Shown: positions 1 to 64,000 of the stretch, one piece after another
How the letters are laid out: the number at the start of each line of letters is the position of its first letter
Numbering within the stretch: the first letter of the stretch is position 1
Assembly: GCF_003334305.1 (NCBI RefSeq)
Contig: NZ_QOWS01000018.1
Length of the DNA stretch: 64,000 nucleotides
Direction: 5' to 3' (one strand)
Source: Escherichia coli
GTDB lineage: Bacteria; Pseudomonadota; Gammaproteobacteria; Enterobacterales; Enterobacteriaceae
Translations under genes and position numbers: made by a program
Notes under the pieces: model-generated
What the model was told of the DNA's origin: nothing
Databases searched by the model: none
The model's input: the letters and a program-made list of their open reading frames with translations, nothing else

Positions 1-102
<102 letters not shown>

Positions 103-126
103 AATGTTGCGTTTGTCATCAGTCTC

Positions 127-160
127 AGCCCGCTTTTCAGCGGGCTTCATTGTTTTTAAT
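127..160 (+). terminator. Rho-independent terminator-like hairpin plus T-run
   Basis: agcccgc-ttttc-agcgggct stem-loop followed by tcattgttttta, immediately downstream of the aspC stop on the opposite strand. Confidence 0.45.
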
Positions 161-162
161 GC

Positions 163-1353
163 TTACAGCACTGCCACAATCGCTTCGCACAGCGGAGCCA
201 TGTTATCTGGTGTCATCCCGGCCACATTTACGCGACCAGAAGCAACCGCATATACGCCAAACTCTTCGCGCAGACGCAGCACTTGTTCTTTTGTCAGGCC
301 ACTGAAGGAGAACATGCCGTTCTGTTTGATGATAAAGCTGAAGTCGCGGTTTGCGCCTTTTTCCTGCAGCGTATTGACGAACAACTGACGCATACGCTGA
401 ATACGCTGGCGCATATCAGTCAGCTCTTGTTCCCAAATCGCACGTAACGCATCGTTGCTCAGGATGGTGGCAACAACAGAAGCGCCGTGTGCTGGTGGGT
501 TAGAGTAGTTAGCGCGAATCGCCGCTTTCATTTGGCTGAATGCGCGATCAACGGTTTCACTGTCGGCAGCAACCAGAGTACAAGCGCCAACACGCTCGTT
601 GTACAGGCCAAAGTTTTTAGAGTAGGAACTGGCAACAATCAGCTCTTTATGCATAGCCGCGAAAGCGCGCAGTCCTTCAGCATCTTCTTCCAGACCACGG
701 GCAAAACCCTGGTAAGCGAAGTCAAACAGCGGTAACCAGCCTTTCTCAACTGAGAGTTGTGCCAGTGTCTGCCATTGTTCCAGCGTAGGGTCGATACCGG
801 TTGGGTTATGGCAGCAGCCATGGAACAGCACTACGTCGCCAGCCTGAGCTTCATTCAGGCTGTTAATCAGTGCATCGAAGTCAAGAGTGTGATTTTCCGC
901 ATCATAATAAGCGTATTCACGAACTTCCAGACCTGCAGAGTTAAAGACGCTCTTATGGTTCGGCCAGCTTGGGTTGCTCACCCACACTCGCTTAACGCTG
1001 GTATTTTTTGCCAGGAAATCGGCAGCTACGCGTAGTGCGCCAGTGCCCCCCGGAGTCTGTGCCGTGCGAGCACGTTTGTCATTGATCAGGGCGCTACCTT
1101 TACCAAACAGCAGTTCCTGAGTGCAGCGACCAAATTCAGGGATGCCGTCAATGCCGAGGTAATTTTTGGTGGTTTCATTTTCGAGCAGATACTGTTCAGC
1201 CTTTTTCACGCTGGTCAGTACCGGGGTTTTGCCCGTCTCATCTTTATAGACACCAATCCCGAGGTTAATTTTGCCGGGACGTTCATCGGCACGAAACAGA
1301 TCGGCCAGGCCCAGAATCGGGTCGGCAGGAGCGGCGGTAATGTTCTCAAACAT
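163..1353 (-). CDS. aspC: Aspartate aminotransferase
   Basis: 396-aa ORF beginning [20 protein letters not shown]; contains the PLP-lysine region [14 protein letters not shown]. Confidence 0.97.
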
Positions 1354-1482
1354 GACGAGGTTCCATTATGGTTACAGAAGGGAAGTCCGCTATCAGGGTA
1401 ACGGGAGATTTACAAAATTCCAACTATTACTGATGAAAACGCAGGCTGTTTTTGCAAGACGTGAGATTGCTCTGGAAGGTAT

Positions 1483-1513
1483 AAAAAAAACAGGACCAAA
1501 GTCCTGTTTTTTC
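1483..1513 (-). terminator. ompF intrinsic terminator
   Basis: A-run, perfect stem acaggac/gtcctgt with loop caaa, then T-run; 25 bp downstream of the ompF stop. Confidence 0.75.
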
Positions 1514-1537
1514 GGCATTTAACAAAGAGGTGTGCTA

Positions 1538-2626
1538 TTAGAACTGGTAAACGATACCCACAGCAACGGTGTCGTCTGAACCTACGCCCAGTTTGTTGTC
1601 AGAATCGATCTGGTTGATGATGTAGTCAACATAGGTGGACATGTTTTTGTTGAAGTAGTAGGTTGCGCCCACTTCAAAGTAGTTCACCAGATCAACATCA
1701 CCGATACCTTCTACGTCTTTCGCTTTAGATTTGGTGTAAGCGATGGACGGACGCAGACCGAAATCGAACTGGTATTGCGCAACTAACAGAACGTCTTGCG
1801 TTTTGTTGGCGAAGCCGCTGGTGTTTGTAAATTTATTAGTGATCGGCGTAGCGTTACGGGTTTCACCGTAGTTCGCTGCCAGGTAGATGTTGTTCGCGTC
1901 GTACTTCAGACCAGTAGCCCACTGTTCAGCTTTTTTACCGTTGCCAAGAGGTTGAGCTTCTTGCAGGTTGGTACGGTCAGCTGCACCATAAGCACCAACG
2001 ATACCAAAGCCTTCGTATTCGTAGCTGATAGAACCGCCAACACCGTCGCCGTTAGAACGGCGTGCAGTGTCACGCTCGTTTTTACCCAGGTACTGAACAG
2101 CGAAGTTCAGGCCATCAACCAGACCAAAGAAGTTGGAGTTACGATAGGTAGCAACGCCGCCAACACGACCAACGAAGAAGTCATCGCTGTATGCAGTATC
2201 ACCACCAAATTCTGGCAGCATATCGGTGTAACCCAGTGCATCATAAACCACACCGTAGTTACGGCCGTAATCGAAAGAACCAACGTCAGCGTATTTAAGA
2301 CCCGCGAATGCCAGACGCGTTTTGTTACCAGTTTGAGCGTCAGCGCCTTCAGAGTTGTTACCCTGGAAGTTATATTCCCACTGACCATAACCGGTCAGAT
2401 CGGAATTGATTTGAGTTTCCCCTTTAAAACCAAGACGGGCATAGGTCATGTCGCCATTGCCACCGTAACTGTTTTCACCGTTACCCTTGGAAAAATAATG
2501 CAGACCAACAGCTTTACCGTACAGATCTACTTTGTTGCCATCTTTGTTATAGATTTCTGCAGCGTTTGCAGTACCTGCTACTAACAGAGCAGGGACGATC
2601 ACTGCCAGAATATTGCGCTTCATCAT
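1538..2626 (-). CDS. ompF: Outer membrane porin F
   Basis: 362-aa [25 protein letters not shown] with signal peptide, ending in the porin C-terminal VGIVYQF. Confidence 0.97.
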
Positions 2627-2739
2627 TATTTATTACCCTCATGGTTTTTTTTATGACACCTGCCACTGCCTTCAATAAGTTCTGTCAATAAAAATTTACG
2701 GAACTATTGATGAGAGTTTGGTGTCTTTATGTGTCTGCA

Positions 2740-2840
2740 GGCATCTTTCCATTCAAACTAACGTTTCGCTACCGTGAAAGTGCTACAAAGATAAAGATTT
2801 AGTTTCAAAAAGAAAAAATATGTAACCAAAAGTAAAAATT
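2740..2840 (-). promoter_or_regulatory. ompF promoter with proximal OmpR-binding sites (F1-F3)
   Basis: Reverse complement reads TTTACTTTTGGTTACATATTTTTTCTTTTTGAAAC...TTTATCTTTGTAGCACTTTCACGG, matching the ompF upstream OmpR region as I recall it; exact site boundaries are approximate. Confidence 0.6.
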
Positions 2841-3184
2841 AAGGAACTTTGTGAACACCGTCATATTTCCATAGAAACGTGATGATATTTACAGCAATTT
2901 TTATCTATTTATATGATTTACTTATATTTAAATTAACTAAACGGAAATTTTGTTTCTGATGGAAACTTTATCGACCTGGCACAAAATCCTCTTTCAGACA
3001 TCCAGAATGCCAAAAAATAGTATGAAAATTGTGCTATCAGCTAAGAAAAAACTAATCCGCAATAAGAATGCGGGTTATTTTTTGTGCGTAAATGTTGCAA
3101 TGTAATATTCCGTAACAGGATGATCGTTATGGCGGGGTTGCAAATAGATTGCTTGACTTAACAAACAGATAACTTGACAGAAAG

Positions 3185-3215
3185 GATAAAAAAGAGCCAG
3201 CAGGCGCTGGCTCTT
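3185..3215 (-). terminator. asnS intrinsic terminator
   Basis: Stem agagccag/ctggctct followed on the minus strand by a U-run (plus-strand aaaaaa at 3187-3192). Confidence 0.6.
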
Positions 3216-3227
3216 TGAGGAAGAAAA

Positions 3228-4628
3228 TCAGAAGCTGGCGTTGCGCGGAGTACGTGGGAACGGAATCACATCACGCACGTTTTGCACGCCAGTTACGTAA
3301 GCAATCAGGCGTTCAAAACCAAGACCGAAACCTGAATGCGGAACAGTACCGTAGCGACGCAGATCGCGATACCACCAGTAATCTTCTTTATTCAGGCCCA
3401 TTTCCAGCATACGCTCGTCCAGAACGTCCAGACGTTCTTCACGCTGGGAGCCACCAATGATCTCACCGATGCCCGGAGCCAGAACGTCCATAGCCGCAAC
3501 GGTTTTACCGTCTTCGTTGAGGCGCATATAGAACGCTTTAATATCTTTCGGATAGTTTTTAACCACTACCGGTGCTTTAAAGTGTTCTTCCGCCAGATAA
3601 CGCTCATGCTCAGAAGAGAGATCGACGCCCCAGTAAACCGGGTTTTCAAACTTCCTGCCGCAGTTTTCGAGAATGGTCACTGCGTCGGTGTAATCCACCT
3701 GCGCGAAATCGGCCTCAATGAAGCGTTCCAGACGTGAAACGGCATCTTTATCTACGCGTTCAGCGAAGAATTTCATGTCGTCTGCGCGTTCTTCGAGAAC
3801 CGCTTTGAAGACATATTTCAGCATGGCTTCAGCCAGACCCGCGATATCGTTCAGGTTAGCAAACGCCACTTCCGGCTCCAGCATCCAGAATTCCGCCAGG
3901 TGACGGCTGGTGTTGGAGTTTTCAGCACGGAAAGTCGGGCCGAAGGTATAAATTTTGGATAATGCGCAAGCGTAGGTTTCGCCGTTCAACTGGCCAGATA
4001 CGGTCAGGAAAGACTCTTTACCAAAGAAGTCTTTGTCGAAATCCACTTTGCCCTGATCGTTACGCGGCAGGTTTTCCAGATCCAGCGTAGAAACGCGGAA
4101 CATTTCGCCTGCACCTTCGGTATCAGATGCGGTAATCAGTGGCGTTGAAACCCAGAAGAATCCCTGCTCGTTAAAGAAGCGATGCAGCGCCTGCGCCAGC
4201 GTATGGCGAACGCGCGCGACGGCACCAATCAGGTTTGTGCGCGGACGCAGGTGAGCGACTTCACGCAGATACTCAATGCTGTGGCGTTTTGCCGCCATCG
4301 GGTAAGTGTCTGGATCTTCAACCCAACCAGCAACTTCAACTTTGCTGGCCTGAATTTCAAATTGTTGCCCCTGGCCCGGCGACGCCACGACTTTACCCGT
4401 CACAATGACCGAGCAGCCGGTGGTCAGACGCAGGACGTCTTCATTGTAATTGGGCAGAGAATTATTGATGACAGCCTGTACAGGATCAAAGCAGGAACCG
4501 TCATAAACGGCGAGGAAGGAGATGCCAGCTTTTGAATCTCGGCGGGTACGTACCCATCCGCGTACGGTGACTTCGCTGTCAACGGCTACGCGGCCCTGGA
4601 GTACGTCGGCTACAGGCACAACGCTCAT
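3228..4628 (-). CDS. asnS: Asparaginyl-tRNA synthetase
   Basis: Track ORF 3228..4673 trimmed to the internal ATG giving [13 protein letters not shown] (466 aa); class II aaRS motifs such as FRAE and GFGLGFERL are present. Confidence 0.95.
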
Positions 4629-4763
4629 AATATTCTCTCTGTTAATAGTCGGAAAAAATAAACACTTGTCCACCCGTAAATGGGGGGATACCTATGTTAC
4701 CTGGCATCTGCAATCAGACAAGCAGAATTCGCAAATGCAGCGAAAGATTTCGGAATTAAAGGT

Positions 4764-4788
4764 AAAAAAAGGGAGCCGATTAGCTCCC
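4764..4788 (-). terminator. pncB intrinsic terminator
   Basis: Stem gggagc/gctccc with a 7-nt A-run on the plus strand (U-run on the minus strand), 9 bp downstream of the pncB stop. Confidence 0.65.
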
Positions 4789-4796
4789 TGATGATA

Positions 4797-5999
4797 TTAA
4801 CTGGCTTTTTTAATATGCGGAAGGTCGAACGCTTTGCGCAGCGCCCGAACAAACGCTTTATCGTGGCAGATAGTTTTGCCAGGGCTGTCAGAAAGTTTCG
4901 CCACCGGTTTACCGTTACACTCAACCAACTTAATCACAATATTCAGGGGTTTTACCTGGGGGATATCGCAGGTCAGGCGAGTCCCAATACCAAAACTTAA
5001 TTGCACGCGGGAAGAGAAGTGGCGGTATAGCTCAACCGCTTTGCGTAAATCCAGATTGTCAGAGAAAACCAGAGTTTTACTCTGTGGATCAATTCCCAGC
5101 TTTTCATAATGTGCAATGGCTTTTTCACCCCATTCAACCGGGTCGCCAGAGTCATGACGCAGGCCCTGATAGCGACTGGCGAACTCGACACCGAAATCAC
5201 GCAGGAAAGCATCCATAGTGATGCAGTCGGTTAATGCAATGCCAAGTTGGTCGGGATATTCTTCCAGCCAGGCAGCAAGTGCAGCTCGCTGGCTGTTGGC
5301 TAGATCCGGGCTGATTTGCTGATGTGCCTGGAACCATTCGTGTGCCTGTGTTCCCATCGGCGTGAGGGAAAGCCGACGCGCCAGATCGTAGTTGCTGGTG
5401 CCCACGAACCAGGATTCCTGTTGCAGACGCTTAACGATGGTTTCTTGTACTTCGCGAGAAAAACGGCGACGGGTGCCAAAATCCATAAGATGGAAGCGCG
5501 ACATATCAAGGCCGGCGGTTAACGCCGAGAAGTCGACTAATTTGCTTTCCAGCGTGTCGAGGGCTTGCGCAACGTCGGCCTGCGGTGAGCGATAGCGATG
5601 TACCATTTCACTGATAACCGCCAGCAAAGGAACTTCCCAGAGGATGACTTCACGCCACGGGCCGCTTAAACGAATATCCAGCTTGCCATTATCGTTGGAT
5701 ACGGTGACTTGTTCCGGGTTAAAGCGGAACTCGCGTAACCAGTTAAGATAGTCGGCCTTAAAGAAAGGCAGAGCAGAGAGCCACTGATATTCATCATCCT
5801 GCAGGCGCAGGTGCTGCATCGCCTGAATCTGTTCACGAATAGCATCGGCATAAATACCCAGCAGATCGTCACCTCGGCAACGAAACTCCGCCGCGACATG
5901 CACATCGTAATAGTGATGAAACACGGCTTGCTGCATATGCAACTTATAAGCATCTGTATCCAGCAACGAGTGCAGAACAGGAGAAGCGAATTGTGTCAT
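4797..5999 (-). CDS. pncB: Nicotinate phosphoribosyltransferase
   Basis: Track ORF trimmed to [24 protein letters not shown] (400 aa). Confidence 0.95.
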
Positions 6000-6264
6000 A
6001 GGTGCGCAGTAGCGTCCTCGTACAGGAGCGTTTAGTACAATAAACATCTTCAGGAACTGCTGGAGTATACCTTGTTTCGCAATTTATTGAACCCCGATCA
6101 CACCATATGCCACCTTTCTGGTCGATGGCATTACGCGGTGTATGTTATAAAAATGTAGCAATAAAGGCGTTTGTACCTGAAAAGATGAAGATTCTGCATA
6201 GCGCGATTTACGCAACAGGAATAGACTGAACACCAGACTCTATAAAAGATGCTAAAGGTTATTT

Positions 6265-8877
6265 ATGACTCAACAGCCACAAGCCAAATACCGTCACGAT
6301 TATCGTGCGCCGGATTACCAGATTACTGATATTGACTTGACCTTTGACCTCGACGCGCAAAAGACGGTCGTTACCGCGGTCAGCCAGGCTGTCCGTCATG
6401 GTGCATCAGATGCTCCGCTTCGTCTCAACGGCGAAGACCTCAAACTGGTTTCTGTTCATATTAATGATGAGCCGTGGACCGCCTGGAAAGAAGAAGAGGG
6501 CGCACTGGTCATCAGTAATTTGCCGGAGCGTTTTACGCTTAAGATCATTAATGAAATAAGCCCGGCGGCGAATACGGCGCTGGAAGGGCTTTATCAGTCA
6601 GGCGATGCGCTTTGCACCCAGTGTGAAGCCGAAGGTTTCCGCCATATTACGTATTATCTCGACCGCCCGGACGTGCTGGCGCGTTTTACCACCAAAATTA
6701 TTGCCGATAAAATCAAATATCCCTTCCTGCTTTCCAATGGTAACCGCGTTGCGCAAGGCGAACTCGAAAACGGACGCCATTGGGTACAGTGGCAGGACCC
6801 GTTCCCGAAACCGTGCTACCTGTTTGCGCTGGTGGCAGGCGACTTTGATGTACTGCGCGATACCTTTACCACGCGTTCTGGTCGCGAAGTAGCACTGGAG
6901 CTGTACGTCGATCGCGGCAACCTTGATCGCGCGCCGTGGGCGATGACCTCGCTGAAAAACTCCATGAAATGGGATGAAGAACGCTTTGGCCTGGAGTATG
7001 ACCTCGACATCTATATGATCGTCGCGGTGGATTTCTTCAATATGGGCGCAATGGAGAATAAGGGGCTGAATATCTTTAACTCCAAATATGTGTTGGCCCG
7101 CACCGACACCGCCACCGACAAAGATTATCTCGATATTGAACGCGTTATCGGCCATGAATATTTCCATAACTGGACCGGTAACCGAGTGACCTGCCGCGAC
7201 TGGTTCCAGCTCAGCCTGAAAGAAGGTTTAACCGTCTTCCGCGATCAGGAATTCAGCTCTGACCTTGGTTCCCGCGCGGTAAACCGTATCAATAATGTGC
7301 GCACCATGCGCGGATTGCAGTTTGCGGAAGACGCCAGCCCGATGGCGCACCCGATCCGCCCGGATATGGTCATTGAGATGAACAACTTCTACACCCTGAC
7401 CGTTTACGAGAAGGGCGCGGAAGTGATTCGCATGATCCACACCCTGCTGGGCGAAGAAAACTTCCAGAAAGGGATGCAACTCTATTTCGAGCGCCATGAT
7501 GGCAGCGCGGCAACCTGCGACGACTTTGTGCAGGCGATGGAAGATGCGTCGAATGTCGATCTCTCCCATTTCCGCCGTTGGTACAGCCAGTCCGGCACGC
7601 CGATTGTGACCGTCAAAGACGACTACAATCCGGAAACCGAGCAGTACACCCTGACCATCAGCCAGCGCACGCCAGCCACGCCGGATCAGGCAGAAAAACA
7701 GCCGCTGCATATTCCATTTGCCATCGAATTGTATGACAACGAAGGCAAAGTGATCCCGTTGCAGAAAGGCGGTCATCCGGTGAATTCCGTGCTGAACGTC
7801 ACCCAGGCGGAACAGACCTTTGTTTTTGATAATGTCTACTTCCAGCCGGTGCCTGCGCTGCTGTGCGAATTCTCTGCGCCAGTGAAACTGGAATATAAGT
7901 GGAGCGATCAGCAACTGACCTTCCTGATGCGTCATGCGCGTAATGATTTCTCCCGTTGGGATGCGGCGCAAAGTTTGCTGGCAACCTACATCAAGCTGAA
8001 CGTCGCCCGTCATCAGCAAGGGCAGCCGCTGTCTCTGCCGGTACATGTGGCTGACGCTTTCCGCGCGGTGCTGCTCGATGAGAAGATTGATCCGGCGCTG
8101 GCGGCAGAAATCCTGACGCTGCCTTCTGTCAATGAAATGGCTGAACTGTTCGATATCATCGACCCGATTGCTATTGCCGAAGTACGCGAAGCACTCACTC
8201 GTACTCTGGCGACTGAACTGGCGGATGAGCTGCTGGCTATTTACAACGCGAATTACCAGAGCGAGTACCGTGTTGAGCATGAAGATATTGCAAAACGCAC
8301 TCTGCGTAATGCCTGCCTGCGCTTCCTTGCTTTTGGTGAAACGCATCTGGCTGACGTGCTGGTGAGCAAGCAATACCATGAAGCAAACAATATGACCGAT
8401 GCGCTGGCAGCGCTTTCTGCGGCGGTTGCTGCACAGCTGCCTTGCCGTGACGCGCTGATGCAGGAGTACGACGATAAGTGGCATCAGGACGGTCTGGTGA
8501 TGGATAAATGGTTTATCCTGCAAGCCACCAGCCCGGCGGCGAATGTGCTGGAGACGGTGCGTGGTCTGTTGCAGCATCGCTCATTTACCATGAGCAACCC
8601 GAACCGTATTCGTTCGTTGATTGGTGCGTTTGCGGGCAGCAACCCGGCAGCGTTCCATGCCGAAGATGGCAGCGGTTACCAGTTCCTGGTGGAAATGCTT
8701 ACCGACCTCAACAGCCGTAACCCGCAGGTAGCTTCACGTCTGATTGAACCGCTGATTCGCCTGAAACGTTATGATGCCAAACGTCAGGAGAAAATGCGCG
8801 CGGCGCTGGAACAGTTGAAAGGGCTGGAAAATCTCTCTGGCGATCTGTACGAGAAGATCACCAAAGCACTGGCTTGA
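6265..8877 (+). CDS. pepN: Aminopeptidase N (M1 family)
   Basis: 870-aa ORF with the zinc-binding HEYFHNW (HExxH) motif and the GAMEN motif. Confidence 0.97.
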   Translation: MTQQPQAKYRHDYRAPDYQITDIDLTFDLDAQKTVVTAVSQAVRHGASDAPLRLNGEDLKLVSVHINDEPWTAWKEEEGALVISNLPERFTLKIINEISPAANTALEGLYQSGDALCTQCEAEGFRHITYYLDRPDVLARFTTKIIADKIKYPFLLSNGNRVAQGELENGRHWVQWQDPFPKPCYLFALVAGDFDVLRDTFTTRSGREVALELYVDRGNLDRAPWAMTSLKNSMKWDEERFGLEYDLDIYMIVAVDFFNMGAMENKGLNIFNSKYVLARTDTATDKDYLDIERVIGHEYFHNWTGNRVTCRDWFQLSLKEGLTVFRDQEFSSDLGSRAVNRINNVRTMRGLQFAEDASPMAHPIRPDMVIEMNNFYTLTVYEKGAEVIRMIHTLLGEENFQKGMQLYFERHDGSAATCDDFVQAMEDASNVDLSHFRRWYSQSGTPIVTVKDDYNPETEQYTLTISQRTPATPDQAEKQPLHIPFAIELYDNEGKVIPLQKGGHPVNSVLNVTQAEQTFVFDNVYFQPVPALLCEFSAPVKLEYKWSDQQLTFLMRHARNDFSRWDAAQSLLATYIKLNVARHQQGQPLSLPVHVADAFRAVLLDEKIDPALAAEILTLPSVNEMAELFDIIDPIAIAEVREALTRTLATELADELLAIYNANYQSEYRVEHEDIAKRTLRNACLRFLAFGETHLADVLVSKQYHEANNMTDALAALSAAVAAQLPCRDALMQEYDDKWHQDGLVMDKWFILQATSPAANVLETVRGLLQHRSFTMSNPNRIRSLIGAFAGSNPAAFHAEDGSGYQFLVEMLTDLNSRNPQVASRLIEPLIRLKRYDAKRQEKMRAALEQLKGLENLSGDLYEKITKALA

Positions 8878-8891
8878 TACTTTTGAGCCAA

Positions 8892-9060
8892 AATGCCTGA
8901 TGCGACGCTTGACGCGTCTTATCAGGCCTACAACTCCGTTGAAATTGCTGGTTTTGTAGGCTGGATAAGGCGTTCACGCCGCATCCGGCAGCCGTGCCCA
9001 ACTGCCTGATGCGATGCTTGACGTGTCTTATCAGGCCTACTAGTCCGTTGAAAATGCTGG
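8892..9060. repeat. Cluster of REP palindromic units (BIME-like)
   Basis: Two near-identical copies of gcctgatgcgaCgcttgacgCgtcttatcaggcctac (8895-8930 and 9004-9040) flanking gtaggctggataaggcgttcacgccgcatccggcagc (8956-8992). Confidence 0.85.
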
Positions 9061-9083
9061 TTTTGTGCGCCACATCCGGCATA

Positions 9084-9851
9084 TTAACCATGACGCCGAA
9101 TCAGTTGTTCAGAATGCCCACGCCGCATTACCCGTTGCAATACTTCCGCTTCCAGCTCCGCTAATCGCACCGACCCTAACCGGCGCGGACGAGGGATATC
9201 CACCGTCAAATCCAGACCAATTTTTCCCTCTTCAATTAACAGCACCCGGTCAGCCATTGCTACCGCTTCGCTCACATCATGCGTCACCAACAGTACGGTA
9301 AAGCCGTGCTGCTGCCAAAGTGACACAATCAAATCCTGCATCTCGAGTCGCGTTAAGGCGTCCAGCGCCCCGAGCGGTTCATCAAGCAACAATAAACCCG
9401 GTCGATGAATCAACGCTCTTGCCAGCGCCACACGCTGTTTCTGCCCGCCAGAAAGTGCGGCAGGCCATTCCCCGGCGCGATTCTCCAGTCCTACTGCAGC
9501 CAACGCCCGACGCGCGGCATCGCGCCACTGGCCTTTAAGGCCTAACCCAACGTTATCAATCACCGATTTCCACGGCAGCAGACGCGCATCCTGAAACATC
9601 ATTCGCGTGTCTTCCTGAATCTCAGCCAGCGGTGTGGTGCCCGCTAACACATCGCCTGCGGTTGGCGTTTCCAGACCTGCCAGCAGGCGCAGCAGGGTAC
9701 TTTTGCCACCACCGCTGCGGCCCACCACCGCCACAAACTGACCTGCCGGAATATGTAAATCCAGTTGGTTCAGGACGATATTTTCCGCGTAATGTTTGCT
9801 TACTGCATTGAGCAACAATGGTGTGCCCTGGTTCAGACGAGCAGTATTCAT
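9084..9851 (-). CDS. ssuB: Aliphatic sulfonate ABC transporter, ATP-binding subunit
   Basis: 255 aa; Walker [13 protein letters not shown] signature LSGGQKQR, Walker B LLLLDEP. Confidence 0.95.
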
Positions 9852-10639
9852 ACCGTGGCCTCCTTCAAATGATAAGCCGGGTTCCAGCGCAACCAGAGGC
9901 GCTCTAACAGCTGCGCGCTGACGTCAGCAAGTTTGCCGAGCAGGGCGTAAAGAATAATAGCGACTACCACCACGTCCGTTTGCAAAAACTCCCGCGCATT
10001 CATCGCCAGATAACCAATGCCTGAATTGGCAGAAATGGTTTCGGCAACAATCAGCGTCAGCCACATCAGGCCCAACGCAAAACGCACGCCGACCATAATT
10101 GAGGGCAGGGCACCAGGCAGGATCACATGGATAAACAGCGGTATGCCGGATAATCCATAGCTACGCGCCATTTCCACCAGACCGCGATCGATATTACGGA
10201 TGCCATGCCAGGTGTTGATATAAATGGGGAATAGCGTGCCGAGCGCCACCAGAAAGATTTTTGCGGATTCATCAATGCCAAACCACAAAATCACCAGCGG
10301 GATCAGCGCCAGATGCGGTACGTTGCGCAACATCTGAATTGAGGTATCCAGCAGCCGTTCTCCCCAGCGAGATAGCCCGCTAATCAGTCCCAAAATCAAC
10401 CCCAGCGATCCGCCAATTGAAAAGCCAATCAGCGCCCGCCAGGAACTGATCGCCAGATGCTGCCACAGTTCGCCGCTGGCGGAGAGCGTCCAGAACGCCG
10501 TCACCACCCCTTCCGGTGAGGGCAAAATACGCGTCGACAGCCAGCCAACTGAGGAGGCCAGTTGCCACACCGCCACGATGCCCACCGGTAAAAACCAGGG
10601 GGCAACGCGCAATAACCACTTCTTCACTGGCGTTGCCAT
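9848..10639 (-). CDS. ssuC: Aliphatic sulfonate ABC transporter permease
   Basis: Track ORF trimmed to [20 protein letters not shown] (263 aa); hydrophobic multi-pass protein; 4-bp overlap with ssuB. Confidence 0.93.
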
Positions 10640-10649
10640 TATTTCTTCC

Positions 10650-11795
10650 TTAACTTTGCGCGACTTTACGGGGGATAAAATCATTCGCCACCGCTTCGCC
10701 TTGCGGATTCAGCGGCTGCGGCTGGGGAATTTCCGGAATGGCGACATCCAGATGTGGGAACAGCAACTCGCCGACCCGATACGCTTCTTCCAGATGCGGA
10801 TAGCCCGAAAGCACAAAGCTGTCGATGCCAAGCGCGGCGTATTCGTTGATTCGCGCAGCGACCGTAGGACCATCGCCCACCAGCGCCGTTCCGGCACCGC
10901 CGCGCACTAAGCCAACGCCCGCCCATAAATTGGGGCTGATCTCCAGATTGTCGCGCTTGCCGTTATGTAACGCCGCCATTCGCTGTTGTCCTACGGAATC
11001 CGTCCGGGCGAATGCGGCCTGTGCTTTGGCGATAGTTTCATCATCAAGATGCGAGATTAACCGCTCGGCGGCCTGCCACGCTTCGTCGTTAGTTTCACGA
11101 ACAATCACATGCAGACGAATACCGAAACGAATTTTGCGTCCATGCGCGGCAGCTTTCGCCCGCACTTGTTCGATCTTCTCTTTTACTAGTTCTGGCGGTT
11201 CGCCCCAGGTGAGGTAGAGATCAACTTGTTCTGCCGCCAGCTCCTGGGCGACGTCTGACGATCCGCCAAAGTAAAGCGGAGGATAAGGCTGTTGAATCGG
11301 CGGGAAGAGCAGTTTTGCTCCGCGCACATGAATATGTTTACCGTTGAAATTGACGGTTTCCCCCAGCAATAAGCGCCGCCAGACCTGGGTAAATTCCGCC
11401 GAGGCTTCGTAGCGCTCGCTATGATCAAGGAACACGCCGTCGCCTGCCAGCTCTTGTGGATCGCTGCCTGTGACCAGATTAAACAACGCACGACCATTTG
11501 AGAGACGGTCAAGCGTGGCGGCCTGGCGAGCGGCAACGGTAGGTGAGGTTACGCTGGGGCGCAGGGCGACAAGAAACTTCAGCCGCTGCGTCACCGGGAT
11601 CATCGACGCCGCCACCAGCCACGCATCTTCACACGATCGCCCCGTTGGGATCAGCACACCGGTATAGCCCAGACGATCCGCCGCTTGCGCAATTTGTTGC
11701 AGATAACCGTGATCAACCGGGCGTGAACCTTCTTCCGTTCCCAGATAGTGCCCGTCACCGTGGGTCGGTAAAAACCAGAACATATTCAGACTCAT
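10650..11795 (-). CDS. ssuD: FMNH2-dependent alkanesulfonate monooxygenase
   Basis: 381-aa [22 protein letters not shown]; luciferase-like monooxygenase. Confidence 0.95.
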
Positions 11796-12751
11796 AATTG
11801 TTTTCCTTCCAGTTGAGTGGGCTGCCAGATGCGCTGGCGAATATCGACTTTTTTCGGCACCAGACGATTTTCATAAAACAGATCTGCCGTTTGCTGCTGT
11901 AAGGCGGCAATCTCGGCGTTAACCGGTTTGATGGTGGTAGGAGGGCGATGATCTAAGTAAGAGGCAATCACCGGTGCCGGTAAGCCCATCGTTTTTGCCA
12001 GTAAAGCGATGCTTTGCTCGCGCTGGCTGCGGGTTAACGCATCGGCCTCACTAAAGGTTGCCAGTACGCCCTGAATAAAAGCGCCGTTTTTTTCTGCATA
12101 GGGGCGAGCTGCCAGATAAAACGATCCGGTTTGATTGAGATCGGTGCCGTCTTTCAACACCCGCACGCCGCCCTGTAATAACGCAGCGGAGTAGTAGGGA
12201 TCCCAGATAGCCCAGGCGTCAACGTTACCTTGCTGGAACGCGGCGCGGGCATCGGCAGGTGTCAGGTAAGTGGGTTGTATATCGGTAAACTTAAGTCCGG
12301 CCTGACGCAGTGCACGCAGTAAAAGGTTGTGTGAACTGGAACCTTTCTGAAAGGCAACTTTGTGACCTTTAAGATCGGCTACGGTTTTGATCGGGCTGTT
12401 TTCTGCCACCAGAATCACTTCGGCTTTGGGCTTCGGTGGCTCGACGCCCACATATACCAAATCAGCCCCGGCAGCCTGGGCAAAGATTGGCGGAATATCC
12501 CCGGTACTGCCGAGATCAATACTGCCAACGTTTAACGCTTCCAACATTTGCGGACCCGCGGGGAACTCCACCCAGGAGATTTTTGATTGCGGATAGCGTT
12601 TTTCCAGTAACTGGTGGCTTTTTGCCAGCACCATACCAATACTGCCTTTCTGATAGCCTATACGTAACGCTTCAGGCGAGGATTCTGCAGCAACCGCAAA
12701 AGTAGAGACGCTAAGCAATCCCGCCAGCGCCAGTTTAATGATGTTACGCAT
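11792..12751 (-). CDS. ssuA: Aliphatic sulfonate periplasmic binding protein
   Basis: Track ORF trimmed to [21 protein letters not shown] with signal peptide (319 aa); 4-bp overlap with ssuD. Confidence 0.93.
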
Positions 12752-13319
12752 GGACATTACCTCGCAGAGACAGAAGGTCAGGAACCTGAACATCGCGGCG
12801 GTGCAATGCCTGCCAGAAAGTTTCTAGCGCGGTATCAAGACGGGTTTGCAGATTTGGCGTGAACTGGGGTCTGTGATGGTAATCAATGACTTGTGAGTCA
12901 TCGGCAAACACGCCGTGCAGGATCTCCTGGGCTTTCAGTGCGCTTAAAACTGGTTTAAGGGCATAATCGACCGCCAGCAGATGGGCCACGGTACCGCCCG
13001 TCGCCAGCGGTAGCACCACTTTGCCTTGCAAAGCGCGCTCTGGCAGCAGGTCGAGCAGGGTTTTCAGCGCGCCGGAATAGGCGGCTTTATACACAGGTGT
13101 AGCGACTATCAGTCCATCAGCCTGTTGCAGCTGTTCGGTGAAGGTCTTGAGTGCCGGACTATCGAAACGAGCATAAAGCAGATCTTCCGGGGCGAAGTTT
13201 TGCAGATTCCAGTGATAAACCTCTACATCGAGGCCATTTAGTTTTTCCCGCGCATATTCCAGCAAGGAGCTGGAGCGAGAAGGAAAGCGAGGACTACCCG
13301 CCAGGGTGATGACACGCAT
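12744..13319 (-). CDS. ssuE: NADPH-dependent FMN reductase
   Basis: 191-aa ORF MRVITLAGSPRFPSRSSSLL; 8-bp overlap with the ssuA start. Confidence 0.95.
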   Translation of the reverse strand: MRVITLAGSPRFPSRSSSLLEYAREKLNGLDVEVYHWNLQNFAPEDLLYARFDSPALKTFTEQLQQADGLIVATPVYKAAYSGALKTLLDLLPERALQGKVVLPLATGGTVAHLLAVDYALKPVLSALKAQEILHGVFADDSQVIDYHHRPQFTPNLQTRLDTALETFWQALHRRDVQVPDLLSLRGNVHA

Positions 13320-13674
13320 ACTCTCTCCTTATAACCAATTGTTCTTTTTTTGTTAACATTGATAACAATTCGGTCAGTCTGTCGGAGAGACAAGAAAATG
13401 CCAAATATAAATTTTGTGTATCTTTTTCTGAAAATAAACTAAAGAAAGGGCTTTATATATCACGCATATTTATTTGTTGGATAGTCATTAGATGTTGAAT
13501 CAATGAATTACTCGTTCAGTTAATATTTAAATATTCATGAAATCTATAAATTAAAGATTTGTCACTTATTGGATTTAGTATGCTTGATTTAAATGGCGGT
13601 CAATTATTGTTATTATTAAGTCTAATGTCATTTAAAGGCATTATCATATTTACGAAGAGATCAGGATGATGACG
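13320..13674. promoter_or_regulatory. AT-rich divergent control region (ssuE promoter / elf fimbrial operon upstream)
   Basis: About 355 bp markedly more AT-rich than the flanking coding DNA, between divergent ssuE and elfA. No specific binding site was mapped. Confidence 0.4.
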
Positions 13675-14217
13675 ATGAAAAAAAGTGTATTGACGGCGTT
13701 TATAACTGTGGTATGTGCAACGTCCAGCGTTATGGCAGCTGATGATAATGCTATCACGGATGGCAAAGTAACATTTAATGGTAAAGTTATTGCTCCAGCT
13801 TGTACCCTGGTAGCTGCGACGAAAGATTCAGTAGTCACATTGCCAAATGTCAGCGCCACCAAGTTGCAAACTAATGGAGCAGTCTCTGGCGTTAAAACTG
13901 ATGTACCAATTGCCTTAGAAGGCTGTGATGTTACTGTAACTAAAAATGCGACGTTTACCTTTAGTGGTACGGCTGACGGCGTGCAACCTACAGCATTTGC
14001 CAACCAGGCTACCACCGATGCAGCGACGAATGTTGCTCTACAAATGTATCTGCCAGATGGTTCTACATCGGTAACTCCCGGTACCGAAACGTCGAATATT
14101 CAGTTAGCGGATTCTGCTGAGCAAACAGTGACCTTTAAAGTTGATTATATCGCTACGGGGAAAGCGACTTCTGGTAATGTGAATGCGGTAACAAATTTCC
14201 ATATTAACTATTATTAA
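13675..14217 (+). CDS. elfA: Fimbrial major subunit (chaperone-usher pilin)
   Basis: MKKSVLTAFITVVCATSSVMA signal peptide and a pilin-like C-terminus. Start chosen at the third ATG (AGGA 10 nt upstream); the other in-frame ATGs at 13666/13669 remain possible. Confidence 0.85.
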   Translation: MKKSVLTAFITVVCATSSVMAADDNAITDGKVTFNGKVIAPACTLVAATKDSVVTLPNVSATKLQTNGAVSGVKTDVPIALEGCDVTVTKNATFTFSGTADGVQPTAFANQATTDAATNVALQMYLPDGSTSVTPGTETSNIQLADSAEQTVTFKVDYIATGKATSGNVNAVTNFHINYY

Positions 14218-14248
14218 TAGAACTCATTAATTGTTTTATTAATTAGTA

Positions 14249-14288
14249 CCCCTCTAGTGTTCTGGAGGGGATATTCATATTTTTTAAG
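14249..14288 (+). terminator. Hairpin plus T-run after the pilin gene (possible partial terminator)
   Basis: cccctctag-tgtt-ctggagggg imperfect 9-bp stem followed by atattcatatttttt, between elfA and elfD. Confidence 0.45.
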
Positions 14289-14299
14289 AGTGACTATTT

Positions 14300-15001
14300 A
14301 TGAAAACTTGCATAACAAAGGGAATTGTGACCGTAAGTTTAACGGCAATATTACTCAGCTGCTCATCCGCATGGGCGGCAGGTAAAGGCGGGATTGGACT
14401 TGCAGCAACACGTCTTGTTTATTCAGAAGGTGAAGAGCAAATTTCACTGGGTGTACGTAACACCAGTCCGGATGTTCCTTATCTTATTCAGTCATGGGTG
14501 ATGACCCCAGATAATAAAAAATCAGCAGATTTTATTATTACACCACCGCTATTTGTGCTGAATCCGGCTAATGAGAATCTGTTACGCATTATGTACATTG
14601 GTGCGCCGTTGGCGAAAGACAGAGAAACCCTTTTCTTCACTAGCGTACGGGCAGTCCCTTCAACAACGAAGCGGGAAGAGGGAAATACCCTGAAGATTGC
14701 CACACAAAGCGTCATCAAACTTTTCTGGCGACCAAAAGGTTTAGCGTATCCCTTAGGCGAGGCTCCGGCGAAACTGCGTTGCACTTCGTCAGCTGACATG
14801 GTTACGGTCAGTAACCCAACACCTTATTTCATTACCCTGACAGACCTGAAAATAGGTGGAAAAGTAGTTAAAAATCAAATGATTTCCCCCTTTGATAAAT
14901 ACCAATTTTCTCTGCCAAAGGGGGCCAAAAATAGCAGCGTAACGTATCGAACCATCAATGACTACGGGGCGGAAACGCCGCAACTCAACTGTAAATCGTA
15001 A
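14300..15001 (+). CDS. elfD: Periplasmic fimbrial chaperone
   Basis: 233 aa with signal peptide; PapD-like chaperone. Confidence 0.92.
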   Translation: MKTCITKGIVTVSLTAILLSCSSAWAAGKGGIGLAATRLVYSEGEEQISLGVRNTSPDVPYLIQSWVMTPDNKKSADFIITPPLFVLNPANENLLRIMYIGAPLAKDRETLFFTSVRAVPSTTKREEGNTLKIATQSVIKLFWRPKGLAYPLGEAPAKLRCTSSADMVTVSNPTPYFITLTDLKIGGKVVKNQMISPFDKYQFSLPKGAKNSSVTYRTINDYGAETPQLNCKS

Positions 15002-15025
15002 GCCGTCTTCAGTTAAGAGAGCGAG

Positions 15026-18687
<3,662 letters not shown>

Positions 18688-18698
18688 CGCGTGAACGT

Positions 18699-19241
18699 AT
18701 GAAGAAAAAAACGATATTTCAGTGCGTTATCTTGTTCTTTAGCATTCTTAACATCCATGTCGGGATGGCTGGGCCTGAACAAGTTAGTATGCATATTTAT
18801 GGGAATGTGGTCGATCAGGGCTGTGATGTCGCCACCAAAAGTGCATTACAAAATATTCATATTGGTGATTTTAATATCAGTGATTTTCAGGCCGCGAATA
18901 CCGTAAGCACTGCTGCTGATTTGAATATCGATATCACCGGTTGTGCCGCTGGTATTACTGGCGCGGACGTCCTTTTTAGCGGCGAGGCTGACACCCTTGC
19001 GCCGACACTGCTCAAACTAACTGACACAGGCGGAAGCGGTGGTATGGCAACGGGGATTGCCGTGCAAATTCTTGATGCGCAAAGTCAGCAAGAAATCCCG
19101 CTCAATCAGATCCAGCCTCTTACGCCCTTAAAAGCCGGGGATAACACACTCAAATATCAACTTCGTTATAAGTCCACAAAGGCGGGAGCAACGGGCGGTA
19201 ATGCGACGGCGGTTCTCTATTTTGATCTGGTTTACCAGTGA
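18699..19241 (+). CDS. ycbU: Fimbrial-like minor subunit
   Basis: 180 aa with signal peptide; pilin fold. Confidence 0.88.
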   Translation: MKKKTIFQCVILFFSILNIHVGMAGPEQVSMHIYGNVVDQGCDVATKSALQNIHIGDFNISDFQAANTVSTAADLNIDITGCAAGITGADVLFSGEADTLAPTLLKLTDTGGSGGMATGIAVQILDAQSQQEIPLNQIQPLTPLKAGDNTLKYQLRYKSTKAGATGGNATAVLYFDLVYQ

Positions 19242-19248
19242 AGGAGTG

Positions 19249-19764
19249 ATGTTGAAACGGATAATCTGGATTCTGTTCTTACTGGGATTAACGGGGGGCT
19301 GTGAGCTATTTGCCCATGATGGCACAGTCAACATTAGCGGATCGTTTCGCCGTAATACATGCGTGCTGGCACAGGATAGCAAGCAAATCAATGTGCAGTT
19401 AGGCGATGTCTCGCTGACACGTTTTTTTCATGGGAATTATGGCCCGGAGAAATCTTTCATCATTAATTTGCAGGATTGCGGAACAGATGTCAGCACGGTT
19501 GACGTCACCTTTTCAGGAACCCCCGACGGAGTGCAGAGCGAAATGCTGTCCATTGAAAGTGGTACGGATGCAGCCAGCGGGCTGGCAATTGCGATTCTGG
19601 ATGATGCGAAGATATTGATTCCGCTTAACCAGGCGAGTAAAGACTACAGCCTACATAGCGGTAAGGTGCCATTAACTTTTTATGCGCAATTGCGACCTGT
19701 CAATAGCGATGTGCAGTCGGGTAAAGTGAATGCCAGCGCGACATTTGTACTTCATTATGACTAA
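19249..19764 (+). CDS. ycbV: Fimbrial-like minor subunit
   Basis: Track ORF trimmed to MLKRIIWILFLLGLTGGCELFA (171 aa); AAGGAG 3 nt upstream of this ATG. Confidence 0.85.
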   Translation: MLKRIIWILFLLGLTGGCELFAHDGTVNISGSFRRNTCVLAQDSKQINVQLGDVSLTRFFHGNYGPEKSFIINLQDCGTDVSTVDVTFSGTPDGVQSEMLSIESGTDAASGLAIAILDDAKILIPLNQASKDYSLHSGKVPLTFYAQLRPVNSDVQSGKVNASATFVLHYD

Positions 19765-20467
19765 TACGTGGAACAGATTGGCGCTCTTGATTTTCGCCGT
19801 TTTATCGCTGCTGGTGGCGGGTGAATTGCGGGCAGGAGTGGTGGTCGGCGGAACGCGATTTATCTTTCCGGCAGACAGAGAATCGATATCTATTTTACTG
19901 ACTAATACCAGTCAGGAATCCTGGCTTATTAACAGTAAAATCAACCGCCCAACGCGTTGGGCCGGGGGGGAAGCGTCGACAGTGCCAGCACCATTACTGG
20001 CCGCTCCGCCACTTATTCTCCTGAAGCCCGGTACTACAGGCACGTTGCGCTTGCTGAGAACGGAAAGCGACATCTTGCCTGTGGATCGCGAAACGCTATT
20101 TGAGTTAAGCATTGCCAGCGTGCCATCCGGCAAAGTTGAAAATCAGAGCGTAAAAGTGGCGATGCGCTCGGTATTTAAACTGTTCTGGCGACCCGAAGGT
20201 TTGCCGGGCGACCCGCTGGAAGCTTATCAACAATTACGCTGGACACGGAATTCGCAGGGTGTACAACTCACTAACCCAACGCCTTACTACATTAACCTGA
20301 TTCAGTTGAGCGTAAATGGTAAAGCGTTAAGTAATGCGGGAGTTGTGCCGCCTAAAAGCCAGCGTCAGACAAGCTGGTGTCAGGCAATCGCACCGTGTCA
20401 TGTCGCCTGGCGGGCGATAAATGATTACGGCGGGTTGAGTGCAAAGAAGGAGCAAAATCTGCCCTGA
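19757..20467 (+). CDS. ycbF: Second periplasmic fimbrial chaperone of the operon
   Basis: Track ORF trimmed to MTNTWNRLALLIFAVLSLLVA (236 aa); PapD-like; start overlaps the ycbV stop. Confidence 0.85.
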   Translation: MTNTWNRLALLIFAVLSLLVAGELRAGVVVGGTRFIFPADRESISILLTNTSQESWLINSKINRPTRWAGGEASTVPAPLLAAPPLILLKPGTTGTLRLLRTESDILPVDRETLFELSIASVPSGKVENQSVKVAMRSVFKLFWRPEGLPGDPLEAYQQLRWTRNSQGVQLTNPTPYYINLIQLSVNGKALSNAGVVPPKSQRQTSWCQAIAPCHVAWRAINDYGGLSAKKEQNLP

Positions 20468-20476
20468 AACAGGTTC

Positions 20477-20492
20477 GGAAAACGTTTGCGTT
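20477..20492. promoter_or_regulatory. Candidate PurR operator upstream of pyrD
   Basis: ggAAAACGTTTGCGtt contains the conserved AAACGTTTGCG core of the pur box; pyrD is a reported PurR target. Confidence 0.5.
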
Positions 20493-20577
20493 TTTTTTGC
20501 CGCAGGTCAATTCCCTTTTGGTCCGAACTCGCACATAATACGCCCCCGGTTTGCACACCGGGAATCCAGGAGAGTTC

Positions 20578-21588
20578 ATGTACTACCCCTTCGTTCGTAA
20601 AGCCCTTTTCCAGCTCGATCCAGAGCGCGCTCATGAGTTTACTTTTCAGCAATTACGCCGTATTACAGGAACGCCGTTTGAAGCACTGGTGCGGCAGAAA
20701 GTGCCTGCGAAACCTGTTAACTGCATGGGCCTGACGTTTAAAAATCCGCTTGGTCTGGCAGCCGGTCTTGATAAAGACGGGGAGTGCATTGACGCGTTAG
20801 GCGCGATGGGATTTGGATCGATCGAGATCGGTACCGTCACGCCACGTCCACAGCCAGGTAATGACAAGCCGCGTCTCTTTCGTCTGGTAGATGCCGAAGG
20901 TTTGATCAACCGTATGGGCTTTAATAATCTTGGCGTTGATAACCTCGTAGAGAACGTAAAAAAGGCCCATTATGACGGCGTCCTGGGTATTAACATCGGC
21001 AAAAATAAAGATACTCCAGTGGAGCAGGGCAAAGATGACTATCTGATTTGTATGGAAAAAATCTATGCCTATGCGGGATATATCGCCATCAATATTTCAT
21101 CGCCGAATACCCCAGGATTACGCACGCTGCAATATGGTGAAGCGCTGGATGATCTCTTAACCGCGATTAAAAATAAGCAAAATGATTTGCAAGCGATGCA
21201 CCATAAATATGTGCCGATCGCAGTGAAGATCGCGCCGGATCTTTCTGAAGAAGAATTGATCCAGGTTGCCGATAGTTTAGTTCGCCATAATATTGATGGC
21301 GTTATTGCAACCAATACCACACTCGATCGTTCTCTTGTTCAGGGAATGAAAAATTGCGATCAAACCGGTGGCTTAAGTGGTCGTCCGCTTCAGTTAAAAA
21401 GCACCGAAATTATTCGCCGCTTGTCACTGGAATTAAACGGTCGCTTACCGATCATCGGTGTTGGCGGCATCGACTCGGTTATCGCTGCGCGTGAAAAGAT
21501 TGCTGCGGGTGCCTCACTGGTGCAAATTTATTCTGGTTTTATTTTTAAAGGTCCGCCGCTGATTAAAGAAATCGTTACCCATATCTAA
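20578..21588 (+). CDS. pyrD: Dihydroorotate dehydrogenase (quinone)
   Basis: Track ORF begins at a TTG; trimmed to the ATG giving [21 protein letters not shown] (336 aa). Confidence 0.95.
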
Positions 21589-21620
21589 TTATTTCTTCGA
21601 ATTCCTCTTTATAAGATAAT

Positions 21621-21655
21621 CAGGGCTTTATTTTCAGCCCTGGTTGTTTTATATT
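21621..21655 (+). terminator. pyrD intrinsic terminator
   Basis: Stem cagggct/agccctg, loop ttattttc, then gttgttttatatt. Confidence 0.6.
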
Positions 21656-21761
21656 CATCGCTGTTGCTTATTTAGACATTTTGTACTTTTATTGTTGAGG
21701 TTATTAAGCGAAGCGACAATGGATTGTGTTGCTGCGGTTTTATAGGGTAGGGGAGAGGCAG

Positions 21762-22304
21762 ATGCGAATTAAACCAGACGATAACTGGCGTTGGTATTAC
21801 GATGAAGAGCACGATCGAATGATGCTCGATTTAGCCAATGGTATGCTATTTCGCTCACGTTTTGCGCGCAAGATGTTGACTCCAGATGCCTTTTCTCCCG
21901 CAGGCTTTTGCGTTGACGACGCCGCGCTCTATTTCTCTTTTGAAGAAAAGTGCCGCGATTTTAATTTATCTAAAGAACAAAAAGCCGAACTGGTGCTGAA
22001 TGCACTGGTAGCAATTCGCTATCTCAAACCGCAAATGCCGAAAAGCTGGCATTTTGTTTCCCATGGTGAAATGTGGGTGCCCATGCCGGGCGATGCGGCC
22101 TGCGTTTGGTTGAGCGATACTCACGAGCAGGTCAATTTGCTGGTCGTTGAATCTGGCGAAAATGCCGCACTATGCCTGCTGGCACAACCCTGCGTTGTTA
22201 TTGCGGGTCGCGCGATGCAGTTGGGCGACGCCATTAAAATCATGAACGACAGGCTGAAACCGCAGGTTAATGTTGACAGCTTCAGCCTCGAACAGGCTGT
22301 CTAA
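21762..22304 (+). CDS. zapC: Cell division protein ZapC (FtsZ-associated)
   Basis: Track ORF trimmed to [24 protein letters not shown] (180 aa). Confidence 0.9.
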
Positions 22305-23410
22305 CGCGCCAACTTAAGTGCAGTCTTCGGTACACAGCTACAGCAAAGAATGGTGCCATCATCGCCCATTGCTGATTTTTTCAGCGGCGTGACTTCGCCT
22401 TCTAAAAGCTGAACACGGCAACTTCCACAAATGCCCGCGCGGCAAGAATAAGGGATACGAATTCCCTGATTTTCTAATTGCTCCAGCAACACCTGTTGGT
22501 TATTTCCACGAAATGCCTGTCCCTGCCAGTCAATATCTACATTTGCGTCCGGTTGTTGCGTGATGTTGGCGGTATCATCAGCGGCAGCTGCGCCGTAAAT
22601 TTTTGCCGGAGCCGTTGCCAGAATTTCCACCTCATCGCCAACGCGAATCACGCCGCTATTACGGGCAATTAAATTCTGACCAAAATCGACATCGCCGTTA
22701 TCCTGGGCAGTGCGGAAAGATTGCAATGTTTTTAATGGTTCGCCTGCCGGATGTTTTTGCCCTTTTTCTGGGCTGACGGTGGTGAAAATACAGCGGCTAC
22801 AAGGTTTAACCACATCAAACACCACATCACCAATGCGAATCACTTTCCAGCTATCTTCTTCCCAGGCTGACGCGCCGGAAACCACCAGATTGGGGCGGAA
22901 TTGCTCCATTTTTACACTGGCCGGACAACGTTGTTGGAGATCACGTAACGAGGCTTCGTTAGCAAGAAGGTAAGGATAGCCATCAGCAAATGACAGGGGT
23001 ACAGTGTTGTGGCGTTTCACGCGCCGGGTCATTTGTGGCCCCACCCAGCGTAATTGCACTTCGCGGGAGAAAAATCCACTTAGCCATTTGTTGATCGCGT
23101 CTGGCGCAATTCGCGCGGTAAAATGTGTGCCCCAAACTTCGGTTGGTGCGTCTTGTGTGGCGAAATCAGCAAAACGAACATATGCGCTACTGCCATCTGG
23201 TGCGGTGAGATGCAAGCCATCATGCACAGGTGAAGGAGTAAACCGTACCATCTGGGGAAACTGGCGAGCGGTAATAAACGTACCGTCAGGTTCCGTGATC
23301 ATAAAGATGCGATCGAAGGCCAGACCACTGACATCAGCCAGAGCATGTGTAAGACCAATGCCGCGCATCGATTTAACAGGATGAATAAAAAGCCGGGTTA
23401 ATGTCGCCAC
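22301..23410 (-). CDS. ycbX: MOSC-domain protein with C-terminal 2Fe-2S ferredoxin domain
   Basis: 369 aa; C-terminal cysteine cluster [11 protein letters not shown]...CCSC typical of plant-type ferredoxins; 4-bp convergent overlap with zapC. Confidence 0.92.
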
Positions 23411-23653
23411 GGTGCGGTCCTCAAATGAAAATAAGCCCTCAACTTTATGACATGACGCGCTTATTAGCTATAATGCGCAACAATTTTCTTAGCGCCTGTC
23501 CCATTAGGCTATTTTATTTGTCAGTTTGGCCCTGGGTTGTGCTCGAAATCCTCACGTACTTGTGTACGCTCCGGTTTCTCCGCGCTGTCCATGTCCAGAC
23601 TGACTGCAACAATTACGCCTACTGCGGTAGGCTCTTAGAGTAAAAGTGACGAT

Positions 23654-25762
23654 ATGAATTCTCTGTTTGCCAGTACGGCCCGTGGGCTGGAAGAGCTGTT
23701 AAAAACTGAACTGGAAAACCTGGGGGCCGTTGAATGCCAGGTGGTTCAGGGTGGGGTCCATTTCAAGGGCGACACACGGCTTGTTTACCAGAGCCTGATG
23801 TGGAGCCGCCTGGCCTCGCGTATTATGTTGCCGCTGGGCGAGTGTAAGGTTTACAGCGATTTAGACCTCTATCTCGGTGTTCAGGCGATCAACTGGACAG
23901 AGATGTTTAATCCTGGCGCGACCTTCGCTGTCCACTTCAGTGGTTTGAATGACACCATCCGCAACAGTCAGTACGGCGCGATGAAAGTGAAAGACGCGAT
24001 CGTCGATGCTTTCACGCGGAAAAATCTGCCGCGTCCAAATGTTGATCGCGATGCGCCGGATATCCGCGTTAACGTCTGGCTGCATAAAGAAACCGCCAGT
24101 ATCGCTCTTGATCTGAGTGGTGATGGTTTACATCTGCGTGGCTATCGCGATCGTGCTGGTATTGCGCCGATCAAAGAAACCCTGGCAGCCGCTATTGTGA
24201 TGCGATCCGGCTGGCAGCCAGGAACACCGCTGCTCGATCCGATGTGTGGTTCCGGTACGTTGCTGATTGAAGCGGCGATGCTAGCGACCGATCGCGCACC
24301 AGGCTTGCACCGTGGGCGTTGGGGCTTTAGCGGCTGGGTGCAGCATGATGAAGATATCTGGCAGGAAGTGAAAGCGGAAGCGCAAACTCGTGCCCGTAAA
24401 GGCCTGGCTGAGTATAGCTCTCATTTTTACGGTTCGGACAGCGACGCACGGGTGATTCAACGTGCGCGCACTAACGCCCGTCTTGCGGGGATTGGTGAAC
24501 TGATCACCTTTGAGGTGAAAGATGTCGCGCAACTGACCAATCCGCTGCCGAAAGGGCCGTACGGCACAGTGTTGAGCAACCCGCCATACGGGGAACGTCT
24601 GGACAGCGAACCGGCGCTGATTGCGCTGCATAGCCTGCTGGGTCGGATCATGAAAAACCAGTTTGGTGGCTGGAATCTCTCTTTGTTTAGTGCCTCGCCG
24701 GATCTGCTAAGCTGCTTGCAGCTGCGTGCAGACAAACAGTACAAGGCGAAAAACGGCCCGCTGGACTGCGTACAGAAAAATTACCACGTTGCCGAAAGCA
24801 CTCCAGACAGCAAACCGGCGATGGTAGCGGAAGACTACGCCAACCGCCTGCGTAAGAACCTCAAAAAATTCGAGAAGTGGGCTCGCCAGGAAGGAATTGA
24901 ATGTTACCGCCTGTATGACGCCGATCTACCGGAATATAACGTTGCCGTTGACCGTTATGCCGACTGGGTGGTGGTGCAGGAGTATGCGCCGCCAAAAACT
25001 ATTGATGCTCACAAAGCGCGTCAGCGTCTGTTCGATATTATCGCTGCAACCATTTCGGTACTGGGGATTGCGCCAAACAAACTGGTGCTGAAAACCCGTG
25101 AACGCCAGAAGGGCAAAAATCAGTACCAGAAACTGGGCGAGAAGGGCGAGTTTCTTGAAGTTACCGAATATAACGCTCACTTGTTGGTGAACCTGACGGA
25201 TTACCTCGATACCGGTCTGTTTCTCGATCACCGTATCGCCCGTCGTATGCTCGGTCAGATGAGCAAAGGCAAAGATTTCCTCAACCTGTTCTCTTATACC
25301 GGCAGCGCCACCGTGCATGCGGGATTAGGCGGTGCACGCAGCACCACCACCGTGGATATGTCGCGTACTTATCTGGAGTGGGCAGAACGCAACCTGCGTT
25401 TGAATGGCCTGACCGGGCGTGCGCATCGCCTGATTCAGGCCGATTGCCTGGCGTGGCTGCGTGAGGCAAATGAACAGTTCGATCTGATCTTTATCGATCC
25501 GCCAACCTTCTCTAACTCAAAACGAATGGAAGATGCGTTTGATGTTCAGCGCGATCATCTGGCGCTGATGAAAGATTTGAAACGTCTGCTGCGTGCAGGT
25601 GGGACGATCATGTTCTCGAACAATAAACGTGGCTTTCGTATGGATCTCGACGGCCTGGCAAAACTGGGACTGAAAGCACAAGAAATTACGCAAAAAACGC
25701 TCTCCCAGGATTTCGCCCGTAACCGCCAGATCCACAACTGCTGGCTGATTACCGCAGCCTGA
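23654..25762 (+). CDS. rlmL: Bifunctional 23S rRNA methyltransferase (m2G2445 / m7G2069)
   Basis: 702 aa; SAM-binding motifs DPMCGSGT (N-terminal half) and a second methyltransferase domain in the C-terminal half. Confidence 0.93.
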
Positions 25763-25773
25763 AAGGAATAGTA

Positions 25774-36219: not shown

Positions 36220-36729
36220 TTAATGATACAAATTAGAGTGAATTTTTAGCCCGGAAAGTTGTCTCGTGGCGTGAGAGGATGCGCTTACCGGACGCATAAT
36301 AAACCCCATAGCGTTACCTTCATTTGCCGCATCAACAAGTTCAGCATGCTCTTCTTCAGTCAAATCATCTGCCAACCAACCGATCACCACACTGTAATTG
36401 CCCGTGCGTAAAGCGCGAACCATTGACTCCACAGTGTGGCAAGGGGAGAGCTGGCTAATCTGCATTACTTTCGTTAAGGGTAGCCCAGATGCCTGAACCC
36501 ATTCCCGACTCAGTTTTTGTTGCGGTGTTAACCAGAGTTGCCAGCGCGATTGCTGACCGAGTTGCTGTAACAATGGCAACAGTAGAAGTTGCGTCATCAT
36601 GGGCTGATCTTCGCGATAGACAACTTCACTGATAAGCCCGGCTGTAGTGTTTTCCGTAGAGACACGCGCAATTTTACTTGCTGCGGATGAGAACGACGAA
36701 GAACGATGTGCATAGCCTGAAGTGTACAT
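36220..36729 (-). CDS. sulA: SOS cell division inhibitor SulA
   Basis: Track ORF trimmed to [25 protein letters not shown] (169 aa). Confidence 0.95.
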
Positions 36730-36751
36730 AATCAATCCAGCCCCTGTGAGT

Positions 36752-36771
36752 TACTGTATGGATGTACAGTA
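36752..36771. promoter_or_regulatory. LexA box (SOS operator) of sulA
   Basis: tACTGTatggatgtACAGTa: CTGT-N8-ACAG palindrome 23 bp upstream of the sulA start. Confidence 0.85.
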
Positions 36772-36947
36772 CATCCAGTGACAACAAAGATCAACCCTAT
36801 TTTCGGAAAGAGCCTCGCAAATTTTGTCGTTGGTGACGGGAAAACATAAATTAATCTTGCCCCTTAAGAATAAGTTGCCTATTTTCGTAGTTAACGGATC
36901 CGTTAATGTGAATCATTCTTTTATGTTATTATTTTAAAAGGAATTTT

Positions 36948-37577
36948 ATGAAAAGCCTCTCCTATAAGCGGATCTATAAATCACAAGAATACCTGGCAAC
37001 GTTGGGCACAATTGAATACCGATCATTGTTTGGCAGTTACAGCCTGACCGTTGACGACACGGTGTTTGCGATGGTTTCTGATGGTGAGTTGTATCTTCGG
37101 GCTTGTGAGCAAAGTGCACAGTACTGTGTAAAACATCCGCCTGTCTGGCTGACATATAAAAAGTGTGGCCGATCCGTTACCCTCAATTACTATCGGGTTG
37201 ATGAAAGTCTATGGCGAAATCAACTGAAGCTGGTGCGTCTGTCGAAATATTCTCTCGATGCAGCGCTGAAAGAGAAAAGCACGCGCAATACCCGGGAAAG
37301 ACTGAAAGATTTGCCCAATATGTCTTTTCATCTGGAAGCGATTCTCGGGGAGGTGGGGATTAAGGATGTACGGGCGTTACGTATACTTGGGGCAAAAATG
37401 TGTTGGTTGCGACTGCGGCAGCAAAACAGTCTGGTGACAGAAAAGATTCTGTTTATGCTTGAAGGTGCCATTATCGGCATTCATGAAGCTGCGCTCCCGG
37501 TGGCACGCCGCCAGGAGCTTGCAGAATGGGCTGACTCTCTTACGCCGAAACAGGAGTTTCCTGCGGAACTTGAGTAA
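36948..37577 (+). CDS. sxy: Competence regulator Sxy/TfoX
   Basis: 209-aa ORF MKSLSYKRIYKSQEYLATLGTIEYRSLFGSYSL. Confidence 0.92.
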   Translation: MKSLSYKRIYKSQEYLATLGTIEYRSLFGSYSLTVDDTVFAMVSDGELYLRACEQSAQYCVKHPPVWLTYKKCGRSVTLNYYRVDESLWRNQLKLVRLSKYSLDAALKEKSTRNTRERLKDLPNMSFHLEAILGEVGIKDVRALRILGAKMCWLRLRQQNSLVTEKILFMLEGAIIGIHEAALPVARRQELAEWADSLTPKQEFPAELE

Positions 37578-39693
37578 TCTGGCGTTGCAGACGACCAATC
37601 TCAGGCAGTAATGCAATCAATAATCCAACTTGTTGTACGACCAGAGGTTCTTTGCTGTCTGCCCGTGGTTCAAGTTGCTGCATCCGCTGTTTCAGGCTAG
37701 CTAATGCCTCATTGACGCGTTCTTCATCAGCAGGTTGATGATGTAACGCGTCATCAACATAGCAAACTGCGTCATCAAGAAACGCCAGAATTTCAGGATT
37801 AGTTAACTGCTCCCGGTGAGCACCGAGGGCTGAGATATAGCTGGTAAACGTATGGTTAAGGCACAGCAACCGAAACGCGGCTTCGCGAATTTGCGGGGTA
37901 ACGTTCGGTTCGCTGGACATATTTGATACCACCGACGCCAGTTCAGCATCACGGTTGTGTGCATCGCGGCGGGCAATACGATACGCCAGACGGTTATCAC
38001 GCCCCTGATGGTATTGCTCCAGTATGGCATCGAGATACCGGCAGTTGGCCTCTGTGGCGCGTTCGAGCATTCGCGGCAGATTGCGAAACTGCCAGTCAGG
38101 CCAGATGTAGCTCACTGCCGCCCACGCAATGGCACAACCAATCAGCGTATCGATTACGCGAGGTAACGCTACTTCAAAACCTTCACCCAGCAAGTTAAAA
38201 CACAGTAGCACCAAAAGTGTGATGAACATCGTTGCATGGGCATATTGCACGTTACGGAAGGCAAAAAAGAGCACGCCGGTAATAACCAGTAGCACCAGCT
38301 GCCCTTCCAGTGACGGTACAAACCACAGCACAGGAATGCCAATGGCGATACCGACCAGCGTACCAATAATCCTTAACTTCAGGCGGTGGCGCGTGGCGTT
38401 ATAGTTTGGCTGGCAGACAAACAAACTTGTCAGCAAGATCCAATACCCGTGATGCATTCCGGTTATCTGAATGATGGCGTAGCCGAAGCACAACACCAGC
38501 GACATTCTTACCGCATGACGGAAGAGGGCGGATTCCGGCGTGAAGTGACGGCTAAGACGCAGCCAGATATCACTCAATCCGTGCGGGCTATCATCAGCGA
38601 GCTCATTTTCGTCATTATTATGGGGCAGTGCCTGGGCCTGTTCTGATTCAATTGTTGCCAGTTGGGCATCAATGGCGCGTAAATTGTTCAGCAAAAATCC
38701 CAGTGTTTTAAGTAAATCGGCAGGCGCGCCGTTATCGCGCATCCGCTCCAGCGCAGCATCAATATGCGTAAAAGCGCGCTCAAAATGCGGATCATGTTGA
38801 TAAGGCTGACGCAGCAAAATACAGCGTGACAGTTGCTGGCACGCCTGGCCCTGCATCGACATCAGCCGCTGAAAACGGAACAGCACGTCGCTGTGGCGAA
38901 AATGTTCACGCAATGTTTGATACTGAATATGAGAAGAGCTGGCACGCTCGTGAATATCCTGTGCGACAAAGTAATAATGCAGCGTGCGACGCGTTCCCCG
39001 TTGACCACGATCGCCACGTAAGCGGGTCAGCAGCGAGAGTTTCGTCTGATTCAATGTCGCCATCAGCTGACCGTTGGCGAGAGCCAAATCGTACAGCGGT
39101 GCCTGGCTTTCATCTTCAATATCAGGATCAAACATGCGCGACTTGAGCTCAAGATAACGCGCCAGTTGTTCATAGCAACGCGCCAGGTTGTCCTGCAGCG
39201 GGCGGACCGGGAACAGCAGATGACCAATAAGTGTCAGGACGTTGTACCAGACGGCACCGGCCAGCAGATACATCGGCTGCTGATACCAGTGCTCATACAG
39301 TGATGTTCCCAACATAGTGTAAATGGCGATCAGCAATGCACCGAAGGCAATTGTTGCATAGCGTTGACCCAGACCGCCGAGCAAAATGAAGCCGCTGGTA
39401 GAGAGCGTTAAGCCAATCGCAAATAGCCAGGGCCAGGGAAACAGCAATTCTACTGAGGCCGAGGCGATAAAAAAGCAGAACAGCGTAATGATGAGGTTAC
39501 GCAAACGTCCCGCCAGTCGGTCATCGAGATCGGTCAGCGCCGCTGCCACCATCCCCAGCGTTAGCGGAATCGTCAGTTTTACATCACCCAGCCACCACGG
39601 AAACGCTGTGGTTCCACAAAGCGCAATAAAAATACGCGCGTAATACAGCCAGGCGCTGTTCCAGGTATAGCGTTTGAGCAAAGGACTTAGCAT
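37540..39693 (-). CDS. yccS: Uncharacterised multi-pass inner membrane protein
   Basis: Track ORF trimmed to MLSPLLKRYTWNSAWLYYARIF (717 aa); two hydrophobic blocks separated by a long soluble region; 38-bp convergent overlap with the sxy 3' end. Confidence 0.88.
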   Translation of the reverse strand: MLSPLLKRYTWNSAWLYYARIFIALCGTTAFPWWLGDVKLTIPLTLGMVAAALTDLDDRLAGRLRNLIITLFCFFIASASVELLFPWPWLFAIGLTLSTSGFILLGGLGQRYATIAFGALLIAIYTMLGTSLYEHWYQQPMYLLAGAVWYNVLTLIGHLLFPVRPLQDNLARCYEQLARYLELKSRMFDPDIEDESQAPLYDLALANGQLMATLNQTKLSLLTRLRGDRGQRGTRRTLHYYFVAQDIHERASSSHIQYQTLREHFRHSDVLFRFQRLMSMQGQACQQLSRCILLRQPYQHDPHFERAFTHIDAALERMRDNGAPADLLKTLGFLLNNLRAIDAQLATIESEQAQALPHNNDENELADDSPHGLSDIWLRLSRHFTPESALFRHAVRMSLVLCFGYAIIQITGMHHGYWILLTSLFVCQPNYNATRHRLKLRIIGTLVGIAIGIPVLWFVPSLEGQLVLLVITGVLFFAFRNVQYAHATMFITLLVLLCFNLLGEGFEVALPRVIDTLIGCAIAWAAVSYIWPDWQFRNLPRMLERATEANCRYLDAILEQYHQGRDNRLAYRIARRDAHNRDAELASVVSNMSSEPNVTPQIREAAFRLLCLNHTFTSYISALGAHREQLTNPEILAFLDDAVCYVDDALHHQPADEERVNEALASLKQRMQQLEPRADSKEPLVVQQVGLLIALLPEIGRLQRQITQVPQETPVSA

Positions 39694-39711
39694 AAAGGCC
39701 ATATTAGTGGA

Positions 39712-40158
39712 TTATTCAAAACGACGACGTGCATTGGCTTCACGCGCAGCTTGCGCCGTTTCTACCGATACCACGCGACGACCAACCGGCCATAGTGCAA
39801 TAGCGGCAATTTTAAAGTTCGCAATGCCGACAGGAATGCCAATGATTGAAATACATTGTGCGATGCCCGTTGCAATGTGCATCAGGCATAACCACCAGCC
39901 AAAGAAAATCAGCCAGAAAATATTCAATACCGTACCGCCAGTATTCAGCAGCACATTTTTGCCAGCCGGGTTCAGTTCATCGACATGAATAGCTTCATTG
40001 CCATAAGGCACCAGAGACAGTTTAGTGATCTCCCAGCAGGATCGTGTCAGCGGTAAGGTAAAAATCAGCATAATACTGACCAGAGTCGCCAACAGCCAGC
40101 CCAGAGTGGTGGCAAATCCGCCAAGCACAAAGTTCAGAATGTTCAAAACGGTACGCAT
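39712..40158 (-). CDS. yccF: Small uncharacterised inner membrane protein
   Basis: 148 aa, hydrophobic; 18 bp upstream of yccS on the same strand (probable yccF-yccS operon). Confidence 0.88.
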   Translation of the reverse strand: MRTVLNILNFVLGGFATTLGWLLATLVSIMLIFTLPLTRSCWEITKLSLVPYGNEAIHVDELNPAGKNVLLNTGGTVLNIFWLIFFGWWLCLMHIATGIAQCISIIGIPVGIANFKIAAIALWPVGRRVVSVETAQAAREANARRRFE

Positions 40159-40280
40159 AAAACCTCGCTTTACTGTGGTTTTCAGTAATGGGCGGCAATT
40201 GTAACGTTTTTTTGGGCTGGAGCACGTTTTCTCTGACGGTTACACTGATAAGAAATAATTTCGTGTGGATCTACAGAGTC

Positions 40281-42335
40281 ATGGAACTGAAAGCGACAAC
40301 GCTTGGAAAACGTCTGGCACAGCACCCTTACGATCGGGCGGTGATCCTCAATGCCGGGATTAAAGTCTCCGGCGATCGCCACGAATACCTTATTCCTTTC
40401 AATCAATTACTGGCGATTCACTGTAAGCGCGGTCTGGTATGGGGCGAGCTGGAATTTGTACTGCCGGACGAAAAAGTGGTGCGTCTGCACGGCACCGAAT
40501 GGGGCGAGACGCAGCGTTTTTACCATCATCTTGATGCTCACTGGCGGCGGTGGAGTGGCGAGATGAGCGAAATTGCGTCTGGTGTTTTACGCCAGCAACT
40601 GGATTTGATTGCCACGCGCACTGGAGAAAATAAATGGCTGACGCGTGAGCAAACCTCTGGCGTGCAGCAACAAATCCGCCAGGCTTTGTCGGCGTTGCCG
40701 TTGCCGGTTAACCGACTGGAAGAATTCGATAACTGCCGTGAGGCGTGGCGTAAATGTCAGGCCTGGTTGAAAGATATTGAAAGCGCTCGGTTGCAGCATA
40801 ACCAGGCGTATACCGAAGCCATGCTTACCGAGTATGCGGATTTTTTCCGCCAGGTCGAGTCTTCACCGCTGAATCCGGCGCAGGCCCGGGCAGTCGTTAA
40901 TGGCGAGCATTCTCTGTTAGTGCTGGCAGGTGCAGGAAGCGGAAAAACGTCGGTGCTGGTGGCCCGTGCAGGCTGGTTGCTGGCGCGTGGTGAAGCGTCC
41001 CCTGAGCAAATTTTATTGCTGGCGTTTGGTCGCAAAGCCGCTGAAGAGATGGACGAGCGGATTCGCGAACGGCTACATACCGAAGACATTACCGCACGCA
41101 CGTTTCATGCGCTGGCGCTGCATATTATTCAGCAGGGCAGCAAAAAAGTTCCGATAGTCAGCAAACTGGAAAATGATACCGCTGCCCGTCATGAACTCTT
41201 TATTGCTGAGTGGCGCAAGCAATGCAGCGAAAAGAAAGCGCAGGCGAAGGGCTGGCGGCAATGGCTGACGGAAGAAATGCAGTGGTCAGTGCCAGAAGGT
41301 AACTTCTGGGATGATGAAAAATTACAGCGTCGCCTTGCCTCTCGCCTCGATCGCTGGGTAAGTCTGATGCGGATGCACGGTGGTGCACAGGCAGAAATGA
41401 TTGCCAGTGCACCCGAAGAGATTCGCGATCTGTTCAGTAAACGTATCAAGTTGATGGCCCCGTTATTAAAAGCCTGGAAAGGTGCGCTGAAGGCAGAAAA
41501 CGCTGTCGATTTTTCGGGCCTTATTCATCAGGCGATTGTGATTCTGGAGAAAGGTCGCTTTATCAGCCCGTGGAAGCATATTCTGGTTGATGAATTTCAG
41601 GATATCTCGCCGCAGCGCGCAGCGTTGTTAGCGGCATTACGCAAGCAAAACAGTCAGACGACGTTGTTCGCCGTTGGTGATGACTGGCAGGCGATTTACC
41701 GATTCAGCGGTGCGCAAATGTCGCTCACCACCGCTTTCCATGAAAACTTTGGTGAAGGCGATCGCTGTGATTTAGACACGACTTACCGTTTTAACAGTCG
41801 TATCGGTGAGGTGGCAAACCGGTTTATTCAGCAGAACCCAGGCCAGCTGAAAAAGCCGCTAAACAGCTTAACCAATGGAGACAAAAAAGCCGTCACGTTA
41901 TTGGATGAGAGTCAACTTGACGCTTTGCTGGATAAGCTCTCTGGTTATGCCAAACCGGAAGAGCGCATTCTGATCCTGGCGCGTTACCATCACATGAGGC
42001 CTGCCAGCCTGGAAAAAGCGGCAACACGCTGGCCGAAGTTGCAAATCGACTTTATGACCATTCATGCCAGCAAAGGGCAACAGGCGGATTACGTCATCAT
42101 CGTTGGCTTGCAGGAGGGAAGTGATGGTTTTCCGGCTGCGGCGCGGGAGTCGATTATGGAAGAGGCGCTACTGCCACCGGTTGAGGATTTCCCGGACGCT
42201 GAAGAACGGCGGTTAATGTACGTGGCGCTGACCCGGGCACGCCATCGGGTATGGGCACTGTTTAACAAAGAGAATCCCTCTCCCTTTGTGGAAATACTGA
42301 AAAATCTGGATGTGCCGGTGGCGAGAAAACCGTAA
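40281..42335 (+). CDS. helD: DNA helicase IV (UvrD-like superfamily 1)
   Basis: Track ORF trimmed to MELKATTLGKRLAQHPYDRAV (684 aa); Walker A AGAGSGKTS. Confidence 0.94.
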   Translation: MELKATTLGKRLAQHPYDRAVILNAGIKVSGDRHEYLIPFNQLLAIHCKRGLVWGELEFVLPDEKVVRLHGTEWGETQRFYHHLDAHWRRWSGEMSEIASGVLRQQLDLIATRTGENKWLTREQTSGVQQQIRQALSALPLPVNRLEEFDNCREAWRKCQAWLKDIESARLQHNQAYTEAMLTEYADFFRQVESSPLNPAQARAVVNGEHSLLVLAGAGSGKTSVLVARAGWLLARGEASPEQILLLAFGRKAAEEMDERIRERLHTEDITARTFHALALHIIQQGSKKVPIVSKLENDTAARHELFIAEWRKQCSEKKAQAKGWRQWLTEEMQWSVPEGNFWDDEKLQRRLASRLDRWVSLMRMHGGAQAEMIASAPEEIRDLFSKRIKLMAPLLKAWKGALKAENAVDFSGLIHQAIVILEKGRFISPWKHILVDEFQDISPQRAALLAALRKQNSQTTLFAVGDDWQAIYRFSGAQMSLTTAFHENFGEGDRCDLDTTYRFNSRIGEVANRFIQQNPGQLKKPLNSLTNGDKKAVTLLDESQLDALLDKLSGYAKPEERILILARYHHMRPASLEKAATRWPKLQIDFMTIHASKGQQADYVIIVGLQEGSDGFPAAARESIMEEALLPPVEDFPDAEERRLMYVALTRARHRVWALFNKENPSPFVEILKNLDVPVARKP

Positions 42336-42337
42336 GA

Positions 42338-42362
42338 AACAGGTGGCGTTTGCCACCTGTGC
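42338..42362 (-). terminator. Hairpin between convergent helD and mgsA
   Basis: Stem acaggtggc/gccacctgt with loop gttt; T-rich tract follows on the minus strand. Confidence 0.5.
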
Positions 42363-42366
42363 AATA

Positions 42367-42825
42367 TTACTTCAGACGGTCCGCGAGATAACGCTGATAA
42401 TCGGGGATCAGAATATCGACCGCGTCGTTGAAATGCGGCGACTGGATTATGAAGTCTGCCGTTGCCACGTTGGTGGCGACCGGAATGTTCCATACCGTCG
42501 CCAGACGCAGCAAGGCTTTCACGTCAGGATCGTGCGGCACGGCATTTAGTGGATCCCAGAAGAAAATCAATACATCAATTTTCCCTTCTGAGATCAATGC
42601 GCCAACCTGCTGGTCACCCCCCATTGGGCCACTCAACATCGCGTTGACGTTCATGCCGGTCGCGCGGGAAATTAAGTTACCGGTAGTGCCTGTTGCATAC
42701 AGTACGTGTTGTTCCAGTAACGGTTGATGCCGTTCCACCCAGCTCATCAGCATTTGTTTGCAGTGATCGTGTGCCACCAGCGCAATATGTTTCCGCGCAG
42801 GTAAAGTGCGAGTCGTCAGTTCCAT
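42367..42825 (-). CDS. mgsA: Methylglyoxal synthase
   Basis: Track ORF trimmed to [24 protein letters not shown] (152 aa). Confidence 0.94.
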
Positions 42826-42920
42826 AATGTACATCCGTAGTTAACTTTCCTACAGATTACTGTAAGCACTTATCGCTGCAAGATAAAGACCGAAAAAGCC
42901 TGCGCACAGGCACAAAAATC

Positions 42921-43583
42921 TCAGGAAGATGGTTGTTTTTCCGCCCACTGCAGGAAAGTATTTCGCGTTTGTGGGTCAGCCAGTTTAAACCAATACTTCA
43001 GCCGTTGTTCTGTGAGCACCTGAGACTGCGGTGGAATAGCATCCAGCTCGGAAACACCCGAAAGCAGCGTACTGTCATCTGCCATCATCGTGGCAAATTG
43101 CGGTAGTGAAGCGCGTTTCGCGGATTTGTTATAGCGTTCAACCTCGACCTCATAATCAATCGTTTTTGCCGTTGAGGTAATGGCGAGAATATCCAGCTTT
43201 ACCGGAATCGGCGTCGCATCGCCATCCAACAATTCAAGGCGCGGCGCGGCATCAAAATGGTTAGCTTCCCGCTCATTCTCCAGGCGAGGCAGGCGAAAAT
43301 TGACCTGGTTGATGAGCTGGGTATTAAAACTGACCACCAGCGGTGGGGAGATATACAGCCGTTCTTCACTATTGGAAAGATGAATCGTCTTCTCAACGCG
43401 AAACACTAACTGATGCGGTCCATTATCCAGTTCAATGCTGTCCGCACCGCGCAGCAGAGAGCTGGAAACCTTCTTGCCGTCGAGTACCAGAAGATCGACA
43501 TCGGTTGAAAGCCGCAGCGTGGTGGCAAAAACGGATACCGGCAAACATAATGCAATCAAGGTGGTCACGATGCCGGTTTTCAT
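42921..43583 (-). CDS. yccT: Uncharacterised periplasmic protein
   Basis: 220 aa; N-terminal signal peptide [20 protein letters not shown]. Confidence 0.88.
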
Positions 43584-43755
43584 AGGTAGCTCCTGTCAAA
43601 AGACCGCCCGAATAATAATGTGTCAAAATTTTTCTTTAATCATACTTACTAACATATAGACATATTTCCCGCTTTTGCTCTCATTCATTCGTATTAGCTG
43701 CATGGTTGGCATGTCGGCTTTGTCGTACACTTTGTTAAACAGTCTGGAGGAAATA

Positions 43756-44169
43756 ATGAAAGAAACCGATATTGCAGGCATTTTAACGTCCACTCACACC
43801 ATTGCGCTGGTGGGGGCAAGCGACAAACCCGATCGTCCCAGCTATCGCGTGATGAAATATCTACTCGACCAGGGGTATCACGTCATTCCGGTTTCGCCAA
43901 AAGTTGCCGGCAAAACGCTGCTGGGCCAGCAGGGGTATGGCACGCTGGCAGACGTTCCGGAAAAGGTCGATATGGTCGATGTTTTCCGTAATTCAGAAGC
44001 GGCGTGGGGCGTGGCACAGGAAGCTATTGCCATTGGCGCGAAAACCCTCTGGATGCAACTGGGGGTGATTAATGAGCAAGCGGCAGTACTGGCACGGGAT
44101 GCCGGGTTAAATGTGGTGATGGATCGCTGCCCGGCTATTGAGATCCCTCGCCTGGGCCTGGCCAAATAA
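43756..44169 (+). CDS. yccU: Small CoA-binding domain protein
   Basis: Track ORF trimmed to [30 protein letters not shown] (137 aa); GGAGG RBS 6 nt upstream. Confidence 0.88.
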
Positions 44170-44208
44170 AAAATCCCCGGAAGGCAAAAACCTTCCGGGG
44201 ATTCGTTC
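44168..44208. terminator. Bidirectional terminator between yccU and hspQ
   Basis: atccccggaagg-caaaaa-ccttccggggat perfect 12-bp stem with an A-run on the plus strand (U-run for the minus strand). Confidence 0.75.
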
Positions 44209-44213
44209 AGGGA

Positions 44214-44588
<375 letters not shown>

Positions 44589-45779
44589 TTACATGACGCG
44601 ACAGGCAAACCCTTTCAGATATAGCCCTTCCGGGTAGGTAGCGATCACCGGATGATCGGCTGCCTGACGGAACTGCTCTATAAATTGTACATCACGGCCG
44701 GCATCAATTGCGGCATCCGCGATGATTTTCTGAAATAAATCGCTGGTCATCAGACCGGAACAGGAGAAAGTCAGGAGAATACCGCCTTCATTCAGCAACT
44801 GAATCGCCAGCATGTTGATATCTTTATAGCCACGACACGCGCCCATCAACTGGCTTTTATTCTCAACAAACTTCGGCGGGTCCATCACGATAACGTCAAA
44901 TTTTTCACCGCGATCGCGATAAGTACGCAGCAATTTAAAGACATCATCACGGACAAACTCAGCCTTGCTCAGATCCAGTTTGTTCAGCTCAACGTTCTGC
45001 CGTGCAATATCCAGCGCTTCCTGGGAGGTATCAACGCTGACAACCTGGCTGCAACCGCCCATCAGTGCCGATACGGCGAAACCACCGGTATAGGAGAAAC
45101 AGTTCAGCACACGTTTATTTTCAACGTAGCGGCGGGTAGCCAGGCGGCTATCACGCTGGTCCAGGTAGTAGCCCGTTTTGTGTCCGTGCTGAATATCCAC
45201 CAGCAGTTTCATGCCGTGTTCTTCAATCGGCAGCAGGGCAGGTGGCAACTCGCCGGTGACGAGGCCCTGGGTCAGCTCCATCCCTTCTTTTTTACGTACC
45301 GCAACATCGCTGCGATCGTAAATCGCACATTCCGGGTACAGCGTTTGCAGGGCACTAATTAATGCCGCGCGCTGATATTCTGCGCCAGCACTCAGCAGTT
45401 GCAGCACCAGAAAATTACCGAAACGATCGATAGTAATACCCGGCAGGCCATCAGATTCTCCGGCGATTAAACGATAGCTGTCGAGGCCATCTTTTTGCGC
45501 CAGCCAGTCACGCCATTTTTGTGCTTGTTGCAAACGGCGGGAAAAAAAAGCAATGTCGATAGACTCAGACGGGTCAAACGTCCAGACGCGCGCCCGGATT
45601 TGCGAAGCTGGTGAATAAGCGCCGCGTGCTAACCATTTTCCCTGATGATCAACAATATCGATGGTTTCACCGAGGCTGGCTTTACCTTCCATGCGGGCAA
45701 CGGCCCCGGAAAAGACCCACGGATGGCGACGAAGTAATGATTTTTCGCGCCCTTTGGCTAACACTAAACGTACACTCAT
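44589..45779 (-). CDS. rlmI: 23S rRNA m5C1962 methyltransferase
   Basis: 396 aa; SAM-dependent methyltransferase fold with the DPPKF motif. Confidence 0.92.
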
Positions 45780-45873
45780 AATTTACTTTTCTGTCGATGC
45801 AAAGAAATGGGCGTCATTGTCCGGAGTTTTCCATGGATTTGCAACGCGTCCATTAAGGATAAGGAGAGCAGCA

Positions 45874-46152
45874 ATGTCGAAAGTCTGCATAATTGCCTGG
45901 GTTTACGGGCGAGTTCAGGGCGTAGGATTTCGCTACACCACACAGTATGAAGCGAAAAGACTGGGTTTAACCGGGTACGCCAAAAATCTTGACGATGGCA
46001 GCGTGGAAGTGGTTGCCTGCGGTGAAGAAGGGCAGGTGGAAAAATTAATGCAGTGGTTAAAGAGTGGCGGCCCGCGTTCTGCGCGTGTGGAACGGGTGCT
46101 TAGCGAGCCGCATCATCCCTCGGGGGAATTAGCCGATTTTCGTATCCGTTAA
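45874..46152 (+). CDS. yccX: Acylphosphatase
   Basis: Track ORF (163 aa) trimmed to [38 protein letters not shown] (92 aa), which carries the acylphosphatase signature; AAGGAGA RBS upstream. Confidence 0.9.
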
Positions 46153-46478
46153 ATACATTTTACCGGTTTTGGCAGGCCAGCAATTTTGGTGGCTTGCTTA
46201 GCCGGACCTTTCGGAAACAGTCGATATAAATAGCGGCTGTTACCTTTTTCTTCGCCAAATTTATTCGCCATCGCTTTTACCAGCATACGAATCGCCGGAG
46301 AAGTATTGAATTCCAGATAGAAATCACGCACAAAACGCACCACTTCCCAGTGTTCTGGCGACAGCGAAATCCCTTCGTTCTCTGCAATCACCACAGCCAG
46401 CGGCTCACTCCACTGGCTGCTTTCTTTGAGATAGCCTTCGGTATCCGTTTCTATCTCTTTACCTTCGAAGATCAGCAT
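46149..46478 (-). CDS. tusE: Sulfur relay protein TusE
   Basis: Track ORF trimmed to [23 protein letters not shown] (109 aa); 4-bp convergent overlap with yccX. Confidence 0.9.
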
Positions 46479-46517
46479 AATTATTACTACCTTAATCAGA
46501 CTGGCGGCAGTGTAACA

Positions 46518-46550
46518 AAAAACAAAGCCCCGCATAAAGCGAGGCTATGA
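46518..46550 (-). terminator. yccA terminator-like hairpin
   Basis: ccccgc-ataaa-gcgagg imperfect stem with a T-run on the minus strand, downstream of the yccA stop. Confidence 0.45.
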
Positions 46551-46568
46551 AAGTGTTAGCGGGTGAGA

Positions 46569-47228
46569 TTAATCGCGGCTAGCGAAGCCCAGAATGCTCA
46601 GCAGGCTGACGAAGATGTTGTACAGCGAAACATACAGGCTAACCGTGGCACGAATATAGTTCGTCTCACCGCCATGAATGATGTTGCTGGTTTCAAACAA
46701 GATAGCGCCAGAGGAGATCAGAATGAAGACCGCGCTGATCGCCAGATGCAGAGCAGGCAGTTGCAGGAAGATATTAGCAACCATACCAATCAGCACCACC
46801 ACAATACCCGCCATCAGCATACCGCCGAGGAACGACATATCTTTGCGGGTGGTCAGCACATATGCAGAGCAGCAGAAGAACACTAACGCCGTTCCGCCCA
46901 GTGCCATAGCGATTACGTCACCCATTCCGGCAGACAGATAGGTGTTCAGAATAGGTCCGAGGATATAACCCAGAAAACCGGTAAAGGCGAATGCGGAGAT
47001 AATCCCGGTCGGCTTATTCGCCGTTTTATAGGTCAGGAACATCAAACCATACATACCCACCAGCGTCAGAATCAGACCCGGAGATGGCAGCATCAGCACC
47101 GTACTGGCAGTTGCGGTAATCGCCGAAAAGGCCAGCGTCAGGCTCAGCAGAAAATAGGTATTACGCAGCACCTTATGGGTGCTAAGCAGTGATGTACGGT
47201 CATGTGAAGAACTAACAATACGATCCAT
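46569..47228 (-). CDS. yccA: Bax inhibitor-1 family inner membrane protein (FtsH modulator)
   Basis: 219 aa; seven hydrophobic segments. Confidence 0.93.
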
Positions 47229-47399
47229 TGAGTCACTCTCTATGACAGATGTAATTAATTAAGCAGCATAATGATAATGCGTAAGGGCACCCAGAAGTTT
47301 TACCCATCTTTACGCATTTGATCTGGAACAGGTTTAACAGCGGATTATCAGGTCATTAAGCAAATATAACGCCCTGAGAATTTCGACAGGCAAAAGAAA

Positions 47400-47432
47400 A
47401 AGGGGTTAGCATTTAGCTAACCCCTTATCTTA
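47400..47432 (-). terminator. serT intrinsic terminator
   Basis: Stem aggggttagc/gctaacccct with loop attta, immediately 3' of the tRNA, followed by a T-run on the minus strand. Confidence 0.7.
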
Positions 47433-47434
47433 TT

Positions 47435-64000: not shown

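Follow-up and report, generated by a model that had tools for sequence, protein, structure and literature searches.

The 601-bp gap between ompF and asnS in the analyzed DNA (a 64,000-nucleotide stretch of the Escherichia coli genome, referred to below as the window) very probably represents the complete, well-characterised regulatory region of E. coli ompF. We have identified the elements of this region, determined their positions and followed their conservation in related species, and found that the distance separating the distal OmpR box F4 from the proximal OmpR boxes is fixed. In the direction of ompF transcription, the asnS terminator is followed by ca. 75 bp of variable DNA, the weak box F4, an AT-rich, intrinsically curved spacer of ca. 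260 bp in which a conserved IHF-like block and a CRP-like site are found, the boxes F1, F2 and F3, the promoter and the leader.

The Intergenic Region Between ompF and asnS

The genes flanking the gap, ompF (positions 1538-2626) and asnS (3228-4628), both on the minus strand, were assigned from open reading frames and the RefSeq annotation of identical or near-identical genomes, and the same sources confirmed that the two genes are read in the same direction. The window also carries aspC (163-1353) and pncB, both likewise on the minus strand. The initial annotation described the space upstream of ompF as unusually long (600 bp) and very AT-rich, and this description proved accurate, with exact coordinates. 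The gap (2627-3227) is 601 bp long and has a G+C content of 33.4%, compared to 51.0% for the window, with a minimum of 27% at 2801-3000. Intergenic gaps within positions 1-50000 of the window were ranked using annotation borrowed from a near-identical genome (260 mismatches in 50 kb). The ompF-asnS gap is the longest of the 35 positive intergenic gaps (the median is 110 bp and the runner-up is 426 bp), and its G+C content is the second lowest among the 18 gaps of at least 100 bp.

The counterpart of the gap in K-12 MG1655 is 602 bp long and has the same arrangement. Together with ca. 30 bp of each flanking gene, the gap is 98% identical to K-12. Differences within the gap amount to about 20 substitutions and a 1-bp deletion, and about half of them fall in the first 20 bp past the asnS stop codon. 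The flanking genes, the F1, F3 and F4 boxes, the 260-bp F4-F1 spacing, the -10 hexamer, the leader and the MicF target are the same in both. Of 5426 complete E. coli genomes, 5425 gave a match to a 1-kb query across the gap; many of these matches are 100% identical, and the genes under them are annotated as porin OmpF and asparagine--tRNA ligase. The region is present in a single copy.

For comparison with other species, one genome per species was scanned with a pattern placed at the ompF start codon. This procedure yielded 120 loci, of which 102 had enough flanking sequence, and in each of these 102 species asnS is the upstream neighbour of ompF. Conservation values given below are the fractions of bases matching the window base in 10-nt bins, calculated for 68 Enterobacteriaceae species. 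At the asnS end of the gap, a terminator scan and an inverted repeat search revealed the intrinsic terminator of asnS (3191-3216, minus strand), which is moderately conserved (0.61-0.73) in these 68 species. Its stem of 11 bp is perfect, the loop has 4 nt, and a T-run follows.

The length of the asnS-ompF gap is distributed bimodally. It is 518-790 bp (mostly 590-613 bp) in the 68 Enterobacteriaceae species and 296-311 bp in 34 species of Erwiniaceae and Rouxiella. As can be seen from the alignment of the long class, strong conservation extends from the leader through F1-F3.

Proximal OmpR Boxes, Core Promoter and Leader

The gap was compared with published OmpR box sequences, for which a curated list (Additional file 3 of PMC3050692) was used. 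On the minus strand, the sequences at 2817-2836 (-100 to -81) and 2777-2796 match the published F1 and F3 boxes exactly, while F2 (2797-2816) differs from K-12 F2 by a single substitution, C to T (GAAACC to GAAACT). The three boxes together span 2777-2836, 151-210 bp from the ATG, which corresponds to positions -100 to -41 if transcription starts at 2736. We take 2736 to be the ompF transcription start, assuming a leader of 110 nt. This assignment is self-consistent, as it places the first bases of F1 and F4 at -100 and -380, in accordance with the published numbering of the boxes. The initial annotation placed F1-F3 in the proximal 100 bp of the gap. The boxes are indeed present; the distance, however, holds only when counted from the transcription start, because the first 110 bp of the gap are leader.

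We then scanned both strands of the window (127,962 positions) with an OmpR matrix built from 17 listed boxes, none of them from ompF. F1 ranked 1st, F3 18th, F4 20th and F2 32nd. Seven of the thirty top matches are located in the gap, which makes up 0.9% of the window. With a gap-matched background, the score of F1 was not equalled in any of 2000 dinucleotide-preserving shuffles (P<1/2000). The three ompC boxes (C1-C3) by themselves gave a matrix so weak that it missed F1-F3, and the 17-box matrix was used in its place. The second-best match to the 17-box matrix window-wide, TTTACTTAATGATACAAATT (36215-36234, plus strand, 16.5 bits), is located at the point where the gap upstream of ompA meets the 3' end of sulA.

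The -10 hexamer of the ompF core promoter, AAAGAT, occupies 2743-2748 on the minus strand, upstream of the start at 2736 that is derived from the literature leader length. The sequence ATGGAAAGATGC at the core promoter is nearly invariant in both gap-length classes. A good -35 element is absent, and a generic σ70 scan revealed no minus-strand promoter at this location. A poor -35 element is to be expected, since the ompF promoter depends on an activator. The ompC-micF region with its boxes C1-C3 is built in the same manner: tandem 20-bp OmpR boxes with the same consensus half-sites abut a promoter with a weak -35 element. Unlike ompF, ompC has neither a distal repressing site nor a loop. In a genomic SELEX study, a peak of the RpoE holoenzyme was located in the ompF-asnS spacer at the old K-12 coordinate 986332, i.e., roughly at the ompF core promoter (PMC5493296). 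We also noted a 17-nt imperfect direct repeat (82% identical, plus strand), whose copies at 2742-2758 and 2862-2878, 120 bp apart, join the -10 region (GTTTGAATGGAAAGATG on the ompF strand) to the left half of the CRP-like site considered below; the repeat is likely due to chance.

The ompF leader, which we take to be 110 nt in length (2627-2736, minus strand), contains a long conserved stem-loop at +12 to +82 (2655-2725, minus strand) that was recovered in both single-sequence and consensus folds. Fifteen consensus pairs of the stem are kept in 88-100% of 101 distinct leaders, and eight of these pairs show compensatory changes. The structure of the ompF leader has been described earlier (PMC1489923).

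Pairing with the MicF sRNA was predicted using nucleotides 1-34 of the K-12 MicF sequence. The predicted target (2616-2643, minus strand, mRNA positions +94 to +121; -27.4 kcal/mol) takes in the final 17 leader nucleotides, continues 11 nt into the coding sequence, and spans both the Shine-Dalgarno sequence GAGG and the AUG. Thus, the earlier statement that MicF targets the leader (2627-2736) is borne out with respect to pairing at the ribosome-binding site and has to be narrowed with respect to extent, since only the last 17 leader nucleotides, plus the 11 coding ones, take part in the predicted duplex. Among 2556 tiles of the window, the ompF site is the best partner of MicF nucleotides 1-34; the next tile scores -26.7 kcal/mol, and the mean is -11.7 kcal/mol (sd 3.6). 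This next-best tile (9651-9800, minus strand) lies inside ssuB/ssuC, and its duplex with MicF is probably a matter of chance. Since its energy (-26.7 kcal/mol) nearly equals that of the ompF site, a low duplex energy taken by itself carries little evidential weight. Predictions made with full-length MicF and the leader were uninformative, as shuffled MicF sequences performed as well or better. Conservation of the target is not readable from the 120 loci, because the pattern used to fetch them lay inside it. A micF gene was not found within the window, in agreement with the claim that MicF is encoded elsewhere.

Distal OmpR Box F4 and Its Spacing

The distal OmpR box F4, GTTACGGAATATTACATTGC, is located at 3097-3116 on the minus strand (-380 to -361) and is identical to the published K-12 box. 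It begins exactly 260 bp upstream of F1, which is the F4-F1 separation stated in the literature (PMC3050692). A second, overlapping F4 register is found at 3089-3108, and the conserved F4 zone (3088-3117) has the form TGTTAC-N5-TTTC...GAAACA. The initial annotation mentioned a distal OmpR site for this promoter, and a matrix scan for a distal match had been chosen beforehand as the test that could refute it. The scan did yield a distal match and thus did not refute the site. When scored against the gap-matched background, F4 is the second-best match in the gap and the best one in its distal part, though a score of this level arises in 17% of shuffled distal regions (2000 dinucleotide-preserving shuffles; P=0.17, not significant). 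Since the score is not significant from sequence alone, the assignment of F4 is carried by its identity with the experimentally defined K-12 box and by its conservation across species.

The top distal match to the OmpR matrix falls in the zone aligned with F4 in 35 of the 68 species; this zone makes up ca. 6% of the distal alignment columns. In many genera, it is the opposite strand of the zone that scores higher (for example, GAAACAAAACGTAACAGGTA, 10-11.5 bits), and the orientation of F4 is therefore ambiguous. One more OmpR-like match, a palindrome GTTTC-N5-GAAAC at -235 to -216 (2952-2971 on the plus strand, 2947-2966 on the minus strand), is the fifth best in the gap, with a score of 9.2 bits (7.0 bits with the gap-matched background). 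The region around it is poorly conserved outside Escherichia.

To measure spacing, we used the GTWAC of F4 and the invariant sequence TCACAAAG of the proximal cluster as anchors (2854-3116 in the window). In all 54 species where both anchors were recognisable, F4 is kept in position: its distance to the proximal cluster is 256-263 bp (sd 1.5), a count made over related species that are not independent of one another. The sequence between the two anchors averages only ca. 50% identity in these 54 species. The distance from the asnS stop codon to F4 in the same species is 96-295 bp (sd 44.7), and the distance from the proximal cluster to the ATG is 213-234 bp. The comparison suggests that it is length rather than sequence that is constrained between F4 and F1, as a loop of fixed geometry predicts; this is support for such a loop, not proof of it. 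An analysis of helical phase was uninformative, as the distances from F4 to the proximal cluster span too small a range for different periods to be told apart.

The short-gap species retain F1-F3, the leader and two conserved blocks of the spacer, the CRP-like block A and block B (both described below), and lack the entire distal module, including F4. In these species, block B directly follows the asnS stop codon and is itself followed by the asnS terminator and then by the CRP-like block, so that the terminator occupies the place where the long class is most variable (-165 to -130). The short ompF regions of Yersinia, Erwiniaceae and Photorhabdus, in which the gap is only ca. 300 bp, likewise share with the window F1-F3, the CRP-like block, block B, the -10 hexamer and the leader stem-loop, and differ from it by the absence of the F4 module and by the location of the asnS terminator between block B and the CRP-like block. 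This arrangement suggests that the distal module, made up of a new terminator and F4, may have been gained or lost as one unit. Yersinia has been reported to lack both F4 and ompF repression at high osmolarity, and Y. pestis ompF has likewise been reported to be unrepressed; the short gaps without F4 agree with these reports.

A bimodal gap length (ca. 300 versus ca. 600 bp), suggestive of the gain or loss of a single block, would also be seen if the extra length were functionless AT-rich filler, such as the remnant of an old insertion, in which an OmpR-like match arose by chance, and both the non-significant score of F4 against shuffles and the mean spacer identity of only ca. 50% fit with such an origin. 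Yet the F4 motif is retained across genera, the 54 species differ by only a few bp in its distance to the proximal cluster and by up to 200 bp in the length of adjacent non-coding DNA, and several short blocks are conserved at 0.6-0.85. Repeats and traces of mobile elements are absent, and published genetics and footprinting give F4 a role. We therefore give hardly any credence to the idea of filler and regard the distal part as belonging to the ompF regulatory region. A mobile-element origin of the distal module was considered separately and found no support, as flanking repeats are absent and the region is single copy.

Conserved Blocks and Opposite-Strand Features of the Spacer

Just upstream of F1, conserved block A (2843-2866, minus strand, centred near -121.5) contains a CRP-like site, TATGA-N6-TCACA. 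Conservation values of block A range from 0.74 to 0.89 in the long class, and Erwiniaceae have the block as well. A segment of it, GTTCACAAAGTTCC, is near-invariant in ca. 100 species of two families, and its conservation exceeds that of the OmpR boxes. In Y. pestis, a CRP site at -131 to -109 of ompF has been footprinted (PMC3050693). By analogy, block A is the positional counterpart of this site and a candidate CRP site. For E. coli porins, the same paper describes control by CRP only via ompR-envZ.

Conserved block B, TTAATTTAAATATAAGTAAATCATATAAATAG (2905-2936, minus strand, -200 to -169), shows conservation of 0.61-0.85 and is also found in the class with gaps of ca. 300 bp. Block B and the CRP-like block flank the least conserved part of the gap and lie 61-63 bp apart in 47 of 50 species. 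The initial annotation took IHF-dependent looping to be established for this promoter, and primary IHF papers are cited in the literature for the control of porin expression by this protein. The IHF consensus WATCAANNNNTTR had no matches with at most one mismatch in the gap, where 1.9 would be expected from shuffles. Matches with two mismatches cluster at -188 to -165, inside the block conserved across the 68 species; the best IHF-like core, TATGATTTACTTA (2912-2924, plus strand), has two mismatches and lies within block B. A core with one mismatch (TATGAAnnnnTTA) is present at the same aligned place, on the strand corresponding to the plus strand of the window, in 49 of the 68 species, and this is by far the most recurrent location. 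The single mismatch is always a G where IHF sites normally have a highly conserved C. The assignment of block B to IHF is uncertain for this reason, and, judging from its sequence, the block may bind something other than IHF.

DNA bending was predicted with a wedge model. Phased A-tracts, unphased A-tracts and random sequence, used as controls, gave 26, 9 and 6 degrees per turn, respectively. Curvature prediction across 2627-3227 had been proposed as a check on the gap. Ranked against every 601-bp window, the mean predicted curvature of the gap reaches the 99.9th percentile. It peaks at 2898 (-162) with 24.9 degrees per turn, a value exceeded only once in the 64 kb, and this peak adjoins block B; the bend centre is predicted at 2891-2906. 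Compared with composition-matched shuffles, the gap is only modestly more curved (P about 0.03-0.05).

Several further minus-strand blocks stand out in the spacer. Two of them, ATAGCACAAT (3028-3037, about -300; conservation 0.79) and TCTGGATGTCT (2996-3006, about -265; 0.60), are set in poorly conserved surroundings. Two others, the A-tract block ACAAAAAATAA (3075-3085) and TTATTGCG (3058-3065), lie beside F4 and are conserved as sequence and not as a stem. By eye, ATAGCACAAT resembles the half-site of OmpR box F3 (GTAGCACTTT), and in some genera a box of the MarA/SoxS/Rob type. The A-tract next to F4, with its flanks, would fit a loose Fis consensus.

On its promoter side, F4 is adjoined by a hairpin (3053-3077) that carries T-runs on both strands and is terminator-like in both directions. 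It folds with -10.2 kcal/mol in the window and with -8.0 kcal/mol in E. albertii, while the family median is -1.9 kcal/mol, with z about 0. A conserved terminator or RNA hairpin at this place was therefore ruled out, as the structure is stable in Escherichia only. Compared to K-12, one substitution weakens the minus-strand hairpin and leaves a G-U pair on the plus strand. A conserved small protein encoded on the plus strand was ruled out as well: the 48-codon ORF found there (2959-3105, from the ORF list) is confined to Escherichia. E. coli and E. albertii alone have it intact, and each of the other 66 species either lacks it or has a scrambled version.

These features bear on the question of what the distal half of the gap is for. 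In a tiling-array study, a transcript named C0240 was reported from the ompF-asnS spacer, where it runs on the opposite strand (PMC3082872). A possible plus-strand transcript can be drawn at 2888-3083, beginning with a promoter-like site, TTTACA-18-TATGAT (2888-2917, score 10/12), and ending with the hairpin and T-run at 3053-3083. Together with the 48-codon ORF, these observations would fit a distal half (about 2900-3190) that is there mainly for a divergent transcription unit, the sRNA or small ORF C0240, in which case the length of the gap would not stem from long-range control of ompF. We consider this very unlikely. Against it stand the occurrence of the intact ORF in two species only and of a stable hairpin in Escherichia only, and the candidate promoter has its -35 element in the least conserved part of the gap. 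An Rfam search of 2300-3500 (E up to 1) retrieved nothing relevant, and no feature is annotated in the distal part of the gap in any of 12 E. coli records sampled across the match ranking. Moreover, what is conserved family-wide is spacing and short DNA blocks and not a transcript-like unit.

With long-range control of ompF kept as the preferred explanation of the distal half, the spacer may still have functions of its own. It is possible, though rather doubtful, that at least one of its blocks (ATAGCACAAT, TCTGGATGTCT, ACAAAAAATAA/TTATTGCG, or block B, should the latter not be an IHF site) binds a further ompF regulator and that, in Escherichia, looping could interact with C0240, a lineage-specific transcript whose end would lie at the hairpin adjacent to F4. 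If so, the spacer from F4 to F1 would do more than serve as passive loop DNA. The conserved spacer blocks are a minor addition and are possible targets for mutagenesis.

For protein occupancy, the loop and the direction of regulation, we rely on the literature, in which the following scheme is established. For the loop, the constant spacing of F4 in 54 species and the high predicted curvature of the spacer are indirect evidence. At low OmpR-P, the F1-F2(-F3) boxes would be occupied and RNA polymerase recruited. At high OmpR-P, F4 would be occupied too and would contact proximal OmpR via a DNA loop; aided by bent or IHF-bound spacer DNA, this loop would shut the promoter. MicF would separately block translation of ompF.

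The ompF regulatory region described here is already known and does not depart from the established system. Two-component signalling, long-range repression by DNA looping and antisense RNA control all count ompF osmoregulation among their founding examples, and the finding of the region here does no more than confirm the presence of the standard E. coli locus in the window. The specificity of the distal F4 module to Enterobacteriaceae, with a distance that is held within a few bp despite ca. 50% sequence divergence, is a modest comparative addition, and the fixed spacing of F4 provides independent evolutionary support for a geometry-dependent (looping) mechanism.

Follow-up and report, generated by a model that had tools for sequence, protein, structure and literature searches.

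The 206-bp gap between the convergent genes pepN and ssuB in the window, the 64,000-nucleotide stretch of Escherichia coli DNA that was analysed, holds a cluster of REP units that belongs, with near certainty, to the BIME-2 class. Knowledge of REP/BIME elements goes back about 40 years. The pepN-ssuB cluster is thus a known kind of element, found in the organism in which such elements were first described, and it behaves like its class. What is added here is limited to three points: K-12 lacks this copy, the copy represents the ancestral state in Escherichia, and in the population it alternates with a conventional terminator-like hairpin. The explanation put forward below combines the class assignment, the history of the element and an action of its hairpins at RNA 3' ends, together with use of the DNA by gyrase. 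Taken as a whole, it is probably correct, and its mechanism is one that we infer.

The gap (8878-9083) is bordered by the 3' ends of pepN, encoding aminopeptidase N (6265-8877, + strand, TGA stop codon at 8875-8877), and of ssuB, the last gene of the ssuEADCB operon (9084-9851, - strand, stop codon at 9084-9086). Both genes were placed from the list of open reading frames and from RefSeq annotation, for pepN that of the identical locus in strain M8; this strain shows 100% identity at pepN-ssuB, but the window is not M8 throughout. A spacer of 17 nt (8878-8894), which the orthologue alignment shows to be reduced by 8-9 nt in several other lineages of Escherichia, separates the pepN stop codon from the first REP stem. 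REP1 is a unit of the z2 type on the + strand (8895-8931, CTAC tail at 8928-8931), identical to the z2 consensus at 37/37 positions. It is followed by a tail-to-tail linker of 24 nt (8932-8955), named l, whose sequence is specific to the pepN-ssuB locus. REP2 is an inverted y-type unit (8956-8989, - strand, with GTAG at 8956-8959 read on the + strand), which matches the y consensus at 33/34 positions and retains a two-base stem mismatch. A head-to-head S linker of 14 nt (8990-9003) leads to REP3, again of the z2 type (9004-9040, + strand, CTAC at 9037-9040, 35/37 to the consensus). Alignment of both units places a second copy of the l linker at 9041-9064. The last component, y' (9065-9081, - strand), is the remnant of a y REP with an internal deletion of about 18 nt and stands 2 nt (9082-9083) before the ssuB stop codon. 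It was recognized by a direct repeat, with 13 of 14 positions matching between 9068-9081 and 8977-8990; of its GTAG foot, only GT is left. The layout of the cluster is therefore z2-l-y-S-z2-l-y', with the orientations z2(+), y(-), z2(+), and y'(-). The preliminary description of this DNA counted three REP units in alternating orientation; these three are complete and stand as described, but the fourth, truncated unit beside ssuB had been missed.

The repetition is also seen at a larger scale. A tandem duplication with a period of 109 bp extends over 8887-9066, the segments 8887-8957 and 8996-9066 being 90% identical over 71 nt. Tandem Repeats Finder reported no repeat in the window, as it contains the 109-bp unit in less than about 1.8 copies. 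Local duplication of this z2/y unit produced the BIME-2 now found between pepN and ssuB. The cluster is wholly extragenic, lying between two stop codons in the list of open reading frames. Two short open reading frames that run across the gap (8858-9091, - strand, and 9065-9301, + strand) are derived from the repeats, are absent from the RefSeq annotation, and were rejected as spurious.

The REPs of E. coli are 30-40 nt long, imperfectly palindromic, and marked by GTAG/CTAC at the foot; they are divided into the types y, z1, and z2, and non-complementary bases in their stem are required for binding of TnpA-REP (PMC3333891). The three complete units of the gap are 34-37 nt each, all within this length definition, and an internal stem mismatch is present in 3/3 folded units. 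The units were typed with blastn-short against y, z1, and z2 consensus strings, and the Rfam match gives independent support for the typing. This match, to naRNA4 (RF02564), covers 8959-9037 on the + strand, which is the y-S-z2 unit and encloses the S linker, and scores 76.9 bits against a gathering score of 59.5. A degenerate z2 pattern found exactly two sites in the 64 kb, REP1 and REP3, where 0.00 were expected (none in 100 shuffles). The two z2 units are 95% identical, and the two y units are 91% identical (three differences in 34, counted by hand), so the expectation that the repeats would align with one another at 80% or better holds for pairs of the same type. It does not hold for cross-type pairs of y and z units, which are 66-73% identical; this level of identity is normal between REP subtypes.

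Elements of the BIME-2 class contain z2 and y units, with a short S linker between a REP and an inverted REP and s, l, or r linkers at the flanks. They occur in tandem, the copies at any one locus being well conserved and their number changing from strain to strain (PMC3333891). The pepN-ssuB cluster shows alternating y and z2 units, an S linker of 14 nt, a flanking linker of 24 nt, which was put in the l class by its length only, tandem copies, and a variable copy number. The alternative class, BIME-1, in which z1 and y units are joined by an L linker with an IHF site, was rejected, as the gap contains no z1 unit and no IHF core; the core WATCARNNNNTTR had no match in 8878-9083. As a query, the gap sequence gave a median of at least 31-34 sites per genome across 5426 complete genomes of E. 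coli. Subtype, orientation, linkers, copy number across genomes, the Rfam match, and the targeting by IS1397 described below all agree with the original reading of these repeats as a REP/BIME cluster. Among the entries listed for the region, the RefSeq record of K-12 has no REP features, and in the literature searched no paper was found that treats pepN, ssuB, and REP together. Since the pepN-ssuB BIME is missing from K-12, it cannot figure in REP catalogues based on that strain.

Three further REP sites had been noted elsewhere in the window and proved to be real. They are a single z1-type unit between the convergent genes gloC and aspC (76-102, - strand, 27/27), an atypical unit between cbdX and appA, which lie on the same strand (56353-56388, - strand), in which only the arms and the tail match, and a single y-type unit between the convergent genes appA and etk (57795-57828, - strand, 32/34). 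The stem of the atypical unit begins 9 nt past the cbdX stop codon. By our own count from the annotation, REPs are present at 3/10 convergent junctions of the window.

RNA read from either strand of the gap is predicted to be highly structured. The whole gap folds with -98.2 kcal/mol (z = -6.8) as + strand RNA and with -90.1 kcal/mol (z = -5.3) as - strand RNA. For the individual units, the predicted energies on the + and - strands, respectively, are -21.3 and -21.8 kcal/mol for REP1, -18.7 and -15.1 kcal/mol for REP2, and -16.9 and -12.2 kcal/mol for REP3; on the + strand, 0/200 shuffles fold as well as the REP hairpins. For the y' region, owing to its internal deletion, the predicted fold is no more stable than that of shuffled sequence (z = -0.16). 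REP3 is less stable on the - strand because of two transitions, after which G-U pairing is possible only on the + strand, to the advantage of the pepN-sense RNA. As a basis for strand-specific selection on REP3, two transitions do not suffice, and this idea was set aside. No pattern of a stem followed by a T run was found in 8600-9400 on either strand, as the preliminary description had stated, and an intrinsic (Rho-independent) terminator was rejected for the BIME, which lacks a GC-rich stem with a T run.

The reading that we prefer places the action of the cluster chiefly at RNA 3' ends. The convergent transcripts of pepN and ssuB would run into the cluster and end in, or be trimmed back to, stable REP hairpins. 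These hairpins would block 3'-to-5' exonucleases and give partial, partly Rho-dependent termination, and the partial termination would limit read-through into the facing gene. On the DNA level, the y unit would be a likely preferred site of DNA gyrase. The model for this reading is REP325, another BIME-2, which was shown to be a partly Rho-dependent terminator and a stabilizer of upstream mRNA (bioRxiv 10.64898/2026.03.23.713779). The same work found REPs in 207 of 704 convergent gaps (~30%) and higher expression of convergent gene pairs with a REP, and the effect of REPs on mRNA half-lives was not uniform (bioRxiv 10.64898/2026.03.23.713779). By analogy, a role of the pepN-ssuB cluster as a 3'-end stabilizer or partial terminator is plausible and would fit the published work on REP325. 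Stabilization or termination at the 3' end had been tentatively suggested in the preliminary description. On balance, we lean towards a measurable effect of the cluster on the 3' ends of pepN and/or ssuB RNA. Use of this particular y copy by gyrase, suggested by what is reported for related elements, is compatible with the RNA role and stands at roughly even chances.

Across the species, the junction exists in two main forms. At least 80% of the BIME query was recovered in 2062-2063 of the 5426 complete E. coli genomes, and the locus-specific l linker with REP tails in 2250 (41.5%), while the K-12 form of the locus is present in 3166 (58%). The l linker is confined to genomes with the BIME allele, in which it occurs at a median of 2 places (range 1-4), consistent with copies at this locus; such restriction to one locus would fit local amplification. 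About 190 genomes contain the l linker but lack the intact locus. That some 58% of strains do without the BIME is an observation which we count against the RNA role.

The K-12 gap is only 42 bp long. It contains a perfect hairpin with a 13-bp stem (CCGAATGGCGGC-loop-GCCGCCATTCGG, -25 kcal/mol), followed on the ssu strand by TTATTTAT, and was scored as terminator-like. The homology between the two alleles ends at 8879/8880 and resumes at 9108, which sets 228 bp of the window (8880-9107) against 64 bp in K-12. The sequence of this K-12 replacement segment is AATAACCGAATGGCGGCAATAGCGCCGCCATTCGGGGAATTTACCCCTGTTTTCTCAGGCGAGT. The difference runs 24 nt into ssuB and recodes its last eight codons, the protein ending in ...SEQLIRRHG in the window and in ...SETRLRKQG in K-12. 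Because the allelic difference extends into the gene, the dimorphism represents a replacement, and simple excision or insertion of the BIME was rejected as its cause. A search for the donor of the 64-bp segment in 80 enterobacterial pepN loci and the window gave only chance matches of 12 nt. The terminator-like hairpin of the K-12 allele is consistent with a junction that needs some strong bidirectional hairpin.

The BIME allele is carried, for example, by strains UTI89, 536, and M8 and by O111:H8 strains, and variation is found within it as well. The 5' arm of REP1 is missing from 536 and MS8320. In strains EC1 and WP8-S18-ESBL-07, IS1397 is inserted in the REP1 loop, flanked by a TGAC duplication. 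IS1397 is a REP-specific insertion sequence (PMC1525189), and its presence in the loop shows that the element is recognized as a REP in vivo. Since both the arm deletion and the IS1397 insertion are tolerated, any host function of the cluster is dispensable or replaceable.

The BIME allele is older than the K-12 form. The same architecture, including y' by the ssuB stop codon and an SsuB end of the RRHG type, is present in E. whittamii, Escherichia sp. E1V33, and strain E69. The number of units differs between lineages. In E. albertii, a single decayed z2-l-y unit stands beside an ssuB remnant of 30 codons, the rest of the ssu operon being missing in the 1.5 kb examined downstream of pepN; two units are found in the window; and strain SCPM-O-B-8794 (orthologue L006) carries three, for which Tandem Repeats Finder gave a period of 109, 2.6 copies, and 94% matches. 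The y' unit is kept in all Escherichia orthologues, and in E. albertii it is undeleted. The corresponding gap of Citrobacter, Enterobacter, Klebsiella, and other genera contains unrelated palindromic repeats specific to each genus, which makes the pepN-ssuB junction a persistent home for such elements. The BIME is an old resident of this gap in Escherichia, its unit number having drifted between one and at least three, and in about 58% of E. coli, a short segment with an ordinary terminator-like hairpin has taken its place.

The sequence of the units has been well kept over this history. When the window was compared with three Escherichia lineages, the REP units and the S linker were 92-96% identical, against 80-86% at third codon positions in pepN and ssuB on either side. 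In E. whittamii, the values are 118/123 for REP and S positions and 366/455 for third codon positions (Fisher p = 7e-6), and in the two other lineages, the same comparison gave Fisher p = 0.005 and 0.002. The S linker itself is conserved at 11-12 of the 12 scored positions (8992-9003) across Escherichia species. Judged from these comparisons, the REPs do not drift freely in E. coli and its closest relatives. Two causes could account for their conservation, local selection and copying from one REP to another, the latter possibly via the REP-associated transposase RayT. The high conservation could stem from such copying and not from selection at the locus, and we count this, too, on the negative side. 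In ten Escherichia orthologues, no compensatory changes were seen in the stems, where variation is one-sided and consists of mismatches or G-U pairs; no covariation argument can therefore be made for the stems. This one-sided variation, with no compensatory double changes, was likewise counted against the RNA role.

These data bear directly on the main rival explanation, in which the cluster is a selfish or neutral repeat with no local function, residing in a gap that tolerates insertions and kept uniform by RayT or by copying between REPs. The dimorphism of the locus, with the BIME missing from more than half of the genomes, is what such a repeat would show, as are the tolerated arm deletions and IS1397 insertions, the unrelated palindromic repeats in the same gap of other genera, the locus-specific l linker, which local amplification predicts, and the lack of compensatory changes in stems. 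The E. albertii copy points in the same direction: at a similar genomic distance, it has decayed, as judged by eye, to about the level of identity of pepN third codon positions (78%). The significantly higher conservation of REP and S positions than of third codon positions in three Escherichia lineages speaks against this explanation, however, and so do the strong hairpin that is still held by the BIME-less gap and the terminator and stabilizer effects published for another BIME-2. Upkeep by RayT, moreover, cannot be universal, as rayT is detectable in only 3569 of the 5426 E. coli genomes; the gene is absent from the 64-kb window. A purely selfish or neutral repeat is a possible reading of the locus, though a rather doubtful one.

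According to a second rival explanation, the main role of the cluster is exerted on DNA, as a strong gyrase site independent of transcription or as a topological barrier at a place where the positive supercoils driven ahead of two converging transcription units meet. BIME-2 elements are enriched in gyrase cleavage sites, more so in y than in z2 units, and these sites persist when transcription is inhibited (PMC6379681); in addition, BIMEs have been described as topological insulators and gyrase-binding sites (PMC3333891). One intact y unit is indeed present here, between convergent units. However, only a subset of BIME-2 elements is cleaved (PMC6379681), the y unit of the pepN-ssuB copy is the single intact one, and the K-12 allele has no REP at this junction at all. 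A main role on DNA is for these reasons considered unlikely, which does not touch the subsidiary use by gyrase that forms part of the preferred reading, the one centred on RNA 3' ends.

The two remaining explanations are far weaker. Translational attenuation of pepN or ssuB by stalled terminating ribosomes was considered since translation can be reduced by REPs that lie closer than 16 nt to a stop codon (Liang et al., 2015, cited in PMC12306157), and several other Escherichia lineages have a spacer of just about 9 nt after pepN. In the window, however, the REP1 stem lies 17 nt past the pepN stop codon, outside the reported range, and the unit on the ssuB side is truncated and unfolded, the first real hairpin on the ssuB transcript being 43 nt away. 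The cluster was thus rejected as a translational attenuator by the distance of less than 16 nt given in PMC12306157, with 17 nt at pepN and no hairpin beside ssuB, and this role is highly improbable. That the element encodes a nucleoid-associated RNA like naRNA4, working with HU in chromosome condensation, is scarcely credible: the Rfam match above the gathering score would suggest it, but the model is in effect a y-S-z2 unit that any BIME-2 should match, and REP325/naRNA4 itself gave no measurable nucleoid compaction and no stable HU-DNA-RNA complex (bioRxiv 10.64898/2026.03.23.713779).

The junction can also be regarded as a natural allelic series. It comprises the ancestral BIME-2 in versions of one to at least three units, the deletion of the REP1 arm, the form interrupted by IS1397, and the 64-bp hairpin replacement. 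It is conceivable, though improbable, that the two major alleles (41.5% and 58%) owe their persistence in the population to differing read-through or mRNA stability of pepN and ssu. If the alleles were indeed kept for different outputs of pepN and of the sulfur-starvation genes ssu, they would offer a ready-made test of REP clusters between convergent genes. At one convergent junction, natural strains provide two matched alleles and, in addition, variants that differ in copy number, have lost a REP arm, or are disrupted by an IS, and all of these could be used to assess the share of a BIME-2 in termination, mRNA stability, and supercoiling without artificial constructs. The importance of the element is small, and its value is chiefly practical.

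Comparison with known systems places the element more precisely. It shares with the BIME-2 class the alternation of y and z2 units, the short S linker and longer tail-to-tail linkers, the extragenic position between gene ends, and a unit of about 100 bp that is tandemly amplified with a copy number varying between strains. It differs in its small size, with one complete y-S-z2 unit flanked by z2 on one side and by a truncated y on the other, and in the l linker sequence specific to its locus. The BIME-2 between yjjV and yjjW (strain JJ1887, L094) is similar in that it also lies between convergent genes, alternates y and z2 units, and has a terminal, internally deleted y unit adjoining the stop codon of the facing gene. 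It contains five units, however, compared with two at pepN-ssuB, and its tail-to-tail linker is different and shorter. Bidirectional intrinsic terminators, to which the K-12 allele of the gap belongs, resemble the REPs in position and in forming a stable, GC-rich hairpin from either strand (-25 kcal/mol for the K-12 hairpin, -12 to -22 kcal/mol per REP in the BIME). The REPs are distinguished from them by the lack of a T/U run, the conserved internal mismatch, the GTAG/CTAC foot, and membership of a family repeated genome-wide. The nearest parallel in sequence is REP325/naRNA4, the yjdM-yjdN BIME-2 (RF02564), with which the element shares the y-S-z2 unit in sequence and predicted structure, as reflected in the Rfam score, and the 3' untranslated position. 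REP325 lies between genes of the same strand in an operon, whereas the pepN-ssuB BIME is situated between convergent units and would act on both strands; the behaviour of REP325 as a terminator and stabilizer is the model for its probable action.

The pepN-ssuB junction is dimorphic in E. coli, as seen when positions 8880-9107 of the window are compared with the K-12 sequence (NC_000913.3, 993237-993300). The BIME allele is carried by about 41.5% of 5426 E. coli genomes, and a 64-bp replacement allele by about 58% of them. The replacement carries a terminator-like hairpin with a 13-bp stem and changes the last eight codons of ssuB. A donor of this K-12 segment was searched for among 80 enterobacterial pepN loci and in the window, and none was found. 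The 24-nt linker specific to this BIME is also present in roughly 190 E. coli genomes in which the pepN-ssuB locus is not intact.

In strains EC1 (733-2203 of the retrieved locus, L088) and WP8-S18-ESBL-07 (L089), the loop of REP1, the REP unit nearest to pepN, is occupied by IS1397, an insertion sequence specific for REP (PMC1525189), which is flanked in both strains by a TGAC duplication. A megablast search with the K-12 rayT gene, which encodes the REP-associated tyrosine transposase, detects it in no more than 3569 of the 5426 complete E. coli genomes. In E. albertii NBRC 107761 (L010, 2100-2320), ssuB is reduced to its last ~30 codons, adjoining a single decayed z2-l-y unit, and no other part of the ssu operon is present within the 1.5 kb of sequence inspected after pepN.

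In the window, a spacer of 17 nt (8878-8894) separates REP1 from the stop codon of pepN; in the alignment of Escherichia orthologues, this spacer measures just ~9 nt in E. whittamii, E1V33, E69, and the E. coli strains 33F4 and R32. A REP hairpin located no more than 15 nt after a stop codon was reported to lower translation (Liang et al. 2015, as summarised in PMC12306157); with the ~9-nt spacer, the hairpin after pepN would fall inside this range. An atypical REP was also observed between cbdX (appX) and appA (56353-56388), with a stem starting 9 nt past the cbdX stop codon (56345-56347), a distance that places it in the class of REPs for which translational attenuation of the preceding gene has been proposed.

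Two further elements of the window score above the Rfam gathering threshold, namely a PyrD leader upstream of pyrD (20510-20583; 97.9 bits) and a tRNA (47438-47522), annotated as tRNA-Ser in strain M8, and both are expected features. The pepN-ssuB locus is 100% identical between the window and M8; by ~56 kb (around 56250), the genes of the two sequences have shifted by 11 nt relative to each other, so the window is not strain M8 throughout.

A different conserved palindrome, approximately CCCTCTCCCTGTGGGAGAGGGCCGGGGTGAGGGCA, adjoins the ssuB stop codon in many species of Enterobacter, Leclercia, Lelliottia, and their relatives (loci L011-L013, L037, L041, L042, L060, L072, L075, L076, and L079); it is a genus-level repeat at the position held by the BIME in Escherichia. 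The BIME-2 between yjjV and yjjW of strain JJ1887 (L094, 565-1095) likewise lies between convergent genes; it consists of five units, and its linker differs from that of the pepN-ssuB BIME-2. In both elements, the terminal y is internally deleted beside the stop codon of the facing gene, and BIMEs may commonly end in truncated units of this kind.

Follow-up and report, generated by a model that had tools for sequence, protein, structure and literature searches.

What a second periplasmic chaperone contributes to a chaperone-usher operon is the question raised by positions 13320-20467 of the 64,000-nt stretch of Escherichia coli DNA analysed here, referred to below as the window. On sequence grounds this region is the known E. 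coli elfADCG-ycbUVF operon (formerly ycbQRSTUVF; Ycb or ELF, for 'E. coli laminin-binding fimbriae'), which is complete in the present strain. The locus and its silencing are already in the literature, and it is ordinary apart from the job of the second chaperone. A preliminary description of the window regarded that role, and the receptor of the adhesin ElfG, as poorly defined; this is fair, as no paper was found that addresses either.

In comparisons with complete E. coli genomes, the region matches strain A7 at 100% identity over 7.4 kb, and K-12-like strains at 97.4%. The operon is flanked by ssuE and pyrD, its gene order is that of K-12, and the sequence is near-identical except in elfA, the other six genes being 96.8-99.8% identical to K-12 at the nt level. 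The ORF scan found seven genes, all on the plus strand and none interrupted, over 6.8 kb, in agreement with the RefSeq annotation of the A7 locus. The co-directional pilin, chaperone, usher, adhesin, two minor subunits and second chaperone of the preliminary description were thus confirmed by the ORF and family scans, and the names, order and identities it gave match the annotated elfA/D/C/G and ycbU/V/F. The overlapping or closely spaced junctions it reported are borne out by measured spacings of, in order, +82, +24, -10, +11, +7 and -8 (or -35) nt. A PapD-like chaperone, an usher, pilins and a two-domain adhesin, as expected of a chaperone-usher operon, were all recognised by sequence or predicted fold, and all seven genes are under purifying selection (dN/dS 0.05-0.30). 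The K-12 and O157:H7 operons share the ssuE-pyrD site, the seven genes, the junctions and a 98.9%-identical leader; the present operon differs from K-12 in carrying an elfA of a different allele class, and from O157:H7 in having all of its genes intact.

The major pilin gene elfA (ycbQ; 13675..14217, plus strand) encodes 180 aa, one codon more than in K-12, with BcfA as the best NCBIfam match (6.5e-34). Direct reading of the protein shows a signal peptide and, at the N-terminus, a donor-strand segment, together with the pair Cys43-Cys84 and the closing residues ...HINYY. It is only 82.3% identical to K-12 in nt and 84.4% in aa, while the flanking spacers are ~99% identical. Of the 101 differences from K-12 over 13320-14400, 92 lie in a hypervariable tract within the gene (approximately 13820..14172, plus strand), and the conserved parts are the signal peptide, the donor strand and the last 28 residues. 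Between elfA sequences of different classes dS is 0.64-1.0, against 0.02-0.24 for elfD and elfC; the allele classes of elfA are discrete and have diverged deeply. PGAP gives the present allele no elfA label. The published experiments were all carried out on the K-12/O157 allele, which differs by 16% in protein from the present one; this includes the surface fimbriae reported by Korea 2010 for K-12 (cited in PMC5797941), the elfA here being of the other class.

Downstream of elfA, the elfA-elfD spacer (98.8% identical to K-12) contains a GC-rich 9-bp stem-loop at 14249..14270 on the plus strand, with a U-run at 14280-14285. The predicted RNA fold of 14205-14310 has an energy of -28.4 kcal/mol (z = -4.34), and none of 200 shuffles was as stable. 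By analogy with other chaperone-usher operons, this hairpin behind the major pilin gene is a candidate for attenuating transcription or stabilising the mRNA, and it would probably determine how far major pilin exceeds the products of the downstream genes.

The first chaperone gene, elfD (ycbR; 14300..15001, plus strand; dN/dS = 0.08), encodes a 233-aa protein of the FimC/SfaE type, as can be seen from PDB sequence matches to SfaE (1.5e-51) and FimC (3.6e-51); its ATR and IKLFWRP segments align with the Arg8 and Lys112 positions, the conserved pair by which PapD-like chaperones, built of two Ig-like domains, hold the C-terminus of a subunit. It is followed by elfC (ycbS; 15026..17626, plus strand; dN/dS = 0.05), encoding the 866-aa outer-membrane usher, which matches the NCBIfam equivalog PRK15193 over its full length (1-866) at 1763.6 bits, above the cutoff of 995. 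The next-best matches are FimD (957 bits) and LpfC (853 bits), and orthologous ushers in related clusters carry PF13954, PF00577 and PF13953.

ElfG (elfG or ycbT; 17617..18687, plus strand; 356 aa) is, by sequence and predicted fold, an LpfD-type two-domain tip adhesin, with a predicted receptor-binding domain at about residues 31-205 and a pilin domain at 211-356. Its alignment with LpfD (PDB 5AFO; residues 33-356, E = 5e-27) extends from one end to the other, LpfD ranks first among its NCBIfam matches with BcfD just behind, and Pfam PF00419 is restricted to residues 211-356. The preliminary description had proposed a domain or structure prediction for this protein, and the AlphaFold model (pLDDT 80.7) has a two-domain LpfD-like fold with an N-terminal receptor-type domain; its top structural match is 5AFO (E = 3.3e-25, TM 0.67/0.69 over 337 columns), with FimH, PapG and CupB6 as further matches. 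Reading of the termini showed ElfG to have no N-terminal donor strand. Identity to LpfD is just 26%, and receptor specificity is therefore not transferable.

The minor, adaptor-type pilins are encoded by ycbU (18699..19241, plus strand; 180 aa; dN/dS = 0.29) and ycbV (19249..19764, plus strand; 171 aa). YcbU matches NCBIfam BcfE (2.1e-36) and FimF (3.2e-21); its N-terminus resembles a donor strand, its Cys pair is Cys42-Cys82 and it ends in ...LVYQ. YcbV matches BcfF (1.9e-33) and FimF (2.3e-32), with Cys38-Cys77 as its pair and ...LHYD at the C-terminus. ElfA, YcbU and YcbV all qualify as pilins, with fimbrial family matches of 1e-33 to 1e-36 and the usual marks of signal peptide, N-terminal donor strand, single Cys pair and an aromatic residue next to last at the C-terminus.

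Separating ssuE (minus strand) from elfA (plus strand), the interval 13320..13674 is a divergent control region and the presumed site of H-NS nucleation and SlyA binding. The preliminary description called it strongly AT-rich, and its length is exactly 355 bp with a GC content of 27.9%, the lowest in the 64 kb and well under the 51.0% of the whole window. Equal-sized windows this AT-rich make up 0.13% of the 64 kb, every one of them within the ssuE-elfA spacer, and the only near rival is the ompF upstream region (about 28-30% GC). The low-GC tract runs on to about 13740, into elfA, and TpA steps in the leader occur at 2.3 times the window density. At 13543, TCTATAAATT is one mismatch from the H-NS high-affinity motif, in what we take to be its usual form. 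A promoter-like site at 13588-13616 on the plus strand (TTTAAA-17-TATTAT with TG) is a consensus match only; the consensus scan gave 6 promoter-like sites against 11.9 in shuffled controls, and no promoter was assigned. A fimS-type phase switch was considered and rejected, since the inverted-repeat arms either span the leader and the elfA interior or both lie within elfA, and in no case is the promoter enclosed between them. An invertible promoter element was thus not found, and the ORF scan of the window contained no recombinase ORF of the fimB/fimE type.

In K-12 the operon is listed as cryptic (PMC5797941), and Table 2 of that paper gives H-NS association in three genome-wide datasets (Grainger 2006, Kahramanoglou 2011 and Oshima 2006), so the possibility raised beforehand that the region is not bound by H-NS in ChIP data is not upheld. 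According to Korea et al. 2010, as cited in PMC5797941, H-NS represses the operon and constitutive drive yields functional fimbriae. SlyA, an H-NS antagonist, binds the 355-bp ssuE-elfA region by EMSA, and its over-production raised elf transcripts 2.7-fold (PMC5797941). The cryptic, H-NS-silenced reading of the preliminary description agrees with these K-12 data, and because the leader here is 98.9% identical to its K-12 counterpart, silencing by H-NS and opening by SlyA are probable for the present strain as well. Transcription would start inside the AT-rich spacer, which would be kept silent by H-NS and be openable by SlyA, as in K-12.

The assembly scheme that follows, drawn from the present sequence and the established chaperone-usher mechanism, is very likely to hold. 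Subunits would be exported to the periplasm by Sec, where a PapD-like chaperone would capture each by donor-strand complementation and hand it to the ElfC usher, and donor-strand exchange would polymerise the fibre. ElfG would form the tip, joined through the FimF/FimG-like adaptors YcbU and YcbV to the ElfA rod.

The Salmonella enterica bcfABCDEFGH operon provides the best non-self NCBIfam matches for elfA, elfD, ycbU and ycbV, and that of ycbF is PRK15192, which we take to be BcfG. Against the strict Bcf equivalogs the scores fall far below cutoff (BcfA 117/247, BcfB 205/365, BcfD 124/517, BcfE 125/240 and BcfF 116/238 bits, score/cutoff), and these proteins are homologues only. The order pilin-chaperone-usher-adhesin-minor-minor-chaperone is common to bcf and Elf and was also seen in Enterobacter; in Salmonella, bcf lies at another chromosomal location than elf. 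Bcf has been termed an orthologue of Ycb (PMC7886704). The 110 bp between ycbF and pyrD hold the PyrD leader and no ORF for a bcfH-like thioredoxin-fold protein. In the Enterobacter cluster, a ScsC_N-like ORF of 95 aa was observed after the second chaperone.

Type 1 fimbriae (fimAICDFGH), which belong with Elf/Ycb to the gamma-1 class (PMC7098969), are alike in assembly logic and roles, ElfD corresponding to FimC, ElfC to FimD and YcbU/YcbV to FimF/FimG, with ElfG two-domain like FimH. The receptor domain of ElfG is LpfD-like, however, unlike the mannose-binding domain of FimH; the whole model has a TM of 0.29-0.36 to E. coli FimH, and the only NCBIfam FimH-family match covers the C-terminal part, residues 165-356. 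Elf also lacks a fimB/fimE recombinase, and has two chaperones where Fim has one. The lpf operon likewise has a single chaperone. The 987P fimbriae (fas operon) have the subunit-specific chaperones FasB, FasC and FasE, each serving a different subunit, and are proposed here as a possible model for ElfD and YcbF; this is a lead and not a result.

The second chaperone gene, ycbF, ends at 20467 on the plus strand and starts either at the K-12-type position 19757 (236 aa), overlapping the ycbV stop by 8 nt, or at the PGAP position 19730 (245 aa). YcbF scores 549 bits on the NCBIfam equivalog PRK11385 (cutoff 357), the alignment beginning at residue 10 of the longer ORF. It matches FimC in the PDB (1.2e-32), its GGTR and FKLFWRP segments aligning with Arg8 and Lys112, and PF00345 and PF02753 are recorded on a 97%-identical cluster representative. 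R34 and K141 are invariant among 13 sequences of the YcbF family, and the C208/C214 pair is nearly so; the family also has an insertion that ElfD lacks. Identity to ElfD is 35%, and YcbF is an old paralogue of ElfD belonging to a distinct lineage. Taken together, its sequence characters are those of a functional second chaperone of a lineage apart from ElfD. For the present allele there is no support for the suggestion of a non-functional copy: the ycbF ORF is intact, the Arg and Lys are invariant in the family, the position is kept across genera and dN/dS is ~0.3.

Which subunits YcbF serves is the least certain step. The minor-minor-chaperone2 unit co-travels in every related operon examined, and the adhesin gene is mobile; in the E. 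coli glgP-glpD cluster the unit is kept and the adhesin gene is placed after it. We therefore infer, tentatively and at somewhat less than even confidence, that YcbF serves mainly the minor/tip subunits and ElfD the rod subunit.

Alternatively, YcbF may be redundant or decaying, with ElfD alone handling all four subunits and ycbF persisting by slow decay or a marginal contribution. K-12 ycb knockouts reduce invasion, and that of ycbF is the only one of the seven without this defect (PMC4914927), which speaks for redundancy. The dN/dS of ycbF, about 0.30 (from few substitutions, 3-15 nonsynonymous per pair), is the highest in the operon and indicates purifying but relaxed selection, against 0.08 for elfD; it remains purifying nonetheless. 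The same -1 frameshift in ycbF was found in two O157:H7 assemblies, but there the usher is frameshifted too, which points to decay of the whole operon and not of ycbF specifically. A separate frameshift in strain C41 falls within a homopolymer, a G7 run, and could be an error of sequencing. Against redundancy, the ORF is intact here and every one of the ~4,070 genomes with ycbF matches it at 95% identity or more. Orthologues in other genera, only 38-57% identical, keep R34/K141, the near-invariant Cys pair, the position and the 8-nt overlap, a persistence through divergence that is not expected of a dispensable gene. Redundancy of YcbF is on this evidence rather unlikely, and service to the minor/tip subunits is the reading preferred here.

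The age of the arrangement bears on the locus as a whole. Most of the AT-rich leader and all seven genes form a presence/absence module of 7,096 bp (13382..20477, plus strand). In genomes without the operon the ssuE-pyrD distance is 236 bp; homology to the window ends at 13381 and restarts at 20478, with ~75 bp of unrelated sequence in between. Of 5,426 complete E. coli genomes, 1,428 had no match that reached 80% query coverage (no ycbF match in 1,353 and no elfA match in 1,412), so that this 7.1-kb module is absent from about a quarter of them. These sharp boundaries, the patchy distribution, a GC content of 46.7% against 51% for the window, and the preference of H-NS for acquired DNA (Oshima 2006, as cited in PMC5797941) could all be explained by a recent horizontal insertion at ssuE-pyrD, the AT-rich leader being simply foreign DNA, instead of an ancestral locus deleted in some lineages. 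However, in a Pseudocitrobacter-like contig all seven genes have orthologues within the same ssuE / pyrD-zapC-ycbX-rlmL-uup-pqiA context, and as its YcbF is just 55% identical at the same site, the location is likely to be old and vertically kept. No integrase, tRNA or direct repeat was found at the module boundaries. Wurpel et al. assigned Ycb to phylogroups A, B1, D and E, and the related Auf to B2, a pattern equally well explained by lineage-specific loss. A recent insertion is accordingly improbable.

That the whole operon is a non-functional relic here, silent, unseen by selection and not yet broken, is very improbable: it is cryptic in K-12 under laboratory conditions (PMC5797941), lost from about a quarter of complete genomes and degraded in O157:H7 (usher and ycbF frameshifted), but none of the seven ORFs is broken over 6.8 kb, the usher, the first chaperone, the adhesin, the major pilin and the second minor pilin have dN/dS values of 0.05-0.13, comparable with 0.05 for the housekeeping neighbour ssuE, the same operon occupies the same site in another genus (the Pseudocitrobacter-like contig), and published work on the K-12 and O157 versions describes fimbriae and phenotypes (PMC4914927, PMC5797941, PMC7098969), including Ycb fimbriae seen by electron microscopy from cloned O157:H7 Sakai DNA, with effects on biofilm and MDCK adhesion (PMC7098969).

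Returning to YcbF as a chaperone for the minor/tip subunits, the lineage is marked by the invariant Arg/Lys, by a Cys-x5-Cys pair specific to the family and by an insertion with Trp and Gly that ElfD and FimC lack, and the two-chaperone architecture and 8-nt overlap are kept in the Pseudocitrobacter-like contig, Enterobacter roggenkampii and Buttiauxella. It is conceivable, although we hold it with some doubt, that YcbF-type proteins are a separate conserved chaperone lineage, translationally coupled with the two adaptor pilins across genera and in the glgP-glpD cluster. If so, there would be a real division of labour in these fimbriae, with one chaperone for the rod and another for the tip fibrillum, and co-evolution of this sub-module would account for ycbU and ycbF being under relaxed and correlated constraint (dN/dS about 0.3 each).

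The ORF listing of positions 11500-22500 contains seven uninterrupted ORFs on the + strand, the co-directional genes claimed in the preliminary description, with ssuE (12744-13319, minus strand) on one side and pyrD (20578-21588) on the other. With start codons taken from the RefSeq annotation of the identical locus in strain A7, these are elfA (13675-14217), elfD (14300-15001), elfC (15026-17626), elfG (17617-18687), ycbU (18699-19241), ycbV (19249-19764) and ycbF, which ends at 20467 and has two candidate starts, 19730 and 19757. As proposed, the junctions are tight or overlapping, and measure +82, +24, -10, +11, +7 and -8 (or -35) nt. The gene names are those of the annotated counterparts (elfA/D/C/G-ycbU/V/F) in E. 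coli A7 and in K-12-like strains, to which the 7.4-kb segment is 100% and 97.4% identical, respectively. NCBIfam assignments agree with the roles given to the genes (pilin, chaperone, usher, adhesin-like subunit, two minor subunits and second chaperone): ElfA is a pilin, ElfD a PapD-like chaperone, the usher ElfC scores 1763.6 bits with PRK15193 (cutoff 995), the 356-aa ElfG is LpfD/BcfD-like, YcbU and YcbV are FimF/BcfE/BcfF-like pilins, and YcbF, the second chaperone, scores 549 bits with PRK11385 (cutoff 357). Salmonella Bcf proteins are the top matches for most Elf proteins, except for the usher and YcbF which have equivalog models of their own; for ElfG, LpfD ranks narrowly above BcfD, and every Bcf match scores well under its equivalog cutoff. 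Bcf has been named the orthologue of Ycb (PMC7886704). The observation is confirmed as correct throughout, and the locus is already known as a named cryptic E. coli adhesin that has been characterised in part.

The 355-bp ssuE-elfA spacer (13320-13674), described as AT-rich, has a GC content of 27.9% against a window average of 51.0%. Just 0.13% of the stretches of this size in the 64 kb have as low a GC content, every one of them inside this same spacer. The sole other strongly AT-rich tract of similar size is the upstream regulatory region (2641-3120) of ompF (1538-2626, minus strand), which adjoins asnS, and this tract is ordinary. The operon had also been described as silent and H-NS-silenced, which agrees with PMC5797941 on the K-12 operon. 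That paper treats elfADCG-ycbUVF as cryptic and as H-NS-associated in Grainger 2006, Kahramanoglou 2011 and Oshima 2006; Korea et al. 2010 is its source for weak expression in the laboratory, for H-NS repression and for functional fimbriae when a constitutive promoter is supplied. As the leader is 98.9% identical to that of K-12, these regulatory findings should apply to it; the reading is supported, and it is established knowledge.

A consensus promoter scan of 13200-20700 returned 6 promoter-like sites compared with 11.9 expected from shuffles, and because there are fewer than in the shuffles no promoter was assigned, including a candidate at 13588-13616 (+) which is plausible yet carries no statistical weight. 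For the H-NS high-affinity motif, the leader has one match with one mismatch and one with two, around five times the window density from tiny counts; these are only consistent with H-NS binding, and are not evidence for it. The leader has no inverted repeats suitable for an invertible switch and no Rfam small RNA family. A 23-nt direct repeat (74% identical) is located at 13637-13659 (GGCATTATCATATTTACGAAGAG) and 14268-14290 (GGGATATTCATATTTTTTAAGAG), just upstream of the elfA and elfD ribosome-binding regions, and may be due to chance. RNA folding detected a 9-bp GC-rich hairpin in the elfA-elfD spacer (14249-14270) that is followed by a U-run (z = -4.34), which the consensus scan overlooked because the U-run begins 9 nt past the stem. 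By analogy with other chaperone-usher operons, this hairpin is probably an attenuator or stabiliser that would lift the ratio of the major pilin to the assembly proteins.

The operon is carried on a module that is either present or absent. In operon-less genomes the similarity with the window breaks off at 13381 and restarts at 20478, with ~75 bp of unrelated DNA between (positions 1683-1757 of the empty site L003). The module is therefore 7,096 bp (13382-20477) and includes the operon and most of the AT-rich leader. Its left edge falls within the control region of ssuE, just 62 bp upstream of that gene's start codon. At the other end, the PyrD leader RF02373 (20510-20583, 97.9 bits), the sole Rfam match in 13000-20800, begins 33 bp past the module edge, so the pyrD promoter must be right at the junction. 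About a quarter of complete genomes (1,428 of 5,426) lack any match with a query coverage of 80% or more. In the search with the elf region, 4 of 5,448 matching places were on records labelled as plasmids.

The order pilin, chaperone, usher, adhesin, two minor subunits and second chaperone was also found in a Pseudocitrobacter-like contig, Enterobacter roggenkampii and Buttiauxella. The first of these (L009 1134-9848), a metagenome contig whose YcbF homologue is labelled Pseudocitrobacter, has an orthologous seven-gene operon in the same ssuE / pyrD-zapC-ycbX-rlmL-uup-pqiA context, with a YcbF identity of 55%. An operon at the same site in another genus indicates that the locus is older than E. 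coli, and this synteny argues for an ancestral locus which was later lost. In E. roggenkampii the second chaperone is followed by a 95-aa ORF (L010 9730-10017) that matches ScsC_N (thiol-disulfide oxidoreductase N-terminal) faintly and resembles Salmonella bcfH; speculatively, the conserved Cys-x5-Cys pair of the YcbF family could be its substrate. A related two-chaperone cluster between glgP and glpD in E. coli (L008 3730-10924) has the order pilin, chaperone, usher, minor, minor, second chaperone and adhesin (376 aa), and so keeps the minor-minor-chaperone arrangement of elf but has the adhesin gene after it. Ycb and its relative Auf are reported to be mutually exclusive, Ycb occurring in phylogroups A, B1, D and E and Auf in B2 (PMC3559732, Wurpel et al.). 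At megablast sensitivity the usher of the glgP-glpD cluster has matches in just 229 of the 5,426 complete genomes, so this cluster is probably not a recognisable form of the B2 Auf operon.

The two chaperones share 35% identity and are therefore old paralogues; ElfD is near to SfaE and FimC (about 1e-51) and YcbF is farther away (FimC, 1.2e-32). Equivalents of Arg8 and Lys112 are present in both, and R34 and K141 are invariant in an alignment of 12 YcbF-family proteins (38-70% identity) and ElfD. The YcbF family is distinguished from ElfD by a C208/C214 pair and by an insertion at about residues 62-80 that contains Trp and Gly. Values of dN/dS (Nei-Gojobori, pairwise sums for five E. coli alleles, small counts) are 0.05 for ssuE, 0.13 for elfA, 0.08 for elfD, 0.05 for elfC, 0.07 for elfG, 0.29 for ycbU, 0.11 for ycbV and 0.30 for ycbF. 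Every gene is under purifying selection, with ycbU and ycbF the most relaxed. We conclude that YcbF is probably a working chaperone, and not the non-functional copy which the preliminary description had allowed for, and suggest with modest confidence that it serves adaptor or tip subunits. Every K-12 ycb knockout other than that of ycbF lowered the invasion of HCT-8 cells, and the usher was found to bind heparin (PMC4914927). A literature search found no paper on the role of the second chaperone.

PGAP starts ycbF at ATG 19730 (245 aa, 35-nt overlap with ycbV), and the K-12-type start is ATG 19757 (236 aa, 8-nt overlap), which coincides with the start of the NCBIfam model. The latter is favoured because the last pilin gene overlaps the second chaperone gene by 8 nt in all three of the Pseudocitrobacter-like contig, E. 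roggenkampii and Buttiauxella. Strain C41 has a ycbF frameshift in a G7 homopolymer (L005 7474-8210, equivalent to window 19964) with the rest of the operon intact, which could be a slippage-prone site or an assembly error.

In O157:H7 the elf operon is degraded. Two independent assemblies, Z1836 and E32511 (L004 and L007), share a -1 frameshift in a C-run of elfC (equivalent to window 15514), a -1 frameshift in ycbF (20200) and loss of the ycbU start codon (18699), and E32511 alone of the two has an elfG stop codon; the window operon has no such lesion. The ycbF frameshift is real, but it does not serve as a natural knockout isolating the role of YcbF, as the usher is also broken. Ycb fimbriae, class gamma-1, have been seen from cloned O157:H7 Sakai DNA in a K-12 host, using a cloning primer which stops at the frameshifted ycbF stop (PMC7098969), and ELF/Ycb fimbriae from O157:H7 are also credited to Samadder 2009, as cited there. 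The elf operon of K-12 strains is normally intact.

ElfG, described as adhesin-like and put forward for structure prediction, matches LpfD from adherent-invasive E. coli (PDB 5AFO) across residues 33-356 (E = 5e-27), and Pfam detects in it a C-terminal pilin domain only (residues 211-356). An AlphaFold model (20 homologues, mean pLDDT 80.7, pTM 0.55) also had 5AFO as its top match (E = 3.3e-25, TM 0.67/0.69 over 337 columns), with weaker whole-protein matches to FimH, PapG, CupB6 and CfaE, and with FimG and FimA matching the C-terminal half. ElfA, YcbU and YcbV each have an N-terminal donor strand, one Cys pair and a penultimate Tyr; ElfG lacks the donor strand. The LpfD match, the pilin domain and the missing donor strand thus point to ElfG as a tip adhesin with a predicted LpfD-type receptor domain, whose receptor is not inferable from LpfD as the two are only 26% identical. 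A second deep elfG class is present in isolate NRZ94505 (L012 4914-5984), the same protein being encoded at L006. Compared with the window it has a dS of 0.73 and a dN of 0.055, with a dS of 0.24 for the adjacent elfC, and could have a different receptor specificity.

The major pilin gene also has distinct classes. Among 5,426 complete genomes, elfA is at least 99% identical to the window allele in 1,496, 95-99% in 53, 90-95% in one, 80-90% (the K-12/O157 type) in 2,312 and 60-80% in 152. This distribution is bimodal to trimodal; for ycbF, virtually all carriers show 95% identity or more. A variable core (~13820-14172) holds 92 of the 101 differences from K-12 within 13320-14400; the parts encoding the signal peptide, donor strand and C-terminal 28 residues are conserved. 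With a dS of 0.64-1.0 separating them, the classes are old, and the flanking spacers are ~99% identical. PGAP gives the label 'elfA' to the K-12-type allele only, and all of the published ELF/Ycb experiments found were on the K-12/O157 class, which differs from that of the window.

The residual interest is in narrow points, namely the role of the second chaperone, the ligand of ElfG and why the elfA classes persist, and the understanding of chaperone-usher systems is unchanged by them. The elfA class of the window is carried by about 1,500 complete genomes, and the chaperone, receptor and allele questions are relevant to adhesin typing and to ElfA-based vaccine or serology work.

Follow-up and report, generated by a model that had tools for sequence, protein, structure and literature searches.

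A conserved stem-loop following the major pilin gene of the Escherichia coli elf operon as a candidate 3' element favouring pilin message

Fimbrial operons provide several precedents for RNA structures that lie just beyond a pilin gene. In the pap operon, partial termination between papA and papH reduces downstream transcripts, according to a review (PMC6524683) that cites the original work (Baga 1985). In the fim operon of K-12, RefSeq annotates a 35-nt small RNA (sRNA), FimR2 (b4838), in the fimA-fimI spacer; its hairpin, GGGCA-GGGA-UGCCC, is followed by no U tract. FimR2 is produced from the fim transcript via RNase E processing (PMC9723502), and a strong primary 3' end mapped by Term-seq at 4543708 coincides with the 3' end of the annotated RNA (Adams 2021). 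Beyond fimbriae, many E. coli operons have protective 3' structures through which differential decay resets their stoichiometry (PMC5927463).

To these systems we compared the elf locus of E. coli, which lies within the 64,000-nt stretch of DNA analysed here (the window). The gene order is ssuE/ssuA (minus strand), elfA, an 82-nt spacer, elfD, elfC, elfG and ycbU/V/F. Many phylogroup B1-type and O111 genomes match positions 14100-14420 with 100% identity, and the genes annotated under this interval are a fimbrial protein gene and elfD; by that annotation, the names elfA and chaperone used in an earlier note on this DNA are right. The longest elfA open reading frame starts at 13666, with 13675 being the start annotated in a near-identical genome, and it terminates with a double stop, TAA TAG. 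From the elfA end at 14217 to the elfD start at 14300, the gap measures 82 nt, the length that the note had given. The elf operon is silenced by H-NS in K-12, and on overproduction of SlyA all seven genes, elfADCG-ycbUVF, go up together, with the induction value averaged over the operon (PMC5797941); from this joint rise, transcription can read through the hairpin described below. The features of the region, in window coordinates, are as follows.

13666-14217, plus strand: elfA, major pilin gene (open reading frame list; annotation of E. coli E2865 and K-12)
14226-14247, plus strand: palindrome of A and U only, ATTAATTG-6 nt-TAATTAGT (weak, -2.3 kcal/mol; present in the minimum free energy (MFE) fold of the spacer)
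14249-14257, plus strand: hairpin 5' arm, CCCCTCTAG (sequence reading and fold)
14258-14261, plus strand: hairpin tetraloop, UGUU (fold)
14262-14270, plus strand: hairpin 3' arm, CTGGAGGGG (sequence reading and fold)
14271-14279, plus strand: A/U-rich tract adjoining the stem, AUAUUCAUA (four U in its first eight nt, AUAUUCAU)
14280-14285, plus strand: T6 run, 10-15 nt beyond the stem and immediately 5' of the Shine-Dalgarno sequence of elfD
14286-14290, plus strand: Shine-Dalgarno-like AAGAG of elfD, 9 nt 5' of the ATG (read from the sequence)
14300-15001, plus strand: elfD, periplasmic chaperone, the first assembly gene 3' of the hairpin

Of 5426 complete E. coli genomes, 4013 contain the elfA-elfD junction, with a median of one copy each. 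No match was obtained in 1412-1413 of the 5426, sensitive mode included, which indicates that the elf operon is missing from about a quarter of sequenced strains. The ElfA of the window is a distinct allele, with 84% amino acid identity to K-12 ElfA (13675-14217 compared) and differences concentrated between residues 60 and 150. At the nucleotide level, the sequence becomes similar to K-12-type genomes again at ~14129, ~90 nt 5' of the elfA stop, and the spacer and elfD, unlike the elfA body, are ~99% identical to the K-12 type; by sequence, the ElfA body looks like a variable cassette flanked by conserved ends. In E. coli O6:H16 2011EL-1370-2, IS1 copies occur directly 3' of elfA (2560-3910 of the extracted locus), taking the place of the hairpin spacer and the 5' part of elfD, which is annotated there as a partial pseudogene. 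At the far end of the operon, ycbF (window 19730-20467) is an intact open reading frame of 245 aa; it is a frameshifted pseudogene in the annotation of the otherwise near-identical E2865, from which the window differs by a 1-nt indel near 20 kb. Further downstream lies a tRNA-Ser gene (anticodon UGA, window 47435-47522), directly after which E2865 carries a lambdoid prophage with integrase, exonuclease, dicB, relBE and hokD. An apparent prophage towards the right end of the window proved to be an artefact of applying the E2865 annotation, as the window departs from E2865 past tRNA-Ser without an insertion; beyond this gene it holds the core genes gfc/etk, hya and app.

The elf hairpin comprises a stem of nine pairs (14249-14257/14262-14270), seven of them G-C and one a U·G, capped by a 4-nt loop, in keeping with the imperfect 9-bp stem that the earlier note had described. 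By itself the hairpin has a predicted energy of -15.6 kcal/mol. Folding of 14240-14295 gave an MFE of -17.5 and a centroid of -16.7 kcal/mol, both beyond the threshold of -8 kcal/mol that the note had set for this interval, with z = -2.4 and 5 of 200 shuffles equalling it; the whole spacer folds to -23.0 kcal/mol (z = -3.3; 1 of 200 shuffles). G+C is concentrated in the stem: of the other 60 nt of the spacer only 10 are G/C, and the composition there is 50% T and 83% A+T. We conclude that the hairpin is real and non-random. The stem lies 31 nt past the end of elfA, with 29 nt between it and the ATG of elfD and 15 nt between it and the Shine-Dalgarno sequence, distances at which it can form without clashing with terminating or initiating ribosomes. 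A comparable A/T palindrome to that at 14226-14247 was observed in the HB42 and Escherichia sp. E1V33 variants, and not in the MFE fold of EC21Z144. This palindrome might be a protein site in an H-NS/SlyA-controlled locus or might reflect mere A/T richness, and we regard it as an accessory feature of uncertain relevance. In Rfam, a search of 13000-15500 at a permissive E-value returned only a chance snoRNA match and no family for the hairpin, and the literature found on elf does not describe it. A REP/BIME element or other dispersed repeat was rejected, since the sequence, with up to 3 mismatches allowed, matched a single place in the window, and the median across 4013 genomes was one place per genome.

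To assess conservation of the hairpin, we searched genome contigs with ElfD, which yielded few true orthologs, namely Escherichia sp. E1V33 and three Pseudocitrobacter; the other matches were distant paralogs or contaminant contigs. Contigs of 241-766 nt in the assemblies of Colwellia sp. TT2012 and Amycolatopsis orientalis carry 99%-identical ElfD fragments, which are almost certainly E. coli contamination. K-12 and most E. coli alleles have the 5' arm CCCCTCCAG, giving a perfect stem at -17.9 kcal/mol. The T at 14255 of the window is a derived C-to-T change, replacing the C of K-12-type alleles and producing the U·G pair. The divergent allele of HB42/GN03139, CCCTTCCAG with the loop TGTC, contains a C-to-U change that likewise retains a wobble pair. 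The 3' arm is unchanged throughout E. coli and is altered in step with the 5' arm in E1V33, where CCCCATC-11 nt-GATGGGG is followed by the same ATATTCACATTTTTAT tail; compared with E. coli, two pairs of this variant have changed on both sides (double compensatory changes), one from U-A to A-U and one from C-G to U-A. The AUAUUCA tract after the stem is kept within Escherichia. In Pseudocitrobacter, the pilin of which ends in the FHINYY motif, as does that of elfA, the hairpin is CCCCTTCA-9 nt-TGAAGGGG, followed by GGAGAGCCGC and no T tract, and P. vendiensis has only a weak hairpin of -7.9 kcal/mol with A residues after it. As the Pseudocitrobacter hairpin persists without a T tract, the conserved part is the stem and not a terminator tail. 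At a more distant chaperone-usher locus, in Ursidibacter, a CCCCAGC/GCTGGGG hairpin also occurs after the pilin gene.

A structure-aware pair table revealed no broken pair in the five ortholog variants, a small sample of independent variants, the changes being two one-sided C-to-U and two double compensatory ones. An alignment by MAFFT with RNAalifold on six variants was left out, since it misaligned the 5' arms of two longer-loop sequences and gave false 'broken' pairs. Both one-sided changes produce U·G on the plus strand but A·C on the minus strand, and the minus strand of the spacer folds to -14.8 versus -23.0 kcal/mol on the plus strand. As these changes pair only on the plus strand and the minus strand folds worse, the hairpin is specific to the sense-strand RNA. 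A function on the minus strand was rejected, given the weaker fold, the lack of a T tract after it and the lack of a convergent gene.

The tail of the hairpin does not resemble that of a canonical terminator. Nine non-run bases, ATATTCATA, separate the stem from the T6 run. With 50% T in the spacer outside the hairpin, the probability of a T6 run in the 29 nt before elfD is 0.19, and that of at least four T in the first 8 nt, at the same spacer composition, is 0.64; the run is therefore no more than chance gives. It also varies by allele, reading TTTGTT in one, T7 displaced by 1 nt in another and TTTTTAT in E1V33. The elfD Shine-Dalgarno AAGAG, which the run abuts, is unchanged across all aligned Escherichia alleles, and on account of this adjacency T6 may be part of the elfD translation initiation region. 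The hairpin has the G+C-rich stem of ~5-14 bp and the loop of 3-8 nt that characterise intrinsic terminators; a U tract of ~7-9 nt beginning 0-2 nt past the stem is not found in the elf tail. Its d'Aubenton-Carafa-type tail score is 1.39 (maximum 7.15), compared with 2.7-4.7 at the clear operon-end terminators in the window (asnS, pncB, pqiC, fabA, sulA, hspQ, ompA and mgsA), the hairpins of which, at -12.9 to -27 kcal/mol, are similar to that of elf. A consensus terminator scan, which needs at least 5 T in an 8-nt window opening 0-2 nt past the stem, reported 15 sites in 12500-21500, with the elf hairpin not among them. Elsewhere in the window, at ~31710-31733, 34783-34806, 42338-42361 and 44176-44199, single hairpins reside between convergent genes (rmf/fabA, matP/ompA, helD/mgsA and yccU/hspQ), flanked on opposite sides by A runs and T runs; from this arrangement they look like shared bidirectional terminators.

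The elf hairpin is one of several in equivalent positions. In K-12, a hairpin of -11.9 kcal/mol or stronger follows the first pilin gene in seven of nine chaperone-usher operons, namely elf, fim, yad, ybg, yfc, yra and ygiL/yqi; the yeh spacer has no such hairpin, and the long spacer of sfm contains only a weaker one. The energies are -23.0 kcal/mol for yraH, -16.2 for yfcV, -16.1 for ygiL, -15.1 for yadN and -11.9 for ybgD, and the hairpins after all five genes are unannotated. That of yfcV, CCCCATAGC...GCTATGGGG followed by TATTTAAAT, is elf-like in form. The tails vary: TTT occurs directly after the yad, ybg and yra hairpins, a mixed A/U sequence in elf and yfc, and no T tract in fim and ygiL. 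A hairpin after the pilin gene is accordingly typical, as the earlier note had assumed, with the qualification that it acts as a terminator in only some operons. In the bicyclomycin table of Adams 2021, a 3' end at K-12 3185961 (+), four nucleotides before the end of ygiL, is recorded as Rho-sensitive. This end sits upstream of the post-ygiL hairpin, inside the last codons, so at least one cryptic pilin gene is ended by Rho and not at its hairpin. Among published K-12 data, the Term-seq set of Adams 2021 has no elfA/elfD entry, with fimA present, and the TERMITe supplements have no elfA/elfD 3' end, both of which we attribute to the silence of the operon in K-12.

We propose that the elf hairpin could be a 3' stem-loop that lets the elfA message outlast or outnumber that of elfDCG, mainly as an exonuclease barrier and possibly with leaky termination besides; our confidence in this reading is evenly balanced. 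On this view, the polycistronic elfADCG-ycbUVF transcript would carry, where its elfA cistron ends, a stem-loop that forms in the sense-strand RNA and makes the elfA segment more abundant than the segment for chaperone, usher and adhesin. RNA polymerase would mostly read through the site, and the A/U-rich, weakly protected RNA 3' of the stem would then be cut or decay. The 3'-to-5' exonucleases PNPase and RNase II would be halted by the 9-bp, G+C-rich stem, so that the elfA mRNA would be stabilised, and a minor fraction of transcripts may end at the hairpin through inefficient intrinsic termination. What we infer from the comparisons above is that exonucleases are blocked, that the RNA is cleaved downstream and that stoichiometry is affected. 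A barrier is favoured because evolution keeps the stem and not the T tract, and because the fim analogue works by processing. As in known cases of differential decay, a stable structure lies 3' of the more-needed cistron, and in the five variants, a small sample, it is kept despite sequence change. Against a barrier, RNase E-type motifs (RN|WUU) past the stem, at 14271, 14277 and 14279, occur only at chance density (3 seen versus 2.26 expected).

The same outcome would follow from a leaky intrinsic (Rho-independent) terminator, at which some polymerases release 7-9 nt past the stem and others read into elfDCG; termination and an exonuclease barrier are not exclusive. We regard it as a serious rival, though a less probable one than the barrier. 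The hairpin energy lies inside the range of the clear terminators in the window, the 8 nt past the stem are A/U except for one C and would form a weak RNA:DNA hybrid, the AUAUUCA tract is conserved within Escherichia, and the yadN, ybgD and yraH hairpins of K-12 are followed directly by TTT; partial termination at papA/papH (PMC6524683) supplies a precedent. On the other hand, the first 8 nt contain only four U, with the low tail score and the negative scan given above, the U count is still lower in some alleles (ATATCCAT), and the Pseudocitrobacter orthologs have no T tract at all. The T6 run, at chance level, starts 10 nt beyond the stem, too distant for the release hybrid, and through its position next to the elfD Shine-Dalgarno sequence may instead serve elfD translation initiation. 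Of the hairpin and T-run unit put forward in the earlier note, then, the hairpin stands as non-random, and the T-run is present but displaced from the stem. Its proposal that the unit sets pilin excess is plausible, in view of the conserved strong hairpin, its recurrence in seven of nine operons and the pap precedent. The partial terminator it named as the mechanism fares less well given the tail score, the scan, Pseudocitrobacter and the fimA analogue, and the hairpin is probably not mainly a terminator.

Other accounts appear less probable still. That the hairpin has no regulatory role, being a neutral structure or one whose conservation mirrors low spacer divergence, is unlikely: every change in the stem preserves pairs, two being double compensatory, different hairpins occupy the same position in more distant orthologs and in unrelated fimbrial operons, and the stem stands out as a G+C island in an A+T-rich spacer. 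In its favour, the spacer is 91-100% identical within E. coli, so that invariance there says little, each strand of the window contains about 21 equally strong hairpins in 64 kb, and the operon is cryptic in K-12. A precursor from which a stable small RNA is cut, as FimR2 is from fimA-fimI, would occupy the position of FimR2, itself a hairpin without a U tract that RNase E frees. We find this very improbable, as the sequence is not similar to that of FimR2 (22% of shuffles gave a local alignment as good), the loop is UGUU and not a GGA loop, Rfam gives no match, and the upstream flank is nearly pure A/U with no obvious seed. Just as improbable, in our judgement, is the broader idea that the hairpins after the elf, yfc, yra, yad, ybg, ygiL and fim pilin genes are all freed as FimR2-like stable trans-acting sRNAs in fimbrial cross-talk with adhesins and motility, with the elf one an unrecognised member. 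Control of elfD translation, whereby ACUC after the elfA stop pairs with the Shine-Dalgarno GAGU and couples elfD to elfA translation, has the slimmest prospects of all. A long-range helix of this kind is seen in the MFE fold of the 82-nt spacer, in a three-way structure around the hairpin. However, it has just 4 bp, it is absent in EC21Z144 (ACAC) and HB42/GN03139 (CAGCC) with no compensating change in the Shine-Dalgarno region, and the main hairpin stops 15 nt before the Shine-Dalgarno sequence; the pairing was rejected because it is not conserved. Two further candidates were set aside. For a hairpin-dependent pause site, the consensus signature, which has G at -10, a pyrimidine at -1 and G at +1, is missing by eye at the right spacing, and a 9-bp stem is too short for an RNase III site.

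Elements of this kind have long been known, and the elf hairpin is one that had not been described. If it works as proposed, one promoter would suffice for the ELF operon to produce pilin in large excess over chaperone, usher and adhesin, by the logic of pap and fim, which would add one more case of a long-known principle. Constructs that express elf from a foreign promoter should retain the stem at 14249-14270 for native subunit ratios. Annotation pipelines leave post-pilin hairpins unmarked; with seven of nine K-12 operons carrying one, with very different tails and with one already an sRNA, these elements are worth a systematic look with 3'-end data.

Compared with its closest counterparts, the elf hairpin shares features with each. 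Like pap, it places a stem-loop directly after the major pilin gene, with read-through feeding the scarcer assembly genes, and the expected outcome, excess pilin message, is the same. In pap, termination is documented, whereas the elf U tract is sub-canonical; pap also has RNase E cleavage upstream of papA, whereas no cistron lies upstream of elfA. FimR2 likewise derives from the 3' region of a pilin gene, before the next fimbrial gene, with a hairpin lacking a U tract after it, and defines an RNA 3' end in vivo; unlike elf, with its UGUU loop and no sequence similarity, FimR2 has GGA in its loop and binds CsrA. Intrinsic terminators after pncB, pqiC, fabA and hspQ resemble elf in their G+C-rich stem, short loop and comparable energy, but they have 5-7 T in 8 nt and tail scores of 3.5-4.7, compared with four T, 1.39 and a T6 displaced by 9 nt in elf. 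Differential-decay elements such as that of malE-malF (Dar and Sorek 2018, PMC5927463) have, like elf, a stable conserved structure 3' of the most-needed cistron, and in both these elements and the elf proposal PNPase and RNase II are blocked after a downstream cut. The elf element differs from them in being single-copy, non-REP and only 9 bp long, with a stem shorter and weaker than those of the classical REP stabilisers.

Follow-up and report, generated by a model that had tools for sequence, protein, structure and literature searches.

The system closest to the one analysed here is the catalogued PurR site of pyrD in Escherichia coli K-12 (RegulonDB; Cho et al. 2011, PMC3159470). The literature has described control of pyrD by PurR since 1990; it is recorded in RegulonDB and was seen in vivo by ChIP-chip in 2011. 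Direct repression of pyrD by PurR is credited to Wilson & Turnbough 1990 in both PMC3159470 and PMC6245113, and dual purine and pyrimidine control of pyrD in Salmonella is given in a RegulonDB paper, which cites Vial, Baker & Kelln 1993 for it. The ChIP-chip study, which refers to pyrD as a 'previously characterized PurR-binding promoter region', assigned to it a peak at K-12 positions 1,003,618-1,004,017, with a log2 ratio of 1.01 in the presence of adenine and no peak in its absence (PMC3159470). This signal is among the weaker ones of that study, in which the peaks ranged from 0.84 to 2.08. Table 1 of the same paper places the pyrD motif, CGGAAAACGTTTGCGT, at K-12 1,003,889-1,003,904, and the same 16-mer is among the 15 cognate PurR sites from RegulonDB that were used in a 2008 study (PMC2585596). 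The biological meaning is an established cross-talk, through which pyrimidine synthesis is lowered when purines are abundant.

Other PurR-controlled genes differ from pyrD to varying degrees. PurR mostly binds sites that overlap the promoter, and it represses the pur genes much more strongly (PMC6245113), whereas the pyrD box lies 5' of the -35 region and its effect is weak. A 2018 review puts the weak repression of pyrC and pyrD by PurR on a level with that at promoter P1 of carAB, which is three- to four-fold (PMC6245113). The PUR box of carAB P1, centered at -128.5, resembles that of pyrD in serving a pyrimidine-pathway gene, in lying upstream of the core promoter and in mediating modest repression by purines. 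However, PurR alone cannot repress carAB and needs the remodelling induced by PepA (PMC6245113), and the pyrD box is much closer to its promoter, at -62.5. To our knowledge, pyrD has no known PepA-like partner, nor any sign of one. At purB, PurR acts as a roadblock (PMC6245113), unlike in the mechanism proposed for pyrD below. Finally, pyrC shares with pyrD the weak repression by PurR, the CTP/GTP start-site switching and a leader hairpin (PMC6245113, PMC6524683, PMC7818426); it is a separate locus outside the DNA studied here, and was missed by the ChIP-chip study that recovered pyrD (PMC3159470).

The window, by which we mean the whole stretch of 64,000 nucleotides that was analysed, is E. 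coli chromosomal DNA with the gene order ycbF, pyrD, zapC. Every one of the 5,426 complete E. coli genomes was matched by a query of 401 bp around the site, many of them with 100% identity, and in the RefSeq annotation of such identical DNA a fimbrial chaperone gene, ycbF, is followed by pyrD and zapC. Positions 20468-20577 coincide exactly with the intergenic region of 110 bp between ycbF and pyrD, the pyrD ATG being at 20578. RefSeq annotates ycbF of strain E2865 as a frameshifted pseudogene, the DNA of this strain having been compared, and found identical, over window positions 20300-20700 only. In the window itself, ycbF (19730-20467) is an unbroken open reading frame of 245 amino acids, overlapping the end of the preceding ycbV-like frame.

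With the pyrD ATG as the reference, K-12 positions 1,003,889-1,003,904 correspond exactly to window positions 20476-20491, and the two sites show no difference: the 16-mer, its position relative to the ATG and the organism are all the same. The sequence at 20476-20491 is thus almost certainly the known PurR operator of E. coli pyrD, one layer in the layered control of this gene. The site was already known, and it represents ordinary textbook regulation rather than a discovery. Our re-examination corrects the anatomy, placing the centre of the operator at about -62.5, outside the leader and upstream of the promoter; it shows a phylogenetic footprint that extends widely across the Enterobacteriaceae; and it distinguishes two operator alleles within E. 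coli, which go with the neighbouring fimbrial operon being present or absent. The features of the locus are collected in Table 1.

Table 1. Positions of the genes and control elements around the pyrD operator (window coordinates).
Feature	Position	Strand	Basis or remark
ycbF, encoding a fimbrial chaperone, final elf/ycb operon gene	19730-20467	+	ORF list and RefSeq annotation
16-bp pur box, PurR operator of pyrD, CGGAAAACGTTTGCGT	20476-20491	none	consensus, weight matrix, identity with ChIP motif, conservation
T8 tract, promoter-proximal, about -55 to -48	20491-20498	+	conservation anchored on the -10 hexamer
Nearly invariant block CAGGTCAATTCCCTTTT, contains TTCCCT	20503-20519	+	conservation profile and alignment
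Weak -35-like hexamer TTCCCT	20511-20516	+	17-bp spacer to the -10 hexamer
-10 hexamer CATAAT	20534-20539	+	invariant ATAAT; independent MAFFT alignment
Start-site-switching run CCCG	20545-20548	+	mapped from the descriptions in PMC6524683 and PMC7818426
Leader hairpin CCCGGU/ACCGGG, in C-started transcripts only	20545-20562	+	Rfam and folding
pyrD Shine-Dalgarno sequence AGGAG	20568-20572	+	read from sequence; invariant in alignment
pyrD, quinone-dependent dihydroorotate dehydrogenase, 336 aa	20578-21588	+	ORF list and RefSeq annotation

The pur box starts 8 bp after the stop codon of ycbF and lies within the region controlling the pyrD transcription unit, 43 bp 5' of the -10 hexamer. It is an imperfect palindrome of 16 bp centred on a CpG, and takes the form ACGCAAACGTTTGCGT or ACGNAAACGTTTGCNT expected of a member of this class. 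The purF operator is the reference pur box for crystal structures of PurR bound to DNA. Compared to this operator (cvpA-purF-ubiX, AAGAAAACGTTTGCGT), the pyrD box is identical at 14 of the 16 positions, and both show the same asymmetry, with one arm a near-perfect GTTTGCGT and the other GAAAAC.

The original prediction had proposed a PurR operator at 20477-20492, reading ggAAAACGTTTGCGtt and lying 86 bp from the pyrD ATG. Both the string and the distance are correct, and the pur box is real, but its dyad centre is the CpG at 20483/20484, which sets the symmetric 16-bp register at 20476-20491, one base further to the left. The run of eight T residues said to follow the 16-mer is also present, at 20491-20498, and begins within the 16-mer as framed in that prediction, sharing its final two bases. 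The purine-repressor control of pyrD that had been proposed is well established in the literature, where the identical motif appears both in the ChIP-chip data and in RegulonDB (PMC3159470, PMC2585596).

We found that the classical consensus ACGCAAACGTTTTCNT is matched at 15 of 16 positions by the minus strand of 20476-20491. When one mismatch was allowed, this was the single match in the window, where 0.02 were expected, and any match at all occurred in only 2 of 100 dinucleotide shuffles; at three mismatches the search became uninformative, with 2.9 matches expected in the window. The 8-bp core AAACGTTT, the 'conserved core' of the original prediction, is present, but taken alone it is not significant in the window (2 occurrences against 1.59 expected). 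The specificity of the pur box therefore comes from the outer positions, that is, from the flanking GC and GCGT.

To build a position weight matrix for PurR, we took the motif instances that Cho et al. 2011 tabulate under ChIP-chip peaks in their Table 1 (PMC3159470), 27 in number once the pyrD site was left out. With this matrix, the pyrD box scored 21.06 bits, while the runner-up position on either strand of the 64 kb reached 11.18 bits. In a leave-one-out scoring of all 28 ChIP sites, which spanned 7.4 to 25.1 bits, the pyrD box ranked 11th, so that the weight-matrix check suggested along with the original prediction returned a score in the middle of the range of validated pur boxes. Based on the exact score distribution, 21.06 bits corresponds to p = 4.9e-8 per position, and at this score chance alone would give 0.006 sites in 64 kb, about 0.46 in a genome of 4.6 Mb and 1e-5 in the intergenic region. 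The lesser matches in the window all remained at or below 11.2 bits, with about 2.9 expected by chance at 11.18 bits or above. Those at 21566-21581 (minus strand, at the 3' end of pyrD), 59467-59482 (minus strand) and 58572-58587 (minus strand), with 10.9-11.2 bits, are at chance level and were not taken as sites, and the second AAACGTTT core of the window, at 58380, was rejected as a pur box by the matrix scan.

A scan of 20300-20700 for consensus sigma-70 promoters called none, the pyrD promoter having 8 of 12 matches. Because of the poor -35 hexamer, TTCCCT, we placed the pyrD promoter using its description in the literature together with the invariant ATAAT, which was found no more than 70 bp 5' of the ATG in 115 of 116 loci among the matches listed, and which also served as the anchor of the conservation profile. 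Mapping the published start sites onto the window put the CTP starts at 20545/20546 and the GTP start at 20548, the GTP-started transcript being the one without the two 5' C residues (PMC6524683; PMC7818426). Relative to the C start at 20546, the pur box spans -70 to -55, 5' of the weak -35-like hexamer.

The Rfam family PyrD_leader (RF02373), whose gathering score is 47, matched 20510-20583 at 97.9 bits, which makes the region a full member of the family. The leader hairpin pairs 20545-20550 with 20557-20562 and adjoins the ribosome-binding site. Folding gave -13.6 and -10.5 kcal/mol for transcripts from the C starts versus -6.4 kcal/mol for the G start, energies that fit the known control by CTP/GTP start-site switching. 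The pur box at 20476-20491 lies outside this region, 5' of both the RF02373 match and the starts at 20545-20548. Centered at about -62.5 and upstream of the -35 hexamer, it is an upstream operator, and its placement in the pyrD leader by the original prediction does not hold. The RF02373 model takes in about 35 nt of promoter DNA 5' of the starts described in the literature, the leader of the real transcript being about 30-33 nt long. Two further Rfam matches, RmaA and SNORA57, were discarded as noise (E-values of about 0.6-0.8, far under their gathering scores).

To obtain a phylogenetic footprint, we retrieved pyrD loci with a degenerate pattern derived solely from the first nine codons of pyrD. 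Since this pattern contains coding sequence only, the resulting sample of at least 120 loci is unbiased with respect to the box. Among the matches listed, 116 species had at least 150 bp of upstream sequence, and 104 of these carried a box of at least 13 bits within 150 bp of the ATG, where about 0.002 were expected per locus. Among the 116 species listed, a box reaching 13 bits was absent from most loci of Erwinia and Pantoea and from a few further ones. The six bases 5' of the box showed background conservation, and sequences further 5' could not be aligned.

The boxes fell into two positions. Among the matches listed, the box starts at -97 to -102 from the ATG in 33 species (Escherichia, Salmonella, Citrobacter, Kluyvera, Pseudocitrobacter) and at -108 to -113 in 71 species (Enterobacter, Klebsiella, Raoultella, Leclercia, Kosakonia, Buttiauxella, Cedecea and others). 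Measured from the box start to the -10 hexamer, the distance is about 59 bp in one class and about 68-69 bp in the other, with no intermediates among the 104 species listed. The difference is a spacer of 9-10 bp between box and T-tract, about one helical turn in length and not conserved in sequence. An ancestral indel, or two of them, could account for the two spacing classes, which do not have to mean a constraint on helical phase.

The gene upstream of pyrD is a divergent ssuE in 92 loci, and a co-directional ycbF-like gene occurs in E. coli-type and Pseudocitrobacter loci only, both among the matches listed. The box is present with either neighbour and therefore travels with pyrD. Two of the database records that turned up in this sample are out of place taxonomically. 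A 260-bp contig with a coverage of 1.2 that is assigned to Alkalicoccobacillus porphyridii has exactly the sequence found upstream of E. coli pyrD, and an enterobacterial ssuE-pyrD region is present on a contig assigned to Chryseobacterium sp. 18061; both have the look of contaminated or wrongly labelled assemblies.

When 114 distinct species sequences were aligned on the -10 hexamer, the T-tract, at positions of about -53 to -48, showed 1.2-2.0 bits of conservation, and the distance between T-tract and -10 hexamer remained constant whether the pur box abuts the tract or sits about 10 bp further 5'. UP elements, to which the C-terminal domain of the RNA polymerase alpha subunit binds, extend from -57 to -38, with a distal subsite at -57 to -47 and a proximal one at -46 to -38, and on promoters with a weak -35 hexamer this domain normally docks at about -55 to -48. 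The position of the T-tract corresponds to the distal subsite, and the tract may resemble such a subsite in function as well. Its match to the distal subsite is a partial one, with an A/T fraction of 0.68 over -57 to -47, and the proximal region, at 0.32, is rich in G+C, so that the tract is a putative UP element.

The position of the palindrome between ycbF and a run of eight T residues also raises the question of an intrinsic terminator for the ycbF (elf/ycb fimbrial) operon, with a merely secondary likeness to a pur box. We consider this very unlikely. It would account for the end of ycbF 8 bp upstream of the palindrome, for the T residues directly after it, and for the occurrence of the uninterrupted T8 allele in genomes with a ycbF-like gene upstream (E. 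coli, Pseudocitrobacter); Kluyvera ascorbata, however, has the T8 with a divergent ssuE. Folds of 20455-20500 and 20470-20500 gave as the best RNA hairpin an A-U-rich structure of -4.7 kcal/mol that uses the U-run itself and is no better than those of shuffled sequences (z = -0.37, with 70 of 200 shuffles equally good), and a terminator scan found none on the plus strand there. Furthermore, box and T-tract are conserved in 92 species with a divergent ssuE (among the matches listed), where there is nothing to terminate, and the T-tract keeps a fixed distance to the -10 hexamer, not to the box. Given the weak fold, the absence of a call on the plus strand and the fact that mostly no co-directional gene lies upstream, the T-run is a promoter-proximal element, and neither a terminator nor a part of the operator.

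Two further readings concern the box itself. In one, the box serves another LacI/GalR-family repressor instead of PurR; in its favour, a CG-centred AAACGTTT core is common to several operators of the LacI family and, as described above, is not distinctive in the window. This is even less probable than a terminator, as the outer positions specific to pur boxes match as well (G at 3, GC at 13-14, GT at 15-16), yielding 21 bits with a matrix made of PurR sites only, and as PurR occupies the region in vivo in an adenine-dependent manner (PMC3159470). That the box is a chance match without function has a negligible probability. Sites of such a score are indeed expected at about 0.46 per 4.6-Mb genome, and a comparable match appeared in 1 to 2 of 100-200 shuffled 64-kb windows, but this one sits in the 110 bp that control a nucleotide-biosynthesis gene, where the expectation is 1e-5; its position is conserved in 104 of the 116 species listed, while the adjoining DNA is not; and it lies under a PurR ChIP peak (PMC3159470). 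The conservation and the ChIP data already contradict a chance origin.

When purines are plentiful, the PurR dimer, together with hypoxanthine or guanine, binds 20476-20491, and its presence just 5' of the pyrD core promoter lowers transcription modestly, about two-fold according to the literature. PurR is known to kink its operator by about 45 degrees at the central CpG (PMC2585596), and at pyrD it would be expected to do so between -70 and -55. The bound repressor would then directly abut the T-tract, at the place where the alpha C-terminal domain would contact the DNA, and could reduce initiation without occluding the core promoter. Since the box abuts a conserved T-tract and PurR kinks its operator, PurR most likely acts by interfering with upstream contacts between polymerase and DNA, a mode of action that would leave the -35 and -10 hexamers accessible and would fit the weak repression. 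Control by PurR is layered on the separate, known pyrimidine control exerted by start-site switching at 20545-20548 and the leader hairpin at 20545-20562.

We compared the pyrD control region across the complete E. coli genomes and found two alleles, at about 75% and about 25%. In the majority allele, present in 4,073 of the 5,426 genomes, the alignment continues across the ycbF junction and CGGAAAACGTTTGCGT is followed by T8, with a score of 21.1 bits. In the minority allele, found in about a quarter of the genomes, the alignment begins only at window position 20478, and a divergent ssuE lies about 236 bp upstream. Here, AAGAAAACGTTTGCTA is followed by TATTTATT, one base shorter, and the score is 14.0 bits. 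The minority allele resembles the sequences of E. albertii and of the cryptic Escherichia clades. The edge of the fimbrial island thus falls at or within the pyrD operator region.

PurR at pyrD might work through an upstream 'anti-UP' mechanism, obstructing or wrongly bending the tract next to the box on which the alpha C-terminal domain docks, in which case the two alleles might confer different strengths of purine control on different strains. We regard this combination as a tentative idea that is rather doubtful at present; neither the anti-UP mechanism nor allele-specific control is addressed in the cited literature. If true, the 21-bit allele with T8 and the 14-bit allele with TATTTATT would bring about a strain-specific purine control of pyrimidine synthesis.

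Finally, the alignments revealed a further conserved element between the T-tract and the -10 hexamer. The block CAGGTCAATTCCCTTTT, at about -43 to -28, is almost invariant in 114 enterobacterial species and is largely retained even in Erwinia. This degree of conservation exceeds what the weak -35 hexamer within it would appear to need, and the block could be an extra protein-binding site or an unusual promoter element.

Follow-up and report, generated by a model that had tools for sequence, protein, structure and literature searches.

The ycbX locus of Escherichia coli: a MOSC molybdenum-cofactor enzyme with a tethered plant-type ferredoxin

We find, at a probability of about 96%, that ycbX of Escherichia coli encodes a Moco-dependent MOSC enzyme with a tethered ferredoxin, which is fed with electrons by CysJ, reduces N-hydroxylated compounds and is the bacterial counterpart of mARC. 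Nothing was found that speaks against this identification. The gene was analysed in a stretch of 64,000 nucleotides (hereafter the window). It is a well-known and experimentally characterised gene: its genetics, spectroscopy and electrochemistry, as well as its human homologue mARC1, have all been published already.

In the mechanism that we propose, which draws largely on published work, YcbX would be a molybdoenzyme of the cytoplasm and a member of the MOSC superfamily. Its MOSC_N and MOSC domains together would hold a molybdopterin-type molybdenum cofactor, its metal being ligated by the invariant Cys204, and a flexible linker would tether a [2Fe-2S] ferredoxin domain with Cys323, Cys328, Cys331 and Cys357 as predicted ligands. 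Electrons would travel from NADPH to the flavins of CysJ, from there to the [2Fe-2S] cluster of YcbX, then to molybdenum and finally to the substrate; we infer that the transfer from the cluster to molybdenum is direct. The outcome would be a two-electron reduction of N-hydroxylated compounds, for example of 6-N-hydroxylaminopurine (HAP) to adenine, and this reduction would protect the cell from their toxicity and mutagenicity. For the dependence on Moco, the HAP phenotype, the need for CysJ and the coordination of molybdenum we rely on the literature, whereas the ORF, its domains, the ligand residues with their conservation and the synteny come from the present analysis.

Results

Position and limits of ycbX

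The region 21600-23900 of the window is 100% identical to many complete E. coli genomes and was present in 5426 of the 5426 genomes compared: the source of the window is the E. coli chromosome. In this identical DNA, RefSeq annotates exactly the CDS given in Table 1 as ycbX, "6-N-hydroxylaminopurine resistance protein YcbX". The gene name had been proposed by a first reading of the sequence alone (the sequence-only reading) and is upheld, since the RefSeq CDS, the domains and the synteny agree. The same reading had extended the gene over 22301-23653. The 22301 end is correct, but the 23653 end is not: the true end lies at the start codon, at 23410. The remaining 23411-23653 are a 243-bp non-coding ycbX-rlmKL spacer that runs up to the base preceding the rlmKL ATG. 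A palindromic MITE (miniature inverted-repeat transposable element) within this spacer (see below) thus fell within the coordinates first given for ycbX, but is outside the gene.

The gene order pyrD-zapC-ycbX-rlmKL-uup, with pyrD upstream of zapC, is common to the window, K-12 MG1655 (where ycbX is b0947), W3110, APEC O1 and strain 504239. K-12 YcbX has the same locus, the same neighbours (pyrD, zapC and rlmKL, or rlmL), the same length, the same GTG start and the same 4-nt overlap with zapC, and differs only in the allele (WP_000224273.1 in the window, WP_000212426.1 in W3110). The DNA is at least 99% identical in 3381 genomes. A Shine-Dalgarno-like motif precedes the GTG start, and GAGG motifs resembling it are present at orthologous loci.

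Table 1. Features of the zapC-ycbX-rlmKL region, in window coordinates.
Feature	Position	Strand	Remarks
zapC	21762..22304	+	180 aa; convergent neighbour of ycbX; RefSeq on identical DNA, translation
Convergent overlap CTAA, both stop codons	22301..22304	.	4 nt; read directly from the sequence
ycbX CDS	22301..23410	-	369 aa; GTG start 23408-23410; TAG stop 22301-22303; ORF list, RefSeq
Fer2, plant-type [2Fe-2S] ferredoxin	22325..22531	-	residues 294-362; Pfam PF00111, E=4.1e-15
Predicted ligand codon, Cys357	22340-22342	-	pairwise alignment
Predicted ligand codon, Cys331	22418-22420	-	pairwise alignment
Predicted ligand codon, Cys328	22427-22429	-	pairwise alignment
Predicted ligand codon, Cys323	22442-22444	-	pairwise alignment
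Linker between Mo module and ferredoxin	22532..22624	-	residues 263-293; poorly conserved
MOSC	22625..22996	-	residues 139-262; Pfam PF03473, E=6.1e-23; KPCSRC motif inside
Cys204 codon (CSRC motif)	22799-22801	-	within the MOSC domain
MOSC_N beta-barrel	23063..23410	-	residues 1-116; Pfam PF03476, E=1.4e-33; aligns with the N-terminal part of mARC1 6FW2
Shine-Dalgarno-like GAGGA	23418..23422	-	7 nt upstream of the ycbX GTG; read from the sequence
Promoter-like ATGACA-16 nt-TATAAT	23447..23474	+	presumed rlmKL promoter; 11/12 consensus positions
Palindromic MITE (RSA-like)	23492..23634	.	143 bp; TTA duplications 23489-23491 and 23635-23637
rlmKL	from 23654	+	other flank of ycbX

The molybdenum module

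A MOSC domain followed by a C-terminal plant-type ferredoxin had been suspected from the letters alone, and a domain search with MOSC and Fer2 profiles returned strong matches to both (Table 1). The N-terminal part had been taken for one MOSC domain; MOSC is indeed present, but this part actually consists of two domains, MOSC_N and MOSC. In YcbX, MOSC_N lies directly N-terminal of MOSC and a Mo-ligating Cys motif is present, as in the YcbX/mARC subfamily. NCBIfam held no model naming the whole of YcbX, its ferredoxin-domain models (YfaE, plant ferredoxin and others) matched the C-terminus but all scored below their cut-offs, and ZapC was without any match there.

No structure of YcbX itself was found in a PDB search. 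The closest structures are crystal constructs of human mARC1 (6FW2, E=5.4e-33) that span MOSC_N and MOSC, and in this comparison the KPCSRC of YcbX aligned with the ACSRC of mARC1. The CSRC motif of mARC1 holds the molybdenum ligand Cys273 (PMC10637980). According to the same review, X-ray absorption shows molybdenum coordinated by dithiolene, a single cysteine and oxo groups. Cys204 of YcbX is the predicted molybdenum ligand, its role being taken from the literature and its motif placed by alignment.

Orthologues of ycbX were collected from 80 Enterobacteriaceae species, and those reaching 360 aa or more, 79 in number, were aligned. They are 69-96% identical to YcbX of the window, 135 of the 369 columns are invariant, C204 and C207 included, and the C-terminal ferredoxin is fused to the molybdenum module in 79/79. 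Mean column conservation is 0.58 in the linker (residues 263-293) versus 0.86-0.90 in the three domains, a pattern as would be expected of a functional two-module enzyme with a flexible tether.

The ferredoxin domain

YcbX has cysteines at positions 162, 204, 207, 323, 328, 331, 356, 357 and 359. The CxxxxCxxC...C pattern that had been noticed near the C-terminus is there as C323-x4-C328-x2-C331...C357, within the motif C323-RAGI-C328-GS-C331 followed by C356, C357 and C359. In a pairwise alignment with what we take to be the Anabaena ferredoxin sequence, C323, C328, C331 and C357 correspond to Cys41, Cys46, Cys49 and Cys79. The final spacer between ligands is 25 residues long in YcbX (C331-x25-C357) versus the canonical 29, hence 4 shorter. 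The four predicted ligands of this plant-type Fer2 domain, spaced C-x4-C-x2-C-x25-C, are all invariant in the 79 orthologues, and so are C162, C204, C207 and C359; position 356 is C, S, T or A. To judge from the alignments, the fourth ligand of the cluster is probably C357 rather than C359. In the PDB search, dozens of plant and cyanobacterial [2Fe-2S] ferredoxin structures matched residues 300-367 (E ~1e-9 to 1e-5).

Relation to other MOSC proteins

Human mARC1 and mARC2 (6FW2) resemble YcbX in combining MOSC_N and MOSC with an aligned CSRC molybdenum-ligand motif, and in performing N-reductive chemistry on N-hydroxylated bases and amidoximes. They differ from it by an N-terminal membrane anchor and the lack of a ferredoxin domain: electrons reach mARC via separate cytochrome b5 and NADH-cytochrome b5 reductase proteins, whereas YcbX relies on its fused [2Fe-2S] domain and CysJ. 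The ferredoxin domain of YcbX has been described as the counterpart of cytochrome b5 in the eukaryotic mARC system (PMC10637980).

YiiM of E. coli is likewise a Moco-dependent MOSC protein; YcbX and YiiM represent two Moco-dependent activities that turn HAP into adenine (PMC3831636, PMC5818509) and are thus functionally redundant. Without both proteins, E. coli is hypersensitive to N-hydroxylated base analogues (PMC3831636, PMC10637980). In contrast to YcbX, YiiM is made of MOSC and a C-terminal helical bundle, has neither MOSC_N nor ferredoxin, and has Fre, not CysJ, as its proposed donor. The Vibrio proteins VCA0924/VPA0411 share the YcbX molybdenum module and the ferredoxin domain, but carry a FAD/NAD(P)H reductase in the same chain, which makes them truly self-contained (PMC5818509, PMC10637980).

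Electron supply and substrate

The sequence-only reading had also presented YcbX as a self-contained electron-transfer and Moco enzyme, and this part of it has to be abandoned. Pfam and NCBIfam detected no flavin or NAD(P)H-binding domain in YcbX, which is therefore not a self-contained electron-transfer chain. One could still imagine that the protein is truly self-contained in the sense that its own ferredoxin takes electrons from a general donor, with no dedicated partner: the ferredoxin domain belongs to the same chain and is conserved, and plant-type ferredoxins often receive their electrons from a generic ferredoxin or flavodoxin reductase. We consider this extremely improbable, since besides the missing flavin and NAD(P)H domain, reductase domains are fused only in some Vibrio homologues, and genetics identified CysJ, the flavoprotein of sulfite reductase, as the specific electron donor that YcbX needs (PMC3831636, PMC5818509, PMC10637980). 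As related in the same three papers, Kozmin et al. (2010) reported that YcbX-dependent HAP resistance is lost in a cysJ mutant. We thus retain the reading of an enzyme fed by CysJ.

The physiological substrate of YcbX is debated, and it has been doubted that N-hydroxylated bases occur physiologically (PMC10637980). The main role of YcbX could therefore be another one, either the reduction of hydroxylamine, N-oxides or nitrite, or the handling of sulfur or Moco in the manner of the Moco sulfurase MOSC. Besides the questioned occurrence of natural HAP, many N-oxygenated compounds are reduced in vitro by MOSC proteins (PMC10637980), and YcbX-dependent detoxification extends to hydroxylamine and N4-hydroxycytidine (PMC3831636). 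Nevertheless, we regard another main role as unlikely: apart from hypersensitivity to base analogues, no in vivo phenotype of ycbX mutants has been reported, and a fused ferredoxin suits a redox enzyme rather than a carrier of sulfur. The base-analogue sensitivity of a deletion mutant, an assay that the sequence-only reading had suggested, is what led to the discovery of the gene in 2008 (Kozmin et al., as related in PMC10637980). The reduction of N-hydroxylated compounds remains our preferred reading of the function of YcbX.

A conserved stop-stop overlap between zapC and ycbX

The zapC stop (TAA) occupies 22302-22304; that of ycbX (TAG) is obtained from 22301-22303 by reverse complementation, so that the two stops share 2 nt and the two genes overlap by four. 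This 4-bp overlap on opposite strands had been noted before and is confirmed by direct reading of the sequence. Across the 80 Enterobacteriaceae species it is kept in 72, as TTAA (58), CTAA (9) or TTAG (5). The eight exceptions are two apparent truncations of ycbX (L044, L076), four gaps of 4-70 bp (L022, L059, L071, L078) and two longer overlaps of 13 and 23 nt (L027, L041).

One of the gapped loci deserves a separate mention. In Citrobacter amalonaticus (L022), a ~70-bp relative of the spacer MITE sits exactly in the ycbX/zapC junction, with TAA on both sides; this duplication of TAA by the element leaves each gene with a separate stop, 70 bp apart.

The zapC/ycbX overlap is a compact convergent junction. 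It leaves no spacer and therefore no intergenic terminator, and the 3' ends of the zapC and ycbX transcripts must consequently overlap. A scan for intrinsic terminators downstream of both stops returned only weak hairpins of 5-7 bp within the coding regions, none of them convincing.

The conserved overlap might be a regulatory device that makes the pair an excludon: transcribing one gene would then keep the other repressed by 3' antisense overlap. Its retention by 72 of the 80 species, in many genera, would fit this idea, as would the lack of a convincing intrinsic terminator behind either stop. However, gene-overlap surveys show that 4-nt stop-stop overlaps are the commonest convergent overlaps in bacteria, and they are hard to lose because a mutated shared stop extends an ORF. 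Such overlaps are thus mutationally "sticky", and conservation alone is therefore no proof of function. Moreover, the six species with a gap or a longer overlap have lost the 4-nt arrangement and yet kept both genes, and we know of no functional link between the cell-division protein ZapC and base-analogue detoxification. An RNA-seq survey of 2025 places zapC-ycbX among the E. coli convergent pairs with overlapping transcription that make up the ExcludonFinder list, which speaks for an excludon, but the pair is one of 165 listed (PMC12288877). The literature searched contained no report of mutual repression between zapC and ycbX. All together, we judge an excludon distinctly unlikely and keep to a compact convergent junction as the explanation of the overlap.

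A polymorphic MITE in the ycbX-rlmKL spacer

The spacer on the other side of ycbX contains a promoter-like block, which the Buttiauxella, Cedecea and Klebsiella sp. spacers conserve as well, and downstream of it the MITE (Table 1). If the block is the rlmKL promoter, the element, inserted downstream, would be transcribed in the rlmKL 5' leader. When folded, either strand of the element forms a single long, imperfect hairpin (-55.5 kcal/mol, z=-4.55, for one strand; -51.8 kcal/mol, z=-4.05, for the other).

In a megablast search with the spacer alone, 4191 of 5426 E. coli genomes carried it nearly full-length; the MITE is thus present in about 77% of the genomes and missing from about a fifth. 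The same search found a second place matching the spacer sequence in every E. coli genome. APEC O1 has a spacer of 97 bp, against 243 bp here, and the alignment shows a clean difference of 146 bp. The empty site, shared by APEC O1 and about 75 other species, reads TTCTTA/GAGTAAAAG. Spacer length is 93-104 bp in nearly all of the 80 species. A length of about 242 bp is confined to Escherichia, where E. coli, E. whittamii and Escherichia sp. E1V33 have it; another E. coli has a spacer of 223 bp, its element lacking 20 bp at the hairpin tip. The MITE was not found in the ycbX-rlmKL spacers of the other genera sampled.

Two other candidates in the spacer were rejected. An 80-aa ORF on the plus strand (23401-23643) arises from the MITE, is missing where the MITE is missing, and was not accepted as a gene. 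A match to Xanthomonas sX9 at the hairpin tip of the MITE stayed below threshold (25.8 bits, where the gathering score is 44; E=0.059) and was treated as chance; an Rfam scan of 21400-24000 at E<=1 gave nothing beyond it.

Relatives of the element elsewhere

The paralogous copy, found between qseE and qseG, has 88% identity. Distant BLAST found a median of 5 places per E. coli genome, up to 8, and 6 in K-12-like strains. In metagenome contigs, a pattern scan found 95 loci, among which full-length relatives occupy at least 12 different insertion sites. Judged by the flanking ORFs, these sites in other enterobacteria include dsbD/yjdC, ilvY/ilvC, yicG and gmhA/yafJ. We rejected gmhA/yafJ as a place of the element in E. 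coli K-12: the K-12 gmhA-yafJ spacer holds REP sequences and not the MITE, and the metagenome copy there therefore belongs to another species.

The terminal repeats are GAGCCTATCCCA.../...TGGGATAGGCTC, and the terminal inverted-repeat consensus of the family is GAGCCTATCCCATTAGGC... A 3-bp target duplication, TTA or TAA, flanks the element at 9 of 10 sites of the family. Eight independent copies conserve the hairpin, with 48 pairs and 93.6% of the cells paired, and show double compensatory changes in 8 of these pairs. The orientation of the copies relative to neighbouring genes is inconsistent across sites. With terminal inverted repeats, a target duplication, no coding capacity, dispersed copies and empty sites, the spacer element is a miniature inverted-repeat transposable element, and its 143 bp leave no room for a transposase gene.

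Old K-12 records contain RSA repeats of 150/151 bp in 6 copies (PMC5172473), and RSA is the same as BEE95, going by the reference list of PMC3751351. Like the spacer MITE, RSA is an intergenic imperfect palindrome of ~150 bp with 6 K-12 places, and the spacer MITE probably belongs to the RSA (BEE95) family, the two being compared here by size and K-12 copy number. The current records of K-12 (MG1655) and W3110 carry no RSA or repeat feature at the ycbX-rlmKL spacer. The element also shares with ERIC the folding into a single long hairpin, but differs from MITEs of the ERIC/IRU type by its TTA/TAA target duplication, and it has no similarity to what we take to be the ERIC primer sequences.

Discussion

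ycbX is a gene already characterised by experiment. The only less ordinary items of this locus are the conserved stop-stop overlap and the polymorphic RSA-like MITE near rlmKL, and both are incremental. As side observations, they may be of interest to researchers working on small mobile elements and on the regulation of convergent genes.

The element targets TTA/TAA and reshapes gene junctions, and the presumed rlmKL 5' leader gains from it a hairpin of about -55 kcal/mol in about 77% of E. coli. Two bolder readings would be that zapC and ycbX form a functional, mutually antagonistic excludon, and that the RSA-like MITE, perhaps still mobile, changes the expression of rlmKL and possibly of ycbX from one phylogroup to another. 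We consider these readings very improbable. If the first were true, a cell-division factor and an enzyme that detoxifies base analogues would antagonise each other's expression.

As the simplest bacterial model of human mARC, a drug-metabolising enzyme and liver-disease target, YcbX itself keeps its usefulness.

A promoter-like site and a miniature transposon between ycbX and rlmKL

The ycbX-rlmKL spacer holds a promoter-like block, which is probably the rlmKL promoter. Together with the short inverted repeat around its -10 element, this block is kept from Escherichia through Buttiauxella and Cedecea to one Klebsiella sp. In most genera the whole spacer is only ~98 bp long, and a divergent ycbX promoter must therefore overlap the same block. 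Downstream of it, the E. coli spacer carries a palindromic miniature transposon (MITE), probably the old 'RSA/BEE95' repeat. The site is occupied in ~77% of complete E. coli genomes; the spacer of APEC O1 is without the element, which is also missing from nearly all the other Enterobacteriaceae genera sampled. At the opposite end of the locus, a GC-rich hairpin that looks like the pyrD terminator is the first of any strength on the minus strand for a ycbX transcript reading through zapC.

Coordinates of the non-coding features in the window
Feature	Position	Description
Terminator-like hairpin	21621-21642	GC-rich, CAGGGCTTTATTTTCAGCCCTG, followed by a T-run; just 3' of pyrD
Promoter-like block	23447-23478	ATGACA-N16-TATAAT; its -10 element lies within a short inverted repeat, GCGCTTATTAGCTATAATGCGC
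MITE	23492-23634	Palindromic, 143 bp
Target duplications of the MITE	23489-23491 and 23635-23637	TTA

Shortened and interrupted loci in other genomes

A premature stop was found in ycbX of Enterobacter sichuanensis (L044) and of Leclercia adecarboxylata NCTC13032 (L076), leaving products of 295 and 350 aa, respectively, in which the ferredoxin domain is partly or wholly lost; these short genes could be real pseudogenes or the result of assembly errors. In E. coli strain PD4, the counterpart of window positions 21600-23900 is in two pieces (NZ_CP074007.1, 3265319-3268957), separated by an insertion of ~1.3 kb that is annotated as an IS4-like ISVsa5-family transposase.

Relatives of the element at other sites

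In E. coli ST648, a MITE paralogue of 88% identity takes up almost the whole spacer between qseE and qseG (locus L002, 2501-2647), within the qseEGF operon and in its orientation, and this copy appears to be common to every E. coli genome. A left-half remnant of 51 bp (84% identity) lies on the 103-kb E. coli plasmid pEGY2 (L086, 1501-1551; NZ_CP023144.1), immediately upstream of a gene for an MBL-fold hydrolase; the same remnant is present in four metagenome contigs. Metagenome contigs (the cluster of L109, L124, L134, L136, L140 and L144, plus L106/L170) hold a longer composite variant of ~220 bp, in the centre of which an additional GC-rich hairpin segment is nested; in the L109 cluster this variant has a gene for an ABC-transporter ATPase-like protein on one side and one for a substrate-binding protein on the other.

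The convergent end of ycbX itself is occupied in Citrobacter amalonaticus S646, where a MITE relative of ~70 bp sits exactly within the stop shared by ycbX and zapC (L022, ~4611-4686), with TAA at either flank. Through the target duplication, the 4-nt overlap has become a 70-bp gap, and it is because of this duplication that the two genes each have a separate stop codon.

Follow-up and report, generated by a model that had tools for sequence, protein, structure and literature searches.

The sulA operator is a reference LexA site that was used in defining the SOS box, and induction of the SOS response is routinely read out with reporters of sulA, the standard choice. In Escherichia coli K-12, the LexA (SOS) box TACTGTATGGATGTACAGTA serves as the operator of sulA (sfiA), while in Salmonella enterica a single SOS box approximately 21 bp from the sulA ATG goes together with strong induction by DNA damage (26.7-fold). 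The divergently transcribed neighbour, sxy, has its own described promoter, Psxy (Jaskolska & Gerdes 2015; Sondberg et al. 2019, PMC6728893), and reporters of Psxy with manipulated half-sites have revealed that both cAMP-CRP and Sxy are needed for its activation (PMC6728893). Moreover, the literature holds a precedent for a LexA box that is shared by two divergent genes, i.e., the uvrA-ssb spacer, in which a single box overlaps the promoter of uvrA and also one of the promoters of ssb.

Here we analysed a 64-kb window of DNA (the whole stretch under study) that contains sulA and sxy back to back. The original prediction for this window described a near-perfect LexA box 23 bp upstream of sulA in a 218-bp region shared with sxy, argued from the CTGT-N8-ACAG core of the box, pointed to a juxtaposition of SOS-controlled division arrest with a competence regulator, and proposed scans for LexA and CRP sites. 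Our data make it highly probable that the spacer holds the LexA operator of sulA and a second, independent sxy promoter placed back to back with it, each with its own regulator.

The sulA-sxy locus

The window represents E. coli chromosome with the gene order matP-ompA-sulA-sxy-yccS, and the RefSeq annotation names sulA as an SOS-induced cell division inhibitor and sxy as a CRP-S regulon transcriptional coactivator, alongside yccS and the upstream genes ompA and matP. The sulA CDS (36220-36729, minus strand; RefSeq and NCBIfam) encodes a protein of 169 aa that is induced in the SOS response and inhibits formation of the FtsZ ring. Its annotated ATG is the complement of 36727-36729 and the ORF list begins two codons earlier, at a TTG. 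Against the NCBIfam equivalog NF007892 / TIGR00623 the SulA protein scored 275.1 bits (cut-off 162) over residues 1-169, i.e., full-length. The sxy (tfoX) CDS (36948-37577, plus strand; RefSeq and Pfam) encodes a protein of 209 aa that co-activates CRP at CRP-S sites and carries the TfoX_N (PF04993, E 2.7e-25) and TfoX_C (PF04994, E 6.7e-27) domains. A Shine-Dalgarno sequence, AAGGA (36938-36942, plus strand), is located 5 nt ahead of the sxy ATG. The two genes are divergent and separated by a spacer of 218 bp (36730-36947), in agreement with the original prediction.

A 1.6-kb stretch surrounding the LexA box was found in all of the complete E. coli genomes (5426/5426), and in 3827 of the 5426 the 216-base interval that reaches from the LexA box up to the sxy start showed at least 99% identity. 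In one of these genomes (NZ_CP147044.1) the spacer was matched in two pieces covering 67% of the query, and four copies of the sulA-sxy region are located on plasmids; the split match may represent an insertion in the spacer, and the plasmid copies may be plasmid-borne chromosomal segments.

The 3' ends of sxy (plus strand) and yccS (minus strand) overlap by 38 bp (37540-37577), where the scan found no terminator-like site; the convergence of the sxy and yccS operons has been noted previously (PMC4161252). In the ompA-sulA spacer, a promoter-like TTGTCA-16-GAAAAT (36091-36118, plus strand) is directed antisense into sulA. An antisense transcript over sulA has been reported, as has stationary-phase readthrough from sulA into ompA (PMC4161252), and the promoter-like element may be the promoter of this antisense RNA.

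The LexA box and the promoter of sulA

Positions 36752-36771 read tactgtatggatgtacagta, and 22 nt separate this box from the sulA ATG; counted to the A of this start codon, the distance from the edge of the box is 23 nt, in keeping with the prediction. The CTGT-N8-ACAG core matches exactly at 36754-36769 and is the sole copy within the 64-kb window. Taken alone, this core is statistically weak and not significant: approximately 0.72 copies are expected per window by chance, and 52 of 100 shuffles had at least one. As an argument, the core of the original prediction is thus present but carries little by itself. The 20-mer as a whole differs from TACTG(TA)5CAGTA at three positions, all of them within the central AT tract, which was reached by none of 100 shuffles, and its outer arms TACTGT/ACAGTA are matched at 12 of 12 positions, the single such site in the window.

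For scoring we used a LexA matrix based on 26 E. coli LexA boxes from which sulA had been left out (leave-one-out). At least 14 of these boxes can be checked against a table in PMC3009722. With this matrix 36752-36771 scored 21.85 bits (median of the training sites, 19.7), far above the rest of the window, where the next-best position reached 11.2 bits, i.e., 10.7 bits lower; the top score among 30 shuffled windows was 19.0 bits. The matrix score by itself is strong, not overwhelming, and the rest is carried by position, conservation and literature. No second LexA box was detected in the spacer or near sxy, the best other score in 36730-36947 being -6.7 bits. The near-perfect box upstream of sulA was in this way recovered as predicted, and as the only one in the spacer.

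The heterology index (HI) of the box in the sulA orientation is 4.37 (training sites span 1.1-9.6), and the values published for the sulA operator are 4.65 (PMC2994835) and 5.4 (PMC11228462). The reverse complement of the box is letter for letter the sulA motif TACTGTACATCCATACAGTA of PMC3009722. Compared to the K-12 operator we find no difference: the 20 bases are the same, their place beside sulA is the same and the HI is close to the published 4.65. The S. enterica box is likewise single and similarly placed, whereas its central spacer bases differ, as they do among the orthologues aligned in the present study. The 20-mer at 36752-36771 is hence the real, textbook LexA operator of sulA, which has already been fully described.

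The sulA -10 (TACTGT, 36766-36771, minus strand), as read from the sequence, is inside the LexA box, and the -35 (TTGATC, 36789-36794, minus strand) is 17 bp from it; together these hexamers match the sigma-70 consensus at 7 of 12 positions. The -35, which contains a GATC Dam site, falls in the invariant block AAAGATCAAC, and the adjoining 17-bp promoter spacer varies in sequence, never in length. The start of sulA transcription is likely near 36759, within the LexA box. We take this assignment of the -10 and -35 to be consistent with that of Cole 1983.

Because the box overlaps the -10 and the predicted start, LexA would repress sulA by occlusion. Specifically, a LexA dimer on 36752-36771 would cover the -10 (36771-36766) and the putative start at about 36759, and RNA polymerase would be excluded from the promoter with the -35 TTGATC (36794-36789) as long as LexA is bound. 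Following DNA damage, RecA-ssDNA filaments would bring about self-cleavage of LexA, sulA would be transcribed, and SulA would then block FtsZ polymerisation until repair is complete. Published data show approximately 20-fold induction of sulA by AZT with a 15-fold lexA dependence (PMC11228462) and no induction of sulA in lexA3 cells, and sulA is in use as a standard SOS reporter (PMC2994835 among other sources).

The region is also bound, and footprinted, by the TetR-type regulator RcdA (YbjK) according to genomic SELEX (PMC3535384), and sulA mRNA was reported to be unaffected in an rcdA mutant. The exact RcdA box TTGTNNACA has no copy in the sulA-sxy region. TGTACA, the core of the palindromic RcdA box (PMC3535384), is present twice, 40 bp apart, at 36723-36728 (across the sulA start codon) and at 36763-36768 (inside the LexA box).

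The sxy promoter, its CRP-S site and its leader

The CRP scan identified a CRP-S (Sxy-dependent CRP) site of sxy at 36801-36822, whose core, TGCGAGGCTCTTTCCG, occupies 36804-36819 (minus strand). A canonical CRP site was not detected, as nothing in the spacer matched TGTGA-N6-TCACA with fewer than 3 mismatches. The core differs from the E. coli CRP-S motif TGCGA-N6-TTCCA at a single position, and matches at this level are not rare by motif alone, with nine in the window. Among candidates elsewhere in the window, an exact match to the motif at 22834 was set aside as looking like chance. The half-sites TGCGA (sxy-proximal) and TTCCG (distal) equal those published for Psxy (PMC6728893), and the conserved half is sxy-proximal in both; we find no difference in sequence from Psxy as published.

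A sigma-70 promoter of sxy is predicted at 36857-36885 (plus strand), with the -35 TTGCCC (36857-36862) and the -10 TATTTT (36880-36885) 17 bp apart and a match to the consensus at 8 of 12 positions. The hexamers sit in the conserved blocks ATCTTGCC and TAAGTTGCCTATTTTC, and PMC3946193 likewise lists TTGCCC-17-TATTTT as belonging to sxy, at a SELEX peak of the RNA polymerase holoenzyme; the same study flags H-NS in the spacer. A generic scan for sigma-70 promoters and terminators returned no matches in the spacer, to which we attach little weight since both the sulA and the sxy promoter (7/12 and 8/12, respectively) are below its threshold of 9/12.

Judged from the -10 TATTTT, transcription of sxy should start near 36892, and the centre of the CRP-S site (36811.5) would then be at approximately -80, a distance that is deduced here. 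In general, CRP-S promoters have a class-I-like distance to the site (PMC6728893). Both starts were inferred from sequence, and the exact geometry of the two promoters therefore is as well. With a CRP-S site in a predicted class-I-like position upstream of a weak promoter, sxy would be subject to positive autoregulation that depends on cAMP-CRP and Sxy. The CRP-S site and the promoter of sxy are, as the operator of sulA, already described.

At the predicted start of sxy (+1 to +15) there is a perfect 16-bp palindrome, TTAACGGATCCGTTAA (36891-36906), which contains GATC and has no other exact copy in the window. Nine of its 16 positions are invariant among 17 aligned sequences, and its core TAACGGATC is kept across Escherichia, Citrobacter, Intestinirhabdus, Enterobacter and Lelliottia. 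Considered as an RNA hairpin it showed no significant covariation. The palindrome is the one unexplained item of the spacer and could be the operator of some protein. GATC (Dam) sites occur at just two places in the spacer, each within an element that looks functional: 36789-36792, in the sulA -35 TTGATC, and 36897-36900, in the middle of the palindrome. Nearly all of the aligned sequences retain both.

By analogy with H. influenzae sxy we considered a structured sxy leader, which was rejected: the fold of the alignment is a 7-bp AU-rich stem of -1.8 kcal/mol with no compensatory changes. The leader together with the early coding sequence did not fold better than shuffles (z = +0.46), and the leader gave nothing above threshold in Rfam. 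Position 36930, 18 nt upstream of the sxy ATG, is a T in the window and a G in the other 16 aligned sequences, including four other Escherichia (ATTATTATTT vs ATTATGATTT), and the T destroys the only C-G pair of the weak leader stem. This T is a lineage polymorphism common to the strains that are 100% identical to the window.

Conservation and the relationship between the two promoters

A scan with the Sxy protein, using one genome per species, provided 20 informative loci from Escherichia, Citrobacter, Intestinirhabdus, Enterobacter and Lelliottia, and sulA is divergently upstream of sxy in all of them (20/20). Two records call for comment. The 276 bases (1.1x coverage) of locus L022, in an assembly labelled Alkalicoccobacillus porphyridii, encode Sxy residues 76-167 with 99% identity to E. 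coli and almost certainly entered that assembly as E. coli contamination. In a MAG labelled 'uncultured Raoultella sp.' (L019, 1269-1538) the spacer is 98.9% identical to that of Citrobacter braakii ATCC 51113, which suggests a mislabelled or mis-binned contig.

The spacer was aligned for 17 sequences, which represent no fewer than five genera of enterobacteria. Invariant positions amount to 17/20 in the LexA box, where the sulA -10 is invariant, 6/6 in the sulA -35 and 4/17 in the stretch between the sulA -35 and the box, which is constant in length. For the CRP-S half-sites, TCGCA is invariant (5/5) and CGGAA is so at 4/5 positions (kept in 15 of the 17 sequences, with CTGAA in two Citrobacter), and the numbers for sxy are 4/6 in the -35 and 5/6 in the -10. 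Starting at the sulA ATG, the alignment is almost free of indels as far as the sxy -10. Conserved hexamers joined by spacers that are variable in sequence and fixed in length is the pattern expected of two real promoters.

The position of the LexA box relative to sxy bears on whether its promoter shares the operator. The box is 85 bp from the sxy -35, its centre precedes the predicted start of sxy by approximately 130 bp, and the CRP-S site lies between. The promoter scans detected no plus-strand promoter-like site overlapping the box. As in the uvrA-ssb spacer, a single LexA box is located between divergent genes; unlike the uvrA-ssb box, which overlaps a promoter of each gene, that of sulA-sxy overlaps the sulA promoter only. 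Our literature search for a link between LexA and sxy or yccR returned nothing relevant, and sxy is unmentioned in the main texts of two SOS transcriptome studies (PMC11228462, PMC3009722), although the silence of main texts is weak evidence. Given the position of the box, the control of sxy by its own CRP-S site and Sxy, and the lack of literature on LexA and sxy, the juxtaposition of SOS and competence is therefore a true and conserved fact of gene order, and not demonstrated co-regulation. Of the original prediction on this point, the neighbourhood of division arrest and competence regulator stands, in 20/20 loci, but we found no evidence for the regulatory link that it implied.

It is unlikely, though not to the same degree as the readings that follow, that the back-to-back promoters are coupled mechanically, with some cross-talk and without a common regulator. 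CRP-Sxy at 36801-36822 would be centred at approximately -52 from the putative sulA start, in the alpha-CTD/UP region, and could modulate sulA from there; alternatively, strong firing of the derepressed sulA promoter could alter sxy via local supercoiling or crowding of polymerases. The CRP-S 22-mer begins 6 bp past the sulA -35, and this gap is invariant in the 17 sequences despite varying flanks, which together with the RNA polymerase SELEX peak and the H-NS flag for the spacer (PMC3946193) is consistent with such coupling. However, the taxa are closely related and the fixed spacing may just mirror a short divergence time, and -52.5 is a non-standard position for activation by CRP.

We regard it as very improbable that the LexA box is a bidirectional operator which also represses sxy, such that competence would be switched on with the SOS response. 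That the box is in a spacer common to divergent genes, an arrangement kept in 20/20 loci, the near-absence of indels in the spacer as far as the sxy -10 and the shared box of uvrA/ssb would all accord with this. Against it are the distances of the box to the sxy start and -35 with the CRP-S site between, the lack in our scans of a plus-strand promoter over the box and of a second LexA box near sxy, and, as weak evidence, the silence of the SOS transcriptome main texts and of the literature on LexA and sxy/yccR.

Finally, that the 20-mer is a chance palindrome without regulatory role can be dismissed, for although about 0.7 copies of the bare core would be expected in 64 kb and one shuffled window reached 19 bits, the full match arose in 0/100 shuffles, 17/20 positions do not vary between genera whereas the non-coding bases nearby do, the letters are those of the published operator, and the 20-mer overlaps the promoter of sulA, whose published LexA dependence in effect refutes the idea.

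Taken as it stands, the presence of a LexA operator for sulA next to a separate, CRP-S-controlled promoter for sxy adds nothing to what is known, since the sulA operator and the CRP-S site and promoter of sxy were known already. The locus would gain importance only if a function could be shown for the conserved arrangement of its genes. We consider it unlikely that the rigidly conserved layout (LexA box, sulA -35, 6 bp, CRP-S site, sxy promoter, TTAACGGATCCGTTAA) is more than gene order, and that it either couples SOS division arrest to competence, through promoter interference or supercoiling, or includes in the palindrome the operator of a repressor that silences sxy in laboratory E. coli. 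If DNA damage, division arrest and the uptake of DNA were directly linked in enterobacteria, this would be relevant to the question of why E. coli has retained competence genes that stay silent under laboratory conditions as a regulon.

Follow-up and report, generated by a model that had tools for sequence, protein, structure and literature searches.

The yccF-yccS operon of Escherichia coli and the predicted ALMT-like architecture of its FUSC-family protein YccS

Described relatives of YccS and YccF

The only relatives of YccS with solved structures, and its sole significant fold matches in the PDB, are the plant ALMTs (ALMT1, ALMT9, and ALMT12/QUAC1; PDB 7vq3, 8hiw, and 7w6k). Their protomer plan, six transmembrane (TM) helices followed by a cytosolic helical domain, is that of each YccS repeat. 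However, ALMTs are homodimers of one-repeat chains, whereas in YccS two diverged repeats are fused in one chain. Two pore arginines bind malate in ALMTs; in YccS, both are kept in repeat 2 alone. FUSC-domain proteins are now emerging as ALMT-like metabolite channels, an example being Rv2571c and pyrazinamide resistance. Rv2571c (AKGC) of Mycobacterium tuberculosis is a FUSC-domain protein that was modeled as an ALMT-like homodimeric channel for alpha-ketoglutarate export and that does not tolerate mutation of its TM6 arginine (bioRxiv 10.64898/2026.03.10.710584). By description, it resembles YccS in its predicted ALMT-like fold of 6 TM and 6 cytosolic helices, in its conserved essential TM6 arginine, and in the absence of pump partners. 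It differs in being a 355-amino-acid single repeat, predicted to form a homodimer, without the TM3 arginine, whereas YccS is a 717-amino-acid double repeat with both arginines in repeat 2. Within E. coli, the paralogue YhfK (TIGR01667) shares the two-repeat architecture, aligns with YccS end to end (22% identity), and has all YccS invariant residues, both arginines included; unlike yccS, yhfK lies 38 bp downstream of crp and has no yccF-like neighbor.

FUSC superfamily domains like those of YccS are also found in the AaeXAB, MdtNOP, and FusC-type systems, in which operons pair a small membrane protein (AaeX) with the FUSC component. These systems also include a membrane-fusion protein and, in many of them, an outer-membrane factor, none of which is present at the yccS locus. 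Small partners of the AaeX/YdhI type belong to DUF1656, whereas YccF belongs to DUF307. E. coli YccF is the name-giving member of the YccF/DUF307 family (PF03733; NF008739 to NF008742), which amounts to 2246 representative clusters at 50% identity. In the open-access literature searched, yccS, yccF, yhfK, and DUF307 appeared only as list entries or in screens, with no substrate or mechanism, and we found there no transport experiment on YccS or YccF. The view of the initial annotation that neither protein has an established function thus agrees with this literature, in which none is assigned. Both genes are part of the E. coli "y-ome"; they are present species-wide and are under strong purifying selection.

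Gene structure and expression of the operon

The window analyzed is a 64,000-nucleotide stretch of E. coli DNA, in which yccF (positions 39712 to 40158, minus strand) encodes 148 amino acids and yccS (37540 to 39693, minus strand), read from its second ATG, encodes 717 amino acids plus the stop. A longer yccS ORF (37540 to 39702, minus strand) encodes 720 amino acids, and RefSeq/PGAP annotates this form, with the start at 39702. The two possible starts leave a gap of either 9 or 18 nt after the yccF stop. The upstream ATG (39700 to 39702) lies inside the yccF-yccS spacer and was found in Escherichia only; since YccS begins with MLSPLL outside Escherichia, the 717-residue start and the 18-nt gap are the conserved ones. 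The spacer up to this conserved start reads TCCACTAATATGGCCTTT (39694 to 39711, minus strand). The ORF listing and the sequence confirm the layout initially described, namely, a co-oriented 148- and 717-residue pair 18 bp apart, a 38-bp 3' overlap with sxy, and divergence from helD: the convergent sxy occupies 36948 to 37577 on the plus strand, so that both coding sequences cover 37540 to 37577, and 122 bp separate the yccF start codon from the start of helD on the plus strand (40281).

The yccF-yccS stretch was present in one copy in 5426/5426 complete E. coli genomes, and dN/dS with respect to E. albertii was 0.029 for yccS and 0.035 for yccF. YccS scored 1262.5 bits against TIGR01666 (curated cutoff, 470.75) and 1166.1 bits against the YccS-YhfK subfamily model TIGR01667 (cutoff, 467.8), with profile positions 1 to 705 covered, and YccF scored 297.4 bits against the equivalog model NF008739 (cutoff, 213). 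Given this universal presence, the low dN/dS ratios, and scores far above the family cutoffs, yccF and yccS are real genes and not chance ORFs. The locus is an ordinary, species-wide conserved E. coli operon, and its genes, their families, and the operon itself were already known.

The initial annotation had named evidence against co-transcription as what would speak against the pairing. Published data point the other way: in strand-specific RNA sequencing, yccF-yccS is described as a single operon converging on sxy, and the yccFS transcription unit is plotted (PMC4161252). The sequence agrees, in that both genes lie on the same strand and are separated by 9 or 18 nt, with no consensus promoter found in the region and terminator-like matches at chance level only. 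The spacer was 15 to 19 nt long in 16 Enterobacteriaceae loci, with 6 nt in one error-prone assembly (L015). Aggregatibacter has 22 nt, and the two loci of the Brenneria group have about 27 to 28 nt. A Shine-Dalgarno sequence, GAGG, precedes yccF (40163 to 40166, minus strand; 4 nt from its ATG), and no similar sequence was found in the E. coli yccF-yccS spacer; translation of yccS is therefore probably coupled to that of yccF.

Upstream of yccF, a phylogenetic footprint across 10 species delimited a conserved block in the yccF-helD intergenic region (40196 to 40247; CAGTGTAACCGTCAGAGAAAACGTGCTCCAGCCCAAAAAAACGTTACAATTG on the minus strand). This block may carry the yccFS promoter, with TACAAT (40198 to 40203, minus strand) as a candidate -10 element taken from the cross-species footprint alone, and its opposite strand probably carries the divergent helD promoter. 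There was no match to a consensus sigma-70 promoter in the region scanned, and terminator-like sites occurred at chance level. A yccF promoter fusion was reported to be weak and FNR independent (PMC1802558). Two candidate regulators were dismissed. (i) For FNR, the chromatin immunoprecipitation peak assigned to yccF/helD maps inside helD (40388 to 40411), and the fusion did not respond (PMC1802558). (ii) For the SOS response, one table of SOS genes includes yccF, whose transcript was nevertheless not induced (log2 change of 0.05 to -1.05; PMC11002266), and the sole LexA-like upstream site, CTG-N7-CAG at about 40172 to 40184, has the wrong spacing. We picture yccF-yccS as a two-gene inner-membrane operon whose expression would be constitutive and weak.

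Architecture of YccS

The initial annotation had proposed a profile search of YccS for an efflux-transporter-like fold. The outcome was positive: YccS has FUSC-like and FUSC_2 domains, and its predicted fold is of the ALMT type. In the numbering of the 720-residue ORF, the Pfam FUSC-like domain covers residues 69 to 348 (E = 1.7e-114; superfamily of PF12805, PF13515, and PF04632); FUSC_2 was matched at 408 to 528 (E = 8.6e-29) and FUSC at 413 to 685 (E = 6.8e-10). By these profile matches, YccS is a YccS/YhfK-family protein of the FUSC/ArAE superfamily. The AlphaFold2 (AF2) model (pLDDT, 82.6; pTM, 0.76) and hydropathy gave 6 + 6 hydrophobic helices and two helical soluble domains. Repeat 1 consists of a membrane domain of six hydrophobic helices (residues 13 to 160; 39214 to 39657, minus strand), supported by AF2, hydropathy, and the Pfam FUSC-like match, and a cytosolic helical domain (residues 164 to 351; 38641 to 39204, minus strand) defined by AF2 and hydropathy. 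Repeat 2 consists of a second six-helix membrane domain, matched by Pfam FUSC_2 (residues 389 to 529; 38107 to 38529, minus strand) and a second cytosolic helical domain, again from AF2 and hydropathy (residues 535 to 707; 37573 to 38091, minus strand). The only stretch that resembles a flexible linker is the acidic segment between the repeats (residues 353 to 370; 38584 to 38637, minus strand; AF2 pLDDT < 50). Of the earlier description of YccS, the hydrophobic blocks thus stand as two sets of six helices, whereas the "long soluble linker" is a folded helical cytosolic domain (164 to 351), matched by a second one (535 to 707). The internal duplication was also seen in an hhalign comparison of the N- and C-terminal halves (E = 2.7e-4, 298 colinear columns).

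A Foldseek search of the PDB with the YccS model returned ALMT1 or ALMT9 as all of the top 7 matches (probability, 1.00), with target-normalized TM-scores of 0.46 to 0.55 per ALMT protomer over about 365 columns. Beyond the ALMTs, every PDB match had an E value above 0.4, and the few with a probability of 0.5 to 0.7 were short PhoU-like helical bundles. At the sequence level, a profile built from the C-terminal repeat matched ALMT9 (7.6e-6), ALMT12 (6.3e-5), and ALMT1 (3.3e-3), and the N-terminal repeat had no sequence match to ALMT. We do not file YccS as an ALMT family member because its match to the Pfam ALMT model PF11744 was not significant (E = 0.13, 11.6 bits). In the alignment, R441 of YccS (codon 38371 to 38373, minus strand) corresponds to ALMT1 R80 and R512 (codon 38158 to 38160, minus strand) to R165, the pore arginines of TM3 and TM6. 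Both repeat 2 residues were invariant in 18/18 YccS/YhfK sequences, at identities as low as 22%. In repeat 1, the TM6 position equivalent to the second arginine is occupied by M, L, I, A, F, or T, and D57, K184, and E249 are invariant residues peculiar to this repeat.

These data suggest a single polypeptide of two tandem ALMT/FUSC-type protomers, each with six TM helices and a helical cytosolic domain; one YccS chain would therefore reproduce the dimer that ALMTs and Rv2571c build from two. The central pore is predicted to be asymmetric; the C-terminal repeat has both arginines of the malate-binding type, and the N-terminal repeat lacks the TM6 arginine. Most likely, YccS would act like a channel through which an organic carboxylate anion leaves the cytoplasm, driven by the membrane potential and with possible gating via the cytosolic helical domains. 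We infer the channel mechanism, the anionic substrate, and the direction of transport from this architecture, and a partnership with YccF from the genomic data below. The complete proposal, a single-chain asymmetric ALMT-like anion efflux channel with YccF as an accessory in a weak constitutive operon, appears to us about evenly balanced between right and wrong. It is concrete enough to be tested, as it specifies a fused asymmetric pseudodimer, one repeat of which carries two recognizable pore arginines.

YccF and alternative readings of the locus

YccF contains two PF03733 (YccF/DUF307) domains, at residues 4 to 53 (9.4e-9) and 77 to 127 (3.4e-18); the Pfam scan gave one further, insignificant match to DUF5362 and none to DUF1656. 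In the AF2 model (pLDDT, 94.9), YccF forms with high confidence a four-helix membrane bundle; two short strands and a basic C-terminal helix are also predicted, and this predicted fold had no specific solved homologue. In Enterococcus gilvus and E. raffinosus, a TfoX-family gene is located about 300 bp from yccF; it is absent there in E. faecium, Latilactobacillus, and Tsukamurella, and its presence was taken as a coincidence.

The lineage sample on which the linkage of yccF to yccS is judged is small: a contig search with a single YccS query gave 18 loci, all from Enterobacterales, and wider taxa came from chromosomes mislabeled as plasmids in PLSDB and from metagenome contigs, several representatives being on contigs too short to inform. 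Within this sample, Enterobacterales and Pasteurellaceae carry yccF of the NF008739 type immediately upstream of their yccS. Of the YccFs tested, those linked to YccS (E. coli, Yersinia, and Aggregatibacter) pass the NF008739 cutoff; the unlinked ones were assigned to NF008740, NF008741, or NF008742 or fell below the cutoff. Since the entire mgsA-helD-yccF-yccS-sxy-sulA block is conserved in Enterobacterales, the adjacency there could be inherited synteny. In Aggregatibacter, the adjacency is kept despite the loss of helD and sxy. In one enterobacterial lineage (L052), yccF and yccS are both pseudogenes next to intact mgsA, helD, and sxy. Two other loci with fragmented yccS (L024 and L015) were left out as evidence because their neighboring genes are fragmented as well, which points to errors in the assembly or to decay in general. 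Proteus, Acinetobacter, and Neisseria have an intact YccS and no YccF, and four Vibrio genomes and one Aeromonas genome carry the two genes at unlinked sites. YccF thus looks like an optional accessory and not an obligate partner; translated just ahead of YccS, it would most likely serve YccS as a nonessential accessory or modulator in Enterobacterales and Pasteurellaceae. This bounds the hypothesis on YccF to an optional role specific to the subfamily of these two groups.

The strongest alternative, which we regard as quite possible without being probable, is that YccF and YccS are functionally independent neighbors, co-transcribed through inherited gene order only, with YccF having a free-standing role of its own, for instance as a small pore for ions or solutes or in membrane homeostasis. 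The breadth of the YccF family is consistent with this, and so are the occurrence of YccF without a FUSC neighbor in Photobacterium, Phreatobacter, Rhizobium, Enterococcus, Latilactobacillus, Parabacteroides, Tsukamurella, and uncultured taxa and the genomes with solitary YccS or unlinked genes. Furthermore, no FUSC fusion was found among the 8 longest of 150 YccF representatives, those inspected; their tails instead contain repeated CxxC zinc-ribbon-like motifs, coiled-coil or extracellular regions, and, as read by eye and not from a Pfam scan, SHOCT-like and GYF_2-like segments. YccF is also more conserved than YccS (86% versus 70% identity between E. coli and Brenneria). What argues for the partnership is that the NF008739 subfamily adjoins yccS in every lineage sampled, including Pasteurellaceae with different flanking genes, that a short, conserved spacer separates the genes and E. 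coli yccS lacks a Shine-Dalgarno sequence, and that both genes decayed together in L052.

Should YccS not be a channel, it could be a proton motive force-driven ArAE/FUSC pump for aromatic or xenobiotic carboxylic acids, like AaeB (p-hydroxybenzoate [pHBA]), FusC (fusaric acid), and MdtO, an explanation that we consider unlikely. FUSC Pfam domains are common to YccS and the ArAE pumps, and YccS has a weak match to MdtO (E = 1.5e-5), but its score in the MdtO equivalog model is 23.7 bits versus a cutoff of 821. One publication lists AaeAB and MdtNOP among efflux systems, with pHBA and drugs as the exported compounds, and treats the FUSC members AaeB and MdtO as energized pump components and not as channels (PMC8277102), which counts against a channel. 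A yccS knockout also appears in the transporter-knockout table of a screen for uptake of a cationic carbocyanine dye, with no reference for its function (PMC6704527). On the other hand, no gene for a membrane-fusion protein, an outer-membrane factor, or an AaeX-like (DUF1656) protein lies beside yccS where the flanking genes could be named. For the first two categories, this holds for E. coli, Yersinia, and Acinetobacter (record annotation), for Aggregatibacter (Pfam), and, as far as the nearest flanking ORFs were checked, for Aeromonas and Neisseria. The ORFs flanking the Variovorax locus had no NCBIfam family match, and the Proteus and Vibrio loci, checked for E. coli neighbors only, keep the mgsA-helD/yccS synteny. 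The solved relatives of YccS are, moreover, all channels, and Rv2571c, the single FUSC-domain protein of bacteria for which there are recent functional data, is described as a channel.

The overlap of the yccS and sxy coding ends (37540 to 37577; 38 bp, convergent) leaves no room for a terminator between the genes. Their distance varies across species: at one extreme, in Proteus, 129 bp separate the genes (-129 bp), and at the other they overlap by about 65 bp (+65 bp); the genes also lie apart in Phytobacter, Kosakonia, and Brenneria. That the locus is mainly regulatory, with yccFS read-through into the sxy 3' end disturbing the competence coactivator Sxy and the proteins mattering less, is very improbable: sxy-yccS is one of 165 convergent excludons listed (PMC12288877), and the two operons are described as converging (PMC4161252), but the terminator-less overlap is not conserved between species, Aggregatibacter, Vibrio, Acinetobacter, and Neisseria have no sxy beside yccS, and the strong purifying selection on YccF and YccS shows that the selected function lies in the proteins themselves.

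Confirmation of the favored reading, an anion efflux channel with YccF as an accessory, would explain the release of some organic anion by E. coli and give DUF307 a role; nothing in it would surprise a specialist, and no long-standing question hangs on it. A bolder extension, which we hold to be improbable, is that YccF of the NF008739 type is a dedicated gating or stabilizing subunit of the single-chain, asymmetric ALMT-like channel and forms with YccS a two-component overflow valve for a carboxylate of central metabolism, tied to methylglyoxal or overflow metabolism. If true, it would provide the first function for DUF307, a family of >2000 clusters with no solved homologue, and YccS would be the first ALMT-type channel from a bacterium to have an auxiliary subunit. 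As to gene order, Vibrio, Enterobacterales, and Pasteurellaceae have mgsA within two genes of yccS, and the Aggregatibacter genes mgsA, yccF, and yccS are co-oriented, with gaps of 8 nt and 22 nt.

Gene layout, translation starts, and expression signals

The window is Escherichia coli chromosome, and the 2.9-kb yccFS stretch was found as a single copy in all complete E. coli genomes (5426/5426), annotated sxy / yccS / yccF / helD. ORF listing and direct sequence reading placed yccF on the minus strand at 39712-40158 (148 aa) and yccS on the same strand, ending at 37540 and starting at 39702 (720 aa) or 39693 (717 aa), the respective ATGs lying 9 and 18 nt after the yccF TAA stop. The convergent sxy gene (36948-37577) and yccS have 38 bp of their 3' ends in common, and helD (plus strand, from 40281) diverges at 122 bp from the yccF start, so that the layout described in the initial annotation holds. 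RefSeq/PGAP uses 39702, giving 720 aa and the N terminus MAFMLSPLL. The MAF extension is limited to Escherichia, and the MLSPLL methionine is the protein start in all readable non-Escherichia orthologues; the 39702 start is therefore probably not the true one, and the 717-aa protein with an 18-bp gap, as first proposed, is the conserved version. With E. albertii as the reference, dN/dS was 0.029 (yccS) and 0.035 (yccF), and comparisons with more distant genera gave similar values; both genes are under strong purifying selection.

The 38-bp overlap with sxy (37540-37577) is included in a list of excludons (PMC12288877). It occurs only in Escherichia and in a few of its close relatives, and across Enterobacterales (L002-L019 and the Proteus mirabilis locus L032) the spacing of the stop codons runs from a 129-bp separation in Proteus to an overlap of about 65 bp. 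This variation in length indicates that the overlap is no conserved design; the C-terminal tails of both Sxy and YccS are poorly conserved.

Consensus scans found no sigma-70 promoter, and terminator-like sites were at chance level only. In a ten-species alignment of the region between yccF and helD, a conserved block (40196-40247) includes a minus-strand TACAAT (40198-40203) that precedes the yccF ATG by 39 nt; a GAGG Shine-Dalgarno sequence (40163-40166, minus strand) precedes yccF, and sequence reading detected none ahead of E. coli yccS. The FNR ChIP site reported in the literature for 'yccF/helD', AGTAATTGATTGAAAGGAATAAGG, maps inside helD (40388-40411), about 110 bp into the coding region and, relative to the yccF start codon, 230 bp upstream. 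Its authors, Grainger et al., reported a weak, FNR-independent activity of the yccF promoter and no FNR effect on the yccF or helD promoter (PMC1802558). yccF is not SOS-induced (PMC11002266). A scan of the whole window at Rfam gathering thresholds gave no matches other than the PyrD leader, the REP-derived nucleoid-associated RNA naRNA4, and a tRNA (20510-20583, 8959-9037, and 47438-47522); none of them lies in or near the yccFS locus.

Predicted architecture of YccS and its relation to ALMT channels

By its profile matches, YccS belongs to the YccS/YhfK family, named also for its E. coli paralogue, and to the FUSC superfamily. Pfam identified FUSC-like at residues 69-348 (1.7e-114) and FUSC_2 at residues 408-528 (8.6e-29), and the NCBIfam models TIGR01666 (YccS) and TIGR01667 (YccS/YhfK) were both matched far above their cut-offs; the sole further NCBIfam match was MdtO, which scored 23.7 bits where the cut-off is 821. 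We then aligned 18 YccS/YhfK sequences of 22-96% identity from Enterobacterales, Proteus, Acinetobacter (two paralogues), Vibrio, Aeromonas, Neisseria, and Variovorax, together with E. coli YhfK. The AlphaFold2 model obtained with this alignment (pLDDT 82.6, pTM 0.76), cross-checked by hydropathy, comprises six hydrophobic helices (residues 13-160), an amphipathic helix bundle (164-351), an acidic linker of low confidence (353-370), a second set of six hydrophobic helices (389-529), and a second helical bundle (535-707). The colinear hhalign alignment of the two halves spans 298 columns (E = 2.7e-4). Taken together, these data indicate that YccS is an internal duplication and that the segment initially read as a soluble linker is instead a predicted folded helical domain.

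The suggested check for an efflux-transporter-like fold was positive, in view of the FUSC domains and of a predicted fold resembling that of ALMTs, the plant aluminium-activated malate transporters, which are anion channels. (i) Foldseek searches of the PDB with the YccS model retrieved seven ALMT1/ALMT9 chains at a probability of 1.00, with TM-scores of 0.46-0.55 per ALMT protomer over ~365 columns. All remaining matches had E > 0.4, and the few at a probability of 0.5-0.7 were short PhoU-like helical bundles; sequence and fold searches of the PDB with YccS returned no bacterial FUSC structure. (ii) The profile of the C-terminal repeat matched ALMT9 (7.6e-6), ALMT12 (6.3e-5), and ALMT1 (3.3e-3), and searches with the N-terminal repeat gave no ALMT sequence match. 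(iii) The profile alignments placed R441 of YccS on ALMT1 R80 and R512 on ALMT1 R165, both YccS arginines being invariant in the alignment (18/18). At the position aligned with R512, the N-terminal repeat contains M, L, I, A, F, or T, preceded by a conserved proline, and its own invariant residues are D57, K184, and E249. Rv2571c, a FUSC-domain protein of Mycobacterium tuberculosis, has been modelled as an ALMT-like homodimeric alpha-ketoglutarate channel with an essential TM6 arginine (bioRxiv 10.64898/2026.03.10.710584).

We propose that the two ALMT/FUSC protomers of YccS would make up a pseudo-dimer within one chain and form an asymmetric anion pore, and that the most probable activity of YccS would be the release of an organic carboxylate driven by the membrane potential. 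Although YccS is thus predicted to work like an ALMT, we do not class it as one, since it did not match the Pfam ALMT model. Nor is it classed as a tripartite ArAE pump, because no fusion-protein gene was found beside yccS in the lineages whose flanking genes could be named and the MdtO score is below the cut-off.

Public annotation or the literature already covers both genes, their family assignments, the duplication, and the operon. The open-access literature searched assigns no function to yccS or yccF, in agreement with the earlier statement that neither has an established one. Added here are the arginine mapping with the repeat asymmetry, the finding that YccF is without a solved homologue, and the subfamily-specific linkage pattern described below; these additions are hypotheses for experiments and no discovery.

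YccF and its linkage to YccS

YccF contains two PF03733 (DUF307) domains according to Pfam, and its family comprises 2246 representative clusters at 50% identity. The conserved motif of each repeat is roughly LN..W....GWW.L.H...G.....IIGIP.G...FK.A...L.P.G. Several YccF-domain representatives (P0225, P0256, P0269, P0232, and P0144) have long C-terminal extensions, and one protein of 834 aa has a large extracytoplasmic region. The tails of the eight longest representatives are unrelated to FUSC; those of YccF relatives contain zinc-ribbon-like CxxC repeats and segments that resemble SHOCT or GYF_2, labels assigned by eye and not by a Pfam scan. These extensions suggest that DUF307 is used as a general membrane anchor or module; no function could be read from the domain make-up and tails of YccF relatives.

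RNA-seq describes a single yccFS operon (PMC4161252), which speaks against the refuting condition given initially, a lack of co-transcription. The order mgsA-helD-yccF-yccS-sxy-sulA was present in all Enterobacterales species loci (18/18) and in Yersinia. Most Enterobacteriaceae have a yccF-yccS spacer of 15-19 nt, and Brenneria has one of about 27-28 nt. In Aggregatibacter (Pasteurellaceae), helD and sxy are missing, mgsA-yccF-yccS are still adjacent and co-oriented, and the spacer is 22 nt long. All three YccS-linked YccFs tested passed the 213-bit cut-off of NF008739, the YccF subfamily of E. coli (E. coli, 297; Yersinia, 280; Aggregatibacter, 242 bits). The unlinked YccFs tested either belonged to the subfamilies NF008740, NF008741, or NF008742 or scored below the cut-off (Photobacterium, 116; Rhizobium, 143 bits). 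In an enterobacterial lineage represented by 84 sequencing-run blocks (L052, 4900-7306), yccF is frameshifted and, from about residue 41, partly fused to yccS, and yccS is itself broken into three or more frames. Intact copies of mgsA, helD, sxy, and ompA are present there, and sulA is matched only in part. Disrupted yccS frames were also seen in assemblies of Phytobacter massiliensis JC163 (L017, 6001-8131) and Citrobacter amalonaticus (L015), the latter likely by sequencing error, since helD and sulA are broken too.

The adjacency of both genes may alternatively be inherited synteny within two related orders. Proteus mirabilis has kept mgsA-helD/yccS-sxy-sulA at a locus without yccF (L032, 4861-5001), and tblastn found no YccF match anywhere in its 4.09-Mb record. 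Vibrio campbellii has mgsA-helD/yccS together and yccF about 745 kb off, and in three other Vibrio genomes and in Aeromonas caviae, yccF and yccS are both present and unlinked. Records of Acinetobacter and Neisseria contained YccS and gave no YccF match, and YccF occurs by itself in alphaproteobacteria, Firmicutes, Bacteroidota, and actinobacteria. The pattern, in a small sample, is asymmetric: NF008739-type YccF was always accompanied by YccS, whereas YccS often occurred without YccF. This is as expected of a dispensable accessory, and YccF is probably such an accessory of YccS. Many PLSDB 'plasmid' records, used here for synteny, are whole chromosomes of 2-5 Mb (including NZ_OL790812.1, NZ_AP026896.1, NZ_CP119140.1, and NZ_CP064203.1), a caveat for plasmid statistics drawn from PLSDB.

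Neighboring metabolic and competence genes

The methylglyoxal synthase gene mgsA (window 42367-42825) lies at most two genes from yccS in Vibrio, Enterobacterales, and Pasteurellaceae (L036, L040, L044, and L052). The mgsA, yccF, and yccS genes of Aggregatibacter share one orientation, with gaps of 8 and 22 nt, which suggests a single operon in that genus. A tie of YccFS to methylglyoxal or overflow metabolism is possible on the basis of this gene order.

Competence-related genes repeatedly adjoin YccS-family genes. In the window (36948-39702), yccS abuts sxy, the CRP-S co-activator gene; yhfK of E. coli K-12 (L037, 3486120-3488893) is 38 bp downstream of crp; and in Neisseria gonorrhoeae (L035, 2451-7148), a pair of ATPase genes of the PilT/PilU family (TIGR01420; presumably pilT-pilU) is followed directly by yccS. 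The pattern is absent from Aggregatibacter, Vibrio, and Acinetobacter, and the proximity may be coincidence. In Enterococcus gilvus and E. raffinosus (L045, 4001-4923; L051, 4001-4947), a YccF-domain gene and a TfoX/Sxy-family gene are convergent and about 300 bp apart, an arrangement that resembles yccFS/sxy of E. coli. E. faecium, Latilactobacillus, and Tsukamurella did not show this pairing, which is therefore probably a single lineage-specific coincidence.

Follow-up and report, generated by a model that had tools for sequence, protein, structure and literature searches.

The divergently transcribed genes csgI (old name yccT) and yccU of this stretch of Escherichia coli DNA are most probably two unrelated core genes of the species, with functions that are already published and with a promoter spacer in common, a reading to which we assign a probability of about 0.8. 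The locus is ordinary and already known, and nothing new was found in it. As a discovery it carries little weight; the use of the analysis lies in correcting old y-names, which hide an inhibitor of the curli amyloid in one case and a regulator of Lon/ClpS proteolysis in the other.

Gene content and conservation of the locus

Within the window, by which we mean the whole 64-kb stretch of DNA that was analyzed, csgI occupies positions 42921–43583 on the minus strand and is a 220-aa ORF for a periplasmic curli synthesis inhibitor of the DUF2057 family. On the plus strand, yccU (43756–44169) is a 137-aa ORF with one CoA-binding domain and is the ortholog of Salmonella qad, and convergent with it lies hspQ (44214–44531, minus strand, from the RefSeq annotation), whose 105-aa product is an activator and a substrate of Lon and the documented target of Qad/YccU. 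The stretch from 42921 to 44208 showed 100% identity to E. coli chromosomes and was found in 5426 of 5426 complete genomes, and the gene boundaries that RefSeq gives for an E. coli record with 100% identity agree with the ORF calls made here.

A preliminary description of this DNA had presented a 220-aa and a 137-aa gene transcribed divergently from a 172-bp region. Both genes were confirmed with exact coordinates and the same boundaries in RefSeq, and the spacer between them (43584–43755) indeed measures 172 bp. The accompanying statement that their functions are poorly defined is outdated in view of the NF047712 match for csgI, the product name 'putative HspQ acetyl donor' for yccU, and the published work on both (PMC10002515, PMC6719616). 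A clear functional annotation from homology search, which the description itself had counted as evidence against its view, was obtained for yccT by an NCBIfam equivalog. As to the pairing of yccT with yccU, the divergent arrangement is real, but the functional emphasis was misplaced: as Qad is documented as an HspQ acetyl donor, the pair that matters for function is formed by yccU with the convergent hspQ and not by yccT with yccU.

The gene order rlmI-hspQ-yccU-csgI-mgsA-helD was seen in every one of the 80 species loci compared, a set drawn exclusively from Enterobacteriaceae, with more distant contexts taken from the loci of four individual relatives. Because synteny is equally conserved over the whole neighborhood from rlmI to helD, the adjacency of csgI and yccU alone says little.

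CsgI is the curli synthesis inhibitor of K-12

The csgI product matched the NCBIfam model NF047712, 'curli synthesis inhibitor', with 384.1 bits (cutoff 300), residues 4–220 aligning with profile positions 2–218 of 218, and it matched NF002967 with 404.8 bits (cutoff 189). The Pfam domain DUF2057 (PF09829) spans residues 22–213 over the full model (1–192) with an E-value of 1.7e-48, and the RefSeq name of yccT is csgI, 'curli synthesis inhibitor'. CsgI of the window and CsgI of MG1655 agree in 100% of their residues, and as the spacer likewise equals its MG1655 counterpart, experiments performed with K-12 apply directly. When compared with K-12 CsgI (Sano et al., 2023, PMC10002515; NF047712; DUF2057/UPF0319), the window gene is the same gene with no detectable difference, and its signal peptide, promoter spacer and gene neighborhood are all as in K-12.

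Codons 1–20 (43524–43583, minus strand) encode a Sec signal peptide, in which K2 in the n-region, a stretch of hydrophobic core residues and VFA as the cleavage motif were recognized, and the identical K-12 protein has a 20-aa signal peptide and was found in the periplasmic fraction (PMC10002515). The earlier suggestion that YccT is secreted is thereby upheld. A structural model of CsgI displays a β-sandwich plus a C-terminal helical hairpin (residues 186–215), with the signal helix placed at the N-terminus outside of the β-sandwich at low-to-moderate confidence. A sequence search of the PDB with CsgI gave no match up to an E-value of 1, and no solved structural relative of the model that would point to a chaperone fold was found.

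According to Sano et al. (2023), CsgI from K-12 is induced by CsgD, and in vitro the purified protein delays and reduces the polymerization of CsgA in a dose-dependent way, whereas the effect of CsgI is abolished when its signal peptide is missing (PMC10002515). CsgI also lowers the expression of csgD through EnvZ/OmpR, this repression being dependent on EnvZ, and its effect is independent of the Cpx and Rcs envelope-stress systems (PMC10002515). In an ompR mutant yccT expression was increased 2.9-fold, and ChIP-exo detected an OmpR peak at the yccT promoter (PMC5438342). In a uropathogenic strain, transposon insertions at two sites in the yccT-yccU spacer caused a curli-negative phenotype with Congo-red binding abolished (PMC6106082), which would fit gained expression of an inhibitor. 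CsgI resembles CsgC, the classical inhibitor of amyloid formation by CsgA, in that both are periplasmic, are co-induced with curli and block CsgA polymerization in vitro, and the two reportedly act independently of each other (PMC10002515).

In the most probable scheme, CsgD turns on csgI along with the curli genes, and CsgI binds or restrains CsgA subunits and thereby prevents their polymerization within the periplasm. Once abundant, CsgI also decreases csgD transcription via EnvZ/OmpR, and OmpR, by binding and repressing the csgI promoter, would close a feedback loop.

YccU is the probable HspQ acetyl donor

A single domain, Pfam CoA_binding_2 (PF13380), was detected in YccU at residues 14–130 with an E-value of 3.6e-41, in agreement with the CoA-binding domain assigned previously. 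Among NCBIfam models no YccU-specific one was found, the only matches being weak ones to an acyl-CoA synthetase CoA-binding domain. Searches of the PDB retrieved the Klebsiella ortholog 2DUW (E 3e-83), Pyrococcus PH1109 (2D59/2D5A, E 8e-27) and Thermus TT1466 (1IUK, E 5e-25), and in full-length alignments these three share with YccU an N-terminal ALVGAS-KP-R stretch as well as PV-PK and VD-F stretches. All three are structural-genomics proteins, and service to HspQ cannot be assumed for the archaeal and Thermus members.

In the RefSeq record of MG1655 (NC_000913.3) the product of yccU is named 'putative HspQ acetyl donor', a name derived from work on Qad in Salmonella. Yeom and Groisman (2019, PMC6719616) described Qad (STM14_1223, 'HspQ acetyl donor') as the product of a Salmonella gene adjoining hspQ that helps Pat to acetylate Lys96 of HspQ, which retunes Lon and ClpS-ClpAP. 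For the Salmonella protein, acetyl-CoA binding and enhanced Pat-dependent acetylation of HspQ were shown, and in the in vitro reaction Pat is essential whereas Qad merely enhances acetylation (PMC6719616). YccU shares 93% identity with its S. enterica counterpart, whose gene has the same position; the sequence compared is from subsp. diarizonae, whereas the strain of the Qad paper is 14028s. The single CoA_binding_2 domain, the convergent orientation relative to hspQ and Lys96 of HspQ are common to Salmonella Qad and E. coli YccU, and in the window residue 96 of HspQ, near its C-terminal end, is a lysine. E. coli K-12 encodes Pat (YfiQ/PatZ), and the pat gene is located outside of the 64-kb window.

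By orthology with Qad, YccU is therefore the presumed HspQ acetyl donor of E. coli; the function itself comes from Salmonella, the E. coli name carries the word 'putative', and our literature search found no E. coli experiment on this role. If the orthology extends to function, YccU, a small Rossmann-type protein, would bind acetyl-CoA and assist Pat in modifying Lys96 of HspQ. Acetylated HspQ would neither be degraded by Lon nor stimulate it, and it would accumulate and inhibit ClpS, the adaptor of ClpAP. Carbon status, in the form of the acetyl-CoA level, would thereby retune which proteins get degraded.

Candidate regulatory sites in the divergent spacer

The regulatory spacer between csgI and yccU (43584–43755) is identical to that of MG1655 in 172 of 172 bases, and it is listed by genomic SELEX as a CsgD target for both genes (PMC10002515). 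An OmpR ChIP-exo peak assigned to yccT with repression was mapped from the supplement of PMC5438342 to positions 43624–43676 of the window; in that paper it covers NC_000913.2 1027037–1027089, has the mode 'Rep' and is centered at −5 from the transcription start site used there. The peak was placed on the window by way of the csgI coordinates in NC_000913.3, with a 777-bp version offset. We take 777 bp to be the difference between NC_000913.2 and NC_000913.3, and the ompF row is consistent with this offset.

The center of the OmpR peak coincides with an 18-bp block, TTACTAACATATAGACAT (43646–43663), that is nearly invariant among 69 distinct Enterobacteriaceae spacers (the window plus 68 other species). 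This block may contain the −10 element of the csgI core promoter (TATATG on the minus strand, with a C before it), which would overlap ACAT repeats resembling OmpR half-sites. A CsgD-box-like motif, AAAAGCGGGAAATA, is located at 43663–43676 on the minus strand and is the sole match in 64 kb to AAAAGNGNNAAAWW (0.25 expected), which we take to be the CsgD-box consensus of Ogasawara et al. (2011). In the spacer alignment this motif is conserved within Escherichia only, and its distance to the transcription start gives no clear fit to the published footprint.

On the yccU side, the conserved hexamer TACACT (43726–43731, plus strand), whose surroundings TTTGnCGTACACTT are kept across the Enterobacteriaceae spacers, is a candidate −10 element of the yccU promoter, and a Shine-Dalgarno sequence GGAGG is found at 43746–43750. 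A scan with the sigma-70 consensus called no promoter within the 172-bp spacer, TACACT included, and its two matches inside csgI were discarded as being at chance level (2 found, 2.0 expected). An Rfam search in E-value mode over 42300–44700 gave no RNA family in the spacer. A longer, 164-aa version of YccU starting from TTG at 43675 was rejected as well, as RefSeq uses the ATG at 43756 and the region upstream of it contains single-base indels between species.

Alternative explanations

Two alternatives concern csgI. The native role of CsgI might lie outside curli control, in some more general task of DUF2057 proteins in the periplasm or in envelope stress, the curli effects arising partly from overproduction of a secreted protein. 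The CsgI phenotypes do come for the most part from cells in which CsgD or CsgI was overexpressed, and deletion of yccT has an effect only under CsgD overproduction (PMC10002515). Overexpression of yccT also slows growth in osmotic stress (PMC5438342), the Salmonella YccT ortholog has been tied to peroxide stress and to polar localization, its mutant being peroxide-sensitive (PMC6955953), DUF2057 relatives with 25–31% identity occur in gene contexts without yccU and hspQ, and the structural model offers no solved relative that would suggest a chaperone. Nevertheless, we consider a general role of this kind unlikely, because it has to contend with the dose-dependent inhibition of CsgA polymerization by the purified protein, the loss of the effect on removal of the signal peptide, the position of csgI as a direct CsgD target with a promoter bound by OmpR, the activator of csgD (PMC10002515, PMC5438342), the independent promoter-region insertions that abolish Congo-red binding in the uropathogenic strain, and the finding that neither Cpx nor Rcs is the route of the effect. 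Quite improbable in our estimation is the other proposal, namely that the divergent arrangement is itself functional and that a spacer bound by CsgD and OmpR co-regulates csgI and yccU, linking the biofilm matrix to HspQ-dependent proteolysis. Such coupling would be in line with the listing of both genes as CsgD targets, with the presence of conserved blocks in both halves of the spacer, and with the head-to-head layout, which all 80 Enterobacteriaceae loci share, as do two relatives with 36–42% CsgI identity, the spacer measuring about 150–190 bp. However, genomic SELEX by default credits one site to both flanking genes, deletion of yccU was without effect in the curli assay under CsgD overexpression (PMC10002515), yccU is absent from the OmpR regulon tables, with 0 occurrences in the supplements (PMC5438342), and the DUF2057 genes further off have no adjoining yccU.

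For YccU, the question is whether acetylation of HspQ is its main task. Among 76 Enterobacteriaceae species, residue 96 of HspQ is Lys in 47, Gln in 20 and Arg in 9 (about 38% Gln or Arg), whereas YccU is 87–98% identical across 80 species of the family, and its single Cys (Cys125), located in a DRCPAIE motif, did not vary among the species examined. As only 47 of the 76 HspQ proteins possess the lysine and as the YccU family also occurs in Thermus and Pyrococcus, Lys96 acetylation does not fully explain the conservation of YccU. A broader main function is a tentative possibility, in which YccU would sense or carry CoA or acyl-CoA in general and tune the action of Pat on several substrates, or would bind the CoA thiol in a redox-linked manner, with HspQ acetylation as one lineage-specific output. 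In the same direction point the solved homologs from Thermus and Pyrococcus, the alignment of YccU with the N-terminal CoA-binding part of the protein acetyltransferase itself and of NDP-forming acyl-CoA synthetases (9it0, 4xyl), its resemblance thereby extending to the CoA-binding module of Pat, the capture of a YccU Cys cross-linked to thioredoxin 1 in living E. coli cells (PMC5740110), and the prediction of SdaB as a partner in a co-evolution screen (PMC10933411). The thioredoxin and SdaB links are, however, single high-throughput observations, and the Salmonella qad phenotypes are all fully dependent on hspQ, lon or clpS, with acetylation of PhoP by Pat being unaffected by Qad (PMC6719616). 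The adjacency of yccU and hspQ also argues for HspQ as the principal partner, having been kept, in convergent orientation, in 79 of 79 Enterobacteriaceae loci that reach hspQ. Of the two relatives with 36–42% CsgI identity, at least one has it too, and an unassigned gene occupies the hspQ position in the other. A still wider reading, in which Pat would use YccU as a general cofactor that senses acetyl-CoA, perhaps under redox control, and transcription of yccU from the spacer bound by CsgD and OmpR would couple biofilm state to protease specificity, appears improbable. The reading as two unrelated genes with published functions is preferred.

Hairpins downstream of yccU and csgI

In the 44-bp gap between the stops of yccU (44169) and hspQ (44214), a GC-rich hairpin shared by the two genes is located at 44171–44204 and has a stem of 13–15 bp. 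It folds with a calculated free energy of −25.6 kcal/mol when read from the plus strand and of −28.6 kcal/mol from the minus strand, with z-scores of −5.1 and −5.8, respectively, and 0 of 200 shuffled sequences folded as well. On the hspQ (minus) strand the hairpin is followed by UUUUUUAUUU, and on the yccU (plus) strand by just UUCGUUCAGG, so that a good U-tract exists on the hspQ side only; likewise, a terminator scan called 44171–44204 on the minus strand only. From these features, the element is predicted to be a canonical intrinsic terminator for hspQ, with a weak U-tract for yccU. The preliminary description had proposed a strong bidirectional terminator, and of this proposal the hairpin shared with hspQ is supported by its folding, whereas bidirectionality is not, given the weak U-tract on the yccU side and the minus-only call of the scan. 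In other genera a single hairpin is found at the equivalent position, frequently flanked on either side by A- and T-tracts, as in Enterobacter, Lelliottia, Buttiauxella, and others. Rfam matches on the hairpin (NsiR1 with 31.6 bits versus a gathering threshold of 39, His_leader, and anti-hemB) were sub-threshold and were dismissed as terminator look-alikes.

At the other end of the locus, a consensus scan detected a small candidate terminator-like hairpin after the csgI stop and before mgsA (42898–42916, minus strand), consisting of GCCTGTGCGCAGGC followed by TTTTTCGG, and this hairpin would fit with yccT being its own transcription unit (PMC5438342).

Layout of the divergent pair

The csgI gene, formerly yccT (42921-43583, minus strand, 220 aa), and the yccU gene (43756-44169, plus strand, 137 aa) are transcribed divergently from a spacer of exactly 172 bp (43584-43755), and hspQ (44214-44531) converges on yccU with its stop at 44214, the yccU stop being at 44169. 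The coordinates, sizes, orientation and spacer length of the preliminary description are correct because the ORF list, the raw sequence and the RefSeq annotation of one identical E. coli record, which has the same boundaries for mgsA, csgI, yccU, hspQ and rlmI, all agree. The segment 42800-44300 was detected by megablast in 5426 of 5426 complete E. coli genomes, in many of them at 100% identity. The feature is real and was correctly described, and it is ordinary core-genome content that is already known. The statement that the two products are uncharacterised and poorly defined in function is refuted by clear homology annotation of csgI and yccU, the functions of both having been published and both carrying up-to-date names in the databases.

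In the mechanical ORF list, helD (40188-42335) begins at the ATG at 40188 and has its annotated start at 40281, and yccU begins at an upstream TTG (43675-44169) versus the annotated ATG at 43756. The old 164-aa YccU is the longer form starting from TTG 43675. This longer start was rejected, as single-base indels separate species upstream of 43756 and the stretch is therefore non-coding.

CsgI is a curli synthesis inhibitor

The product of yccT, for which the current RefSeq gene name is csgI, matches the NCBIfam equivalog "curli synthesis inhibitor" with 384.1 bits (cutoff 300), and Pfam DUF2057 covers the entire mature chain. The window protein matches that of MG1655 at 100% identity; this is the K-12 protein studied by Sano et al. 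(2023; PMC10002515), who reported a 20-aa signal peptide and a location in the periplasmic fraction. In that work, CsgD induced csgI mRNA, CsgD overproduction blocked curli formation and deletion of csgI relieved the block, purified CsgI prolonged the lag of CsgA polymerisation and reduced its yield dose-dependently, and CsgI overproduction lowered transcription of csgD and csgBA in an EnvZ-dependent manner (PMC10002515). The yccT promoter carries an OmpR ChIP-exo peak, and yccT mRNA is about 2.9-fold higher in an ompR mutant (Seo et al., 2017; PMC5438342). When a uropathogenic strain was screened by transposon mutagenesis, two of the insertion sites found in curli-negative colonies fell within the yccT-yccU spacer (PMC6106082); since CsgI acts as an inhibitor, we infer that expression of csgI is increased by these insertions.

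An AlphaFold2 model of CsgI, obtained with a 61-sequence alignment as input, is confident (mean pLDDT 88) and predicts a beta-sandwich with two helices (residues ~21-155), a disordered linker (residues ~165-185) and a C-terminal helical hairpin (residues 186-215), in which the most conserved residues of the family, L195, W198 and F210, are located.

YccU is the ortholog of Salmonella Qad

YccU consists of one CoA_binding_2 domain; the structure of its Klebsiella ortholog has been solved (2DUW, E 3e-83), as have those of the CoA-binding relatives PH1109 and TT1466. In MG1655 RefSeq the product is named "putative HspQ acetyl donor", a name that goes back to Yeom and Groisman (2019; PMC6719616), who renamed Salmonella STM14_1223, a gene adjoining hspQ with the product predicted CoA-binding protein, as qad. 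In Salmonella, Qad, Pat and acetyl-CoA acetylate HspQ at Lys96, acetylated HspQ, which Lon neither degrades nor is stimulated by, builds up and inhibits ClpS-dependent proteolysis by ClpAP, and glucose, acting via acetyl-CoA, drives this qad-dependent route (PMC6719616). The S. enterica protein at the equivalent position shares 93% identity with window YccU, and Lys96 is retained in window HspQ. yccU is the ortholog of qad, and its acetyl-donor role in E. coli is putative. Our literature search found no experiments on E. coli YccU, the other mentions being only a cross-link of its cysteine to thioredoxin (PMC5740110) and a predicted interaction with SdaB (PMC10933411).

Of 76 Enterobacteriaceae species, 47 have Lys at residue 96 of HspQ, 20 have Gln and 9 have Arg, so that the acetylated lysine is not conserved, and yet YccU and its single Cys (DRCPAIE motif) hardly vary. 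There is also an alignment between YccU and the N-terminal CoA-binding portion of Pat (9it0, E 8e-5). The published Qad/HspQ model does not fully account for these observations, and YccU may have a wider role, which is a modest lead, short of a finding.

Conserved blocks in the csgI-yccU spacer

The 172-bp spacer is identical to that of MG1655. In an alignment of 69 distinct Enterobacteriaceae spacers, an 18-bp block, TTACTAACATATAGACAT (43646-43663), is nearly invariant; the alignment also shows the csgI ribosome-binding site, in addition a conserved TTGCnCTCAT and, directly upstream of the yccU ribosome-binding site, a conserved TTTGnCGTACACTT. The OmpR peak lies at 1027037-1027089 of NC_000913.2 (PMC5438342). 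In the window it maps to 43624-43676, with the invariant block at its centre. The mapping was made through the csgI coordinates of NC_000913.3 and the offset between the two versions, which we take to be 777 bp, in agreement with the ompF row. Its sequence on the csgI strand is GTCTATATGTTAGTAA, in which a TATATG preceded by C suggests that csgI transcription may start near 43645, which agrees with the "-5" peak centre (PMC5438342).

On the same strand, positions 43663-43676 hold a CsgD-box-like motif, AAAAGCGGGAAATA, and the 69-spacer alignment shows that it is not conserved outside Escherichia. It is the sole match in the 64 kb to what we assume to be the CsgD box consensus. Its distance from a start near 43645 disagrees with the reported "35-58 bp upstream" (PMC10002515), and as a candidate CsgD box it is a lead.

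A hairpin between yccU and hspQ

A GC-rich hairpin (44171-44204) lies between the stops of yccU (44169) and hspQ (44214), with free energies of -25.6 kcal/mol (plus strand) and -28.6 kcal/mol (minus strand), and 0 of 200 shuffles reached its energy on either strand. The tail that follows it on the hspQ strand, UUUUUUAUUU, makes it a textbook intrinsic terminator; the tail on the yccU strand is UUCGUUCAGG, and a terminator consensus scan called the minus strand only. Of the strong bidirectional terminator proposed earlier, the shared hairpin stands, and strong action in both directions is only half supported for this window, given the minus-strand call and the yccU-strand tail. Rfam matches at 44171-44204 were rejected as sub-threshold terminator look-alikes.

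Other Enterobacteriaceae have a single hairpin at the equivalent place, flanked on both sides by A- and T-runs in Enterobacter, Lelliottia, Buttiauxella and others, and in several Citrobacter the gap is occupied by longer structured repeats. The gap of 25-45 bp grows to 100-175 bp in a number of genomes, several of them Citrobacter and a few from elsewhere (loci L009, L010, L012, L018, L021, L063 and L071). The added sequence is repeat-like and highly structured (-43 to -77 kcal/mol), contains GCCGGATAAG, and presumably represents REP-type elements that have inserted where the two genes terminate convergently.

Synteny and divergence

A genome scan in which each species was represented by a single genome yielded 80 Enterobacteriaceae loci, all of which (80/80) keep the order and orientation of rlmI, hspQ, yccU (opposite strand), csgI, mgsA and helD. 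Outside Escherichia, identity to the window proteins is 60-87% for CsgI, 87-98% for YccU, 79-96% for RlmI and 83-96% for MgsA; among these four CsgI evolves fastest, as is typical for an exported protein, and the range of HelD (74-91%) overlaps that of CsgI. In two relatives whose CsgI identity is as low as 36-42%, a CoA-binding gene is still head-to-head with the DUF2057 gene, with mgsA downstream, and relatives at 29-31% lie near rlmI or an acylphosphatase gene, without yccU or hspQ. The divergent pairing is thus synteny at the level of Enterobacterales rather than a universal coupling. A contig labelled Chryseobacterium sp. 18061 (L069, CACSKA010000002.1) holds the full enterobacterial rlmI-hspQ-yccU-csgI-mgsA-helD block at 62-93% identity, and a csgI homolog (P0105) bears the label of a plasmid protein from Pseudomonas marginalis; the two records look mislabelled or contaminated.
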